In this document: piece after piece, positions 1-24,000 of the stretch | Layout of the letters: each line of letters begins with the position of its first letter | Position numbering within the stretch: position 1 is the first letter of the stretch | NCBI GenBank assembly: GCA_032252755.1 | Contig: JAVUPY010000094.1 | Coordinates: forward strand, 65,181 to 89,180 | Length of the DNA stretch: 24,000 bases | Origin: Terriglobia bacterium | GTDB taxonomy: Bacteria > Acidobacteriota > Terriglobia > Terriglobales > Acidobacteriaceae | Direction of reading: 5' to 3' | The notes under the pieces: generated by a model | Database searches by the model: none | Told to the model about the DNA's origin: nothing | The model's input: only the letters and a program-made list of their open reading frames with translations | Translations under genes and position numbers: made by a program

Positions 1-4
1 AGTC

Positions 5-277
5 TTATCTCTGCAGATACAGCAAATAGATTCGCGCCATCTGGGCCAATGCGATGAGGATGCCGAGCAGGAAGAAAATTGTGCGTGAGGTTTCGGCGGA
101 GAAACCAGTAGGTAGGTTGACGCCGCCGCGACGTGCGAGCGCAGTGAGCAACCGGTCCTGTTCGAGGACGAAGTCGGCGACTGGGCGGTGAAGTGCCGCC
201 AGTGTCAGCCCCATCATCAATTTTGCCAACTCAATCAGCACGGTTAAAAGGTAACTTTTCCTCCCGGGGAGACTCAA
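5..277 (-). CDS. hypothetical small protein with a C-terminal hydrophobic (TM-like) helix
   Basis: 90-aa ORF. TTG start at 275-277 with GGAG about 10 nt upstream. The C-terminal segment TIFFLLGILIALAQMARIYLLYL looks membrane-spanning. No family recognised. Confidence 0.35.
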   Translation of the reverse strand: MSLPGRKSYLLTVLIELAKLMMGLTLAALHRPVADFVLEQDRLLTALARRGGVNLPTGFSAETSRTIFFLLGILIALAQMARIYLLYLQR

Positions 278-302
278 TCCGGCGAATCTCCTAGCCCCAG
301 CG

Positions 303-311
303 TGTTAGAAT
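303..311 (+). promoter_or_regulatory. extended -10-like element TGTTAGAAT upstream of the COG1579 gene
   Basis: TGnTAGAAT lies 16 nt before the ATG at 327, with no obvious SD in between. The identical 9-mer recurs upstream of rpmE (13079-13087). The -35 is poor. Confidence 0.3.
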
Positions 312-326
312 TTTCATAGTCTCACC

Positions 327-1367
327 ATGCATTCCGACCTTGCCCAACTCATGGATTTACAGCAGGTTGAGAACGAAATTGCGCGTCTCGCCGCTGAAGT
401 GGCCGCCCTGCCAAAACATCTACACGCTATTGAAGCCAAGCTGAATTCCGCCAAGGACCGCGTCGAGAAGGCCAAAGCCGCCATAAAGGCGGACGAAATG
501 GCCAAGCGCAAGTACGAATCGGAGATCCAGGGCCAGCACGAAAAAATTCGCAAGTTCCGCGAACAATCCTCTTCGGTCAAGACTAACGATCAATACCGCG
601 CACTGATGAACGAGATTTCCTTTGCCGAACAGGAGATTCGCAGCCTGGAGGATAAGATCCTCGACTGCATGGAAGACGCGGAAAACAAGGAGCGCCAGGT
701 CAAAACCGCGGAAACGGAGTTGAAGGCCGAAGCTGCCGAGATCGAGAGGGAAAAGGCCGAAGCCCGTGCCCTTACAGAAAAAGATGAAAAAAGGCTCTCC
801 GAGTTGCGCGTGCAGCAGTCGTCAATTCGCGCAGCAGTCGGCGAAGACAGCTTGCGCCAGTACGACCGCGTCTCCAGGCACCGTGGCACCGGTATCGCCG
901 AAGCTCGTGACCAGCGTTGTCTCGGATGTCAGATCATGCTGCGGCCCCAGGTCTTTGCCGAGGTTCGCAAGGGCGAGCGCGTCATCACGTGTGACTCCTG
1001 CAGTCGCCTGCTGTACTACATTCCTTCGGAAGAACCGGAGACGGCTTTCCGATCCAATGTCACCGTTGAGCGCACATGGATGTTCCTGCCGCACGTTGGC
1101 GAACGCGGCGTGTTTGCCGTGTTCGTGAACAACAAGGGCAACGCCTCCATGCGCACTTTTGACATCGAAACCGGGCGTTTCCTCGAAAAGCATTCTGAAA
1201 AAGGGAAGACCTACACCCAGGCTTTCGGCCACCAGATGGAGCACGGCCGGGAATTGTTCGTCGACGAGGCCGGACTCGAAGACGAAAAAGAGCAGCTTCC
1301 GCCGGAGGCGCTGCAAGACCTGCGCCGCCAGATTCCGCACTCGCAGTCCTCGCCGGCCGCAGAATAG
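327..1367 (+). CDS. COG1579/DUF164-type coiled-coil protein with C4 zinc ribbon (HP0958-like), plus a ~110-aa C-terminal extension
   Basis: Long heptad-rich N-terminal coiled coil, followed by CLGC...(x20)...CDSC zinc ribbon (RCLGCQIMLRPQ...ITCDSCSRLLYY). The protein continues ~110 aa beyond the ribbon. Confidence 0.8.
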   Translation: MHSDLAQLMDLQQVENEIARLAAEVAALPKHLHAIEAKLNSAKDRVEKAKAAIKADEMAKRKYESEIQGQHEKIRKFREQSSSVKTNDQYRALMNEISFAEQEIRSLEDKILDCMEDAENKERQVKTAETELKAEAAEIEREKAEARALTEKDEKRLSELRVQQSSIRAAVGEDSLRQYDRVSRHRGTGIAEARDQRCLGCQIMLRPQVFAEVRKGERVITCDSCSRLLYYIPSEEPETAFRSNVTVERTWMFLPHVGERGVFAVFVNNKGNASMRTFDIETGRFLEKHSEKGKTYTQAFGHQMEHGRELFVDEAGLEDEKEQLPPEALQDLRRQIPHSQSSPAAE

Positions 1368-1377
1368 GTGGCGCACC

Positions 1378-2484
1378 ATGAAACGGCTCTGTCGTTTTTT
1401 TCCGTTGTTGTTGCTGTTCGCGCCTCTCGCATTCGCCCAAGGCTATCAGCAGACGGTTCAATTCAAGGTCATGCTGGTCTGGGCCAATGGGCATAATTTC
1501 AGCGACAAACAGGACGTAGAGGGAATGCCTGGAGTGCAAGGCAACAATCGCGATTCCGCTGGCCAGCCCATCAGAGGGAATGCCGTTTCCAACATGGCAA
1601 TCCGCATCGCGGTGCTGAACGACATGGGGCAGACCATAGCGGAAACATCCCCCAGCAGCGAAGGCTACGCCACCTTCACCGTTGTTGGCTCCGTTCGGAA
1701 CGCGCAGGGACTGACACAGGACGTGAGCTATCGGGTTCGTGTTTACGGCGCCAGTATTGAAGAAGAAAACGTTGAGAACGTAGTACCTGCCGAAGGCGAC
1801 CGGATCTTGACGGTCCGGATCCATCGCAAGGGAGAGAACAACGCGAAGGCGCCCGGCGGGATCGTTTCGACGACATCCCTGAAGATTCCCAAAAAAGCTG
1901 AAAAGGAAGTAGACCGGGGCAGCAAGGACTTCGATGACAAGAAGTACCAGGAGGCGCGGGACCATTTCCAGAAGGCGATCGATATCTACCCCAGCTACGA
2001 CGAGGCTTACAACGGTTTGGGCGCAACACTGGTCGAGATGGGAGATATCGGTGGTGCCCAGAAGGCTTTCGAAACATCGATCCAGGTGAATGACAAGTAC
2101 GCGCCCGGCTATCGCAACCTCGCGCAGATCGCCGCGAGCAACAAAGATTTCGCCAAAGCGGCGAGCCTGCTCGAGCGATCGCTCGCCTTGGAACCGATGA
2201 ATGTCGAGGCACTCTCACGCCTTGCGCAGTTCGATTACATCCTCGGAAAGGACACCGCGGTTCCCGAACTCGTTCGCAGGATGCACAGCCTTCCGCATCC
2301 CGGCCAGGCACTGGCGCACTTTGCCGCCGCCGCCTCGCTGGAGCGGATGATGAAGCCGGACGAAGCGATCGGCGAGTATACGCTTTTCATCAAAGAAGCT
2401 TCTCCGGAGAACACGCTGATATCGGCAGCCAAAGCCGCCATTGCGCGCTGCCGTGAGAAACTCAACGAACCGACCACCCAGTGA
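1378..2484 (+). CDS. secreted TPR-repeat protein (signal peptide + beta-rich N-domain + TPR C-domain)
   Basis: In-frame ATG at 1378 gives MKRLCRFFPLLLLFAPLAFA|QG, a classic Sec signal. TPR-like repeats are present (YQEARDHFQKAIDIYPSYDEAYNGLG..., KAFETSIQVNDKYAPGYRNLA...). The 5' part of the tracked ORF (1159-1377) overlaps the previous gene and is rejected. Confidence 0.8.
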   Translation: MKRLCRFFPLLLLFAPLAFAQGYQQTVQFKVMLVWANGHNFSDKQDVEGMPGVQGNNRDSAGQPIRGNAVSNMAIRIAVLNDMGQTIAETSPSSEGYATFTVVGSVRNAQGLTQDVSYRVRVYGASIEEENVENVVPAEGDRILTVRIHRKGENNAKAPGGIVSTTSLKIPKKAEKEVDRGSKDFDDKKYQEARDHFQKAIDIYPSYDEAYNGLGATLVEMGDIGGAQKAFETSIQVNDKYAPGYRNLAQIAASNKDFAKAASLLERSLALEPMNVEALSRLAQFDYILGKDTAVPELVRRMHSLPHPGQALAHFAAAASLERMMKPDEAIGEYTLFIKEASPENTLISAAKAAIARCREKLNEPTTQ

Positions 2485-3698
2485 CACGCAAGAGTGAAAA
2501 TCCAATCGTAACCGTGAACGCACGCGGCGCCGCTCGCCTGCGGGGAGGCCACCCCTGGGTTTACCGCTCCGATGTCGCATCCGCCGACGGAATCCCACCG
2601 GGAAGTATCGTGACAGTAGTTGACTCGCGCTCACGCGCTCTCGCGACCGCGCTCTACAGCACCGCCTCGCAAATCGCAGTGCGCGCGATATCGCCTGAGG
2701 TCGTTTCGGCGCGCGAGTGGAATTCGCTACTTCGCAGGCGCATCTCGGAAGCCGCCGCGTTCCGCAGCAGGGTAGTACGCGACTCTGACGCCTACCGCGT
2801 CGTCTTCAGCGAGGCCGATTTTCTCCCCGGCCTCATGGTCGACAAATACGGCGACTATCTTTCGCTCCAGGTGCTGACCCAGGCAATGGACACGCGCGAC
2901 GCCCGCAACACAATCGTCGGCACGCTGGTCTCGGAATTGTCGCCAATCGCTATCTTCGAACGTGTGGAGCCGCGTATTCGCGAACTCGAGCAGATGGAGC
3001 CACGAACGGATTCTTTGATCTGGTCGCGGCTCAGCGGGGAAGTTCCGCCGAAAACCACGTTCACGATGAACGGCCTGAAATTCCTGTTCGACACCGAGTC
3101 AGGACAAAAGACCGGCGCGTTCCTCGACCAGCGCGAGAACTACGTCGCCGCAGAACGTTACGCATCCGGCCGCGTGCTCGACTGCTTCACCTACCAGGGG
3201 GGATTCGCGCTGCATCTGAACCGTGCCTGCGAGCAGGTGACAGCCGTGGATATGTCGCGGGCGGCGCTGGAAGCGGCGGAACAGAATTGGAAGATGAACG
3301 AGGCGGCGTTCAGTGGGCGCGAGATCGAGTGGATCGAGGCCAATGCCTTCGATTTATTGCGCGATTATGCCGATCACGGCGAAAAATACGACATCATCGT
3401 TCTCGATCCGCCGGCGTTTGCGAAGGCGAAATCCGCCGCCGCGAAAGCCTTGGGCGGCTATAAGGAATTGAACCTCCGGGCACTCAAGATGCTCCGAGCA
3501 GGCGGCAAATTAGTCACTTGCTCGTGCTCGTATCACGTGAGTGAGGGTGATTTTCTCGAGATGCTGGCTTCGGCGGCCGCCGATGCGCGCCGATCGGTGC
3601 GAGTGCACGAAGTGCGCCGGCAGTCGCAGGACCACCCCGTCCTGCTCAACGTGCCCGAGACGCATTACTTGAAATGCGTGATCTGCGAGGCTCTATGA
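2481..3698 (+). CDS. rlmI: class I SAM-dependent rRNA (cytosine-C5) methyltransferase, RlmI/COG1092 family (PUA-like N-domain)
   Basis: N-terminus RLRGGHPWVYRSDV, SAM-binding region VLDCFTYQGGFALH, and the catalytic-type motif VLDPPAFAK with TCSCS downstream. The GTG start overlaps the upstream TGA (GTGA). Confidence 0.8.
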   Translation: MTRKSENPIVTVNARGAARLRGGHPWVYRSDVASADGIPPGSIVTVVDSRSRALATALYSTASQIAVRAISPEVVSAREWNSLLRRRISEAAAFRSRVVRDSDAYRVVFSEADFLPGLMVDKYGDYLSLQVLTQAMDTRDARNTIVGTLVSELSPIAIFERVEPRIRELEQMEPRTDSLIWSRLSGEVPPKTTFTMNGLKFLFDTESGQKTGAFLDQRENYVAAERYASGRVLDCFTYQGGFALHLNRACEQVTAVDMSRAALEAAEQNWKMNEAAFSGREIEWIEANAFDLLRDYADHGEKYDIIVLDPPAFAKAKSAAAKALGGYKELNLRALKMLRAGGKLVTCSCSYHVSEGDFLEMLASAAADARRSVRVHEVRRQSQDHPVLLNVPETHYLKCVICEAL

Positions 3699-3784
3699 AG
3701 GTGCTGATCGTTCTGGGCTTGGTCGGCCTGGTGCTGATAGTCTGGCTGCGAATCAATCGGGACAAATGGAAGCCGGAAGAGTGA
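3695..3784 (+). CDS. candidate 29-aa single-TM small protein (MKVLIVLGLVGLVLIVWLRINRDKWKPEE)
   Basis: Found by hand, below the ORF-track cutoff. Its ATG overlaps the rlmI stop as ATGA (3695-3698), suggesting translational coupling. A hydrophobic core is followed by a basic/aromatic anchor. It fills the rlmI-bEBP gap exactly. Confidence 0.3.
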   Translation: MKVLIVLGLVGLVLIVWLRINRDKWKPEE

Positions 3785-3790
3785 CCACAT

Positions 3791-4759
3791 TCAATCCAGC
3801 CTGTATTTCTTCCTCTTCTCCAGTAAAGTCTTTCGGGTAATCCCCAGAATCTCGGCTGCCTTCGACTTCTTGCCGCGGGCGTAATCGAGAATCTCCGCGA
3901 TGTATGAGCGTTCGAGATCCTCGAGCGTGGGTTTTCGAGTGGATAACGAGGTTTGCCTCACGTGTGCGGGAAGATCTTCGAGCGCAATCTCTCGTGTTGT
4001 TCCGAGTACCACTGCGCGCTCGATGATGTTCCGCAACTCGCGTACGTTTCCCGGGTAGGAATAGGATTGCAGCGCCCGCCGCCCATCCGCGCTTATCGTC
4101 ATCGTGCCCCGCCGGTGCACATCGCACAACTGCATTACGAACATTTGCGCCAGCGGAGTGATGTCGCGCGGCCGTTCACGCAGGGGCGAGACAACCAGCG
4201 GCACGACATTCAATCGGTAAAAGAGGTCTTCGCGGAACGAATGCTGCGCAACGGCACGTTCGAGATCTACATTCGTGAGCGCGATGATGCGAGCTTCGAG
4301 CTTCACCGGTTTCGTTCCGCCGAGCCGATCGAATGTACGTTCCTCGAGCACGCGCAGCAGTTTTGCCTGCATCGCGGGCGTGAGCGTGCCGATCTCGTCG
4401 AGGACGATTGTCCCGCGCCCGGCCAGTTCCATGCGTCCGCGCTTGCGATGAGCCGCCCCGGTAAACGCGCCGCGCTCGTAGCCGAACAGTTCGCTTTCCA
4501 GGAGTTCGTGCGGAAGGGAAGCACAATCGATCTTGACGAGGGGTTCGTCACGAGTCGCGCTCAGAAAATGGATTATGGAAGCAAGATGATCTTTTCCGCT
4601 GCCGCTTTCGCCACGAATCAGAACCGTTGAGGCTGTTTTAGCAACCTTGGTGGCTTGGTCAAGAAGGCGTTTAGAGGCAGGGTCTTCGGCGACGTAGCGG
4701 TCGAGCACGCTGGGATGGTGTTCCTGATCGCGCGCGGAACCTGTCGCCTCTTCTGCCAT
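3791..4759 (-). CDS. sigma54-dependent transcriptional activator (bEBP) with AAA+ and Fis-type HTH only and no N-terminal sensory domain (PspF-like architecture)
   Basis: Walker A GESGSGKD, Walker B VLDEIG, exact GAFTGA loop (YERGAFTGA), ESELFGY, PLRERPRDI, NVRELRN, and C-terminal HTH KAAEILGITRKTLLEKRKKY. Only ~20 aa precede the AAA+ core. Confidence 0.9.
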   Translation of the reverse strand: MAEEATGSARDQEHHPSVLDRYVAEDPASKRLLDQATKVAKTASTVLIRGESGSGKDHLASIIHFLSATRDEPLVKIDCASLPHELLESELFGYERGAFTGAAHRKRGRMELAGRGTIVLDEIGTLTPAMQAKLLRVLEERTFDRLGGTKPVKLEARIIALTNVDLERAVAQHSFREDLFYRLNVVPLVVSPLRERPRDITPLAQMFVMQLCDVHRRGTMTISADGRRALQSYSYPGNVRELRNIIERAVVLGTTREIALEDLPAHVRQTSLSTRKPTLEDLERSYIAEILDYARGKKSKAAEILGITRKTLLEKRKKYRLD

Positions 4760-4762
4760 GGC

Positions 4763-5275
4763 CTATTTCTTCTTGCCGCGAGCTTTGATTGGTCGCCGCG
4801 CCACAGTCTTTCGCGCGCTCTTCCTGGCTGTTTTGCGAGCTGGCGTCTTCGTCACGCGTCGCGCCGGTTTCGTGGATGCCGTTCGCGCAGTTGCTCTCGC
4901 CGGCTTCTTCTTCCCGAACACCTCGGCCGACTCAAGCTTTTTCGCCGACTTCCACAGCCGCTCCAGATCGTAAAACTTTCGCGCGCTCTCGTTGAAAATG
5001 TGAACAACAAAATCCACGTAGTCGAGCAGGATCCAATCGCCGCGATCATAACCCTCACGATGGTTTGGCTCGAAGCCGGCTTTGGACAAGCGTTCATCCA
5101 CCTCGTCGGCAATGGCCTGCACCTGTCGTGGGTTCGCTCCGCTGCACACCACGAAGAAATCGGTGAAAGCGCTGGACTCCTTCGGCAGTTCCAGCACGCT
5201 GATGTTTTCCGCTTTCTTCGCCTCGGCCGCTGCCAGCACCAACGCGACTTGCTCTCTGATCTCGTTCTTCTTCAT
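4763..5275 (-). CDS. rsfS: ribosomal silencing factor RsfS with ~50-aa Lys/Arg/Ala/Thr-rich C-terminal tail
   Basis: The core [23 protein letters not shown]...[28 protein letters not shown] is typical RsfS/iojap. I chose the ATG at 5275 (MKKNEIRE), which has AAGGA upstream. Tail: [49 protein letters not shown]. Confidence 0.9.
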
Positions 5276-5355
5276 CCGGTTCGTTCCTTGATCTTCAGGT
5301 TCTTCCCAATGTGCTTCGTGCCCCATATCTGCCGTTCTCAGCAGATGTGGGTCGC

Positions 5356-6144
5356 CTACTCCCGCCTTTTTCCACCCACGATCTGCAGTCCCGCGCGATG
5401 CTTCTTTGCCTCGCGCTCCTGCCTCGCCTTCTCTCTGTCGGAAACATCTGGCAGCGTCTCCGCGCCTTTCTTGTACAGCCCTTCCTTGCGAATGTACTCG
5501 GCGACGGCATCTCCAACCATCGACTCCAGTTTCTTTCCCGATTCCGCCGCCGCGCGAATCTTCGTCGCGGAAACCGGCTCGCTTACATCGTCCAACAGAT
5601 GGATCGTCGTTTCCGGCAGCACCATCGATCCATGAGCGTTCGCCGAACGAAATATTCTCGTGACCTCATCCCGCGGACGCATCGAGTCCGGCAGCGCCTT
5701 CGCAACATCCGCCAGCGAATACCCAGGGCGGCTCGCCACGATGAACTCGCATTCGTGTAGCAACTCTACCGGGCTACGCCACTTGGCAATGTCGAGAAAG
5801 GCGTCGATTCCAATCAGGAAAAACAATTGGTCGCTCTTCTTTAGCGTCTGCTTAAATCGCTTCACTGTGTCGATCGAGTAGCTCGCCAGCTTGCCCTCCG
5901 CCTGGATGACCTCGGGCGCCTCCAGCAGCGACGGGATAAATCTCTTCTCTCCCGCTACCGCCAGCGCAATCATCGCCAGTCGGTGATAGTAGGGCGTGAC
6001 CGCCGTCTTGGCCTTGAGCGGCTGAATATCGGCAGGCACGAAATAAATCTTGCCGAGCTTGAATCGCTCGGCAGCCGCGCGCGCCACCGCAAGATGTCCA
6101 CGATGAATCGGGTCGAAGGTGCCGCCAAATAAAGCCAGGTTCAT
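5356..6144 (-). CDS. nadD: nicotinate-nucleotide adenylyltransferase NadD with ~55-aa charged C-terminal extension
   Basis: N-terminus [14 protein letters not shown] (the HxGH nucleotidyltransferase motif). SATKIR near the end of the core. Lies in the conserved obg-nadD-rsfS neighbourhood. Confidence 0.9.
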
Positions 6145-6193
6145 TCAGTTCTCAATCCCGGTTCTCAGTTTGCTCTACATCGAAGTGCGAGGT

Positions 6194-7480
<1,287 letters not shown>

Positions 7481-7514
7481 CTAAGAAGCCTCAGTCTTTC
7501 GACTGTCTGCAAAG

Positions 7515-7540
7515 CAAAAGGCCCCGCTCGCCACGAGGCC
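7515..7540 (-). terminator. possible weak intrinsic terminator/attenuator after rpmA
   Basis: Minus strand reads GGCCUCG-UGG-CGAG(bulge)GGCC followed by UUUUGCUUUG. The stem is imperfect. Confidence 0.3.
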
Positions 7541-7626
7541 TGCTGTGAAGCCGTATCCCGCTCCTGGTGGAACCGCGCCCCACCCCGTCGTAGTTAACAG
7601 ATGTAGGTCTTGCCGATCCGTGTCGC

Positions 7627-7896
7627 TTACGCCTTGGCGGTTTCGAGCGGCTCGATCACGACGAACTTGCCCATGCGTCCGCGATCGACAAACTTGATCT
7701 TGCCGTCGACCTTAGCGAATAAGGTGTCGTCTTTTCCGCGGCCAACGTTGAGGCCCGGCTTGATGCGCGTGCCGCGCTGCCGAACGATGATGCTGCCTCC
7801 GGGAACAACCTGTCCGCCGAACGCTTTTACGCCCAACCGCTGCGCATTCGAGTCGCGGCCGTTTTTCGATGAACCTAAACCTTTTTTATGTGCCAT
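7627..7896 (-). CDS. rpmA: 50S ribosomal protein L27
   Basis: [43 protein letters not shown] is the canonical L27 sequence. Confidence 0.97.
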
Positions 7897-7935
7897 GACA
7901 AAATCCTCTAATTTCTTTACGAACCACTAACCACC

Positions 7936-7985
7936 GTCATCCCGAGCGGAGCCGCGCGTTGTCTGCGCGGCGTAGTCGAGGGACC
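7936..7985. repeat. GC-rich imperfect hairpin (REP-like) in the rplU-rpmA spacer
   Basis: Core 7-bp stem GCCGCGC (7951-7957) / GCGCGGC (7965-7971) with a 7-nt loop. It is flanked by partially complementary arms TCCCGAGCGGA / GTAGTCGAGGGA. Confidence 0.4.
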
Positions 7986-7990
7986 CGCGG

Positions 7991-8488
7991 CTACTTCTTC
8001 TTGCTCGAACCCTTCTTCGCTGCAGCCTTCTTTGTGGGAGCCTTCTTCGCAGCAGTCTTCTTGGCAGCCGTCTTCTTCTTCGGCGCAGCCTGCTTAGTCT
8101 CGTGCTCTGCCTTGGGTTCAGCCTCTTCCGCCTTCTTGGCCTTCACCTTCTTTTCCGGCAACGCCGGAGCGTCAAAGGTCTGTCCGTCGAACGCAATCTG
8201 CGAGATGCGGACCTCGGCGAATCCCTGCCGATGCCCCTGCAGCTTCTTGTACTGCTTCTTGCGTTTGAACTTGAAGACCAGGATCTTGTCGGCGCGACCT
8301 TCGCCAATCACCTGTCCAACCACGCGCGCGTCCGACGGATTCGAAATCTGACCGTCGCCGCCGCTCACGGCCAGCACGTCAAAGCTGACGTCGCCACTTG
8401 CAATATGCGATTCCGAGCGCTCCACACGGACGACGTCTCCGGGGCTCACGCGATACTGTTTCCCACCGGCGCGGATGACCGCGTACAT
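7991..8488 (-). CDS. rplU: 50S ribosomal protein L21 with ~60-aa Lys/Ala-rich C-terminal extension
   Basis: MYAVIRAGGKQYRVSPGDVVRVE is the canonical L21 start. ATG at 8488 with GGAGG 7 nt upstream. Tail: KKVKAKKAEEAEPKAEHETKQAAPKKKTAAKKTAAKKAPTKKAAAKKGSSKKK. Confidence 0.95.
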   Translation of the reverse strand: MYAVIRAGGKQYRVSPGDVVRVERSESHIASGDVSFDVLAVSGGDGQISNPSDARVVGQVIGEGRADKILVFKFKRKKQYKKLQGHRQGFAEVRISQIAFDGQTFDAPALPEKKVKAKKAEEAEPKAEHETKQAAPKKKTAAKKTAAKKAPTKKAAAKKGSSKKK

Positions 8489-8964
8489 AGCAATGCCTCC
8501 AAACCTTCGCTCCCCAGACATACTACGGGCGAGGAGCCCTAAAGGAATTCAATCTGTGCGCTTGCACTTCCCCGGAAAACGGAACACACATTCACGCTGG
8601 GACCGACGGTCACCACAGGGGTTCCCTAGACGGGACGTAGCAGTACAGGCAAACCATTGAATTTTACGGGAAAAGTGGCAGGAAGGTCAAACCGCAGTCG
8701 ATCAACGCCTGAATTGACCGAGCAGCACCGATAGCGCGAACCCGACGAGCATGACCCCGGCGACGCGGAGTATCGCGGTCATGATTTTGGTGTTCAGAGT
8801 CGCATTTCCGGAGTCGGCGGTGGATTGATGTTCGCATGTCGTTCACGGAGGCCCGTGGTCCAAGCGTTGTATCGAACTGAGAGGGGCCGAGCCCAAATGA
8901 CGAGCACCAACCCCATCGCAGTACGGCTAGCGCGATGTCCAGTCTCAGTACCAAATCACCTCCT

Positions 8965-9522
8965 TTATCTGGGCCACAACCACCCAAATACACCCGCCGC
9001 GAGCAGCGAATAAATCAACCCGTCGATGACCTCTTTGATCGTCATTCCCCACGGCTGGCCCTTCCATATTCCGTTCGCTAGCGGTCCAATGCCGAGAGCC
9101 ATGAACGCGGTCGCGCCGACTATGCGGAACACCACCAGGTATTGAACACCGGCCGACAAAGTATGCGCGGCGATATATGCAGCGAAGAACGCGACGATCA
9201 GGCAATACACGAACCATAGTCCCAGGTACTTCCCCATGTTGATCTTCCCGGGCTGGAAGATCGTCATGTGCCCGACTGGTCCCTGCTTATACTTCTCCAC
9301 CATCTCAGGCTTGTTCATCTCCTGGTGTGTGCAGTGCGGAAAAATGTACAGCCCGCGCTTGAGATTCGCCGAGCGCAACACGGCCACCACCCTGTCCTCG
9401 TCGGGAAGCCTCGAGTAGTCGTTCTTGTGATACGGCAGCACCATGTGCAGGATCGAGCTGGCGATGAAGATCACCACCGCCGAAAGCAGTATCGGAAGCC
9501 AGAGCGCGGAAAGAGTGGCCAT
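8965..9522 (-). CDS. hypothetical integral membrane protein (~4 TM helices)
   Basis: I chose the ATG at 9522 (MATLSALWLPILLSAVVIFIASSIL), which has AAGGAG 8 nt upstream. Several hydrophobic helices. No family recognised. Confidence 0.6.
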   Translation of the reverse strand: MATLSALWLPILLSAVVIFIASSILHMVLPYHKNDYSRLPDEDRVVAVLRSANLKRGLYIFPHCTHQEMNKPEMVEKYKQGPVGHMTIFQPGKINMGKYLGLWFVYCLIVAFFAAYIAAHTLSAGVQYLVVFRIVGATAFMALGIGPLANGIWKGQPWGMTIKEVIDGLIYSLLAAGVFGWLWPR

Positions 9523-9637
9523 GGAGAGAGACTCCTTCGTGGATGTGAAAGCGAGTTGGGGGAGAGTAGCTTGGGGCGAGGCTTTGGTCAAGAGGAGGGT
9601 ACTGGGTTCTGGGCGAGTCCCCAGTACCCAGCACCCA

Positions 9638-11194
9638 TCAGTGCCGATGCAGATCCTTGTGCATGATCTTCCTCGTCTCGTGCAGGCGGTCGTCCGCAGG
9701 GAGATCGATCAGGTACCGGTTCATATCTTCATCACGCTCCTGCTTTAGCAGATTGCCGACGTAATCGATCATGCAATCCGGGAACACTCCCTCGCGGGTA
9801 TAGAGATCTTTCTTCTGCGCCAGCACGCGGGCTGATTCCACGCAGCTCTTCGGCAGCGGCGGCAATGACGCGACCAGTCTTTGATCGTGGAAGATGTTGC
9901 CTTGCACGTAGAACTTGTCGGCGATTTCAAGCGCCTCGTCGTGCGACATTCCCCATTGTGCCGCCATTGCGATCCCAGCCAGCAGCAGGTGAACGATGGC
10001 TGATCCGTCGGGCGAGCGTAGTTCTACCGTCTGCCGCCCCTCGCGATCTTCGAAGATGGCCTTCTGCTGCGGGTTGAGCGTTCCGGCCAAATGTTTCAGG
10101 TCGCGCCAGCCCAGCGGCACGCGAATCATCGCCGAGCGGTTCATATCGCTCCAGCAGATCCGCGTCGGCGCCTCCTGGTTAGGCACCAGCCGCAGGTACG
10201 CCGAACTCACTGTATTGCCGAACGCCGTCAGGGTATCCGCATACGTGCAGAGCCCCCCGATAACGCGTTTCGCCGTCTCGCTCAACCGACCGGCATCGGT
10301 CATAAGGTTCTTGCCGTTCTTCCGCACGTCCATATGGACGTGGAACCCATTCCCGGCAACTCCCTCTTCGATCTTCGGTGCGAACGTCGCCACGCATCCG
10401 TGCTTGTAAGCCACGTTCCGAATTAGCCACCGCGCCAGCACCAGGTGATCGCCGGCATCTTCAATCGGCGTCGGCAGGAACTCGATCTCCAACTGCTCGG
10501 CGCTCTTGCCTTTGATCTCGTCGAGGTTCGAGCGGACGCTGTCGATGTAGCCGACCTCGGCGTGCGCGTACTTTACCGCCCCGGTGATCTGCGAGATGTA
10601 GCGCATCATCTCGTTCAGGATCAGGCCGCTCTTTATATAGGGCGACGCGGAGTGATATCCGCGCTGGCGGTCCGGCGGAAACAGCGCCGTCGGCCAGTCG
10701 CTCAGCAGGAAGAACTCCAGTTCGCCCAGCGCGAACAGGTCGCAGCCGATGGTCTTACGAAACAGCGCCGCGGCATTGTTCAGAATTGTGTCCGGCGCAA
10801 AAGGCGCAAGCTGGCCTTCTCGCGTGACGTAACGACAAGTCAAATCCAGCGACGCATCGTCGAACGGGTTCAGGAACGCCGTCTTATATAGAGGCACGAC
10901 ATAGAGATCGCTGAGCGCGGTCTCGACCATGCCCTGAAACAGCGACGACCCGTCCACGCGCTCGCCGTCGGCCAGCACGCGCTCGGCCTGGAAGCGATTC
11001 GCCACCGGGATCTTCAGTTCCTTGTACTTGCCGTCCAGCGCCGTGTAATGGAACGTGATGCGCTCGATCTGGCGCTCCTGGATGACGCGGATCAGGTCTT
11101 CGCGCGTGAACTCCTCGCGCGGCTTGTCGACAATAAGAGAAATAGGGTTGGTCAGCGCATAGGGCGCGGCAACCGCCTCGGCAACCGTGGACAT
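9638..11194 (-). CDS. glutamine synthetase family protein (divergent GlnA-like gamma-glutamyl ligase)
   Basis: GS catalytic-domain motifs: LGELEFFL, GVAGNGFHVHMDV (cf. GSGMHxH), SSAYLRLVPNQEAPTRICWSDMNRSAMIRVP (cf. NSYKRLVPGYEAP...RNRSASIRIP). The start may be 11194 (MSTVAE, GGAG upstream) or 11215. Confidence 0.8.
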   Translation of the reverse strand: MSTVAEAVAAPYALTNPISLIVDKPREEFTREDLIRVIQERQIERITFHYTALDGKYKELKIPVANRFQAERVLADGERVDGSSLFQGMVETALSDLYVVPLYKTAFLNPFDDASLDLTCRYVTREGQLAPFAPDTILNNAAALFRKTIGCDLFALGELEFFLLSDWPTALFPPDRQRGYHSASPYIKSGLILNEMMRYISQITGAVKYAHAEVGYIDSVRSNLDEIKGKSAEQLEIEFLPTPIEDAGDHLVLARWLIRNVAYKHGCVATFAPKIEEGVAGNGFHVHMDVRKNGKNLMTDAGRLSETAKRVIGGLCTYADTLTAFGNTVSSAYLRLVPNQEAPTRICWSDMNRSAMIRVPLGWRDLKHLAGTLNPQQKAIFEDREGRQTVELRSPDGSAIVHLLLAGIAMAAQWGMSHDEALEIADKFYVQGNIFHDQRLVASLPPLPKSCVESARVLAQKKDLYTREGVFPDCMIDYVGNLLKQERDEDMNRYLIDLPADDRLHETRKIMHKDLHRH

Positions 11195-11377
11195 AGTTCG
11201 AACTCCACTTTCCACGCTACCGAGACCCGCAACCGTCTGTCACGGTCATCCGTCACAACGCGGCAGGTACAAGGTGCAAGCCCCAAGGTGCGAGATCGAG
11301 GCGCCCTGCAAACAAATATGGACTCGGCTTTTCGACGGAACTAAACTTTGGCTCCCCGGGAAAGGTGCTCTGGCAGG

Positions 11378-12928
11378 ATGCACGCACTGCGGAAGAATCT
11401 GTGCTGGCTGTTCGGATTTTCGTCGTTAGTCTGTCTGCAACTCGTCGTTGAAAACATTTGGCTTATCCTCCAGCCGCGCTCCTCTTCGCCGCTTCACGGC
11501 AACCTTGTTGTGGCGGTCTTGTACACTCCCGTCACAGCTGTGTTCGCTGTGGCGTGGTGGACTGTCTGGAGAGACAAGCCATCAGGGCGGCATTGGGGAA
11601 TTACCGCGAGTTTGATTGTCGTTCTAATGTCGGTATGGCCGTTCATTTTCTTCTTGCGATCCTTCCCGCCCTCGGCGTTGCGTCTATTTGGGATTCTGTT
11701 GCTATTTGGAGTTGTTGGTCTCATCGCCTTCTGGCGGAGGTACGACCTGGTATCCAGTTCTGGTGCAAAGGCGAACCCGCCAGTTGCCGGGGATGGAACA
11801 TCGAGGGCAATTTCTCTGCTTACCGAGCTCTTAGCAGTCTGCGCTGGCCTCGGAATCTTTTACTGGTGGGACAAGTGGCTCCACCTGAAAGGAGTTCCAC
11901 CAAGCACAACATATGTTCCAGGTATCGTAATCTTCGCACTGATCCTCCTGGTAATTGTGGCTTTGCACGAACTGGGACACACCTTAGCGGGCATTGCGCT
12001 TGGCATGAAATTGCGCGCCTTTCTCGTCGGGCCTTTGCAATGGCGGATTCGCAATGGCAGATGGGCTTTTGATTTTAAACTCGCGGAACTTCTACCGACG
12101 GGCGGCGGAACCGGTATGGCCCCCGCGACGGCTGATTTCTCTGTAAGAGACAACCTGTTGATGATCACAGCAGGCCCCTTTGTCACATTGGTGACTGGAT
12201 CCTTGGCGTTGTGGCTCGCGATCTCGGAACCGGGCGACTCTCCGCTCCAATTGCATGGAGTACTCGCACTTTTCGCGGGCTGGAGCCTCCTTCTGGCGGC
12301 AATAAACGTGATTCCTTTTCAAACAGTCGAGAGTTACTCCGACGGCGCAGCTATTTATCAGCTCCTTATAGGTGGCCCCATGGCGGATTATCACCGCACC
12401 ATGGCAATCATCGGATCAAGCCTAGTCACGCCCATGCGAGCAAGAGACTTCGATATCGCAGCAATTCAGCGGGCGTCGAACTTGATTACGCAGGGAGTCC
12501 GCGGAATGCTTCTGCGGCTTTATGCGTATATGTATTTCCTCGATCAAGGAAAGAATGCCGAGGCTCTATCTGCATTACAAGATGCCGAAGCCGTGTACAA
12601 CAACTGTGCGTCAGCAGTCTCCGGCGAATTGCACGCAGAGTTCGTGTTCGCAAATGCCTATCTTCGACGCGACCCAGTTGCAGCCCGCGAATGGTGGAAC
12701 CGAATGGCGGCCAGGAAACCTACTCACTTCAAAGTGGATTACTGGAAAGCCTTCAGCGCCTTACGGTGGATTGAAGGCGACCTGAAGGAAGCCAACGAAG
12801 CGTGGGAGAAGTCAAACACGTATGCGCAAGAACTTCCGAACACTGGAGCTTACGAGTTTGATCGACACTGTTGCAGTCTGTTGCGCCGGGTCATCGATGA
12901 GGCCGCCGTCAAGAGTACATCGGCATAA
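11378..12928 (+). CDS. M50-family (site-2 protease-like) membrane metalloprotease with C-terminal helical/TPR-like domain
   Basis: Multiple TM helices. HELGH lies inside a TM segment ([12 protein letters not shown]), and a second M50 motif [14 protein letters not shown] (NxxPxx..DG) is present. ATG at 11378 (MHALRKNL). Confidence 0.8.
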
Positions 12929-13057
12929 GGAATTGGGGCTGTGGGCAAGAAATCCGCGTCCATCCGCCCACAATCCGCGACCGTTGGTTCGAAACTTCGA
13001 ATCAGGCATCTAACCACGAGAAGATTTTCCAAAAATCAATCACACGAACCCCGGATT

Positions 13058-13087
13058 TTGCGGTTTTCCGGCCATTCCTGTTAGAAT
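13058..13087 (+). promoter_or_regulatory. sigma70-type promoter candidate for rpmE (TTGCGG-N18-TAGAAT with TG extension)
   Basis: TTGCGG at 13058-13063 and TGTTAGAAT at 13079-13087. It lies 32 nt upstream of the rpmE ATG. Confidence 0.4.
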
Positions 13088-13119
13088 CAATGTTTTGCAA
13101 CAGAGGATTTGAGACTGCT

Positions 13120-13335
13120 ATGAAGGCTGCTATTCACCCAACTTACGACGAAGTACGCGTCCTGTGCGCGTGCGGACACTCTTTCACCACTCGTTCCACC
13201 CATAAGGGCGACATCCACGTGGAAATCTGCTCCAACTGCCACCCGTTCTTTACCGGCAAACAGAAAATGCTGGATACTGCGGGCCGCATCGAGCGCTTCC
13301 GCCGCAAATACGCCAAGAGCGACGCGAAGAAGTAA
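13120..13335 (+). CDS. rpmE: 50S ribosomal protein L31 (Cys-containing, zinc-ribbon type A)
   Basis: [27 protein letters not shown]...[30 protein letters not shown] is canonical L31. ATG at 13120 with GAGGA upstream. Confidence 0.95.
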
Positions 13336-13360
13336 CTCCGCACAATCCAAGATTGACGGT

Positions 13361-13398
13361 GCCCCATTCTGGCTTTTATGGCCAGGGTGGGGCTTTTC
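13361..13398 (+). terminator. Rho-independent terminator of rpmE
   Basis: 13-bp stem GCCCCAUUCUGGC (13361-13373) / GCCAGGGUGGGGC (13381-13393), including two G-U pairs. 7-nt loop, then UUUUC. Confidence 0.75.
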
Positions 13399-13894
13399 AC
13401 GATTCGAGAACACGCGTTCGAATCTTTCCAACCCTCATCTATTCTTGTCTGGCCTCTTCAGGCACATTGGGAATTGAGAACTGATGGGGCCGTTGTCTTT
13501 GTCCAATCCCTGCCCAATCCCGGGACTGTCTTGAGCGGGCGCTCCGCAATCCAGTTGCAAGCGACATATCGCGCCTCGAAGCGGATTCGTGACTTGCGTC
13601 ACGGCAACAACCCCAACTTCGCTGCAAACTTTCCAACATCAGGGGAGCGTTTCCAATTGTTGCCAGCCAGGTTCAAGGATCGGGAGCGAAATTACGGTGA
13701 GGCCGACAATGAAACAGCAACATTCAGTAAGAGCATTGCCAACTCACAAGCTTCTGATGACTTACATGTGAGTGAAATCGCTTCGCAAGAACGGTGCCGC
13801 CGTAGAAGCCATTCCTCAGCGAGGCCACAGCAATCTCCGGCAGAGAGCGTGCCTAATTCCGTCACCACGCCAGTATTGATTTGGAGGACACGAT

Positions 13895-14302
13895 ATGCCG
13901 CAGCGATGCGAAGACGCTTTTAGCAGTATCGAGGGTGCGCAGGAGTTTCTTGCACTGTTAGCGGAAGCAATTGCAGAAACCAGGCGCGATGTCGATGCGG
14001 ACATTCAGGATCATGGAACCAACGGTTCAAGAAGAATCGATGTCCTGAAGATCGCTTCGTATGACCTGGAAGCTTTGGAACATCATATCTACCGCAGTAA
14101 GAGGCTCTTGAATGACCTCCGTATGGTCCGACGATTGCTCATGCAGGAACGGGGAGTCGCCGGTACTGAACTGCCTGACCCACCAGCCCCGATTCCGCTG
14201 GTTCGTATGGAACTGCCCATTCCACGGCCGCACGTGTTGGAGAAACGCCGAGCCCGACCGAGCGTGGGCGGACGAGAAAAGTCAGTTGCAGTTGCCAGTT
14301 AA
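13895..14302 (+). CDS. hypothetical helical protein (135 aa)
   Basis: ATG preceded by GGAGGA 7 nt upstream. The N-terminal half is predicted helical and the C-terminus is Pro/Arg-rich. No family recognised. Confidence 0.5.
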   Translation: MPQRCEDAFSSIEGAQEFLALLAEAIAETRRDVDADIQDHGTNGSRRIDVLKIASYDLEALEHHIYRSKRLLNDLRMVRRLLMQERGVAGTELPDPPAPIPLVRMELPIPRPHVLEKRRARPSVGGREKSVAVAS

Positions 14303-15075
14303 GTGTTTTGCTGAGCTTTGGCGAGACGATCGCCTATCACCCCATATACGGACGCGTTGAACGCAAGACCGATATGTGTACCGGGGACCTCGACATCGAT
14401 CTTGGGATCGCCGGTCACACAGCACTTCCAGTCCACCACCCCGTCATCCCGCGTATAGATCGCTGTCTGGCGCACCGACTTTGACAGGCGCGTGCGCAGT
14501 GAGCACACGAAATCGCACGTACACCTTGACGTGTAGCAGTCGGGAAGAACCGCCGTTCCATACTCTTCCAGGATTTGGCTCCGCACAAATCCGGCAGCGC
14601 GCAGGATCGAATGGTGGGCGACAGTGCCCCTGAAAGGAGAGGCAATGGTTGTCACAGAAGCTATGTCGCGGGGCCGTTGGCGAGCGACCGAACGCGCCAT
14701 GATGCCTCCCAGGCTGTGCCCCACAAGGTGAACCTTGCCGTGGGTTTCCTTCAAAGCCTTGTCGATCGTTGCCCACAGCTTGTACTTGATCAACAGGTTG
14801 GGGCACTCGGCATTCAGCCCGATCCCCGATAGATAGGACCTGTAACCAATGCGTGTGAGCCAGCCGTTCAGGTGCTGGAGGTATTCGTCAGTTCCCAAAA
14901 ACCCTGGTATGACGACGACCCCCGAGCCGTCACCCCGTGGAACTCCAAACCCGTAATAGGTCGGGGAGGCATGGAGCAGAAGGAGTTCAGCTCCAAAAAA
15001 AGCTTCTTTCCAGATGGAAATATTCGCAGGACCCGACTCCCGGATACTGACAGTCTGCGTTCGACTATGGGCCAT
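14299..15075 (-). CDS. alpha/beta-fold hydrolase (lipase/esterase-like), paralogue 1
   Basis: Nucleophile elbow GHSLGG, oxyanion-type VVVIPGFLG, candidate Asp in YTRDDGVVDW and His in PGTHIGLAFN. About 45-50% identical by eye to the 16797-17579 product. Confidence 0.85.
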   Translation of the reverse strand: MAHSRTQTVSIRESGPANISIWKEAFFGAELLLLHASPTYYGFGVPRGDGSGVVVIPGFLGTDEYLQHLNGWLTRIGYRSYLSGIGLNAECPNLLIKYKLWATIDKALKETHGKVHLVGHSLGGIMARSVARQRPRDIASVTTIASPFRGTVAHHSILRAAGFVRSQILEEYGTAVLPDCYTSRCTCDFVCSLRTRLSKSVRQTAIYTRDDGVVDWKCCVTGDPKIDVEVPGTHIGLAFNASVYGVIGDRLAKAQQNT

Positions 15076-15174
15076 AGATTATTGGCTACCAACTAGCTGT
15101 TGGATGAGATAACCCCTATTCCAGTTGTCGCAAAGTGTTGGAATGCTGCCATAGCGGCTCCTGTTTCCGCAACC

Positions 15175-15206
15175 AAGAAAAATGCCGCGGACTTAACATC
15201 CGCGGC
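15175..15206 (-). terminator. Rho-independent terminator after the phasin-like gene
   Basis: Minus strand reads GCCGCGGA-UGUUAAG-UCCGCGGC followed by AUUUUUCUU. It starts 28 nt after the stop codon. Confidence 0.65.
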
Positions 15207-15233
15207 GGGGTCATGATTGTCTGGGCGCCATCA

Positions 15234-16154
15234 TCAGGCGGTCGCGGCCATTGACCTTGCTCGGCGTGGTTTTCGCCGGCCCACCTTCGCGCGATGAACT
15301 TCGACGACCTTCCCTCGGGGTTGCTTTGCTTTCATCATCGAATCGATAAGTGCCTTCTCGGCGTCGACGAAGCTCTTTACGCCTTCGCCTGTAAGCTTTG
15401 CGATCGGCAGGCGCATCGGTATAGCAACCTCAGTCGCATTCTTTGCTACTTTGAGGTTCGTCTTCATCTGCTGCGCGGCAACGTCGAGCAGCTTCTTTTG
15501 CGCCTCAACCAGCGTGTTTACAGATTCGCGTGCCAAGGTGCTGATTTCTGTCCTGGCAGCCGGTTTCATCGTGCGCTCACCCTTGCTTGATGCCTTCGTG
15601 GTTTCTTCTGAGATGACGTCGAGCAGCTTCTTCTGTGTGCGGACAAAGTTCTCCATGCCTTCGCGAGCCAACTCAATCAAACGACCACCGTCGTAACGTT
15701 TTCCGTTCTTGGCATCATTCAGGAATCCCTGCGTCTGCTTGCTGGCGATCGTAAGGAACTCCTGCTGCATGGTCACGAAGTTTTCGGTGCTGCGACGGAC
15801 CACGTCCACCATGGCAACGGCCGCGCGTGAATTATGGACCCGCTCCCTGACGCCGTTCATGAACAGTTCGTTCTCTTTATCGGCGAGGTCGAGCAGGACT
15901 CTCTGCGCCTCGACGAAGTTTGCCGTCCCTTCCACTGCAAGCTCATTCAATATTGCGTTCGGCGAGTGCTCCGGATGAGATATGCTCTCGCGCATTGCCT
16001 TCATCGTGCTGGCGTTCTGCCGCATTGCTACATCGATCAGGATCCGCTGGGTTGCGAAGAAACTCTCCATCGCCTGCTGTACCCAGCCCGATAACAGAGA
16101 TACAAAAGACGAGGGTCGCGGCTCCACCCCTTCCCGTTTCACTTCCGCTTTCAT
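15234..16154 (-). CDS. phasin-like granule/lipid-body structural protein made of six ~45-aa amphipathic repeats, with basic C-terminal tail
   Basis: Strong RBS GAGGAGG 5 nt before the ATG. The six repeats have cores ESFFATQRILIDVA, ANFVEAQRVLLDLA, ENFVTMQQEFLTIA, ENFVRTQKKLLDVI, NTLVEAQKKLLDVA and KSFVDAEKALIDSM. Each resembles the phasin motif A-x-EG-x-E-x-hh-E-x-x-x-x-hh. The gene is divergent from phaR. Confidence 0.7.
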   Translation of the reverse strand: MKAEVKREGVEPRPSSFVSLLSGWVQQAMESFFATQRILIDVAMRQNASTMKAMRESISHPEHSPNAILNELAVEGTANFVEAQRVLLDLADKENELFMNGVRERVHNSRAAVAMVDVVRRSTENFVTMQQEFLTIASKQTQGFLNDAKNGKRYDGGRLIELAREGMENFVRTQKKLLDVISEETTKASSKGERTMKPAARTEISTLARESVNTLVEAQKKLLDVAAQQMKTNLKVAKNATEVAIPMRLPIAKLTGEGVKSFVDAEKALIDSMMKAKQPRGKVVEVHRAKVGRRKPRRARSMAATA

Positions 16155-16172
16155 AAAAGCCTCCTCACTCTA

Positions 16173-16187
16173 TGCTGCACCGCAGCA
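16173..16187. promoter_or_regulatory. candidate PhaR operator: perfect palindrome TGCTGC-acc-GCAGCA
   Basis: 15-bp perfect inverted repeat containing CTGC-N3-GCAG. It lies between the predicted -10 and the RBS of the phasin-like gene. Confidence 0.6.
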
Positions 16188-16196
16188 ATCAAGAAA

Positions 16197-16226
16197 AGCA
16201 TAGGCTTGATCAGAGTGATATGTCAA
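16197..16226 (-). promoter_or_regulatory. sigma70-type promoter of the phasin-like gene (TTGACA-N18-TATGCT)
   Basis: On the minus strand, TTGACA is at 16226-16221 and TATGCT at 16202-16197, with an 18-nt spacer. Confidence 0.5.
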
Positions 16227-16236
16227 CATAGGTAAG

Positions 16237-16253
16237 CGCAATATTGCGTCGCA
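16237..16253. promoter_or_regulatory. second candidate PhaR site in front of phaR: CGCAAT/ATTGCG palindrome overlapping TGC-gtc-GCA
   Basis: The 12-bp perfect palindrome CGCAATATTGCG (16237-16248) overlaps TGCgtcGCA (16245-16253). It sits just downstream of a weak TTGATC-N17-TAGGTA promoter candidate (16206-16234) and 20 nt before the phaR ATG. Confidence 0.4.
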
Positions 16254-16273
16254 GCATCCGGGGAGAATCGGGA

Positions 16274-16807
16274 ATGTCAGCTCCACATATCATCAAGAAA
16301 TACGAAAACCGCCGGCTTTATGACACGTCGCGAAGTCGCTACGTGAACTTGGAGGAAATCGCCACCCTCATTCGCAAGGGCTACGAGGTCCGTGTGGTGG
16401 ACGCAAAAACCGGGGAAGACCTGACCCGTCCTACCCTGATGCAGATCATTGTCGAGGACAACAAAGAGGGATCGGCCGGACTCCCACTGGAACTGATGCG
16501 CCAGCTGATCGTCGCATCCGATCAGGTTGGACGGGATTTCCTGTCGTGGTATCTCAAGTCGGCCTTTGACGCCTACGGAAAAGTACAGCAGTCGTTCCGT
16601 AGCGGCCTCTCTGATCTGCAGGCGGCGGCGACATCCCCTATCGACTCCATCCGCCAGTTGCTCCGTATGCCGCAGGACGCAAAAGACGACAAAGGTGAAG
16701 TTTCTGAACTGAAGAAGAGGCTGGAGGAATTAGAGGCCCGCCTCCAAAAGCGAGCGCGACCTCGGTCAACCGGCGAGCGCACGAAGAAACGTAAAGCTAA
16801 GCGATAG
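16274..16807 (+). CDS. phaR: PhaR-family repressor (polyhydroxyalkanoate synthesis regulator type)
   Basis: IIKKYENRRLYDTSRSRYVNLEEIATLIRKGYEVRVVDAKTGEDLTRPTLMQIIVE closely matches the hallmark PhaR N-domain (IKKYPNRRLYDT..S.Y.TL.D...L......F.V.DAK.G.DLTR..LLQII.E). ATG at 16274 with GGGGAG upstream. Confidence 0.9.
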   Translation: MSAPHIIKKYENRRLYDTSRSRYVNLEEIATLIRKGYEVRVVDAKTGEDLTRPTLMQIIVEDNKEGSAGLPLELMRQLIVASDQVGRDFLSWYLKSAFDAYGKVQQSFRSGLSDLQAAATSPIDSIRQLLRMPQDAKDDKGEVSELKKRLEELEARLQKRARPRSTGERTKKRKAKR

Positions 16808-17579
16808 CGCTCCTTTCGCGTCGTCCAGTAGAAGCGCTGGCGAGTCGTTCTGCGATAACACGGTAAACCGCCGGGTTGAACGCCAAGCCGCTGTGGGTTC
16901 CGGAAACCTCGACATCCACGCTTGGGTCTCCGGTTCTGCAACTCGTCCATTCCACCAGGCCGTCATCTCGAGTGTAGACAGCAGTCAGCGGTAGTTTCGA
17001 TGGAAATGGCTGACGCAATGACTTCATGAATGCGCAGGGGCATTCCGCGGTGAGGCATTGTGGCCTCACACGCTCGGCCCGGTTGGCAATCAGGTACTTC
17101 CGGACAACTTCCGCGCTCTGAAAAATCCTTTTGCGAACGACTGTTTGCCGGACGGGAGATCCCAGCGTGATAACCGAAGCTATATCGTTTCGCTGCGTTG
17201 CGATCGAACGCGCGATCGCCCCGCCAAGACTGTGCCCGATCAGGTGGACTTTTCGCCCAGTCACTCTGGCAGCATCGGTAATGACCGGTTCCACGATCTC
17301 TGAAATCAGGAGATTGGGGCAGCTCGCATTGAAGCCGATTCCGGAATACGTCGGAGAATATCCCAACCGCTTCAGCCATGCATACATCACGATCAGGTAC
17401 GTATCGCCGTGTAGAAATCCGGGTATCAGGACAACTGCCGATCCGTCTCCTGGCGGCACCCCTGCTCCGTAATACACGGGTGAACCCAGCAACAGCACCA
17501 GTTCTACCGCATACAGCGATTCATGCCACTCCGGGTTGAGGGCTTCGCCGCGGTAACTATTCTCCTTCTTTTGCGACAT
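16797..17579 (-). CDS. alpha/beta-fold hydrolase (lipase/esterase-like), paralogue 2, last gene of the HMGR-WS/DGAT operon
   Basis: GHSLGG, VVLIPGFLHG, YTRDDGLVEW and SGTHSGLAFN. It starts 9 nt after the WS/DGAT stop. Its 3' end overlaps the phaR 3' end by 11 nt. Confidence 0.85.
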   Translation of the reverse strand: MSQKKENSYRGEALNPEWHESLYAVELVLLLGSPVYYGAGVPPGDGSAVVLIPGFLHGDTYLIVMYAWLKRLGYSPTYSGIGFNASCPNLLISEIVEPVITDAARVTGRKVHLIGHSLGGAIARSIATQRNDIASVITLGSPVRQTVVRKRIFQSAEVVRKYLIANRAERVRPQCLTAECPCAFMKSLRQPFPSKLPLTAVYTRDDGLVEWTSCRTGDPSVDVEVSGTHSGLAFNPAVYRVIAERLASASTGRRERSAIA

Positions 17580-17588
17580 AGTAATCTC

Positions 17589-19166
17589 TTATGCCGCTGT
17601 TGACGTCACTCCCGCGGCTGCAGCTCTTGCCATCGGCTTTGGCTTCGAGCCAATCCGATCGGTCTGCGCTTCGAGCGGAGTGGCCGCGACACGCCGAGAC
17701 TTTGTGTTGCGTGAGCGCTGCCTGCGGACTCCTGCTGCGCGGAGCAACTCCGCGACGCTCTCATCAACGAACTTCGGCAGCTTTTCCAGGTCCGGTGCGG
17801 CCTTTGCATCCCCGGTAAATCCGAAGTACACCATTCCGTTATACGAAAGCACTGCGCAGTTGATGCCCATCTCCCCGCCGATGGGAACATAGGGATAAGC
17901 CTTGAGCATTTCATGTCCGAGCAGATAAAGCGGCTGTCTCGGTCCGGGCACATTGGTACAAATCGTATTGCAGACACTGATGGGTAGCTCACTGATGATG
18001 GGCGCGAGCATAGCCTGCAGGACGGTCGGAATCGTACCGAGGAGCGTACCGGCAAACGACACGAACTCAGCTATGCGCGCTGTCTTTACGAATTCCATCC
18101 GCTGATGAATGGCGCTGAGCAGTTTCTTGGGAGTACGAATTCCCAGTGGAGCGGAAAATGGCGCGAATGTAATGTGATTTCCTAATCCGTCCGACTGATG
18201 TCTGCGCGTGCTCATCGGCACGACGATACGAATAGAGCGGCCGCGTGGATTCACCCCATGCAATTCGCTGTAACGCCGGAATGCCGCGGTGAGGACAGTG
18301 AGGATGGCATCGTTGACCGAGGCGCCGCACTTGCTGCGCAAAGCCTTTAAATATTCCAAACGAGTCTCGGTCCATTCGAAGCGCTGGGGCCCACGGCAGA
18401 GTACGTTGAAGGGCAACCGCTGAGGCACTTCCGCCAATTCGGCCGCAACGCGCACGATCTGGTCTTGCCCGGGCTTGCGTAAGTTGTTCGCAGCCTCAGC
18501 TTCGGCGGCGCCATTCTCTGAGATCCCCATGGCGCGCTGGAACATCGTGAGTACTCCGCTCCCGGCCTGCAGCAACCGCTCCAACGTCGAGAACCAGGAC
18601 TGGATTGCGGAATTGACCGTATCCGTCCCATTGCCGTTAACGGCAGGGCGGGGCACACGAACTTTAGGGCGCGTAAAAACCGGTGCCGTTGGAGATGTAT
18701 CCATCAAAACGTTGATCAGTCCCATGCCTGAAATGCCATCAGCCAGGCAGTGGTGTACACGTGCGATCATTGCCGTGCGGTTACCCTTAAGGCCGCGGAT
18801 CAGGGTCAGGTCCCATAACGGATGCTTTCGGTCCATATTGGGGCTGAGCACATTCGCCGTAACGTCTTTGAGTTCCGCAACCGTCCCACGCCTCAGCCGA
18901 ATCTCGTGGATGTGCCGCTCCAACCGGAAGTCAGTCGCAAACTCCCAATATGGCATGCCTACGTTCAGCGGCGGGACAACCACTCGTTGCATGTAGCGAG
19001 GGATCTGGCTGAGCTTCGAGGCGACCAGGTTGCGAAGATACGCGGCGGAGATTTCGCCGTCGAAAACTGCCAGCGAGGCAATATTAAGGGGAGCACCGTT
19101 GCGTTCGAGATAAAGAAACAGCGAGTCGCCAAACGATAAATATTCGCACTCGTGAGTCATGGGCAT
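17589..19166 (-). CDS. wax ester synthase / acyl-CoA:diacylglycerol acyltransferase (WS/DGAT family)
   Basis: Catalytic HHxxxDG motif present as ARVHHCLADGISG. The ~520-aa length and the N-terminal PLNIASLAVFDG plus C-terminal NxxxTNVPGP (ICTNVPGPRQPLYL) are typical of the family. The start may be 19166 or 19160. Confidence 0.9.
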   Translation of the reverse strand: MPMTHECEYLSFGDSLFLYLERNGAPLNIASLAVFDGEISAAYLRNLVASKLSQIPRYMQRVVVPPLNVGMPYWEFATDFRLERHIHEIRLRRGTVAELKDVTANVLSPNMDRKHPLWDLTLIRGLKGNRTAMIARVHHCLADGISGMGLINVLMDTSPTAPVFTRPKVRVPRPAVNGNGTDTVNSAIQSWFSTLERLLQAGSGVLTMFQRAMGISENGAAEAEAANNLRKPGQDQIVRVAAELAEVPQRLPFNVLCRGPQRFEWTETRLEYLKALRSKCGASVNDAILTVLTAAFRRYSELHGVNPRGRSIRIVVPMSTRRHQSDGLGNHITFAPFSAPLGIRTPKKLLSAIHQRMEFVKTARIAEFVSFAGTLLGTIPTVLQAMLAPIISELPISVCNTICTNVPGPRQPLYLLGHEMLKAYPYVPIGGEMGINCAVLSYNGMVYFGFTGDAKAAPDLEKLPKFVDESVAELLRAAGVRRQRSRNTKSRRVAATPLEAQTDRIGSKPKPMARAAAAGVTSTAA

Positions 19167-19174
19167 GTACCCTC

Positions 19175-20368
19175 TTACCTTCGGTTGCGCCCGAGTCGTT
19201 CGTGGGAGGAAACCCAGTCACCGTGAAGGATGGCAGCGACCAGCGAAATCTCGCCGGCGAGCACGACCGCGGCACAGATTTCCGCAAATTTGTTTACCTT
19301 GCCGTCACCGTAGCAACCCATCATCTCCAAACACTGTCTCTGGGTCGCCAATCCCGTGCCGCCGCCGAATGTGCCGACGATCAGCGAGGGAAGCGTAATA
19401 GACCAGTAAAAATCACCGTTTTCGAGAGCCTGCGTATACGTGAGCGATGAGTGTGATTCCGCTATGTTGGCGACGTCCTGGCCGGTCGCAATGAAAAGCG
19501 CAGCCAGTCCGTTTGCGGCGTGCGCACCAGTGCTGGATGATCCGGCTAAAAAAGCGCCCGAGATCTGAACCTCGCGAATCTTGCAGATCTCTTCGGTCTC
19601 GATGTGGAGGTACCGCCTGAGCAACTGTCCAGGAATAACGGCTTCCGCTACCACTCGTTTGCCACGCGTAAGCAGCATATTCAAATGCGAGTGCTTTTTG
19701 TCGGTGTCTATGTTTCCGCTGAGATAGTAAGAGGTGCGGAATGGACAGTTATCGCGAATCCATTCACAGGCCGCCTGCGTCGCCTTGCCTGTCATATTCT
19801 GACCAGCCGCATCTCCAGTCGTGTAATTGAAGCGCAGGTAGCGTACAGGCCCAACCGCGAACTGCTCGATCCTGATCAGTTTCCCGACTCGAGTCGTCGC
19901 TTCTGCCTCACGCTTGATATGCTCATAGTGCTCTTCGACCCATCGCCCGAAAGATCTTGCCAGGCGCGCGTTTCCAAGCAGGAAGGCGGGCGCGCGCTGC
20001 ATCGCATCATCCACTACAGTCGTTCGGACACCCCCGGACTCGCTGAGCACCCGCATGCCGCGGTTGTAGCTTGAGACCACCGTGCCCTCGGTGGTCGCCA
20101 GGGGGATGAAGAACTCGCCTTCGGCATACTCACCGTGAATTTGAAGTGGCCCGGCTACTCCTATCGGCACTTGTGCTACACCAATGAAGTTTTCGATATT
20201 TCCAGGGAGAATTGCGGGATCGAAAGAGTAGTGCGCGAGGTGAGTGAGATCGACGCCAGTGCTTTCCAGGATGAATCCACGTCGCATCGCGGCCATTTCA
20301 TGTGTGTAATCGTTGACCCGGGAGCGCGGAATAGTGATCCTCGGTTCGTCTTGGAGATCGGTGGCCAT
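19175..20368 (-). CDS. HMG-CoA reductase homologue (class I-type catalytic domain, soluble, ~397 aa)
   Basis: NIENFIGVAQVPIGVAGPL, PLATTEGTVVSS, TGDAAGQNM (cf. DAMGxNM), GTFGGGT (cf. GTVGGGT), and a C-terminal SSHE catalytic-His region. I chose the ATG at 20368 (MATDLQ), which has GGAGGG 9 nt upstream. The stop lies 8 nt before the WS/DGAT start. Confidence 0.85.
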   Translation of the reverse strand: MATDLQDEPRITIPRSRVNDYTHEMAAMRRGFILESTGVDLTHLAHYSFDPAILPGNIENFIGVAQVPIGVAGPLQIHGEYAEGEFFIPLATTEGTVVSSYNRGMRVLSESGGVRTTVVDDAMQRAPAFLLGNARLARSFGRWVEEHYEHIKREAEATTRVGKLIRIEQFAVGPVRYLRFNYTTGDAAGQNMTGKATQAACEWIRDNCPFRTSYYLSGNIDTDKKHSHLNMLLTRGKRVVAEAVIPGQLLRRYLHIETEEICKIREVQISGAFLAGSSSTGAHAANGLAALFIATGQDVANIAESHSSLTYTQALENGDFYWSITLPSLIVGTFGGGTGLATQRQCLEMMGCYGDGKVNKFAEICAAVVLAGEISLVAAILHGDWVSSHERLGRNRR

Positions 20369-20513
20369 TGGGGAACCCTCCGAAGATGTGGTTCGCAACA
20401 AATCCATCGGCCCAGAGCAGCCTGTGGAGTCGCATGCGGGCACACAAGCTCCAAGAGCAGGGCCTGCCGAGAACAGAAGACAATCCGGTAAAAGCGTAGT
20501 ACGTTTCACACGA

Positions 20514-20523
20514 TGCGAAGCAG
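20514..20523. promoter_or_regulatory. TGC-gaa-GCAG box (PhaR half-consensus) in the divergent region between the HMGR operon and the 138-aa gene
   Basis: aTGCgaaGCAGat. It is nested in local inverted repeats GCAGAT-N11-ATCTGC and CGTGA-N6-TCACG (minus-strand reading). Confidence 0.25.
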
Positions 20524-20570
20524 ATTTATTTGCGTGATCTGCGTCACGTTTCGCATTTTGGCGCGAGGCC

Positions 20571-20987
20571 ATGATGAAAAAACTTACACAGGTCGAACAG
20601 GCGCGTGCACTGATGGCCGAAGCTCTTGACTGGTCCGTCATGAGGTGGTTGAGCGAGAAGAAGCGAGTCCGGAAAGCCGCCGACCAAGCAAATGACTTGT
20701 TGAATGATGCCGAAGCGGAGATTCGCAAAAAGTGGAGTCCGGAATTCAGATCCATCTACGAAGAATCAGGATTCGCGTCTCCCGAAATGAAGCGCCTCGC
20801 CAGCAGAATTCGGCGCGAGCATGATGCCGCAACCCGGTTCAGAGTCGAGGCCGAAAAAACCTTCGATGCGGCAGAGAAGAGACTGAGCACGGCCATGGCC
20901 CGCGAAGGATGCCGGCAAGCCATCGAAGGGTGGGACCATCACCTCGAAGCCATTCGTCTGGCGGAAACCGCACTTGAAGCTGACTAG
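20571..20987 (+). CDS. hypothetical all-helical protein (138 aa)
   Basis: ATGATG start with GAGG just upstream. Charged, helix-prone sequence. Divergent from the HMGR operon. No family recognised. Confidence 0.5.
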   Translation: MMKKLTQVEQARALMAEALDWSVMRWLSEKKRVRKAADQANDLLNDAEAEIRKKWSPEFRSIYEESGFASPEMKRLASRIRREHDAATRFRVEAEKTFDAAEKRLSTAMAREGCRQAIEGWDHHLEAIRLAETALEAD

Positions 20988-20994
20988 CAGTTGA

Positions 20995-21711
20995 TCACGC
21001 TTGCGCAGGGTTGCGACTTGCGAGCAGTGTTTCTACTCTTTCCCACTGCTCCGTCGTATCCAGATCGCAGGATTCGTCTTGCGGAGATACGATTCCGGCC
21101 ATCTTCTCCCCATACAACGAATTCGTCGTAAGCAATACCTGCGTGCTTACGACAAACACATTGCCATCGCGATGGAACGCTGTTGGAAGAAGTTGACGAG
21201 AGGTGATCGGCTCTCTTTCTCCGGTACTGATCTTCAGGAAATTCTGTTCATTCGGGAAATAGACCCAGTGCGGGTTGAACTCTGTGGGTACCGGGCGCAC
21301 GGAGACGACACTGTCCGCGCCGGAGTCCCAGAGGGCCGCGACGCAACGACGAATTGTTTCCGCACTCCTCAGTGGGCTGGTCGGCTGCAGCAGGCATATG
21401 GCTTCGAACTCACGCCGCTCAGCTGCGAGCGTAATAACCGCATGCCGAACGACGTCGAGCATCGGCGTTTCGTCGCGAGCGAGTTCAACGGGGCGCATGA
21501 AGGGGACTTCCAGGCCGCACTTTCCGCCAATTTCAGCAATCTCCGAATCATCGGTACTGAGCACGAGACTCGTGAGGCACCCAGCCTCGCGAGCCGCTCT
21601 GGCGGTGTACTCGAGCAAGTACAGGGAACCGAGTTTGCGAGCATTCTTCCGCGGAATTCCCTTGGAACCACCGCGTGCGGGGACCAGCCCCAGTACTCGT
21701 CTGGATACCAT
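20995..21711 (-). CDS. neuA: acylneuraminate cytidylyltransferase (CMP-sialic/nonulosonic acid synthetase)
   Basis: N-terminal LVPARGGSKGIPRKN motif, then LLQPTSPLR. Length ~238 aa. Adjacent to neuB and neuC. Confidence 0.85.
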   Translation of the reverse strand: MVSRRVLGLVPARGGSKGIPRKNARKLGSLYLLEYTARAAREAGCLTSLVLSTDDSEIAEIGGKCGLEVPFMRPVELARDETPMLDVVRHAVITLAAERREFEAICLLQPTSPLRSAETIRRCVAALWDSGADSVVSVRPVPTEFNPHWVYFPNEQNFLKISTGEREPITSRQLLPTAFHRDGNVFVVSTQVLLTTNSLYGEKMAGIVSPQDESCDLDTTEQWERVETLLASRNPAQA

Positions 21712-21803
21712 TCAGGGAGAAGCTAACATATTCCCTATCCCTTGCAACAGATTCGCCGAAGTTCTGTGGTATACAAAGCGTGGGAAGTTACTCAAGACAC
21801 ACC

Positions 21804-22856
21804 ATGATCAGCATACTTGGGCGAAAAATTGGGCCTACAGAACGCCCCTTTGTCATCGCGGAAATCGGTATCAATCACGAAGGCAGCGTCACAAAGGCCG
21901 AACAGACGGTTGACGCTGCTGCGCGGGCCGGATGCGAGTGTGTGAAGTTCCAGGCGCACGTGATCGAAGACGAAATGATCCCGAACGAAGTGATTCCGGG
22001 CAATGCAAAGGAGAGCATTTGGGAGATCATGAGGCGTTGCGCCCTCACGGAAGACGAGGACGCGAGATTGAAGAAGCGCGCCGAAGATGCGGGCATGATC
22101 TACCTCTCAACCCCGTTCTCCCGGGCCGCCGCCGACAGGCTGGAAAGATTGGGAGTCGCGGCTTACAAGATCGGCTCTGGCGAATGCAACAATTATCCCT
22201 TGATTAAGCACATCGCCGCGTTTGGGAAGCCGGTCATCCTCAGTACGGGCATGAATGACCTTGGCTCAATTGACCCGGCGGTGGCGCTCCTCCGGCAATA
22301 CTCCATACCGTTTGCGCTCTTGCACTGTACCTCGATGTATCCGACGCCTTATAAGAAGATGCGGCTGGGAGCTTTGCACGATCTGAAGGAGAGATTTCCG
22401 GACGCGGTGCTGGGACTAAGCGATCACTCATTAGGTAATTACACTTGCTACGCAGCGGTTGCACTAGGGGCTTCCATCGTTGAGAAACATTTCACTGCCG
22501 ACAAGAAGTGGCCTGGGCCCGACGTGCCGATTTCGATCGACGAAGAAGAACTTCGAGAATTAGTAGAAGGAACGGCGGCAGTTCATGCTGCACTCGGTGG
22601 CAAGAAGACGATCCTGCCAGAAGAGCAGCCGACCATCGATTTCGCCTATGCATGCGTTGTCACTCTAAGGGATATTGCTGCAGGAGAGGTCCTCTCGCCG
22701 GACAACATCTGGGTGAAGCGTCCCGGAACCGGGGAGATCAAGGCGAGAGACTATCAGTCGTTACTGGGAGTGCGAGTGAAGTCTTCGGTAAAAAAGAACA
22801 GCCAATTAAAGTGGAGCGATCTGGAATGCGGAGCTTCGGCAAAAGCCGAAAGATAA
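21804..22856 (+). CDS. neuB: N-acetylneuraminate (nonulosonate) synthase with C-terminal SAF domain
   Basis: PFVIAEIGINHEGS, VKFQ, YKIGSGECNNYPLI, LLHCTSMYPTP and LSDHSLG. ATG at 21804 (MISILGRKIG). The upstream part of the tracked ORF is rejected. Confidence 0.9.
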   Translation: MISILGRKIGPTERPFVIAEIGINHEGSVTKAEQTVDAAARAGCECVKFQAHVIEDEMIPNEVIPGNAKESIWEIMRRCALTEDEDARLKKRAEDAGMIYLSTPFSRAAADRLERLGVAAYKIGSGECNNYPLIKHIAAFGKPVILSTGMNDLGSIDPAVALLRQYSIPFALLHCTSMYPTPYKKMRLGALHDLKERFPDAVLGLSDHSLGNYTCYAAVALGASIVEKHFTADKKWPGPDVPISIDEEELRELVEGTAAVHAALGGKKTILPEEQPTIDFAYACVVTLRDIAAGEVLSPDNIWVKRPGTGEIKARDYQSLLGVRVKSSVKKNSQLKWSDLECGASAKAER

Positions 22857-24000
22857 CTTTCCTCACGGCGACCCGCGCCGATTTCGGCAAGCTAAAACCG
22901 CTGATTGCGAAGGTGGCCGGCACTTCTCGCTACGATTACGATATCTTCGCCACCGGCATGCACATGTTGTCGCGGTACGGATCTACTCTGGGGGAGATAT
23001 ATAAGAGCGGTTTTAAGAACGTTTACCCCTACACGAACCAGGATGGCTCGGTAACCTCGCAGATGGACCTTGTGTTAGCCAATACAGTTCACGGACTAGG
23101 GCTACACATACGGGAGCAGAGACCTGATCTGCTGGTGGTGCATGGTGATCGGGTCGAAGCCCTCGCAGGTGCGATCGTAGGTGTGCTGAACAATATCCAC
23201 GTCGCCCATATAGAAGGTGGCGAACTTTCGGGAACGGTTGATGAGGTGCTCCGGCACGCCGTAACAAAGCTGTCACACGTTCATTTCGTTGCAAATCAAC
23301 AGGCGGCGGCTCGTCTTCAGCAGTTAGGTGAGCGACCCTCCTCGATCTTCGTTATCGGATCGCCGGACATCGACGTAATGTTTTCCGAAAACCTGCCCAA
23401 GCTCGAAGACGTCAAGGAAAGATATGCGATTGGGTTCGACGAGTACGCCATTTTCATTTATCACCCCGTGACAACGGAGCATGACAGCTTACGAACCAAT
23501 ATCCGAGAAACGATTGCAGCGTTGCTCGAGAGCGGAAAGAACTTTGTCGTAATTCAGCCAAACAATGATTACGGGGCTGACATCATCCAGGAAGAGATCT
23601 CACCACTCGCAAGTAATCCGCGGTTCCGGTTGTTGCCATCAATGCGGTTTGAGTACTTTCTGTGCCTCTTGAAGCACTCGCGGTTCATGGCGGGGAATTC
23701 CAGCGCAGGAATAAGGGAAGCACCGGGGTATGGTGTTCCGACATTGAACATCGGCAGCAGGCAGTCGAATCGGTGGCATCATGTTTCCATCGTGAATGTT
23801 CCGGAGAACCGCACCGCCATTCTCGACGGATTGAAGCGGCTTCCCACGAAAGTCTCCCCTGTGGCCCACTTCGGCGACGGACGTTCGGCAGATCGCTTCC
23901 TCGCAATTCTTGACGAGCCATTGATCTGGGAAACTCCCACTCAGAAGTTGTTCCAGGATATGCCCGCTGCGGCGTTCTCCACGTCCGCTGAGAGAGCATA
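22826..24000 (+). CDS. neuC: UDP-N-acetylglucosamine 2-epimerase (hydrolysing), NeuC-type; 3' end runs off the window
   Basis: Hand-translated and absent from the ORF track because no stop is reached. Sequence: MRSFGKSRKITFLTATRADFGKLKPLI..., DLLVVHGDRVEALAGA, VAHIEGGELSGTVDE, GNSSAGIREAPGYGVPTLNIGSRQ. The frame is open for 391 codons to the window edge. It overlaps the neuB 3' end by 31 nt. Confidence 0.85.
   Translation, partial: MRSFGKSRKITFLTATRADFGKLKPLIAKVAGTSRYDYDIFATGMHMLSRYGSTLGEIYKSGFKNVYPYTNQDGSVTSQMDLVLANTVHGLGLHIREQRPDLLVVHGDRVEALAGAIVGVLNNIHVAHIEGGELSGTVDEVLRHAVTKLSHVHFVANQQAAARLQQLGERPSSIFVIGSPDIDVMFSENLPKLEDVKERYAIGFDEYAIFIYHPVTTEHDSLRTNIRETIAALLESGKNFVVIQPNNDYGADIIQEEISPLASNPRFRLLPSMRFEYFLCLLKHSRFMAGNSSAGIREAPGYGVPTLNIGSRQSNRWHHVSIVNVPENRTAILDGLKRLPTKVSPVAHFGDGRSADRFLAILDEPLIWETPTQKLFQDMPAAAFSTSAERA

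What the first reader, a model, noticed from the sequence alone, without database searches (positions are those of the whole stretch)
14299..20368. PHA-style regulator and phasin module attached to a wax-ester/TAG synthase operon instead of PHA synthase
The locus combines six genes:
- an unmistakable PhaR (16274-16807);
- a divergent, strongly expressed-looking phasin-like repeat protein (15234-16154);
- a WS/DGAT with an intact HHxxxDG motif (17589-19166);
- two paralogous Ser-Asp-His alpha/beta hydrolases (14299-15075 and 16797-17579);
- an HMG-CoA reductase homologue (19175-20368).

Classical PhaR/phasin pairs control polyhydroxyalkanoate granules and sit with phaC, phaA and phaB. None of those genes is in this window, and the hydrolases have Ser rather than the Cys of PHA synthases in the GxSxGG box.

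The simplest reading is a neutral-lipid (wax ester / triacylglycerol) inclusion system. It would comprise synthesis (WS/DGAT), mobilisation (lipases), a surface coat (repeat phasin) and an inclusion-sensing repressor (PhaR). To my knowledge, a PhaR/phasin circuit governing WS/DGAT lipid bodies has not been described.
Basis: partly seen in the sequence, partly recalled or inferred. Interest (0 to 1): 0.85.

Follow-up and report, generated by a model that had tools for sequence, protein, structure and literature searches.

The report
PhaR–phasin-like circuit beside neutral-lipid genes
In soil Acidobacteria of the class Terriglobia, a regulator and coat-like protein of the type known from bioplastic (PHA) granules sit, across dozens of species, among fat/wax synthesis and fat-breakdown genes instead of PHA genes, which suggests but does not prove that they manage lipid droplets.

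Summary
A seventh conserved gene (20571-20987) also belongs to the cluster.

The 306-aa repeat protein defines a Terriglobia-restricted family found in 224 species representatives. In 81 non-redundant loci:
- A PhaR-like gene lies next to it, usually divergent, in 74.
- A lipase-like hydrolase lies nearby in 70.
- WS/DGAT lies within 10 kb in 50 (35 of the 50 loci with full flanks).
- Other recurrent neighbours are acyl-CoA synthetase, FadE, and patatin and HSL-type lipases.
- phaC was found in none.

The published PhaR operator, CTGC-N3-GCAG, sits between a conserved TTGACA promoter and the repeat-protein start codon in 77 of 81 loci. It is not found upstream of WS/DGAT or the other enzyme genes.

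I read this as a PhaR/phasin-type, inclusion-sensing coat circuit embedded in a neutral-lipid storage island.

Three caveats apply:
- Homology of the repeat protein to phasins is only sub-threshold.
- The genes form several transcription units, not one operon.
- Absence of phaC elsewhere in these genomes, and binding to lipid bodies, could not be tested.

HMGR is a variable accessory gene that alternates with AdhE.

This is a new variant of a known kind.

The parts
14299..15075 (-). Lipase-like alpha/beta hydrolase 1 (258 aa). It has GHSLGG and a Ser/Asp/His triad, and an N-terminal hydrophobic/amphipathic helix.
   Evidence: Pfam gives weak PGAP1, Abhydrolase_1 and Lipase_3 hits. The best PDB sequence relatives are Burkholderia, Pseudomonas, Proteus and Bacillus triacylglycerol lipases, and the fold search agrees (low-confidence model). 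A homologue lies near the repeat-protein gene, usually just downstream, in 70 of 81 loci. It is 100% identical to the NCBI MAG protein ROO76_23650 from a Terriglobia bacterium.
15184..15206 (-). Intrinsic terminator directly after the repeat-protein stop codon.
   Evidence: A 9-bp stem with 7 G-C pairs followed by a T-run.
15234..16154 (-). Repeat protein ('rep', 306 aa): six amphipathic helical repeats of about 45 aa and a K/R-rich C-terminal tail. Candidate inclusion coat protein.
   Evidence: Repeats and hydrophobic moment: 0.339 against 0.235 +/- 0.022 for shuffles. AF2 gives an all-helical model with six long helices, at low confidence. The family has 1516 clusters at 90% identity and 493 at 50%. 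Phasin is the only recurrent family match, always sub-threshold: Phasin_2 in 22 of 30 members, TIGR01841 in 9 of 30.
16173..16187 (.). PhaR operator. The palindrome is TGCTGCA-C-CGCAGCA, with core CTGCACCGCAG at 16175-16185. It lies between the -10 hexamer and the Shine-Dalgarno sequence of the repeat-protein gene.
   Evidence: It is the only exact CTGCN3GCAG in the 24-kb window. The same box is at the same position in 77 of 81 loci. The motif is the published PhaR site (PMC12542648, PMC3206438).
16197..16226 (-). Sigma-70-like promoter of the repeat-protein gene (TTGACA, 18 nt, TATGCT).
   Evidence: 10 of 12 matches, and the only promoter-like site found in 13800-21200. The TTGACA is conserved at a fixed distance from the box across 80 loci.
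16244..16254 (.). Near-consensus second box, TTGCGTCGCAG, with the TGC-N3-GCA core intact. It lies 20 bp upstream of the phaR start.
   Evidence: One-mismatch hit. A core TGCN3GCA lies within 200 bp upstream of phaR in 74 of 74 loci. A single hit at this stringency is weak evidence.
16274..16807 (+). PhaR-like regulator (177 aa). The N-terminal part is the PhaR DNA-binding domain. The C-terminal half is divergent, with a coiled-coil-like stretch and a K/R tail.
   Evidence: PHB_acc_N 7.7e-29. TIGR01848 105.4 bits against a 109.45 cutoff. Next to the repeat-protein gene, usually divergent, in 74 of 81 loci.
16797..17579 (-). Lipase-like hydrolase 2 (260 aa), a paralogue of hydrolase 1 and the last gene of the HMGR-WS/DGAT unit.
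   Evidence: 53% identity to hydrolase 1. The same slot between WS/DGAT and phaR holds this paralogue in L008, L032 and L038. A patatin-like lipase recurs in 18 loci, mostly in this region.
17589..19166 (-). WS/DGAT acyltransferase (525 aa), with HHCLADG intact.
   Evidence: WS_DGAT_cat 1e-43 and WS_DGAT_C 1.4e-23. TIGR02946 327.6 bits, above the 309.95 cutoff.
19175..20368 (-). Class I HMG-CoA reductase homologue (397 aa), a variable accessory gene.
   Evidence: PF00368 417 bits. Archaeal HMGR 6hr7 at E = 1e-91, with the ATTEG, SGN..DKK, RGK, GQD and C-terminal His motifs conserved. Directly upstream of and co-oriented with WS/DGAT in 9 of 9 loci that have it, and never found together with AdhE.
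20513..20523 (.). Near-consensus box, ATGCGAAGCAG, in the HMGR/orf138 divergent intergenic region.
   Evidence: One-mismatch hit. Strict boxes lie upstream of the orf138/u144 family in 6 of 32 loci, against 2.7% expected. Evidence is weak for this individual site.
20571..20987 (+). Conserved 138-aa helical protein of unknown function ('u144' family), divergent from HMGR.
   Evidence: 50% identical to the gene in the same position in L001, E = 3e-45. The family is present in 30 of 81 loci. No Pfam or NCBIfam match.

Best explanation
This is a Terriglobia-specific neutral-lipid storage and mobilisation island. At its core is a PhaR/phasin-type feedback circuit.

**Proposed mechanism**
- The PhaR-like repressor binds the palindrome TGCTGCA-N-TGCAGCA. 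The palindrome overlaps the start of transcription of a strong, monocistronic gene for a six-repeat amphipathic helical protein.
- It also binds a second TGC-N3-GCA site before its own gene.
- When hydrophobic inclusions form, PhaR is titrated onto their surface. The coat gene is then derepressed and the repeat protein covers the inclusions.
- The inclusions would be triacylglycerol and/or wax or other esters made by the neighbouring WS/DGAT.
- The adjacent family-I-like lipases would mobilise the store. So would the patatin or HSL-type lipases, acyl-CoA synthetase, FadE and ETF found in relatives.

**Shown**
- The gene identities.
- The conserved synteny.
- The conserved operator, promoter and terminator architecture.

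**Inferred**
- That PhaR binds the box.
- That PhaR and the repeat protein bind lipid bodies rather than PHA.
- That these bacteria accumulate neutral lipid at all.
For: **Family and synteny**
- The repeat-protein family is restricted to Terriglobia-type genomes: 224 GTDB species, and the best 80 loci are nearly all labelled Terriglobia, Terriglobales or Acidobacteriaceae.
- In 81 non-redundant loci (50 with at least 9 kb on each side), counts are as follows:

| Neighbour | All 81 loci | 50 full-flank loci |
|---|---|---|
| phaR | 74 | 47 |
| lipase-like hydrolase | 70 | 46 |
| WS/DGAT | 50 | 35 |
| any further lipid gene | not counted | 46 |
| phaC | 0 | 0 |

- An unbiased ORF clustering of the neighbourhoods recovered acyl-CoA synthetase, a FadE-type ACAD, ETF, patatin, an HSL-type lipase, AdhE, HMGR and an ABC1 kinase. 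It recovered no PHA gene.
- WS/DGAT appears on either side and in either orientation. The linkage therefore survives rearrangement.
- Members only 25-30% identical still sit with the hydrolase, ABC1, acyl-CoA synthetase, or phaR plus WS/DGAT.

**Operator and expression signals**
- CTGCN3GCAG lies upstream of the repeat-protein gene in 84 of 91 gene copies and of phaR in 62 of 74, against 2.7% expected.
- A box-anchored stack of 80 loci shows the order TTGACA, -10 hexamer, ATGCTGCAnTGCAGCA, GGAGG, ATG.
- The motif equals the experimentally defined PhaR site (PMC12542648, PMC3206438).
- The window has a promoter and a terminator flanking the repeat-protein gene.

**Protein features**
- The repeat protein is amphipathic and helical. 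Phasin is its only recurrent family match, always sub-threshold.
- The hydrolase's closest solved relatives are triacylglycerol lipases and a cholesterol esterase.

**Precedent**
- A coat protein with a lipid-droplet-sequestered regulator is known in Rhodococcus (PMC5504291).
Against: - No genome-wide test for phaC, phaE or phaZ was possible. PhaR is otherwise known only as a PHA-granule sensor, and a few Acidobacteria carry class III PhaC (PMC8312272).
- 15 of 50 full-flank loci have no WS/DGAT within 10 kb.
- PhaR boxes are not enriched upstream of WS/DGAT (3 of 48), HMGR (0 of 8), AdhE (0 of 16) or the hydrolase (2 of 75). The regulatory link to lipid synthesis therefore rests on proximity only.
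- Homology of the repeat protein to phasins is unproven. hhalign against PhaP1 gave probability 0.2, and a PDB profile search found nothing.
- The AF2 models are of low confidence.
- The 80 loci are the best-scoring of 224, so counts may be biased towards close relatives.
- Neutral-lipid accumulation in Acidobacteriota has not been explored experimentally (PMC10351704).
Confidence: 0.6

Rival explanations
1. This is a conventional PHA system. The PhaR-like protein, the repeat protein (a divergent phasin) and the hydrolase (an intracellular PHA depolymerase with a Ser lipase box) serve PHA granules made by a synthase encoded elsewhere. Proximity to WS/DGAT and beta-oxidation genes reflects a general carbon-storage neighbourhood, or supply of fatty-acid-derived PHA precursors.
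For: - The DNA-binding domain and the operator are those of PhaR.
- Phasin_2, TIGR01841 and PHA_synth_III_E are the recurrent sub-threshold matches of the repeat protein.
- Every experimentally studied PhaR senses PHB (PMC12542648).
- Some Acidobacteria have class III PhaC (PMC8312272).
- 15 of 50 loci lack a nearby WS/DGAT.
Against: - No phaC was found within 10 kb in any of 81 species-level loci.
- No thiolase, PhaE or PhaZ family appeared among the recurrent neighbours. The recurrent SDR scores far below the acetoacetyl-CoA reductase cutoff.
- The hydrolase's solved relatives are TAG lipases. No PHB depolymerase appears among the PDB sequence hits at E <= 1 or the top 50 fold hits.
- The PhaR-like protein lacks a PHB_acc domain hit and falls below the equivalog cutoff.
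Confidence: 0.2
2. The circuit coats inclusions of a different ester lipid. The WS/DGAT would acylate an alcohol supplied by its variable upstream partner. With HMGR, that would be a mevalonate-derived isoprenoid alcohol, or a fatty alcohol if the enzyme has shifted specificity. With AdhE, it would be a short or long-chain alcohol. The product would be isoprenoid or alkyl esters rather than TAG.
For: - HMGR (9 loci) or AdhE with or without STAS (17 loci) lies next to WS/DGAT, co-oriented and directly upstream in nearly every case. The two never occur together, in 25 of the 50 WS/DGAT loci.
- Both enzyme classes reduce an acyl-CoA thioester to a primary alcohol, which is established biochemistry.
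- A GMC oxidoreductase scoring above the 'cholesterol oxidase' equivalog cutoff recurs in 31 loci.
- A cholesterol esterase is among the hydrolase's nearest structures.
Against: - HMGR keeps all the motifs that bind the HMG moiety, so a change of substrate is not indicated.
- AdhE scores as a bona fide acetaldehyde-CoA/alcohol dehydrogenase.
- Half of the WS/DGAT loci have neither partner.
- No other mevalonate-pathway gene was seen nearby.
- Mutual exclusivity is only modestly significant (my hypergeometric estimate is p of about 0.015) and is not corrected for phylogeny.
Confidence: 0.15
3. The clustering has no shared function. PhaR and the repeat protein would form a general stress or nucleoid-associated pair: a DNA-binding repressor and a K/R-tailed helical protein unrelated to any inclusion.
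For: - Both proteins end in basic tails.
- PhaR has pleiotropic regulons in rhizobia (PMC6201568, PMC12542648).
- There is no direct evidence for inclusions in these organisms.
Against: - Partners are strongly enriched for lipid metabolism across 81 species and in the most divergent family members.
- The hydrolase is almost always next to the repeat-protein gene (70 of 81 loci).
- The repeat protein consists of amphipathic repeats typical of lipid-surface proteins.
Confidence: 0.05

Closest known systems
PhaR-PhaP circuit of PHB producers (Cupriavidus necator, Paracoccus denitrificans, Rhodobacter sphaeroides, Sinorhizobium meliloti AniA)
   Same: - The N-terminal DNA-binding domain is the same family.
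- The CTGC-N3-GCAG operator is the same (PMC12542648, PMC3206438).
- The operator overlaps the promoter of an abundant-looking, non-enzymatic amphipathic helical protein and lies upstream of phaR itself, implying autoregulation.
- phaR and the coat gene are arranged divergently.
   Different: - No phaC, phaA or phaB lies nearby. The partners are WS/DGAT, lipases and beta-oxidation genes.
- The C-terminal half of the regulator has no PHB_acc match, and the protein scores below the TIGR01848 cutoff.
- The coat protein is a 306-aa six-repeat protein that fails the Phasin_2 and TIGR01841 thresholds.
MLDS/MLDSR of Rhodococcus jostii RHA1 (PMC5504291)
   Same: - The logic is the same: a major lipid-droplet coat protein whose gene is controlled by a regulator that the droplets sequester.
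- MLDS links lipid droplets to DNA. The repeat protein here has a basic C-terminal tail that could plausibly do likewise (inference).
   Different: - The host is an actinobacterium, and MLDS and MLDSR are encoded in one operon, whereas here the two genes are divergent.
- The regulator here carries a PhaR-type DNA-binding domain and operator.
- I did not compare the MLDS or MLDSR sequences with the window proteins, so non-homology is assumed, not tested.
Phasins binding non-PHA lipid inclusions (R. eutropha PhaP1 targeted to TAG inclusions in Rhodococcus and Mycobacterium; Hanisch et al. 2006, recalled from memory, title terms found)
   Same: It shows that phasin-type amphipathic proteins can coat triacylglycerol bodies.
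   Different: That was heterologous expression. It was not a native genetic linkage of a phasin-like gene with WS/DGAT.
Phasin or 'PHA system' genes noted next to WS/DGAT on marine Pseudomonadota scaffolds (PMC10351704)
   Same: A phasin-type gene lies next to a WS/DGAT homologue.
   Different: - It was mentioned in passing and read as PHA metabolism.
- No PhaR, operator or conservation analysis was made.
- It concerns a different phylum. The same paper says neutral-lipid accumulation is unexplored in Acidobacteriota.
Bacterial family I 'true' lipases (Burkholderia glumae/cepacia, P. aeruginosa LipA, Proteus mirabilis, B. subtilis LipA)
   Same: They are the best sequence and fold relatives of the two hydrolases. 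The hydrolases share the GHSxG nucleophile elbow and a Ser/Asp/His triad.
   Different: - Identity is low, about 20-30% over the aligned core.
- No signal peptide is evident, so the enzymes are probably cytoplasmic.
- They have a conserved N-terminal hydrophobic helix and an invariant Cys cluster.

Membership tests
PhaR (PHA synthesis repressor; PF07879 + PF05233, TIGR01848) | N-terminal PHB_acc_N DNA-binding domain | tested here: met
   PF07879 E = 7.7e-29, covering profile positions 1-61 of 61.
PhaR (PHA synthesis repressor; PF07879 + PF05233, TIGR01848) | Scores above the curated equivalog cutoff of TIGR01848 | tested here: not met
   105.4 bits against a cutoff of 109.45. A narrow miss.
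PhaR (PHA synthesis repressor; PF07879 + PF05233, TIGR01848) | PHB_acc (PF05233) regulatory/PHB-binding domain | tested here: not met
   No PF05233 hit at E <= 0.01. Homologues in L001-L004 also list only PF07879.
PhaR (PHA synthesis repressor; PF07879 + PF05233, TIGR01848) | Cognate palindromic operator (CTGC-N3-GCAG, TGC/GCA core) at the phasin-gene promoter and upstream of phaR | tested here: met
   The box is present upstream of the repeat-protein gene in 84 of 91 copies and of phaR in 62 of 74, against 2.7% expected. Its position is fixed between the -10 hexamer and the Shine-Dalgarno sequence. This is in silico only; binding was not shown.
PhaR (PHA synthesis repressor; PF07879 + PF05233, TIGR01848) | Genomic association with PHA synthase genes | tested here: not met
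   No tblastn hit to PhaC in 81 loci of about 20 kb or in the window. The whole genomes could not be searched with these tools.
PhaR (PHA synthesis repressor; PF07879 + PF05233, TIGR01848) | Binds PHB granules and is released from DNA | not testable with these tools
   This needs biochemistry or microscopy.
Phasin (Phasin_2 PF09361 / TIGR01841) | Scores above the family threshold | tested here: not met
   The window protein scores 13.6 bits against the 24.9 gathering score. Across 30 family members, Phasin_2 hits 22 (best E = 1.3e-4) and TIGR01841 hits 9 (best 3e-5), the window protein well below the cutoff (member scores were not listed).
Phasin (Phasin_2 PF09361 / TIGR01841) | Profile-level similarity to a bona fide phasin | tested here: not met
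   hhalign of A2 against R. eutropha PhaP1 gave probability 0.2.
Phasin (Phasin_2 PF09361 / TIGR01841) | Non-enzymatic, amphipathic, alpha-helical protein encoded by a PhaR-controlled, strongly expressed gene | tested here: met
   Hydrophobic moment is about 4.7 SD above shuffles. The AF2 model is all-helical. A consensus promoter, a GGAGG Shine-Dalgarno sequence, the operator and a terminator are present. Expression was not measured.
[quoted passage not shown] | WS_DGAT_cat and WS_DGAT_C domains, HHxxxDG active-site motif, and a score above the TIGR02946 cutoff | tested here: met
   327.6 bits against 309.95, and HHCLADG is present.
Class I HMG-CoA reductase | Full-length HMG-CoA_red domain with the catalytic Glu/Lys/Asp/His and the HMG-binding cis-loop | tested here: met
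   PF00368 417 bits. Alignment to 6hr7 and 8ecg shows ATTEG, NRG, SGN..DKK, RGK, AHAAN, GQD and ..SH.. conserved. The mapping of residues to roles is from my own knowledge of the human enzyme. TIGR00533 scores 357 bits, below its 441.8 cutoff.
Class I HMG-CoA reductase | Embedded in a mevalonate pathway (HMG-CoA synthase, mevalonate kinase and so on) | tested here: inconclusive
   None was seen among the gene calls for L001 or among the recurrent neighbour families that were annotated. Non-recurrent neighbours of the other HMGR loci were not annotated, and whole genomes were not searchable.
Bacterial family I lipases | Alpha/beta fold with a G-H-S-x-G elbow and a Ser/Asp/His triad | tested here: met
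   S121, D211 and H234 are invariant in A3. The best PDB relatives are TAG lipases at E = 8e-8 to 1e-4. The fold search agrees, on a model with pLDDT 56.
MLDS/MLDSR lipid-droplet circuit | Sequence homology to MLDS or MLDSR | not tested
The comparison is functional only (PMC5504291).

The most novel reading that the evidence does not exclude
In Terriglobia, PhaR is not a PHA sensor but a neutral-lipid-droplet sensor. The six-repeat protein would be a new class of bacterial lipid-droplet coat protein, in a phylum where neutral-lipid storage has not been explored experimentally (PMC10351704). A PHA-type granule-sensing circuit would have been re-used for WS/DGAT-made inclusions. It would come with dedicated droplet lipases and with interchangeable acyl-CoA-to-alcohol reductases (HMGR or AdhE) feeding ester synthesis. 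PhaR would then be an unreliable marker of PHA potential in soil surveys.
Probability: 0.45. Interest if true: 0.8.

Novelty: new variant of a known kind. Interest (0 to 1): 0.7.

Why it matters
**Soil carbon surveys.** Terriglobia are among the most abundant soil bacteria, and how they store carbon is poorly known. Surveys use PhaR as a proxy for PHA storage and WS/DGAT as a proxy for TAG storage (bioRxiv 10.1101/2024.12.02.626346). If PhaR here serves WS/DGAT lipid bodies, those proxies are confounded in Acidobacteria.

**Lipid-droplet biology.** The finding would give the first candidate coat protein, sensor and dedicated lipases for lipid droplets in a Gram-negative soil phylum. It would also show that the PhaR granule-titration mechanism is not specific to polyesters.

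**Testability.** The conserved 15-bp operator and the strong promoter make the hypothesis directly testable. The HMGR/AdhE alternation next to WS/DGAT points to unexplored routes to ester lipids.

Tried and rejected
**Structure and homology of the repeat protein**
- AlphaFold2 gave pLDDT 45, so I did no fold search on it.
- A PDB profile search with the family alignment found nothing meaningful.
- hhalign against PhaP1 found no similarity. I do not call the protein a phasin homologue.

**HMGR as a disguised fatty acyl-CoA reductase**
- I considered this idea. It is weakened because all catalytic and HMG-binding motifs are conserved.
- I kept it only as part of a minor rival explanation.

**PhaR boxes upstream of enzyme genes**
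- I looked upstream of WS/DGAT, HMGR, AdhE, the hydrolases, ABC1 and GMC and found no enrichment.
- I therefore dropped the idea that PhaR directly controls lipid synthesis.

**Whole-genome test for phaC**
- This was not possible.
- The protein search lists only the 120 best hits.
- Literature searches on PHA in Acidobacteria gave only sparse data that are not specific to Terriglobia.

**Other checks**
- Contigs for distant family members were short, at most 3.3 kb, which limits the context they show.
- tRNA and Rfam scans of the window found nothing.
- The hydrolase model has pLDDT 56, so its fold matches only corroborate the sequence hits.

Full report
**Observation**

- The product of 16274-16807 (+) has a full PHB_acc_N domain (E = 7.7e-29). 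It scores 105.4 bits on TIGR01848 PhaR, just below the 109.45 equivalog cutoff. It has no PHB_acc hit.
Its C-terminal half is unrelated and ends in a K/R-rich tail.
- 17589-19166 (-) is a WS/DGAT. It has both domains, scores above the TIGR02946 cutoff, and has HHCLADG.
- 19175-20368 (-) is a class I HMG-CoA reductase homologue (417 bits). Its best solved relative is archaeal HMGR 6hr7 at E = 1e-91, with the catalytic and HMG-binding motifs conserved.
- The two hydrolases are 53% identical paralogues. Both have GHSLGG, and the Ser, Asp and His are invariant in the family alignment.
- The 306-aa protein (15234-16154, -) has six repeats of about 45 aa with the motif E-G-x-x-x-F-V-x-A-Q-K-x-L-L-D. 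Its helical hydrophobic moment is 0.339, against 0.235 +/- 0.022 for shuffles. AF2 predicts six long helices at low confidence. It has a basic C-terminal tail.

**Transcription units**

The genes are not one operon.
- The repeat-protein gene has the only sigma-70-like promoter found in 13800-21200: TTGACA, 18 nt, TATGCT at 16226-16197. A strong terminator at 15206-15184 follows its stop codon directly. It is therefore monocistronic.
- phaR is divergent from the repeat-protein gene and converges on HMGR-WS/DGAT-hydrolase2, overlapping it by 11 bp.
- A seventh gene belongs to the cluster. orf138 (20571-20987, +), divergent from HMGR, is 50% identical to the gene in the same position in a relative.

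**Comparative genomics**

The repeat protein defines a family of 1516 clusters at 90% identity and 493 at 50%. Where sources name it, the organism is Terriglobales. A scan of GTDB species genomes found relatives in 224 species. The best 80 loci are nearly all labelled Terriglobia, Terriglobales or Acidobacteriaceae MAGs. The window's hydrolase 1 is 100% identical to ROO76_23650 from a 'Terriglobia bacterium' MAG.

tblastn synteny over 81 non-redundant loci, of which 50 have at least 9 kb on each side, gave these counts:

| Neighbour | All 81 loci | 50 full-flank loci |
|---|---|---|
| phaR | 74 | 47 |
| lipase-like hydrolase | 70 | 46 |
| WS/DGAT | 50 | 35 |
| ABC1 kinase | 35 | 25 |
| GMC oxidoreductase | 31 | 24 |
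| orf138 family | 30 | 23 |
| acyl-CoA synthetase | 20 | 14 |
| patatin-like lipase | 18 | 15 |
| AdhE | 17 | 14 |
| FadE-type ACAD | 17 | 14 |
| HMGR | 9 | 6 |
| HSL-type lipase | 8 | 7 |
| ETF | 8 | 6 |
| phaC | 0 | 0 |

- An unbiased ORF clustering recovered the same families and no PHA-specific family.
- WS/DGAT occurs on either side and on either strand, so the linkage persists through rearrangements.
- Members only 25-30% identical to the window protein still sit beside the hydrolase (L085-L088, L091), ABC1 (L085), an acyl-CoA synthetase (L090), or phaR plus WS/DGAT (L089).

**Regulation**

The only exact CTGC-N3-GCAG in the window is at 16175-16185, inside TGCTGCA-C-CGCAGCA. This is the experimentally defined PhaR binding sequence (PMC12542648; PMC3206438, citing Chou and Yang 2010).
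- The same box lies about 30 bp before the repeat-protein start and about 92 bp before the phaR start in 77 of 81 loci.
- Enrichment: upstream of the repeat-protein gene in 84 of 91 copies and of phaR in 62 of 74, against 2.7% expected. With the TGC-N3-GCA core alone, phaR scores 74 of 74.
- Stacking 80 loci on the box shows a conserved order: TTGACA, a -10 hexamer, ATGCTGCAnTGCAGCA, GGAGG, ATG. The operator therefore overlaps the start of transcription of a strongly signalled gene, which is classical repressor geometry.
- Boxes are modestly enriched before the orf138 family (6 of 32).
- They are not enriched before WS/DGAT (3 of 48), HMGR (0 of 8), AdhE (0 of 16) or the hydrolase (2 of 75).
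- The predicted regulon is therefore the coat gene and phaR itself, as in PhaR-PhaP systems. It does not include the lipid enzymes.

**What the proteins resemble**
- Repeat protein: no curated threshold is passed. Phasin is nonetheless the only recurrent match in two libraries. Phasin_2 hits 22 of 30 members (best 1.3e-4), TIGR01841 hits 9 of 30 (best 3e-5), and ApoB100_C and PhaE give weaker hits.
- hhalign against PhaP1 and a PDB profile search were negative. I call the protein phasin-like in function and regulation, with homology unproven.
- Hydrolase: the best solved relatives by sequence are Burkholderia, Pseudomonas, Proteus and Bacillus triacylglycerol lipases and a Burkholderia cholesterol esterase. 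A fold search with a mediocre model (pLDDT 56) gave the same set and no PHB depolymerase in the top 50.

**Mechanism proposed**

The cluster is a neutral-lipid storage and mobilisation island with a PhaR/phasin-type feedback loop.
- Free PhaR represses the coat gene and its own gene.
- Nascent hydrophobic inclusions made by WS/DGAT titrate PhaR.
- The repeat protein is then made and coats the inclusions.
- The linked lipases and beta-oxidation genes mobilise the store.

The identities, synteny and operator architecture are shown. DNA binding, inclusion binding and the nature of the inclusion are inferred. The analogy with MLDS/MLDSR in Rhodococcus, where droplets sequester the regulator of the coat gene (PMC5504291), shows that the logic is biologically realistic. 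I put this explanation at about 0.6.

**Rivals**
- A conventional PHA system with phaC elsewhere (about 0.2). Local evidence speaks against it, but it cannot be excluded without whole-genome scans.
- Inclusions of another ester lipid (about 0.15). HMGR or AdhE (with or without STAS) lies next to WS/DGAT, co-oriented and directly upstream in nearly every case, never both, in 25 of the 50 WS/DGAT loci. Both enzyme types reduce a CoA thioester to a primary alcohol. However, HMGR keeps its HMG-binding residues and AdhE scores as a true AdhE.
- No shared function (about 0.05).

**Novelty**

My searches found no description of a PhaR/phasin-type circuit linked to WS/DGAT.
- One study noted a phasin and a 'PHA system' gene beside WS/DGAT on marine Pseudomonadota scaffolds in passing. 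The same study stated that neutral-lipid storage is unexplored in Acidobacteriota (PMC10351704).
- A soil study uses PhaR as a PHA marker and reports it in 16% of Acidobacteria isolates.

I rate this a new variant of a known kind: a PhaR-phasin logic, apparently re-targeted. Interest is about 0.7. It is held back by the untested absence of phaC and the lack of any lipid or localisation data.

Noticed in passing
window 19175-20368; loci L001, L015, L032, L038, L041, L050, L055, L057 (HMGR); L003, L013, L018, L019, L023, L026, L039, L040, L046, L049, L051, L053, L064, L068, L077 (AdhE with or without STAS): HMG-CoA reductase and a bona fide AdhE, usually followed by a small STAS protein, are alternative upstream neighbours of WS/DGAT. 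They are co-oriented with it in nearly every case and never co-occur. Both reduce an acyl-CoA to a primary alcohol.
   Followed up: partly
e.g. L023:7519-9330; 31 of 81 loci: The recurrent GMC oxidoreductase scores above NCBIfam's 'cholesterol oxidase' equivalog cutoff (890 against 850 bits). A Burkholderia cholesterol esterase is among the hydrolase's closest structures. Together with HMGR, this hints at sterol or isoprenoid ester chemistry.
   Followed up: no
e.g. L023:11860-13671; 35 of 81 loci: An ABC1/UbiB-type atypical kinase recurs in the cluster, sometimes fused or adjacent to an OMP beta-barrel domain protein. ABC1 kinases are lipid-droplet (plastoglobule) proteins in plants.
   Followed up: no
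window 20571-20987 (+); L001:5899-6333: A conserved 138-144-aa helical protein with no family match, divergent from the WS/DGAT unit. PhaR boxes lie upstream of it in 6 of 32 loci, and a near-box is at window 20513-20523. It may be a second PhaR-controlled inclusion protein.
   Followed up: partly
window 16797-17579; L008, L032, L038; patatin in 18 loci, e.g. L082:10983-12326: The slot between WS/DGAT and phaR is filled in different lineages by different lipase types: the hydrolase paralogue, a patatin-like phospholipase, or nothing.
   Followed up: partly
window 14299-15075 (protein residues C91, C180, C185, C187, C219): Five cysteines are invariant across 22 members of the hydrolase family, including a C-x4-C-x-C cluster. 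This could be a metal site or disulfides, which is unusual for a small cytoplasmic lipase.
   Followed up: no
window 15234-15290 and 16745-16807 (C-termini of the repeat protein and PhaR-like): Both proteins end in K/R-rich tails that are conserved as basic across the repeat-protein family. This recalls the DNA- or heparin-binding tails of MLDS, TadA and PhaM.
   Followed up: no
L052 (DATJAI010000024.1) and L068: One module-bearing contig is labelled Candidatus Binatia and another Candidatus Acidiferrales. This may reflect misbinning, taxonomy drift or horizontal transfer.
   Followed up: no
window 8015-8088: A run of CTTC..GCAG near-repeats every 10-20 bp inside ORF 7991-8521 (-). It is probably a repetitive coding segment.
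   Followed up: no
window 13895-14302 (+): A 135-aa ORF with no family match, overlapping the 3' end of hydrolase 1 by 4 bp. It is conserved near the cluster in 7 other loci.
   Followed up: no
window 4763-7447 (-) and 20995-22856: The housekeeping trio obg, nadD-like and rsfS, and a CMP-sugar cytidylyltransferase gene followed by a further 393-aa ORF that was not scanned, flank the island. No PHA gene was found among the window ORFs that were scanned.
   Followed up: partly

What the first reader, a model, noticed from the sequence alone, without database searches (positions are those of the whole stretch)
15330..16091. Six-fold tandem ~45-residue repeat architecture in the phasin-like protein
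Residues ~22-275 consist of six units spaced 44-47 aa apart. The aromatic/aliphatic pair falls at F33, F80, F126, F170, L215 and F262. Each unit has the core [L/I]xxLAxEGxxNFVxxQKxLLDxA followed by a variable charged linker.

Typical phasins (~120-200 aa) carry one such amphipathic unit or a loosely structured helix bundle. A regular six-repeat coat protein with an Arg/Lys-rich tail (RGKVVEVHRAKVGRRKPRRARS) is unusual. It recalls apolipoprotein/perilipin-type repeat amphipathic helices that coat lipid droplets, which fits the WS/DGAT context.
Basis: seen in the sequence. Interest (0 to 1): 0.65.

Follow-up and report, generated by a model that had tools for sequence, protein, structure and literature searches.

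The report
Six-repeat PhaR-controlled lipid-body coat protein
This soil acidobacterium encodes a 306-residue protein made of six copies of one amphipathic helix plus a strongly basic tail; it sits where a bioplastic-granule coat gene (phasin) normally sits, under the granule repressor PhaR, but in genomes that make wax esters or fat rather than bioplastic, so it probably coats bacterial fat droplets.

Summary
The 306-aa product of 15234-16154 (minus strand) contains six ~45-residue units. Anchored on the conserved Gln/Glu, the spacings are 48, 46, 44, 45 and 47. Each unit is one long amphipathic helix, and a ~30-residue tail carries net charge +10.

The protein belongs to an unannotated family found only in Terriglobia (Acidobacteriota); no Pfam or NCBIfam model reaches threshold.

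- **Regulation:** in 75 of 80 related loci the gene lies divergent from phaR. All 75 shared control regions hold a CTGC-N3-GCAG box that fits the published PhaR core TGCRNYGCA.
- **Lipid link:** among 201 class genomes, the seven with the full-length protein are exactly the seven with WS/DGAT. None of the seven has a PhaC_N match.
- **Sister family:** a four-unit, tail-less family (hhalign 98.9%) sits beside PHA synthase genes.

The best reading is a phasin-type coat protein, enlarged from four to five or six units and given a polybasic tail, that serves wax-ester/TAG bodies under PhaR control. Function is inferred, not shown. Membership of Phasin_2 and any apolipoprotein or perilipin homology are not established.

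The scan noted this family earlier on other DNA. I found no publication on it in the library searched.

The parts
15234..16154 (-). CDS of the six-repeat protein ('REP6'), 306 aa
   Evidence: ORF list and translation. More than 1500 homologues of ~305 aa, all unnamed or 'hypothetical', from Terriglobia.
16011..16100 (-). Repeat unit 1 core (residues 19-48)
   Evidence: Unit-HMM hit, i-E 2.8e-12. Leave-one-out i-E 1.6e-9. Lies in AF2 helix 16-57.
15867..15950 (-). Repeat unit 2 core (residues 69-96)
   Evidence: Unit-HMM i-E 1.9e-10. Leave-one-out 3.2e-9. Helix 65-105.
15729..15818 (-). Repeat unit 3 core (residues 113-142)
   Evidence: Unit-HMM i-E 7.3e-11. Leave-one-out 3.2e-9. Helix 110-149.
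15597..15686 (-). Repeat unit 4 core (residues 157-186)
   Evidence: Unit-HMM i-E 1.4e-13. Leave-one-out 2.9e-13. Helix 157-190.
15465..15551 (-). Repeat unit 5 core (residues 202-230)
   Evidence: Unit-HMM i-E 2.8e-12. Leave-one-out 4.9e-13. Helix 198-243.
15330..15407 (-). Repeat unit 6 core (residues 250-275)
   Evidence: Unit-HMM i-E 5.6e-9. Leave-one-out 4.7e-6. Helix 252-275.
15237..15329 (-). Polybasic, predicted disordered C-terminal tail (residues 276-306, net charge about +10)
   Evidence: Charge count. pLDDT < 50 and no secondary structure. The feature is conserved in composition, not sequence, in 95% of six-unit members and is absent from the four-unit PHA-linked family.
16173..16187 (.). 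[quoted passage not shown]
   Evidence: It contains the only exact CTGCN3GCAG in the 24-kb window. It fits the published PhaR core TGCRNYGCA (PMC12542648, PMC12849132). A box is present at the equivalent place in 75 of 75 related loci.
16245..16253 (.). PhaR box 2 (TGCGTCGCA), proximal to phaR
   Evidence: A second TGCN3GCA lies ~66-68 bp from box 1 in most of the 74 of 75 related loci that have one.
16197..16226 (-). Promoter-like site TTGACA-18-TATGCT for REP6
   Evidence: Consensus scan, 10 of 12 matches. A pattern match only.
15184..15206 (-). Intrinsic-terminator-like hairpin plus T-run directly after the REP6 stop
   Evidence: Implies a monocistronic gene.
16274..16807 (+). phaR (ATG at 16274; the TTG at 16244 overlaps box 2 and is unlikely to be the start)
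   Evidence: PHB_acc_N E 8.8e-29; TIGR01848 scores 105 bits against a cut-off of 109. The only PhaR in the genome.
14299..15075 (-). Lipase-like alpha/beta hydrolase (GHSLGG), paralogue 1
   Evidence: Weak hits to Abhydrolase_1, PGAP1, LCAT and Lipase_3. A hydrolase of this type is next to the phaR/REP6 pair in ~71 of 80 loci.
16797..17579 (-). Lipase-like alpha/beta hydrolase, paralogue 2
17589..19166 (-). WS/DGAT (HHCLADG motif), the only copy in the genome
   Evidence: TIGR02946 at 327.6 bits, above cut-off. Single copy. Motif.
19175..20755 (-). HMG-CoA-reductase homologue with ~150-aa N-terminal extension, probably an FcrA-type fatty acyl-CoA reductase
   Evidence: PF00368 matches residues 156-523 only. 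The FcrA family with an N-terminal domain next to WS/DGAT is described in PMC11948995. Assignment by analogy; discriminating residues were not checked.

Best explanation
REP6 is the structural coat protein of neutral-lipid (wax-ester and/or triacylglycerol) bodies in a subset of Terriglobia. It works like a phasin.

- **Body:** six tandem ~45-residue units each form one long amphipathic helix. Their hydrophobic faces lie on the droplet surface, so the protein binds multivalently (inferred).
- **Tail:** the ~30-residue polybasic tail points outward. It binds either the anionic phospholipid layer or DNA/nucleoid, as the basic C-terminal parts of PhaF, PhaM and MLDS do (inferred).
- **Control:** expression follows the classical PhaR logic. 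[quoted passage not shown] When hydrophobic bodies appear, PhaR is titrated onto them and REP6 is made in bulk. REP6 then covers the surface and displaces PhaR, which closes the loop. The boxes and gene arrangement are shown here. Titration by lipid bodies is inferred from the PHA paradigm.
- **Origin:** the family arose from the same stock as a four-unit, tail-less protein that occupies the phasin position in PHA-synthase loci of related Terriglobales. It gained units (U1/U2 and U4/U5 are the closest pairs) and the tail.
For: Architecture:
- Six units are confirmed, with one helix per unit in two AF2 runs.
- Hydrophobic moment peaks at 98-100 degrees in all six helices. It exceeds shuffles at p <= 0.015 in five of them and p ~0.1 in helix 2.
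- The same hydrophobic pattern holds at family level in 149 sequences.

Expression signals:
- Near-consensus promoter-like site, GGAGG ribosome site and own terminator.

PhaR control:
- phaR and REP6 are divergent in 75 of 80 loci.
- CTGCN3GCAG is present in 75 of 75 control regions, with a second box in 74 of 75.
- Both window boxes fit the experimentally defined core TGCRNYGCA.
- Five-unit paralogues carry their own box in 19 of 20 cases.

Neutral lipid rather than PHA:
- In 201 class genomes, full-length REP6 occurs in 7. These are exactly the 7 with WS/DGAT, and none has PhaC_N.
- In five further REP6 genomes, WS/DGAT is present in 5 of 5 and PhaC_N in 0 of 5.
- The window's own genome is 99.98% complete. 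It has one WS/DGAT, one PhaR and one REP6. It has no class I/II or class III PhaC and no homologue of the Terriglobia PhaC.
- An FcrA-like reductase and two lipase-like hydrolases sit in the locus.
- The same linkage is seen in two other taxonomic families of the class.

Phasin ancestry:
- hhalign of REP6 against the four-unit family gives 98.9% probability, E 3.9e-17.
- The four-unit protein sits in phaR | REP4 - PhaE-like - PhaC loci in 3 of 4 loci examined. In the fourth, a MaoC-dehydratase/phosphate-acetyltransferase-domain gene (PF01575, PF13452, PF01515) takes the phaR position.

Tail:
- It is conserved in the WS/DGAT-linked forms and absent from the PHA-linked form.
- Precedents for basic DNA-binding tails on granule or droplet coat proteins: PhaF and PhaM (PMC5658603) and MLDS (PMC5504291).
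Against: - There is no experimental or expression evidence.
- Lipid bodies have not been reported in these mostly uncultured bacteria. The literature searched calls neutral-lipid storage in Acidobacteriota unexplored (PMC10351704).
- No curated phasin model reaches threshold. The profile comparison with a Phasin_2 subfamily was negative.
- AF2 confidence is modest (pLDDT 65 and 55), so the tertiary arrangement is unknown.
- Co-occurring genomes are kin (about 5 genera in the class sample), so the perfect phyletic match overstates independence.
- PhaR regulons in other bacteria include non-granule genes (PMC12542648).
Confidence: 0.6

Rival explanations
1. REP6 is an ordinary PHA-granule phasin. 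These bacteria make PHA with a synthase that the searches missed.
For: The gene is in the phasin position next to phaR with PhaR boxes. It is homologous to the four-unit protein of true PHA loci. There are recurrent sub-threshold Phasin_2 and TIGR01841 hits.
Against: No PhaC_N, no class III PhaC and no homologue of the related Terriglobia PhaC were found in a 99.98%-complete genome. PhaC_N was found in 0 of the 7 class-sample genomes with full-length REP6 (own genome included) and 0 of 5 further REP6 genomes, while the same search did detect the Terriglobia PhaC in G084. The phyletic match with WS/DGAT is exact. The flanking hydrolases have a Ser (GHSLGG) nucleophile, not the Cys of synthases.
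Confidence: 0.07
2. REP6 is not mainly a passive coat. It is an adaptor or gatekeeper. Through its basic tail it tethers lipid bodies (or WS/DGAT and PhaR) to the nucleoid or membrane. Alternatively, it controls access of the two neighbouring lipase-like hydrolases to the stored lipid, as perilipins do.
For: The polybasic tail is conserved only in the WS/DGAT-linked forms. PhaR and the WS/DGAT C-terminal extension are also basic. Lipase-like hydrolases are nearly always adjacent. MLDS and PhaF provide precedents.
Against: The strong promoter-like site, ribosome site and terminator, and the size of the amphipathic body, fit an abundant surface protein. No AAKP/PAKKA-type DNA-binding repeats are visible in the tail. 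This reading overlaps the main one and does not exclude it.
Confidence: 0.18
3. REP6 is a PhaR-regulated helical protein with a role unrelated to storage bodies, such as a stress or chaperone-like protein or a cytoskeletal element. The WS/DGAT linkage would reflect shared regulation only.
For: PhaR regulons extend beyond granule genes in S. meliloti. AF2 gives no confident fold, and Foldseek returns only generic long-helix proteins with E > 0.1. Phasins themselves are reported to have chaperone-like activities (abstract of PMC13256600, listed).
Against: The operator position and divergent pairing are those of phasin genes. The amphipathic pattern is strictly conserved in all six units. The homologue sits inside a PHA-synthase operon. 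Co-occurrence with WS/DGAT is exact.
Confidence: 0.1

Closest known systems
PhaP-PhaR phasin/repressor circuit of PHA granules (Cupriavidus necator PhaP1/PhaR; Sinorhizobium meliloti PhaP1/2 and AniA; Paracoccus denitrificans)
   Same: An abundant amphipathic helical protein is encoded next to phaR. Palindromic PhaR boxes with core TGCRNYGCA lie at its promoter and before phaR. The expected titration logic is the same.
   Different: No PHA synthase is present; the module is linked to WS/DGAT, an FcrA-like reductase and lipase-like hydrolases. The protein has 306 aa with six regular units and a polybasic tail. It does not reach the Phasin_2 or TIGR01841 thresholds.
Four-unit ~195-aa protein of Terriglobales PHA loci ('REP4'; itself unannotated)
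   Same: It has the same repeat unit and nearly the same unit spacing (48, 47, 44 against 48, 46, 44). hhalign gives 98.9%, E 3.9e-17. It lies divergent from phaR in 3 of 4 loci examined.
   Different: It has four units and no basic tail. It is the first gene of an operon with a PhaE-like protein and a class-III-type PhaC. REP6 is monocistronic and WS/DGAT-linked.
MLDS/MLDSR of Rhodococcus jostii RHA1 (PMC5504291)
   Same: MLDS is the major coat protein of bacterial TAG droplets and has a basic C-terminal region that binds DNA. Its regulator binds palindromic boxes and is sequestered by droplets.
   Different: The regulator family is unrelated (XRE-type MLDSR, not PhaR). MLDS is small, and mlds and mldsr form one operon. 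Sequence relation to REP6 was not tested.
PhaF (Pseudomonas putida) and PhaM (C. necator)
   Same: Both combine an N-terminal granule-binding helical part with a highly positive C-terminal part that binds DNA and positions granules (PMC5658603).
   Different: Their tails are built from AAKP/PAKKA-type repeats. The REP6 tail is Arg-rich and non-repetitive. They act on PHA, not neutral lipid. They belong to different families (PF05597 for PhaF).
Exchangeable apolipoproteins and perilipins of eukaryotic lipid droplets
   Same: Tandem amphipathic helices coat a neutral-lipid core. A few family members give weak hits to ApoB100_C, one of them above the Pfam cut-off.
   Different: Lags 11 and 22 are not among the 16 best self-match lags. 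There were no significant fold or sequence matches. The resemblance is most simply convergent.

Membership tests
Phasin_2 (Pfam PF09361) | Score at or above the gathering cut-off (24.9 bits) of the family HMM | tested here: not met
   P0001 scores 13.6 bits, E 0.078, over residues 14-56 only. 20 of 45 family members give weak hits, best E 3.8e-5. 16 of 20 four-unit relatives give weak hits. The own-genome six-frame search found no match.
Phasin_2 (Pfam PF09361) | Profile-profile similarity to bona fide members | tested here: inconclusive
   hhalign of A1 and A2 against 24 PF09361-annotated ~110-aa phasins gave probability 0.2% and 0.9%. That set is narrow (Neff ~2), so a negative result does not exclude remote homology to the broad family.
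TIGR01841 phasin family (NCBIfam) | Score above the curated cut-off | tested here: not met
   No hit for P0001. 8 of 45 members gave weak hits, best E 3e-5.
Phasins as a functional class | Gene adjacent to or controlled by phaR, with PhaR operators at its promoter | tested here: met
   Divergent pairing in 75 of 80 loci. Boxes in 75 of 75 control regions, fitting TGCRNYGCA.
Phasins as a functional class | Amphipathic alpha-helical, non-enzymatic, small to medium protein | tested here: met
   Six helices. Hydrophobic moment at ~100 degrees. No enzymatic domain.
Phasins as a functional class | Occurs in organisms with a PHA synthase and binds PHA granules | tested here: not met
   No PhaC in the own genome or in 11 other REP6 genomes. 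Granule binding cannot be tested with these tools.
Perilipin / exchangeable apolipoprotein repeats | Tandem 11-mer or 22-mer amphipathic repeats | tested here: not met
   Self-similarity peaks lie only at ~45-residue multiples. Lags 11 and 22 are not among the 16 best lags, and every lag outside the ~45-residue series scores at or below the mean of the shuffle maxima.
ApoB100_C (Pfam PF12491) | Score above the gathering cut-off (27 bits) | tested here: inconclusive
   No hit for P0001. 9 of 45 members hit; one (P0215) reaches 31.5 bits over one unit, the others fall below the cut-off. This is a short Q..LLDL-type match, likely convergent.
PhaF/PhaM-type nucleoid-tethering granule proteins | C-terminal AAKP/PAKKA-type lysine-rich repeats that bind DNA | tested here: not met
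   The tail KQPRGKVVEVHRAKVGRRKPRRARSMAATA is polybasic but has no such repeats. DNA binding cannot be tested here.
MLDS (Rhodococcus lipid-droplet protein) | Sequence homology to MLDS and regulation by MLDSR | not tested
   No MLDS sequence was compared. The regulator here is PhaR, not an XRE-type MLDSR.

The most novel reading that the evidence does not exclude
REP6 defines a dedicated prokaryotic 'perilipin'. It would be a coat protein of wax-ester/TAG bodies that evolved from a four-unit PHA phasin by unit duplication and gain of a polybasic tail. Its PhaR partner would sense neutral-lipid droplets rather than polyester. This would make the PhaR-phasin circuit a general sensor of hydrophobic inclusions. 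It would also give Acidobacteria, a dominant soil phylum, an unrecognised, regulated fat-storage organelle.
Probability: 0.5. Interest if true: 0.75.

Novelty: new variant of a known kind. Interest (0 to 1): 0.6.

Why it matters
- **Rare class of protein.** Few structural proteins of bacterial neutral-lipid bodies are known (TadA, MLDS and HBHA-like proteins, all from Actinobacteria).
- **A natural comparison.** Related bacteria carry a four-unit, tail-less form beside a PHA synthase and a five- or six-unit, tailed form beside a wax-ester synthase. Both are under the same repressor. This allows direct tests of what makes a coat protein fit a polyester granule or an oil droplet, and of whether PhaR senses any hydrophobic surface.
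- **Soil carbon.** The locus points to regulated wax-ester/TAG storage in Terriglobia, which are abundant in soil and peat. That bears on how bacterial neutral-lipid fatty acids in soil are read (bioRxiv 10.1101/2024.12.02.626346).
- **Possible tool.** The modular helix repeat could serve as a droplet-targeting tag in biotechnology.

Tried and rejected
- **Pfam and NCBIfam on the protein.** Nothing reached threshold.
- **PDB sequence profile search.** Only chance-level hits, E > 0.3.
- **Foldseek of the AF2 model against PDB.** No match at E <= 0.001. The hits were generic BAR, SMC and chemoreceptor helices.
- **Second AF2 run with 149 sequences.** Confidence fell (pLDDT 55) with the same six helices, so no further fold search was run.
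- **The search for related loci with the 45-sequence alignment.** Repeated with the single protein.
- **hhalign against a Phasin_2 set.** Negative.
- **First periodicity script.** Timed out and was rewritten.
- **PhaR start at TTG 16244.** Rejected because it overlaps box 2. ATG 16274 is preferred.
- **Flanking hydrolases as cryptic PHA synthases.** Rejected because they carry a Ser nucleophile in GHSLGG and give lipase/esterase-type hits.
- **Literature.** Six searches found nothing on phasins or lipid-body proteins of Acidobacteria.
Full report
**The gene and its repeats**

The finding lies in the ORF 15234..16154 on the minus strand. It encodes a 306-aa protein, P0001.

The motif [L/I]xxLAxEGxxNFVxxQKxLLDxA is present six times. 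If the units are anchored on the conserved Gln/Glu (Q36, Q84, Q130, Q174, Q219, E266), the spacings are 48, 46, 44, 45 and 47. In unit 1 the aligned aromatic pair is F32-F33, so 'F33' is one residue off in register. The other positions are exact.

Three tests show the periodicity is not chance.
- Ungapped self-diagonal scores peak at lags 44-48, 89-92, 135-138 and 182-183. At most 9 of 200 shuffles reached any of them. No other lag stood out, and lags 11 and 22 are not among the 16 best.
- A 31-residue unit HMM with consensus AAALAELARQGVENFVEAQKILLDLAAKQTA finds six units, each with i-E <= 6e-9.
- Models built without the tested unit position and without this protein still find every unit, with i-E from 5e-6 to 3e-13.

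**Structure**

AlphaFold2 was run with 45 and with 149 homologues. Both runs give the same secondary structure: six long helices, one per unit (about 16-57, 65-105, 110-149, 157-190, 198-243 and 252-275). Short linkers separate them, and the last ~30 residues are unstructured.

Confidence is modest (pLDDT 65 and 55; pTM 0.46 and 0.40), so the packing is unknown. Foldseek against the PDB gave no significant match. A sequence-profile search of PDB chains also gave nothing.

Every helix has its hydrophobic-moment maximum at 98-100 degrees per residue. Five of the six exceed shuffles at p <= 0.015, and helix 2 at p ~0.1. The column-averaged hydrophobicity of 149 family members shows the same pattern in all six units.

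The tail KQPRGKVVEVHRAKVGRRKPRRARSMAATA has net charge +10, against +4 for the 276-residue body.

**The family**

The word-indexed search found more than 1500 homologues, nearly all ~300-310 aa and all unnamed. The exhaustive search of 1.84 billion representatives found only 354 clusters at E <= 0.001. Eighty genomic loci were recovered. All come from Terriglobia (Terriglobales, Ca. Sulfotelmatobacter, Ca. Korobacter, Bryobacteraceae), apart from one short contig binned as Anaerolineae.

Of 270 retrieved proteins, 158 have six units. Most shorter ones are fragments.

Units at the same position in different species are more alike (36-47% identity) than different positions (20-31%). The six-fold build is therefore old and fixed.

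About 20 loci carry a second paralogue of ~250 aa with five units. It lacks unit 1 and also has a basic tail.

The tail is conserved in composition only. Of 158 six-unit members, 95% have tail charge >= +4; the median is +8 over ~30 residues.

**Regulation**

REP6 has a near-consensus promoter-like site (TTGACA-18-TATGCT), a GGAGG ribosome site and its own terminator hairpin. It looks like a strongly expressed single-gene unit.

[quoted passage not shown] It contains the only exact CTGCN3GCAG in the 24-kb window. A second box, TGCGTCGCA, lies just before the phaR ATG at 16274.

Both boxes fit the experimentally defined PhaR core TGCRNYGCA. That core comes from S. meliloti (PMC12542648) and R. 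eutropha (PMC12849132).

In 75 of 80 related loci phaR and REP6 are divergent neighbours. All 75 control regions hold CTGCN3GCAG on the REP6 side. In 74 there is a second TGCN3GCA, in most of them 66-68 bp away. The five-unit paralogues have their own box in 19 of 20 cases.

**Which storage compound?**

The window's genome is 99.98% complete.
- It has one REP6, one PhaR and one WS/DGAT, all in this locus.
- It has no PhaC_N and no class III PhaC.
- It has no homologue of the PhaC found in a related Terriglobales genome.

In an even sample of 201 genomes of the class, full-length REP6 occurs in seven. WS/DGAT occurs in exactly the same seven. PhaR occurs in those seven plus one more, G084. PhaC_N occurs only in G084.

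In five further REP6 genomes where WS/DGAT was not within 8 kb, it was found 9-30 kb away on the same contig. PhaC_N was not found in any of them. The linkage also holds in two other taxonomic families of the class.

In this window the neighbours are:
- WS/DGAT with the motif HHCLADG;
- an HMG-CoA-reductase homologue with an N-terminal extension, which matches the description of FcrA fatty acyl-CoA reductases (PMC11948995);
- two lipase-like Ser hydrolases.

The genomes concerned are kin (about five genera in the class sample). The exact match is therefore strong but does not represent many independent events.

**The natural control**

G084 carries PhaR next to a 193-aa protein with four of the same units. 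Downstream come a PhaE-like protein and a 355-aa class-III-type PhaC.

This four-unit family has about 270 members of ~195 aa, also unannotated. In three further metagenomic loci it sits in the same operon. In two of them phaR is divergent upstream. In the third, a MaoC-dehydratase/phosphate-acetyltransferase-domain gene holds that place.

Its profile aligns with REP6 at 98.9% probability, E 3.9e-17. Its unit spacing is 48, 47 and 44. It has no basic tail.

Unit-to-unit profile scores suggest that its last unit corresponds to REP6 unit 6. Within REP6, U1/U2 and U4/U5 are the closest pairs, which fits internal duplications. This history is tentative.

**Relation to known families**

The only recurrent database signals are sub-threshold.
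- Phasin_2 in 20 of 45 REP6 and 16 of 20 four-unit proteins.
- TIGR01841 in 8 of 45.
- PHA_synth_III_E in 9 of 45.
- ApoB100_C in 9 of 45, with one member above the Pfam cut-off.

A profile comparison with 24 bona fide ~110-aa Phasin_2 proteins was negative, but that set is narrow. Canonical Phasin_2 above cut-off was seen in only 1 of 151 Acidobacteriota genomes.

I therefore call the protein phasin-type by position, regulation and build. It is not a demonstrated member of Phasin_2. Its likeness to apolipoproteins and perilipins is analogy.

**Mechanism proposed**

- **Shown here:** the six amphipathic helices, the conserved polybasic tail, the PhaR boxes and pairing, the exclusive association with WS/DGAT, and homology with a PHA-locus protein.
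- **Inferred:** the helices lie on the surface of wax-ester/TAG bodies. PhaR is titrated by these bodies and released from the boxes. The tail binds anionic lipid or DNA, as the basic C-terminal regions of PhaF/PhaM (PMC5658603) and MLDS (PMC5504291) do.

PhaR (+10 in its last 30 residues) and the WS/DGAT C-terminal extension are also basic. This hints at a shared way of reaching the same surface.

**What is known**

Six literature searches found nothing on phasins or lipid-body proteins in Acidobacteria. One paper states that neutral-lipid storage in this phylum is unexplored.

Earlier notes of this scan describe the same family and locus type on other DNA. I treated them as leads only. The operator, the FcrA assignment, the five-unit paralogues and the missing PHA synthase were re-tested here.

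Noticed in passing
L084:6416-9297 (G084:C12), also L088, L090, L092: Terriglobales PHA loci have the order: four-unit repeat protein, PhaE-like 135-152-aa protein, class-III-type PhaC (355 aa). phaR is divergent upstream in 3 of the 4 loci; L088 has a MaoC-dehydratase/phosphate-acetyltransferase-domain gene there instead. MaoC dehydratase and SDR genes lie nearby. The coat-like protein has no Pfam model.
   Followed up: partly
L084:11265-13952; L088:1-2343; L092:2126-4837: A ~900-aa fusion of a FabH-like ketosynthase III with a FabG/PhaB-like reductase recurs beside these PHA loci. It may be a one-protein monomer-supply route.
   Followed up: no
L036, L048, L049, L058, L061, L076, L080 (about 30 nt upstream of the REP6 and paralogue starts): An in-frame upstream ATG makes ORF callers extend the protein by 'MLQCSN...'. 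This is simply the translated PhaR box (ATG CTG CAA TGC AGC AAT). Some ORFs of 311-318 aa called here, and possibly database entries of that length, are therefore probably over-extended.
   Followed up: partly
window 16244-16273: The longest phaR ORF starts at TTG 16244, which overlaps PhaR box 2 (16245-16253). ATG 16274, preceded by GGGGAGAA, is the more likely start.
   Followed up: partly
window 20514-20522: TGCGAAGCA lies upstream of the FcrA-like/WS-DGAT/hydrolase operon. It shares the TGC-N3-GCA frame but departs from TGCRNYGCA at one position. It may be a weak third PhaR site.
   Followed up: no
window 16658-16807 (PhaR C-terminus) and 17589-17738 (WS/DGAT C-terminus): PhaR ends in a +10 basic stretch (KRARPRSTGERTKKRKAKR). 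WS/DGAT has a basic C-terminal extension (RRQRSRNTKSRR) beyond its Pfam domains. REP6 has a similar tail.
   Followed up: partly
P0215 residues 29-65 and eight other family members: Single repeat units give hits to Pfam ApoB100_C (best 31.5 bits against a cut-off of 27). This is probably a short convergent Q..LLDL amphipathic motif.
   Followed up: partly
L074 (JBGQIO010000358.1, 3.1 kb): One REP6 copy (53% identity) lies on a short contig binned as Anaerolineae. Either the contig is mis-binned or the family occurs outside Acidobacteriota.
   Followed up: no
window 13378-14302: The two ORFs 13378..13923 and 13895..14302 have no Pfam or NCBIfam match. Only one of 80 related loci holds a relative of the second.
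   Followed up: no

What the first reader, a model, noticed from the sequence alone, without database searches (positions are those of the whole stretch)
16155..16273. Divergent phasin-like/phaR control region with a perfect TGCTGC-N3-GCAGCA operator placed between -10 and RBS
The 119-bp spacer contains a near-consensus promoter for the phasin-like gene (TTGACA-N18-TATGCT, minus strand). A 15-bp perfect palindrome TGCTGCaccGCAGCA (16173-16187) follows immediately, ahead of the GAGGAGG RBS. That is the textbook position for a repressor roadblock.

As I recall, PhaR operators characterised in alphaproteobacteria are TGC-rich, with a CTGC-N3-GCAG-type palindrome. The site here contains exactly CTGC-N3-GCAG.

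In front of phaR there is a second composite site: CGCAATATTGCG overlapping TGCgtcGCA (16237-16253). This is consistent with autoregulation. A 12/12 palindrome is very unlikely by chance in 119 bp.
Basis: partly seen in the sequence, partly recalled or inferred. Interest (0 to 1): 0.7.

Follow-up and report, generated by a model that had tools for sequence, protein, structure and literature searches.

The report
PhaR-type operator pair in Acidobacteria
The palindrome is a real, deeply conserved repressor-binding site of the known PhaR type. It most likely switches on a storage-granule coat protein in soil Acidobacteria, and the genes around it point to fat storage rather than bioplastic storage.

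Summary
TGCTGCaccGCAGCA lies at 16173-16187, downstream of a TTGACA-N18-TATGCT promoter on the minus strand and upstream of the GAGGAGG ribosome-binding site.

As a palindrome alone it is weak evidence, because 6+6 palindromes are common in this window. Comparison with other species is what makes the case:
- In 80 of 80 species-level Terriglobales loci, a box matching TGCTGCAnTGCAGCA at 13 or more of 14 positions sits within 90 nt upstream of the orthologous gene.
- The outer 12 bases are invariant or nearly so, the centre base is free, and the surrounding spacer is scrambled.
- A second, degenerate box (window 16242-16256, core TGCGTCGCA) lies 66-70 bp away in 66 of 70 spacers, next to the start of the PhaR-like gene.

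Both boxes carry the core TGCRNYGCA of experimentally validated proteobacterial PhaR boxes. The regulator has a full PHB_acc_N DNA-binding domain.

- CGCAATATTGCG is not conserved and is probably coincidental.
- The 306-aa target belongs to no curated phasin family.
- No PHA genes are nearby. The neighbours are lipase-like hydrolases, WS/DGAT and fatty-acid enzymes.

Verdict: a new member of a known kind, namely a PhaR operator and autoregulation module, here in Acidobacteriota. Whether it senses neutral-lipid bodies remains open.

The parts
15234..16154 (-). Target gene. It encodes a 306-aa all-helical protein built of six ~45-residue amphipathic repeats (motif [EK][NS]F[VF]xxQxxLLD[VL]A). 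It is a putative storage-granule or lipid-droplet coat protein ('phasin-like').
   Evidence: ORF. No Pfam or NCBIfam family reaches threshold. Of 24 family members, 19 give weak Phasin_2 hits (best E 0.007) and 10 give weak PHA_synth_III_E hits. The AF2 model has six long helices but a pLDDT of only 45. The repeats and the hydrophobic moment (z=4.7) are. The family has 1516 relatives, all unnamed.
15184..15206 (-). Intrinsic terminator directly after the target gene. It makes the gene a monocistronic unit.
   Evidence: 9-bp stem with 7 GC pairs, followed by ATTTTTCTTG.
16160..16166 (-). Ribosome-binding site GAGGAGG of the target gene.
   Evidence: Sequence. GGAGG is conserved at this position in the orthologous spacers.
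16173..16187 (.). Operator O1. It is a perfect palindrome TGCTGC-ACC-GCAGCA with PhaR-box core TGCACCGCA at 16176-16184. It begins 9 nt after the -10, so it covers roughly +3 to +18 of the predicted transcript.
   Evidence: Conserved at 13 or more of 14 positions in 70/70 spacers and 80/80 loci, with 12 outer positions invariant or nearly so (one exception in 70) and a free centre. It shares the 12-mer TGCACCGCAGCA with the EMSA-validated S. meliloti mmgR box.
16197..16202 (-). -10 hexamer TATGCT of the target-gene promoter.
   Evidence: TAnnnT is conserved, with 8-9 nt to the palindrome in 69/70 spacers.
16221..16226 (-). -35 hexamer TTGACA of the target-gene promoter.
   Evidence: TTGACA is present in 68/70 orthologous spacers, and the spacer is 17 nt in 66/70.
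16242..16256 (.). Operator O2. It is a degenerate box TATTGC-GTC-GCAGCA (reverse complement TGCTGCGACGCAATA) with core TGCGTCGCA at 16245-16253. It lies 15 nt upstream of the target -35 and 18 nt before the phaR ATG. Its centre is 69 bp from the O1 centre.
   Evidence: The consensus is TGyTGCnnYGCA(c/a)A, with TGC...GCA kept in 69/70. The centre-to-centre distance is 66-70 bp in 66/70.
16237..16248 (.). CGCAATATTGCG palindrome. It is not part of the conserved element. Its left half is the right arm of O2 and its right half is lineage-specific.
   Evidence: 6/6 palindromic pairs only in the window, and 0-3/6 in the 69 other species; kept only in the 90%-identical relative.
16206..16234 (+). Speculative phaR promoter, TTGATC-N17-TAGGTA. 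The -10 lies back-to-back with the target -35, and O2 starts 7 nt downstream of it.
   Evidence: Read from the sequence. It was not found by the consensus scan. An AT-rich TATAT block is conserved at this position in the orthologues. This part is inference only.
16274..16807 (+). PhaR-like regulator, 177 aa. It has an N-terminal PHB_acc_N DNA-binding domain, a C-terminal coiled coil and a basic tail.
   Evidence: PHB_acc_N E=7.7e-29, covering 61/61 profile positions. TIGR01848 scores 105.4 bits against a cutoff of 109.45. PHB_acc is not detected. It is the divergent neighbour in 69/80 loci.
14299..15075 (-). Context gene: a lipase-like alpha/beta hydrolase with a GHSLGG serine box. Its family is next to the regulator-target pair in 73/81 loci.
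   Evidence: In L025 a paralogue has its own box-bearing promoter.
16797..19166 (-). Context genes: a second alpha/beta hydrolase (16797-17579) and a wax-ester synthase/DGAT (17589-19166), convergent with phaR.
   Evidence: The same order WS/DGAT-hydrolase-phaR-target-hydrolase is found in close relatives. WS/DGAT lies within 4 kb in 20 of the 81 loci compared.

Best explanation
The 119-bp spacer is a back-to-back divergent control region. It carries two binding sites for the adjacent PhaR-like repressor.

O1 (16173-16187) is a high-affinity perfect palindrome that starts 9 nt after the -10 of a strong sigma-70-type promoter. A bound dimer would therefore cover the transcription start and the early transcribed region of the 306-aa coat-protein gene and block initiation or promoter escape.

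O2 (16242-16256) is a weaker, half-degenerate box 69 bp away. It lies just upstream of that promoter's -35 and between the putative phaR -10 and the phaR start codon. It would add upstream repression, possibly cooperative, and give negative autoregulation.

By analogy with characterised PhaR proteins, the repressor would be titrated away from DNA when hydrophobic storage inclusions appear. That would release transcription of the coat protein. Once the surface is covered, free PhaR would return to the DNA.

Shown here: the sites, their geometry, their conservation across species, their match to validated PhaR boxes, and the DNA-binding domain of the neighbouring protein.

Inferred: binding, the sign of regulation, titration by inclusions, and the chemical nature of the inclusion.
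For: Conservation:
- O1 is present at 13 or more of 14 positions in 80/80 species loci. Its 12 outer positions are invariant or nearly so (one exception in 70) and its centre is free (A29 G33 C5 T3).
- Information content peaks only at the -35, the -10 and the box. The rest of the spacer is near zero.
- Geometry is fixed: TTGACA in 68/70, a 17-nt spacer in 66/70, and 8-9 nt from the -10 to the box in 69/70.
- O2 is conserved, with 66-70 bp spacing in 66/70.
- Boxes matching at 12 or more of 14 positions number 102 in 675 kb, against 1-5 in shuffles. About 90 of them lie upstream of the target gene.
- Boxes stay with the target gene when phaR is elsewhere, and stay with phaR when it has moved.

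Match to known PhaR sites:
- R. sphaeroides CTGCNNNGCAG.
- S. meliloti YGCRNYGCR boxes validated by EMSA and mutation. These include TTGTGCAGTGCAGCAACA, which lies between the -10 and the TSS of a depolymerase gene, and TTGTGCACCGCAGCATTA of mmgR.
- R. eutropha YTKNTGCRNYGCANMAR with a single-nucleotide centre, and sites upstream of the -35 and at the TSS of phaP1. O1 is the only match with one mismatch or fewer in the window.
- Weaker PhaR binding at phaR promoters than at phaP promoters is documented. This parallels perfect O1 against degenerate O2.

Regulator: PHB_acc_N in 20/20 orthologues.
Against: - There is no binding, TSS or expression data.
- The proteobacterial consensus patterns are too degenerate to be significant in the window on their own (28 hits against 27.7 expected).
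- The regulator falls just below NCBI's PhaR equivalog cutoff and lacks a detectable PHB_acc domain.
- The target is not a recognised phasin.
- No PHA synthesis genes lie within 4 kb in any of the 81 loci, so what titrates the regulator is unknown.
- O1 would also form a 5'-terminal hairpin in the mRNA, so an RNA-level contribution cannot be excluded.
- The phaR promoter is only guessed.
Confidence: 0.78

Rival explanations
1. The palindrome acts mainly at the RNA level. As a 6-bp hairpin at the extreme 5' end of the coat-protein mRNA, it would stabilise the transcript or modulate translation, with no repressor involved.
For: With the TSS predicted about 7 nt after the -10, the palindrome would lie within a few nt of the 5' end of the transcript. 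The hairpin is part of the minimum-energy fold.
Against: - The fold is no more stable than shuffles (z=-0.64).
- None of the stem positions shows a compensatory or G-U-compatible change in 70 species. The same transition (TGC to TGT) is tolerated in O2 in 17/70. That pattern indicates base-specific readout rather than structure.
- The same sequence motif recurs as O2, upstream of the -35 and outside this mRNA, in a form that cannot make a comparable hairpin.
- There is no Rfam match.
Confidence: 0.07
2. The boxes are real operators, but for a different transcription factor encoded elsewhere. The PhaR-like neighbour binds other DNA.
For: In 11 of 80 loci phaR is not the immediate neighbour, yet the box is retained. 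No binding data exist.
Against: - The box core and half-site match validated PhaR boxes from alpha- and beta-proteobacteria position by position.
- The regulator's DNA-binding domain is a full-length PHB_acc_N.
- Where phaR has moved (L012, L025, L034) it carries boxes in front of itself.
Confidence: 0.08
3. The palindromes are chance features of a GC-moderate spacer and have no function.
For: Perfect 6+6 palindromes occur at the chance rate in the window (34 against 31.7). In addition, 2.5% of 119-nt stretches hold two. This does explain CGCAATATTGCG.
Against: For O1 and O2 chance is excluded by conservation in 80/80 and about 66/70 species respectively, at fixed distances from the promoter, within otherwise unconserved spacers.
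Confidence: 0.01

Closest known systems
Ralstonia eutropha (Cupriavidus necator) PhaR / phaP1 operators
   Same: - Degenerate palindromes with a single-nucleotide centre and core TGCR-N-YGCA.
- One site upstream of the -35 and one around the TSS.
- The repressor also binds its own promoter more weakly.
- The Terriglobales consensus TGCTGCAnTGCAGCA(A) fits YTKNTGCRNYGCANMAR at every specified position but one.
   Different: - The organism is an acidobacterium.
- The outer arms (TGC repeated, TGCTGCA) are far more rigidly conserved here.
- The target protein is a 306-aa six-repeat protein, not a Phasin_2 member.
- The regulator lacks a detectable PHB_acc domain.
- No phaCAB genes are nearby.
Sinorhizobium meliloti AniA (PhaR) boxes (WNWDDNYGCRNYGCRNHHWNW)
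   Same: - The same core.
- Validated boxes such as TTGTGCAGTGCAGCAACA (between the -10 and the TSS of depolymerase gene SMa1961) and TTGTGCACCGCAGCATTA (mmgR) are nearly identical to O1.
- Phasin promoters carry two boxes.
   Different: - In S. meliloti the two boxes flank the -35, whereas here they sit 66-70 bp apart.
- The S. meliloti regulon is broad and tied to PHB. Here only the coat gene, phaR and occasionally a hydrolase or an acyl-CoA dehydrogenase carry boxes within the DNA examined.
Rhodobacter sphaeroides / Paracoccus denitrificans PhaR 'TGC-rich' boxes (CTGC-N3-GCAG)
   Same: O1 contains exactly CTGC-N3-GCAG. These systems also have a divergent or adjacent phaP-phaR arrangement and TGC-rich repeats.
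   Different: Those systems sit within pha gene clusters of PHB producers. The primary papers could not be read here; the facts were taken from later papers that cite them.
Rhodococcus jostii MLDS / MLDSR (lipid-droplet coat protein and its droplet-sequestered regulator)
   Same: The logic is the same if the inclusion here is neutral lipid: a regulator binds the operator of the coat-protein gene and is sequestered by the droplets. WS/DGAT genes lie in the neighbourhood here.
   Different: The protein families are unrelated. MLDSR is not a PHB_acc_N protein, and no homology was tested or claimed. This is a functional analogy only.

Membership tests
PhaR regulators (PHB/PHA accumulation regulators) | N-terminal PHB_acc_N (PF07879) DNA-binding domain | tested here: met
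   E=7.7e-29 at 100 bits, covering profile positions 1-61 of 61. Present in 20/20 orthologues.
PhaR regulators (PHB/PHA accumulation regulators) | Score above NCBIfam TIGR01848 (PhaR equivalog) cutoff | tested here: not met
   105.4 bits against a cutoff of 109.45. The window protein has the best E-value of the 20 orthologues scanned, so none appears to reach the cutoff. This is a narrow miss.
PhaR regulators (PHB/PHA accumulation regulators) | Central PHB_acc (PF05233) domain | tested here: not met
   No hit in the window protein even at E<=10. Only 3/20 orthologues hit, at E>=0.023 and below threshold.
PhaR regulators (PHB/PHA accumulation regulators) | Binds PHA granules or hydrophobic polymer and is released from DNA | not testable with these tools
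   Needs biochemistry.
PhaR regulators (PHB/PHA accumulation regulators) | Genomic linkage to PHA synthesis genes (phaC/phaA/phaB) | tested here: not met
   None within +-4 kb in 81 loci. The neighbours are hydrolase, WS/DGAT, acyl-CoA synthetase, acyl-CoA dehydrogenase, ABC1 kinase, ALDH and GMC oxidoreductase. The rest of the genomes could not be searched.
PhaR box (operator) | Palindrome with core TGCR-N-YGCA / YGCR-N-YGCR (contains GC-N3-GC) | tested here: met
   O1 is TGCACCGCA and O2 is TGCGTCGCA. The family consensus is TGCTGCAnTGCAGCA.
PhaR box (operator) | Placed at the coat/phasin promoter so as to occlude it (at the TSS and/or next to the -35) | tested here: met
   O1 starts 8-9 nt after the -10 in 69/70 spacers. 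O2 ends 14-16 nt before the -35 in 64/70.
PhaR box (operator) | Weaker site in the regulator's own promoter region | tested here: met
   O2 is degenerate (7-13 of 14, mostly 10-11) and lies about 22-28 nt from the phaR start. Relocated phaR genes keep a box.
PhaR box (operator) | Bound by PhaR in vitro or in vivo | not testable with these tools
   EMSA, footprinting or ChIP would be required.
Phasins (PF09361 Phasin_2, PF05597 Phasin, TIGR phasin models) | Significant match to a curated phasin model | tested here: not met
   For the window protein, Phasin_2 gives E=0.078 at 13.6 bits against a cutoff of 24.9. No NCBIfam phasin model hits at E<=1. Among 24 relatives, 19 give weak hits with best E 0.007.
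Phasins (PF09361 Phasin_2, PF05597 Phasin, TIGR phasin models) | Amphipathic alpha-helical, non-enzymatic protein with no transmembrane segment | tested here: met
   Six predicted long helices, though the model is low-confidence. The hydrophobic moment has z=4.7 against shuffles, there is no hydrophobic stretch of 12 or more residues, and there are six repeats. At 306 aa it is larger than my recollection of typical phasins; that size comparison was not checked against a source.
Phasins (PF09361 Phasin_2, PF05597 Phasin, TIGR phasin models) | Located on the surface of storage granules | not testable with these tools
   Needs granule proteomics or fluorescent fusions.

The most novel reading that the evidence does not exclude
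In Terriglobales, the PhaR-type repressor and its invariant operator may control a previously unrecognised family of coat proteins for neutral-lipid (triacylglycerol or wax-ester) bodies rather than PHA granules. The regulator would sense lipid droplets through non-specific hydrophobic binding. It would thus do with a PHB_acc_N protein what MLDSR does in Rhodococcus.

If so, counting PHB_acc_N genes as a proxy for PHA producers in soil surveys would misassign a large acidobacterial group. It would also give a genetic handle on neutral-lipid storage in Acidobacteriota, which one paper calls unexplored.
Probability: 0.3. Interest if true: 0.75.

Novelty: new member of a known kind. Interest (0 to 1): 0.45.

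Why it matters
The finding extends the PhaR box to a phylum far from the alpha- and beta-proteobacteria where it was defined. It shows that the half-site TGCA plus an outer A is kept across phyla.

It also gives a very clean, testable operator for Acidobacteria, a dominant but genetically poorly tractable soil group: TGCTGCAnTGCAGCA, present at 13 or more of 14 positions in 80 of 80 species.

It flags a large unnamed protein family (more than 1500 relatives) as the likely main coat protein of acidobacterial storage inclusions.

Finally, the conserved company of WS/DGAT, lipase-like hydrolases and fatty-acid enzymes, with no pha genes nearby, raises a concrete question. Soil carbon-storage studies use PhaR as a marker of PHA production. 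Is that valid for this group?

Tried and rejected
- Palindrome statistics as evidence: rejected. 6+6 palindromes occur at the chance rate.
- Matching the degenerate proteobacterial consensus sequences with mismatches inside the window: uninformative, with 28 hits against 27.7 expected and 38 against 30.8.
- CGCAATATTGCG as an operator: rejected by conservation.
- Known RNA family: no Rfam hit at gathering threshold or at E<=1.
- RNA hairpin stability: not above shuffles.
- Solved structures for either protein: nothing meaningful.
- AlphaFold model of the coat protein: pLDDT 45, so I ran no fold search, because the matches would be meaningless.
- In-gene box-like sequence TGCTGCGGCGCAGCG inside the coat gene in about 35 loci: it encodes the invariant LRRS residues and is degraded in the window, so I judge it a coding constraint rather than an operator.
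- Regulon search for boxes upstream of WS/DGAT or other neighbours within +-4 kb: none beyond the coat gene, phaR, one hydrolase (L025) and an acyl-CoA dehydrogenase (L012, and probably L034, where the gene is cut off by the end of the locus).
- Naming isolates that carry the family through cluster look-up: no names were returned.
- Reading Maehara et al. 2002 directly: the paper is not held.

Full report
**Observation**

- TGCTGCACCGCAGCA lies at 16173-16187.
- The minus-strand promoter TTGACA (16226..16221)-N18-TATGCT (16202..16197) is the only sigma-70-like hit in 15900-16500.
- GAGGAGG is the reverse complement of 16160-16166. The ATG of a 306-aa ORF (15234-16154, minus strand) is at 16154..16152.
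- CGCAATATTGCG lies at 16237-16248 and TGCGTCGCA at 16245-16253.
- The ATG of a 177-aa ORF (16274-16807, plus strand) is at 16274.

The perfect 15-mer is unique in the window. The statistical argument, however, does not hold.
- Perfect 6+6 palindromes with a 0-4 nt loop occur 34 times in 24 kb, against 31.7 in shuffles.
- 2.5% of 119-nt stretches contain two of them.
- CTGC-N3-GCAG is expected 0.6 times per window.

The palindrome alone therefore proves little.

**The genes**

The plus-strand ORF has a full-length PHB_acc_N DNA-binding domain (E=7.7e-29, profile 1-61 of 61). It scores 105.4 bits on TIGR01848 (PhaR), just under the 109.45 cutoff. The PHB_acc domain is not detectable in it. Only 3 of 20 orthologues show PHB_acc, and only below threshold. 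None of the 20 exceeds the window protein on TIGR01848. I therefore call it PhaR-like.

The 306-aa protein belongs to no Pfam or NCBIfam family.
- Nineteen of 24 relatives give weak Phasin_2 hits (best E 0.007) and 10 give weak PhaE hits.
- It has six ~45-residue repeats with the motif [EK][NS]F[VF]xxQxxLLD[VL]A.
- Its helical hydrophobic moment is well above shuffles (z=4.7), and it has no membrane-like segment.
- Six long helices are predicted, but the model is low-confidence (pLDDT 45).
- Its family has 1516 relatives, all unnamed.
- A strong intrinsic terminator follows the gene at 15206..15184, so the gene is monocistronic.

**Comparative evidence**

A profile of this family retrieved 80 loci from species-representative genomes. 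All are Terriglobales or Terriglobia (Acidobacteriota), and their proteins are 50-66% identical to the window's.
- The PhaR-like gene is the divergent neighbour in 69 of 80 loci.
- In 80 of 80 loci a box matching TGCTGCANTGCAGCA at 13 or more of 14 positions lies within 90 nt upstream of the coat-protein start.
- In 70 aligned spacers, 11 of the 12 outer positions are invariant and the twelfth has a single exception. The two positions flanking the centre are nearly so (A 64/70, T 66/70). The centre is free (A29 G33 C5 T3).
- Information content along the spacer peaks only at TTGACA, TAnnnT and the box. It is near zero elsewhere.
- Geometry is fixed: TTGACA in 68/70, a 17-nt spacer in 66/70, and 8-9 nt from the -10 to the box in 69/70.
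- Boxes matching at 12 or more of 14 positions number 102 in 675 kb, against 1-5 in shuffles. About 90 of them lie upstream of the coat gene.

A second box with consensus TGyTGCnnYGCA(c/a)A sits 66-70 bp centre-to-centre from the first in 66 of 70 spacers. It lies 14-16 nt upstream of the -35 and about 22-28 nt from the phaR start. In the window it is 16242-16256.

The overlapping CGCAATATTGCG palindrome is fully palindromic only in the window and its 90%-identical relative. Elsewhere it scores 0-3 of 6 pairs. It is a lineage-specific coincidence.

**Link to PhaR**

Two recent papers give fuller consensus sequences.
- S. meliloti: WNWDDNYGCRNYGCRNHHWNW, validated by EMSA and by point mutations. 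The validated boxes include TTGTGCAGTGCAGCAACA, placed between the -10 and the TSS of a depolymerase gene, and TTGTGCACCGCAGCATTA of mmgR (PMC12542648).
- R. eutropha: YTKNTGCRNYGCANMAR. These are palindromes with a single-nucleotide centre, with sites upstream of the -35 and at the TSS of phaP1 (PMC12849132).

Both window boxes carry the core TGCRNYGCA. O1 shares 12 consecutive bases with the mmgR box. O1 is also the only match with one mismatch or fewer to the R. eutropha pattern in the window.

On their own these degenerate patterns are not significant in the window. The argument rests on their agreement with the independently derived, conserved Terriglobales motif.

Weaker PhaR binding to phaR promoters than to phaP promoters is documented. 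This mirrors perfect O1 against degenerate O2.

**Mechanism**

O1 begins 9 nt after the -10 in the window, so it covers about +3 to +18 if transcription starts about 7 nt after the -10. A bound dimer would occlude RNA polymerase or block promoter escape.

O2, centred near -59, also lies between the putative weak phaR promoter (TTGATC-N17-TAGGTA, 16206-16234) and the phaR start. This is consistent with autoregulation and perhaps with cooperative binding.

Titration of the repressor by nascent hydrophobic inclusions is inferred from the family's known behaviour.

**Rivals**

A purely RNA-level role for the hairpin is unlikely, for four reasons.
- The fold is not unusually stable.
- No compensatory or wobble-compatible change occurs in 70 species, although the same transition is tolerated in O2.
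- The motif recurs outside the transcript in a form that cannot form a hairpin.
- There is no Rfam match.

A different regulator cannot be excluded without binding data. It is disfavoured by the motif match and by boxes that travel with relocated phaR genes. Chance is excluded for O1 and O2.

**Context and the open question**

No PHA synthesis gene lies within 4 kb in any of the 81 loci compared. The recurrent neighbours, with the number of loci that carry each, are:
- a lipase-like serine hydrolase (73);
- WS/DGAT (20);
- acyl-CoA synthetase (27);
- acyl-CoA dehydrogenase (27);
- ABC1 kinase (18);
- aldehyde dehydrogenase (18);
- GMC oxidoreductase (7).

The window's own clade keeps the order WS/DGAT-hydrolase-phaR-coat-hydrolase.

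The same box-bearing promoter unit drives the hydrolase in L025 and an acyl-CoA dehydrogenase in L012. In L034 the same unit is present, but its downstream gene is cut off by the end of the locus.

The literature held here bears on the question in three ways.
- It reports PHA synthases in very few Acidobacteria.
- It calls neutral-lipid storage in the phylum unexplored.
- One preprint uses PhaR as a proxy for PHA producers in soil.

A lipid-droplet precedent for a sequestered regulator exists in Rhodococcus (MLDS/MLDSR). I could not search the rest of these genomes for phaC, so the nature of the inclusion is unresolved.

**Verdict**

This is a genuine, strongly conserved PhaR-type operator pair: a new member of a known kind, in a new phylum, with an uncatalogued target protein. 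It is ordinary in mechanism. It is moderately interesting for the cross-phylum conservation of the box and for the possible link to neutral-lipid storage.

Noticed in passing
L017, L019, L027, L028, L030, L031, L036, L048 (spacers of 275-407 nt between phaR and the coat gene; e.g. L027:3700-3950): The box/-35/-10/box promoter unit is duplicated. The extra copy points the same way as the coat gene and is followed by only about 80-230 nt, ending in a TCCCAAnTTGGGA palindrome. In L025 the same position holds a complete alpha/beta-hydrolase gene. The extra unit may therefore be a remnant left by loss of that gene, or it may drive a small PhaR-controlled RNA (compare the AniA-repressed sRNA MmgR in S. 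meliloti).
   Followed up: partly
L012:8584-8861 and L034:6990-7198: A complete PhaR-box promoter (TTGACA-N18-TATACT-N9-TGCTGCAATGCAGCG) precedes an acyl-CoA dehydrogenase gene divergent from a relocated phaR. The local regulon can therefore include a fatty-acid beta-oxidation enzyme.
   Followed up: partly
window 15788-15802, and about +320 to +360 nt inside the coat gene in about 35 loci: A box-like sequence TGCTGCGGCGCAGCG recurs inside the coding region, where it encodes the invariant residues LRRS (R120 R121 S122). It is degraded in the window (TGCTGCGACGGACCA). I judge it a coding constraint, although intragenic PhaR sites are reported for R. eutropha phaP3.
   Followed up: partly
window 14299-15075 and 16797-17579 (both minus strand): Two paralogous 258/260-aa serine hydrolases (GHSLGG box, PGAP1/lipase-like) flank the regulator-target pair. 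Both carry a cysteine-rich insert (C..C.C motif). The family accompanies the module in 73 of 81 loci, and its substrate is unknown.
   Followed up: partly
window 19175-20755 (minus strand): An HMG-CoA reductase with an N-terminal extension of about 150 residues lies immediately upstream of WS/DGAT on the same strand. The pairing recurs in 6 loci. The reason for the linkage is unexplained.
   Followed up: no
34 related loci, e.g. L062:1363-2319: A conserved 318-aa protein with no Pfam family lies next to the hydrolase in the arrangement unknown-hydrolase-phaR-coat-acyl-CoA synthetase-acyl-CoA dehydrogenase. It is another uncharacterised member of the neighbourhood. It is not present in the window.
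   Followed up: no
window 13895-14302 (plus strand), with equivalents in L081, L083 and L085: A conserved 135-aa ORF with no family assignment lies between the downstream hydrolase and a 4'-phosphopantetheinyl transferase gene in the window's clade.
   Followed up: no

What the first reader, a model, noticed from the sequence alone, without database searches (positions are those of the whole stretch)
17589..20368. HMG-CoA reductase homologue translationally linked to WS/DGAT: possible source of the alcohol substrate
The HMGR-like stop codon lies 8 nt before the WS/DGAT start and overlaps its SD region. The hydrolase gene follows 9 nt after the WS/DGAT stop. This makes a tight three-gene operon.

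Wax-ester synthesis needs an alcohol, normally supplied by a fatty acyl-CoA reductase (FAR/Acr type), and none is present in the window. HMGR chemistry is precisely a four-electron NAD(P)H reduction of an acyl-CoA thioester to a primary alcohol.

Two hypotheses follow:
(a) This HMGR paralogue has been recruited as an alcohol-forming acyl-CoA reductase. Some motifs deviate from the consensus (DAAGQNM versus DAMGxNM, GTFGGGT versus GTVGGGT).
(b) It is a genuine HMGR channelling mevalonate-derived isoprenoid alcohols into storage esters.

Either coupling would be new.
Basis: inference. Interest (0 to 1): 0.75.

Follow-up and report, generated by a model that had tools for sequence, protein, structure and literature searches.

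The report
HMGR-like fatty acyl-CoA reductase (FcrA) operon

Summary
On the minus strand, a 397-aa class-I HMGR homologue (20368→19175) is followed after 8-14 nt by a WS/DGAT (19166/19160→17589). A lipase-like hydrolase (17579→16797) follows 9 nt later.

The reductase keeps the HMGR catalytic tetrad. It lacks Lys735, the HMG-carboxylate salt bridge (Val/Gln here). It has Trp in place of Leu862. These are the two published hallmarks of FcrA, the HMGR-derived fatty acyl-CoA reductase (Grossi et al., ISME J 2025, PMC11948995). That enzyme reduces C14+ acyl-CoA to alcohol, does not reduce HMG-CoA, and gives wax esters when co-expressed with a WS/DGAT.

In a neighbour-joining tree the protein falls outside the canonical HMGR group (93/100 bootstraps). 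It scores below NCBI's HMGR equivalog cut-off. No mevalonate-pathway gene lies near it. The reductase-WS/DGAT pairing recurs in 7 of 7 Terriglobales-type loci.

Hypothesis (a) is therefore supported but not new. Hypothesis (b), a genuine HMGR, is not supported.

One side observation is less ordinary. In 9 of 9 Acidobacteriota loci the WS/DGAT is linked to a PhaR regulator, a phasin-like protein with a conserved PhaR operator, and lipase-like hydrolases. No PHA synthase was seen nearby. In two of these loci an AdhE-like reductase occupies the FcrA position.

The parts
19175..20368 (-). fcrA-like gene: class-I HMGR homologue of 397 aa, predicted NADPH-dependent fatty acyl-CoA reductase (alcohol-forming)
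   Evidence: Pfam PF00368 scores 417 bits. TIGR00533 scores 357, below its cut-off of 441.8. The residue signature is ERSDKK(V/Q)NDWH against ERSDKKKNDLH in canonical HMGRs. The protein lies outside the canonical clade in 93/100 bootstraps.
19202..19225 (-). HGDWVSSH: C-terminal helix carrying Trp385 (human Leu862 position) and the catalytic His389 (human His866)
   Evidence: HMMER alignments to 1dq8 and 6hr7. The MAFFT column is W in all 13 Terriglobales-clade sequences and in all 120 closest homologues. Grossi et al. report that a bulky residue at this position is found in all FcrA.
19556..19573 (-). EVQISG: the position of human Lys735 (HMG-carboxylate salt bridge), occupied by Val267 or Gln268 depending on gap placement
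   Evidence: Lys is present in all 14 canonical sequences and absent here.
19793..19813 (-). DAAGQNM motif (canonical DAMGMNM)
   Evidence: M655A and M657Q are specificity-determining positions. Canonical sequences are 14/14 Met, while non-canonical sequences are mostly Ala and Gln.
17589..19166 (-). [quoted passage not shown]
   Evidence: TIGR02946 scores 327.6, above its cut-off of 309.95. Pfam WS_DGAT_cat and WS_DGAT_C both match. HHCLADG lies at 18735-18755.
16797..17579 (-). Hydrolase A: small alpha/beta serine esterase/lipase-like protein of 260 aa, third gene of the operon
   Evidence: GHSLGG is present, and the Ser117/Asp206/His229 triad is invariant in 32 homologues. The AF2 model has pLDDT 85 with a generic esterase/lipase fold; the B. 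subtilis LipA match has TMt 0.74. Pfam gives a PGAP1-like match.
16244..16807 (+). PhaR-like regulator, convergent with the operon; the likely start is the ATG at 16274
   Evidence: PF07879 PHB_acc_N, E = 9e-29. TIGR01848 scores 105.2, just below its cut-off of 109.45.
16175..16185 (.). CTGCACCGCAG palindrome, a candidate PhaR operator between the -10 hexamer and the start of the phasin-like gene
   Evidence: It is the only match in 24 kb. The same motif lies upstream of the phasin-like gene in L001, L003, L004, L006 and L016. It matches the R. sphaeroides PhaR site CTGCNNNGCAG (PMC12542648).
16197..16226 (-). Sigma-70-like promoter TTGACA-18-TATGCT upstream of the phasin-like gene
   Evidence: It matches 10 of 12 consensus positions and is the only promoter-like site found in 14000-21200.
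15234..16154 (-). Phasin-like protein of 306 aa, six long predicted helices with a repeated F-x-x-x-Q-x-x-L-L-D-type motif
   Evidence: No Pfam family passes threshold. 26 of 33 homologues give weak Phasin_2 hits, best E = 8e-4. More than 1500 homologues exist, all named hypothetical. The all-helical model has low confidence, pLDDT 52. A terminator-like hairpin at 15206-15184 follows the gene.
14299..15075 (-). Hydrolase B, a paralogue of hydrolase A (50% identity)
   Evidence: It keeps the same GHSLGG/RDDG/GTHxG triad motifs. It is conserved downstream of the phasin-like gene in L004, L006, L016 and L024-L026.
20571..20987 (+). orf138, a conserved divergent small helical protein of unknown function
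   Evidence: It is conserved divergently upstream of fcrA in L002, L004 and L006. It has no Pfam or PDB match.

Best explanation
The gene at 20368→19175 encodes an FcrA-type fatty acyl-CoA reductase. FcrA is a class-I HMG-CoA-reductase descendant that uses the unchanged HMGR catalytic machinery (Glu/Lys/Asp/His and NADPH). It carries out the four-electron reduction of long-chain acyl-CoA to a fatty alcohol.

The gene appears to be co-transcribed, and probably translationally coupled, with a WS/DGAT. The WS/DGAT would esterify that alcohol with a second acyl-CoA to make wax esters, and may also make triacylglycerol. A small lipase-like serine hydrolase completes the operon, plausibly for mobilising the stored esters.

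Shown here: gene anatomy, family membership, residue signature, tree position and conserved synteny. Taken from the literature: the biochemical activity of the family, tested on the Ca. Promineifilum breve enzyme. Inferred: that this particular enzyme has that activity and chain-length preference, that the product is a storage wax ester, and the role of the hydrolase.
For: 1. Catalytic residues: E559, K691, D767 and H866 (human numbering) are all conserved.
2. FcrA hallmarks: Lys735 is replaced by Val/Gln and Leu862 by Trp. These are two of the three pocket changes that Grossi et al. give as FcrA hallmarks, and they describe the bulky residue at 862 as present in all FcrA. All 14 canonical HMGRs in the alignment, including human, Arabidopsis, M. 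thermolithotrophicus 6hr7 and two archaeal genes, have S/K/L. Of the 135 non-canonical sequences, 133 lack Leu at 862 and 132 lack Lys at 735.
3. Tree position: the canonical sequences form a split excluding the window protein in 93/100 NJ bootstraps. Its nearest 50%-cluster representatives include proteins with the PF25653 N-terminal domain, which I take to be the Lad domain of described FcrAs.
4. The TIGR00533 HMGR equivalog score is 357, below the 441.8 cut-off.
5. The reductase-WS/DGAT adjacency is conserved in 7/7 Terriglobales-type loci.
6. In two other Acidobacteriota loci with the same WS/DGAT-PhaR-phasin-like-hydrolase module (L025, L026), the position upstream of WS/DGAT holds an AdhE-like aldehyde/alcohol dehydrogenase. 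In L025 a small STAS gene lies between them. That enzyme type performs the same net acyl-CoA-to-alcohol reduction, so this looks like non-homologous replacement.
7. Published biochemistry: Pb-FcrA reduces C14-C18 acyl-CoA with NADPH, does not reduce HMG-CoA, is insensitive to simvastatin, and yields wax esters in E. coli when co-expressed with a WS/DGAT.
8. All 31 cultured acidobacterial genomes examined encode the MEP pathway (PMC5462960). No mevalonate gene appears in the window or in the related loci.
Against: - Ser684, which is Glu in N. pharaonis FcrA and is listed as a third differing residue, is retained here as Ser (Ser or Thr across the clade). Arg590 is also retained.
- No experimentally characterised FcrA sequence could be placed in my tree. 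The grouping with the PF25653-bearing proteins has only 61/100 support.
- The protein lacks the Lad or ACP N-terminal domain of the assayed enzymes.
- The tree is neighbour-joining, not maximum likelihood.
- The genome could not be searched for mevalonate or MEP genes.
- I found no report of wax esters in Acidobacteria.
- fcrA homologues at 58-63% identity (L007-L011) have no WS/DGAT within the fetched flanks, so the family is not exclusively tied to wax esters.
Confidence: 0.8

Rival explanations
1. It is a genuine HMG-CoA reductase. It makes mevalonate, and mevalonate-derived isoprenoid alcohols are esterified by the WS/DGAT.
For: The match to PF00368 is strong, and the protein is 43-46% identical to archaeal HMGRs. 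The catalytic tetrad, the Ser684/Asp690/Lys692 cis-loop residues and Arg590 are retained. Public annotation calls the family 'hydroxymethylglutaryl-CoA reductase'.
Against: Lys735 and Leu862 are invariant in all 14 canonical sequences and are replaced here and in all 120 closest homologues. The protein falls outside the canonical clade in 93/100 bootstraps. It scores below the TIGR00533 cut-off. No HMG-CoA synthase, mevalonate kinase or related gene occurs in the window or in the 8 related loci with gene lists. Cultured Acidobacteria use the MEP pathway. The assayed family member does not reduce HMG-CoA.
Confidence: 0.04
2. It is an FcrA-type reductase, but its main role is to supply fatty alcohols for ether lipids rather than for wax esters. 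Acidobacteria are known from general knowledge to contain alkyl glycerol ether lipids. On this reading the WS/DGAT mainly makes triacylglycerol.
For: Grossi et al. note that fcrA often occurs without WS/DGAT, and sometimes lies next to PlsC-like or AGPS ether-lipid genes. Homologues at 58-63% identity have no WS/DGAT within the fetched flanks. WS/DGAT enzymes are often bifunctional (general knowledge).
Against: The gene sits 8-14 nt upstream of a WS/DGAT, in the same orientation, in 7/7 close loci. No AGPS or PlsC-like gene is present in the window. An AdhE-like alcohol-forming enzyme takes the position upstream of WS/DGAT in two other lineages, which ties alcohol supply to WS/DGAT specifically.
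Confidence: 0.1
3. It reduces some other acyl-CoA, for example a hydroxy-, branched- or medium-chain acyl-CoA, and gives unusual alcohols or diols that WS/DGAT esterifies. The retained polar pocket residues (Ser684, Arg590) would reflect a polar substrate.
For: Ser/Thr at 684 is specific to this subclade and a few others, whereas most FcrA-like proteins have Glu, Asp or Arg. Grossi et al. modelled 12 of 59 putative FcrAs with pockets too small for C14. The locus is linked to PhaR and a phasin-like protein, which normally belong to hydroxyacyl-polymer metabolism.
Against: There is no direct evidence. Arg590 is retained in most FcrA-like sequences, 98 of 135, so it does not discriminate. Trp862 and the loss of Lys735 match the long-chain enzymes.
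Confidence: 0.06

Closest known systems
FcrA, the HMGR-derived fatty acyl-CoA reductase (Pb-FcrA CUS01882.1 of Ca. Promineifilum breve and N. pharaonis FcrA; Grossi et al., ISME J 2025, PMC11948995)
   Same: It has the class-I HMGR core domain and a conserved catalytic Glu/Lys/Asp/His tetrad. Leu862 is replaced by Trp and Lys735 is lost. It falls outside the canonical HMGR clade and is associated with WS/DGAT. The published cases of direct adjacency are two Halovenus genomes and one Holophagaceae bacterium.
   Different: It is core-only, at 397 aa, with no N-terminal Lad (PF25653) or ACP domain. Ser684 is retained instead of Glu. The host lineage is Terriglobales. The gene is the first of a tight operon with WS/DGAT and a lipase-like hydrolase. 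No enzyme from this subclade has been assayed.
Canonical class-I HMG-CoA reductase (human 1DQ8/1DQ9, M. thermolithotrophicus 6HR7, A. thaliana 7ULI)
   Same: Same fold and same catalytic residues. It is 36-46% identical over about 370 residues. The cis-loop residues Ser684, Asp690, Lys691 and Lys692 are retained.
   Different: Lys735 becomes Val/Gln, Leu862 becomes Trp, Met655/Met657 become Ala/Gln, Thr589 becomes Gln and Cys688 becomes Asp. It scores below the TIGR00533 cut-off, and no mevalonate-pathway genes are nearby.
FarA/AcrB-type fatty acyl-CoA reductases (Marinobacter Maqu_2220/Maqu_2507 type, Rossmann-fold FARs)
   Same: Same net reaction, NADPH-dependent reduction of acyl-CoA to a primary alcohol, and the same role as alcohol supplier to WS/DGAT.
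   Different: The fold is unrelated. Pb-FcrA does not reduce free aldehyde, whereas FarA and AcrB do.
PhaR-PhaP regulator/phasin pair of PHA-accumulating bacteria (R. sphaeroides, S. meliloti, C. necator)
   Same: A divergent regulator and a helical coat-protein gene. A CTGCNNNGCAG operator lies between the promoter and the coat-protein gene. The coat-protein gene has a strong promoter and its own terminator.
   Different: Here the pair is embedded in a WS/DGAT locus, and no PHA synthase was seen within ±10 kb in the loci with Pfam gene lists. The coat protein is 306 aa and only faintly resembles Phasin_2. The PhaR homologue lacks a recognisable PHB_acc domain.

Membership tests
FcrA (HMGR-derived fatty acyl-CoA reductase) | Class-I HMGR core domain with the catalytic Glu559/Lys691/Asp767/His866 conserved | tested here: met
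   PF00368 scores 417 bits. E94, K224, D298 and H389 align to the tetrad.
FcrA (HMGR-derived fatty acyl-CoA reductase) | Leu862 replaced by a bulky residue, reported in all FcrA (Trp528 in N. pharaonis) | tested here: met
   Trp385 occupies this position. It is W in all 120 closest homologues.
FcrA (HMGR-derived fatty acyl-CoA reductase) | The universally conserved HMG-carboxylate Lys735 (printed as 'Lys795' in the paper) replaced by a non-basic, usually small residue | tested here: met
   Val267 or Gln268, depending on gap placement. It is never Lys in the clade.
FcrA (HMGR-derived fatty acyl-CoA reductase) | Ser684 replaced (Glu360 in N. pharaonis) | tested here: not met
   Ser217 is retained, and the Terriglobales clade has Ser or Thr. 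Among 135 non-canonical sequences, 19 have Ser or Thr and 65 have Glu. The feature is therefore not universal in the non-canonical clade.
FcrA (HMGR-derived fatty acyl-CoA reductase) | Membership of the monophyletic FcrA clade, distinct from characterised HMGRs | tested here: inconclusive
   The protein is separated from 14 canonical sequences in 93/100 NJ bootstraps. No sequence of an assayed FcrA was available to include. Grouping with the PF25653-bearing proteins is only 61/100.
FcrA (HMGR-derived fatty acyl-CoA reductase) | The host genome lacks the other mevalonate-pathway enzymes | not testable with these tools
   Only a 30-kb contig is available. No mevalonate genes occur in it or in the related loci. 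The literature reports MEP in all cultured Acidobacteria.
FcrA (HMGR-derived fatty acyl-CoA reductase) | Reduces C14 and longer acyl-CoA to alcohol with NADPH, has no activity on HMG-CoA, and is statin-insensitive | not testable with these tools
   This needs an enzyme assay. It is known only for Pb-FcrA.
Canonical class-I HMG-CoA reductase (mevalonate-forming) | HMG-binding Lys735 and Leu862 conserved, and a score above the TIGR00533 equivalog cut-off | tested here: not met
   The positions hold V/Q and W. The score is 357.1, below 441.8.
[quoted passage not shown] | TIGR02946 above its cut-off, both Pfam domains present, and the HHxxxDG catalytic motif | tested here: met
   The score is 327.6, above 309.95. 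PF03007 and PF06974 both match. HHCLADG lies at residues 138-144.
PhaR (PHA-granule-responsive repressor) | N-terminal PHB_acc_N DNA-binding domain and a CTGCNNNGCAG-type operator at the promoter of a coat-protein gene | tested here: met
   PF07879, E = 9e-29. The operator lies at 16175-16185 and is conserved in 5 other loci.
PhaR (PHA-granule-responsive repressor) | Full-length equivalog score (TIGR01848), the PHB_acc domain, and association with PHA synthesis genes | tested here: not met
   The score is 105.2, below 109.45. There is no PF05233 hit. No phaC was found in the window or within ±10 kb in L016 and L024-L026.

The most novel reading that the evidence does not exclude
In Terriglobales and other Acidobacteriota, a PhaR-type repressor and a divergent 300-aa phasin-like coat protein may have been recruited from PHA-granule biology to neutral-lipid (wax ester / triacylglycerol) bodies. 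Together with WS/DGAT, one or two lipase-like hydrolases and an interchangeable alcohol-forming reductase (FcrA in some lineages, an AdhE-like enzyme in others), they would form a self-contained and self-regulated wax-ester storage island. If so, PhaR would not be a reliable marker of PHA storage in this phylum, and abundant soil Acidobacteria would store carbon as wax esters.
Probability: 0.35. Interest if true: 0.6.

Novelty: new member of a known kind. Interest (0 to 1): 0.3.

Why it matters
This shows a correct first-principles inference from raw sequence: an HMGR paralogue acting as a fatty acyl-CoA reductase. It reproduces a discovery published in 2025, so it is not new.

Three practical points follow:
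- It extends FcrA, as a compact core-only form in a tight operon with WS/DGAT, to Terriglobales. These are among the most abundant soil bacteria, and I found no report of wax-ester storage in them.
- Public annotation still calls these genes 'hydroxymethylglutaryl-CoA reductase'. That would wrongly suggest a mevalonate pathway.
- The conserved link between WS/DGAT and a PhaR/phasin-like pair, without a nearby PHA synthase, is a testable lead. It bears on how bacteria coat and regulate neutral-lipid bodies, and on the use of PhaR as a PHA marker in soil genomics.

Tried and rejected
- Sequences of the assayed FcrAs (Pb-FcrA, Np-FcrA): I looked in the paper's supplement and found none held as text. 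Cluster look-ups of the nearest representatives gave no organism names linking them to those species. The tree therefore lacks a biochemically validated anchor.
- Neighbours of the 58-63% identical homologues (L007-L011): ORFs were extracted but not scanned against Pfam. By eye they showed no lipid genes, and several were spurious high-GC ORFs. I only state that no WS/DGAT lies within the fetched flanks.
- Structure of the phasin-like protein: the model was all-helical but had pLDDT 52, too low for a fold search.
- Fold search of hydrolase A: it returned only generic alpha/beta-hydrolase esterases and lipases, with no specific family.
- PHROGs scan of the phage-like neighbourhood of the Lad-bearing homologue in L023: only one exonuclease hit, so this is inconclusive.
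- PhaR operator motif upstream of fcrA (20369-20570): none found. I do not claim that PhaR regulates the fcrA operon.
- The 526-aa ORF 19175-20755 was rejected as the gene model. The homologues are about 397 aa, and the extension overlaps orf138 on the opposite strand.


Full report
**Anatomy**

On the minus strand the window carries three closely spaced genes.
- The first runs 20368→19175 and encodes 397 aa. It has a GGAGGG Shine-Dalgarno sequence 8 nt upstream and the stop TAA at 19177-19175.
- The second begins at ATG 19166, 8 nt after that stop. It may instead begin at ATG 19160, which the deposited gene call uses and which has better spacing from the GAGGG that follows the stop. It ends at 17589.
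- The third begins at 17579, 9 nt after the second gene's stop, and ends at 16797.

The 526-aa ORF that the ORF lister extends to 20755 is not the gene. The close homologues are almost all about 396-400 aa and align from residue 1. The extension also overlaps a conserved divergent gene, orf138.

**Family assignments**

- Gene 1 matches Pfam HMG-CoA_red end to end at 417 bits. It scores 357 against NCBI's HMGR equivalog TIGR00533, below the 441.8 cut-off. Its best solved relative is the archaeal class-I HMGR 6HR7 (E = 1e-91, about 43% identity). Human and plant HMGRs are about 36% identical.
- Gene 2 is a WS/DGAT. TIGR02946 is above its cut-off, both Pfam domains match, and the HHCLADG motif is present.
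- Gene 3 is a small alpha/beta serine hydrolase. Its GHSLGG/Asp/His triad is invariant across 32 homologues. The confident AF2 model (pLDDT 85) resembles small esterases and lipases in general, without a specific match.
- No FAR/Acr-type reductase is present in the window.

**Is gene 1 an HMG-CoA reductase?**

I aligned 149 near-full-length class-I HMGR domains. They comprised the window protein, its close homologues, 150 representatives from an exhaustive HMMER search (those nearly full-length), genes from related loci, and three crystallised HMGRs. I read off the residues by human numbering.

The catalytic tetrad Glu559/Lys691/Asp767/His866 is conserved. So are Arg590, Ser684, Asp690, Lys692 and Asn755. 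Two HMG-pocket residues differ. Lys735, the salt bridge to the HMG carboxylate, is Val267 or Gln268 depending on gap placement. Leu862, on the C-terminal lid helix, is Trp385.

All 14 sequences with the S684/K735/L862 combination are canonical. They include human, Arabidopsis, M. thermolithotrophicus and two archaeal genes. All 120 closest homologues of the window protein have Trp at 862 and no Lys at 735.

It further recovered T589Q and C688D.

In a neighbour-joining tree the 14 canonical sequences form a split that excludes the window protein in 93/100 bootstraps. The Terriglobales-type clade has 100/100 support. A larger clade that also contains proteins with an N-terminal PF25653 domain has 61/100 support.

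**What is already known**

A full-text search found Grossi et al., ISME J 2025 (PMC11948995). They describe FcrA, a monophyletic offshoot of class-I HMGR.
- FcrA reduces C14-C18 acyl-CoA to the fatty alcohol with NADPH.
- It does not reduce HMG-CoA or a free aldehyde.
- It is not inhibited by simvastatin.
- It gives wax esters in E. coli when co-expressed with the A. baylyi WS/DGAT.

They list the hallmarks as a conserved catalytic tetrad, a bulky residue in place of Leu862 in all FcrA, replacement of the universally conserved Lys (printed 'Lys795', evidently Lys735) by small residues, and Glu in place of Ser684 in N. pharaonis.

They report FcrA in 26% of WS/DGAT-positive bacteria. They also report that bacteria with only the HMGR-like homologue lack the mevalonate pathway. 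They found fcrA next to WS/DGAT in two Halovenus genomes and in one Holophagaceae (Acidobacteriota) contig.

The window protein meets the tetrad, Leu862 and Lys735 criteria. It does not meet the Ser684 criterion, but 19 of 135 non-canonical sequences also keep Ser or Thr there. It is a core-only form without the Lad or ACP extension.

**Context**

A genome scan and contig look-ups recovered 7 loci with 68-74% identical reductases (L001-L006, L016). They are mostly Acidobacteriota/Terriglobales MAGs, and two are binned elsewhere. In all 7 a WS/DGAT follows immediately. Homologues at 58-63% identity (Arenicella, Acidimicrobiales, Solirubrobacterales) have no WS/DGAT within the fetched flanks. 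This fits the published statement that fcrA also serves other pathways.

No mevalonate-pathway gene occurs in the window or in any locus with a gene list. A survey of 31 cultured acidobacterial genomes found the MEP pathway in all of them (PMC5462960).

The window matches an ENA metagenome contig of 30 kb, over a stretch that includes the finding. The genome itself could therefore not be checked.

**A supporting observation from synteny**

Downstream of the operon lie four further elements:
- a PhaR-like regulator (16244/16274-16807, + strand);
- a 306-aa helical protein (16154→15234), with a strong sigma-70-like promoter and its own terminator-like hairpin;
- a second hydrolase paralogue (15075→14299);
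- a CTGCACCGCAG palindrome at 16175-16185, between the -10 hexamer and the start codon of the 306-aa gene.

The palindrome is the only match in the window. It fits the experimentally defined PhaR site of R. sphaeroides (PMC12542648). The same motif sits upstream of the orthologous gene in 5 other loci.

The 306-aa protein has no Pfam family. However, 26 of 33 homologues give weak Phasin_2 hits, and its model is six long helices at low confidence.

Look-ups starting from distant homologues of this protein found the same module, WS/DGAT-PhaR-phasin-like-hydrolase, in three more Acidobacteriota genomes (L024-L026). No PHA synthase lies within ±10 kb of it. In L026 an AdhE-like aldehyde/alcohol dehydrogenase fusion sits directly upstream of the WS/DGAT, where fcrA sits in the window. 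In L025 the same kind of gene sits there with a small STAS gene between it and the WS/DGAT.

An enzyme of unrelated fold that performs the same net reduction of an acyl-CoA to an alcohol thus occupies the same position. This supports the view that gene 1 supplies the alcohol substrate of WS/DGAT.

**Verdict**

Hypothesis (a) is very probably right (confidence about 0.8), but it is a new member of a family published in 2025 and not a new coupling. Hypothesis (b) is not supported.

Three things remain unshown:
- the activity and chain-length preference of this core-only, Ser684-retaining subclade;
- whether these bacteria actually accumulate wax esters;
- what the hydrolases do.

The association of WS/DGAT with a PhaR/phasin-like pair, and the FcrA/AdhE-like exchange, are the parts I could not find described. 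They are recorded as side leads.

Noticed in passing
window 14299-17579; also L001, L003, L004, L006, L016, L024, L025, L026: WS/DGAT is linked to a PhaR-like regulator, a 306-aa phasin-like protein and one or two lipase-like hydrolases in all 9 Acidobacteriota loci examined. No PHA synthase lies within ±10 kb in the loci that have Pfam gene lists. This suggests that PhaR and the phasin-like protein serve neutral-lipid bodies here, and that PhaR may be a poor marker of PHA storage in this phylum.
   Followed up: partly
window 16175-16185 (operator), 16197-16226 (promoter), 15184-15206 (terminator): The palindrome CTGCACCGCAG matches the R. sphaeroides PhaR site CTGCNNNGCAG. It lies between a TTGACA-18-TATGCT promoter and the start of the phasin-like gene. 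It is the only match in the window, and the motif is conserved at the same place in 5 other loci. No such site lies upstream of fcrA.
   Followed up: yes
L025 4770-7427 and L026 5060-7720: In two other Acidobacteriota lineages, an AdhE-like Aldedh+Fe-ADH fusion of about 885 aa lies upstream of WS/DGAT, where fcrA lies in the window. It is directly adjacent in L026 and separated by a small STAS gene in L025. This is an apparent non-homologous replacement of the alcohol-forming reductase. If the enzyme is short-chain-specific, it could instead imply fatty-acid ethyl esters.
   Followed up: partly
L016 5047-9204; L024 2387-6757; L025 2798-4627 and 12061-13740; L026 3125-4918 and 11871-13625: A GMC-family oxidoreductase and an ABC1/UbiB-type kinase recur next to the WS/DGAT module. 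The oxidoreductase might be a fatty-alcohol oxidase or dehydrogenase. The kinase belongs to a family associated with plastoglobule lipid bodies in plants. Both ideas come from general knowledge and were not tested. Neither gene is present in this window.
   Followed up: no
L023 1-13539 (gene at 6001-7539): A 512-aa FcrA-like protein with the PF25653 N-terminal domain (P0124, 50% identical to the window protein) sits in a run of more than 25 same-strand, mostly small ORFs with no Pfam hits. This looks like a phage or mobile element. PHROGs matched only a DNA-polymerase-exonuclease-like gene.
   Followed up: partly
L014 1859-4000; L015 7989-10340: Pseudobdellovibrionaceae MAGs encode an HMGR-like domain with Phe at position 862 and Arg at position 735. 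It is fused to a C-terminal extension of about 390 aa in L015; in L014 the ORF runs to the contig end. This domain architecture is not among those mentioned in the parts of the FcrA paper that I read.
   Followed up: no
window 20571-20987 (+): orf138 is a small helical protein without a family assignment. It is conserved divergently upstream of fcrA in L002, L004 and L006. Unannotated ORFs of similar size (144 aa) occupy the same position in L016 and L024, but their homology was not tested.
   Followed up: partly
window 16797-17579 and 14299-15075: The two hydrolase paralogues (50% identical) share five invariant cysteines (C87, C175, C180, C182, C214 in hydrolase A) in addition to the Ser/Asp/His triad. 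These may form a metal site or disulfides. Their role is unknown.
   Followed up: no
L027 8004-9170 (Alteromonas macleodii plasmid pBGP9, NZ_OX359244.1): A 59%-identical homologue on a marine Alteromonas plasmid is still annotated 'hydroxymethylglutaryl-CoA reductase' in RefSeq. It lies downstream of an AMP-binding protein, an SDR and a 'thermostable hemolysin' gene, and no WS/DGAT is nearby. This is likely another FcrA-type gene carrying a misleading name.
   Followed up: partly
window 20995-24000: Upstream of the lipid locus lies a nonulosonic (sialic-like) acid biosynthesis set: a CMP-sugar cytidylyltransferase (PseF/NeuA-like), a NeuB-type synthase and a UDP-GlcNAc 2-epimerase. It appears unrelated to the finding.
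   Followed up: no
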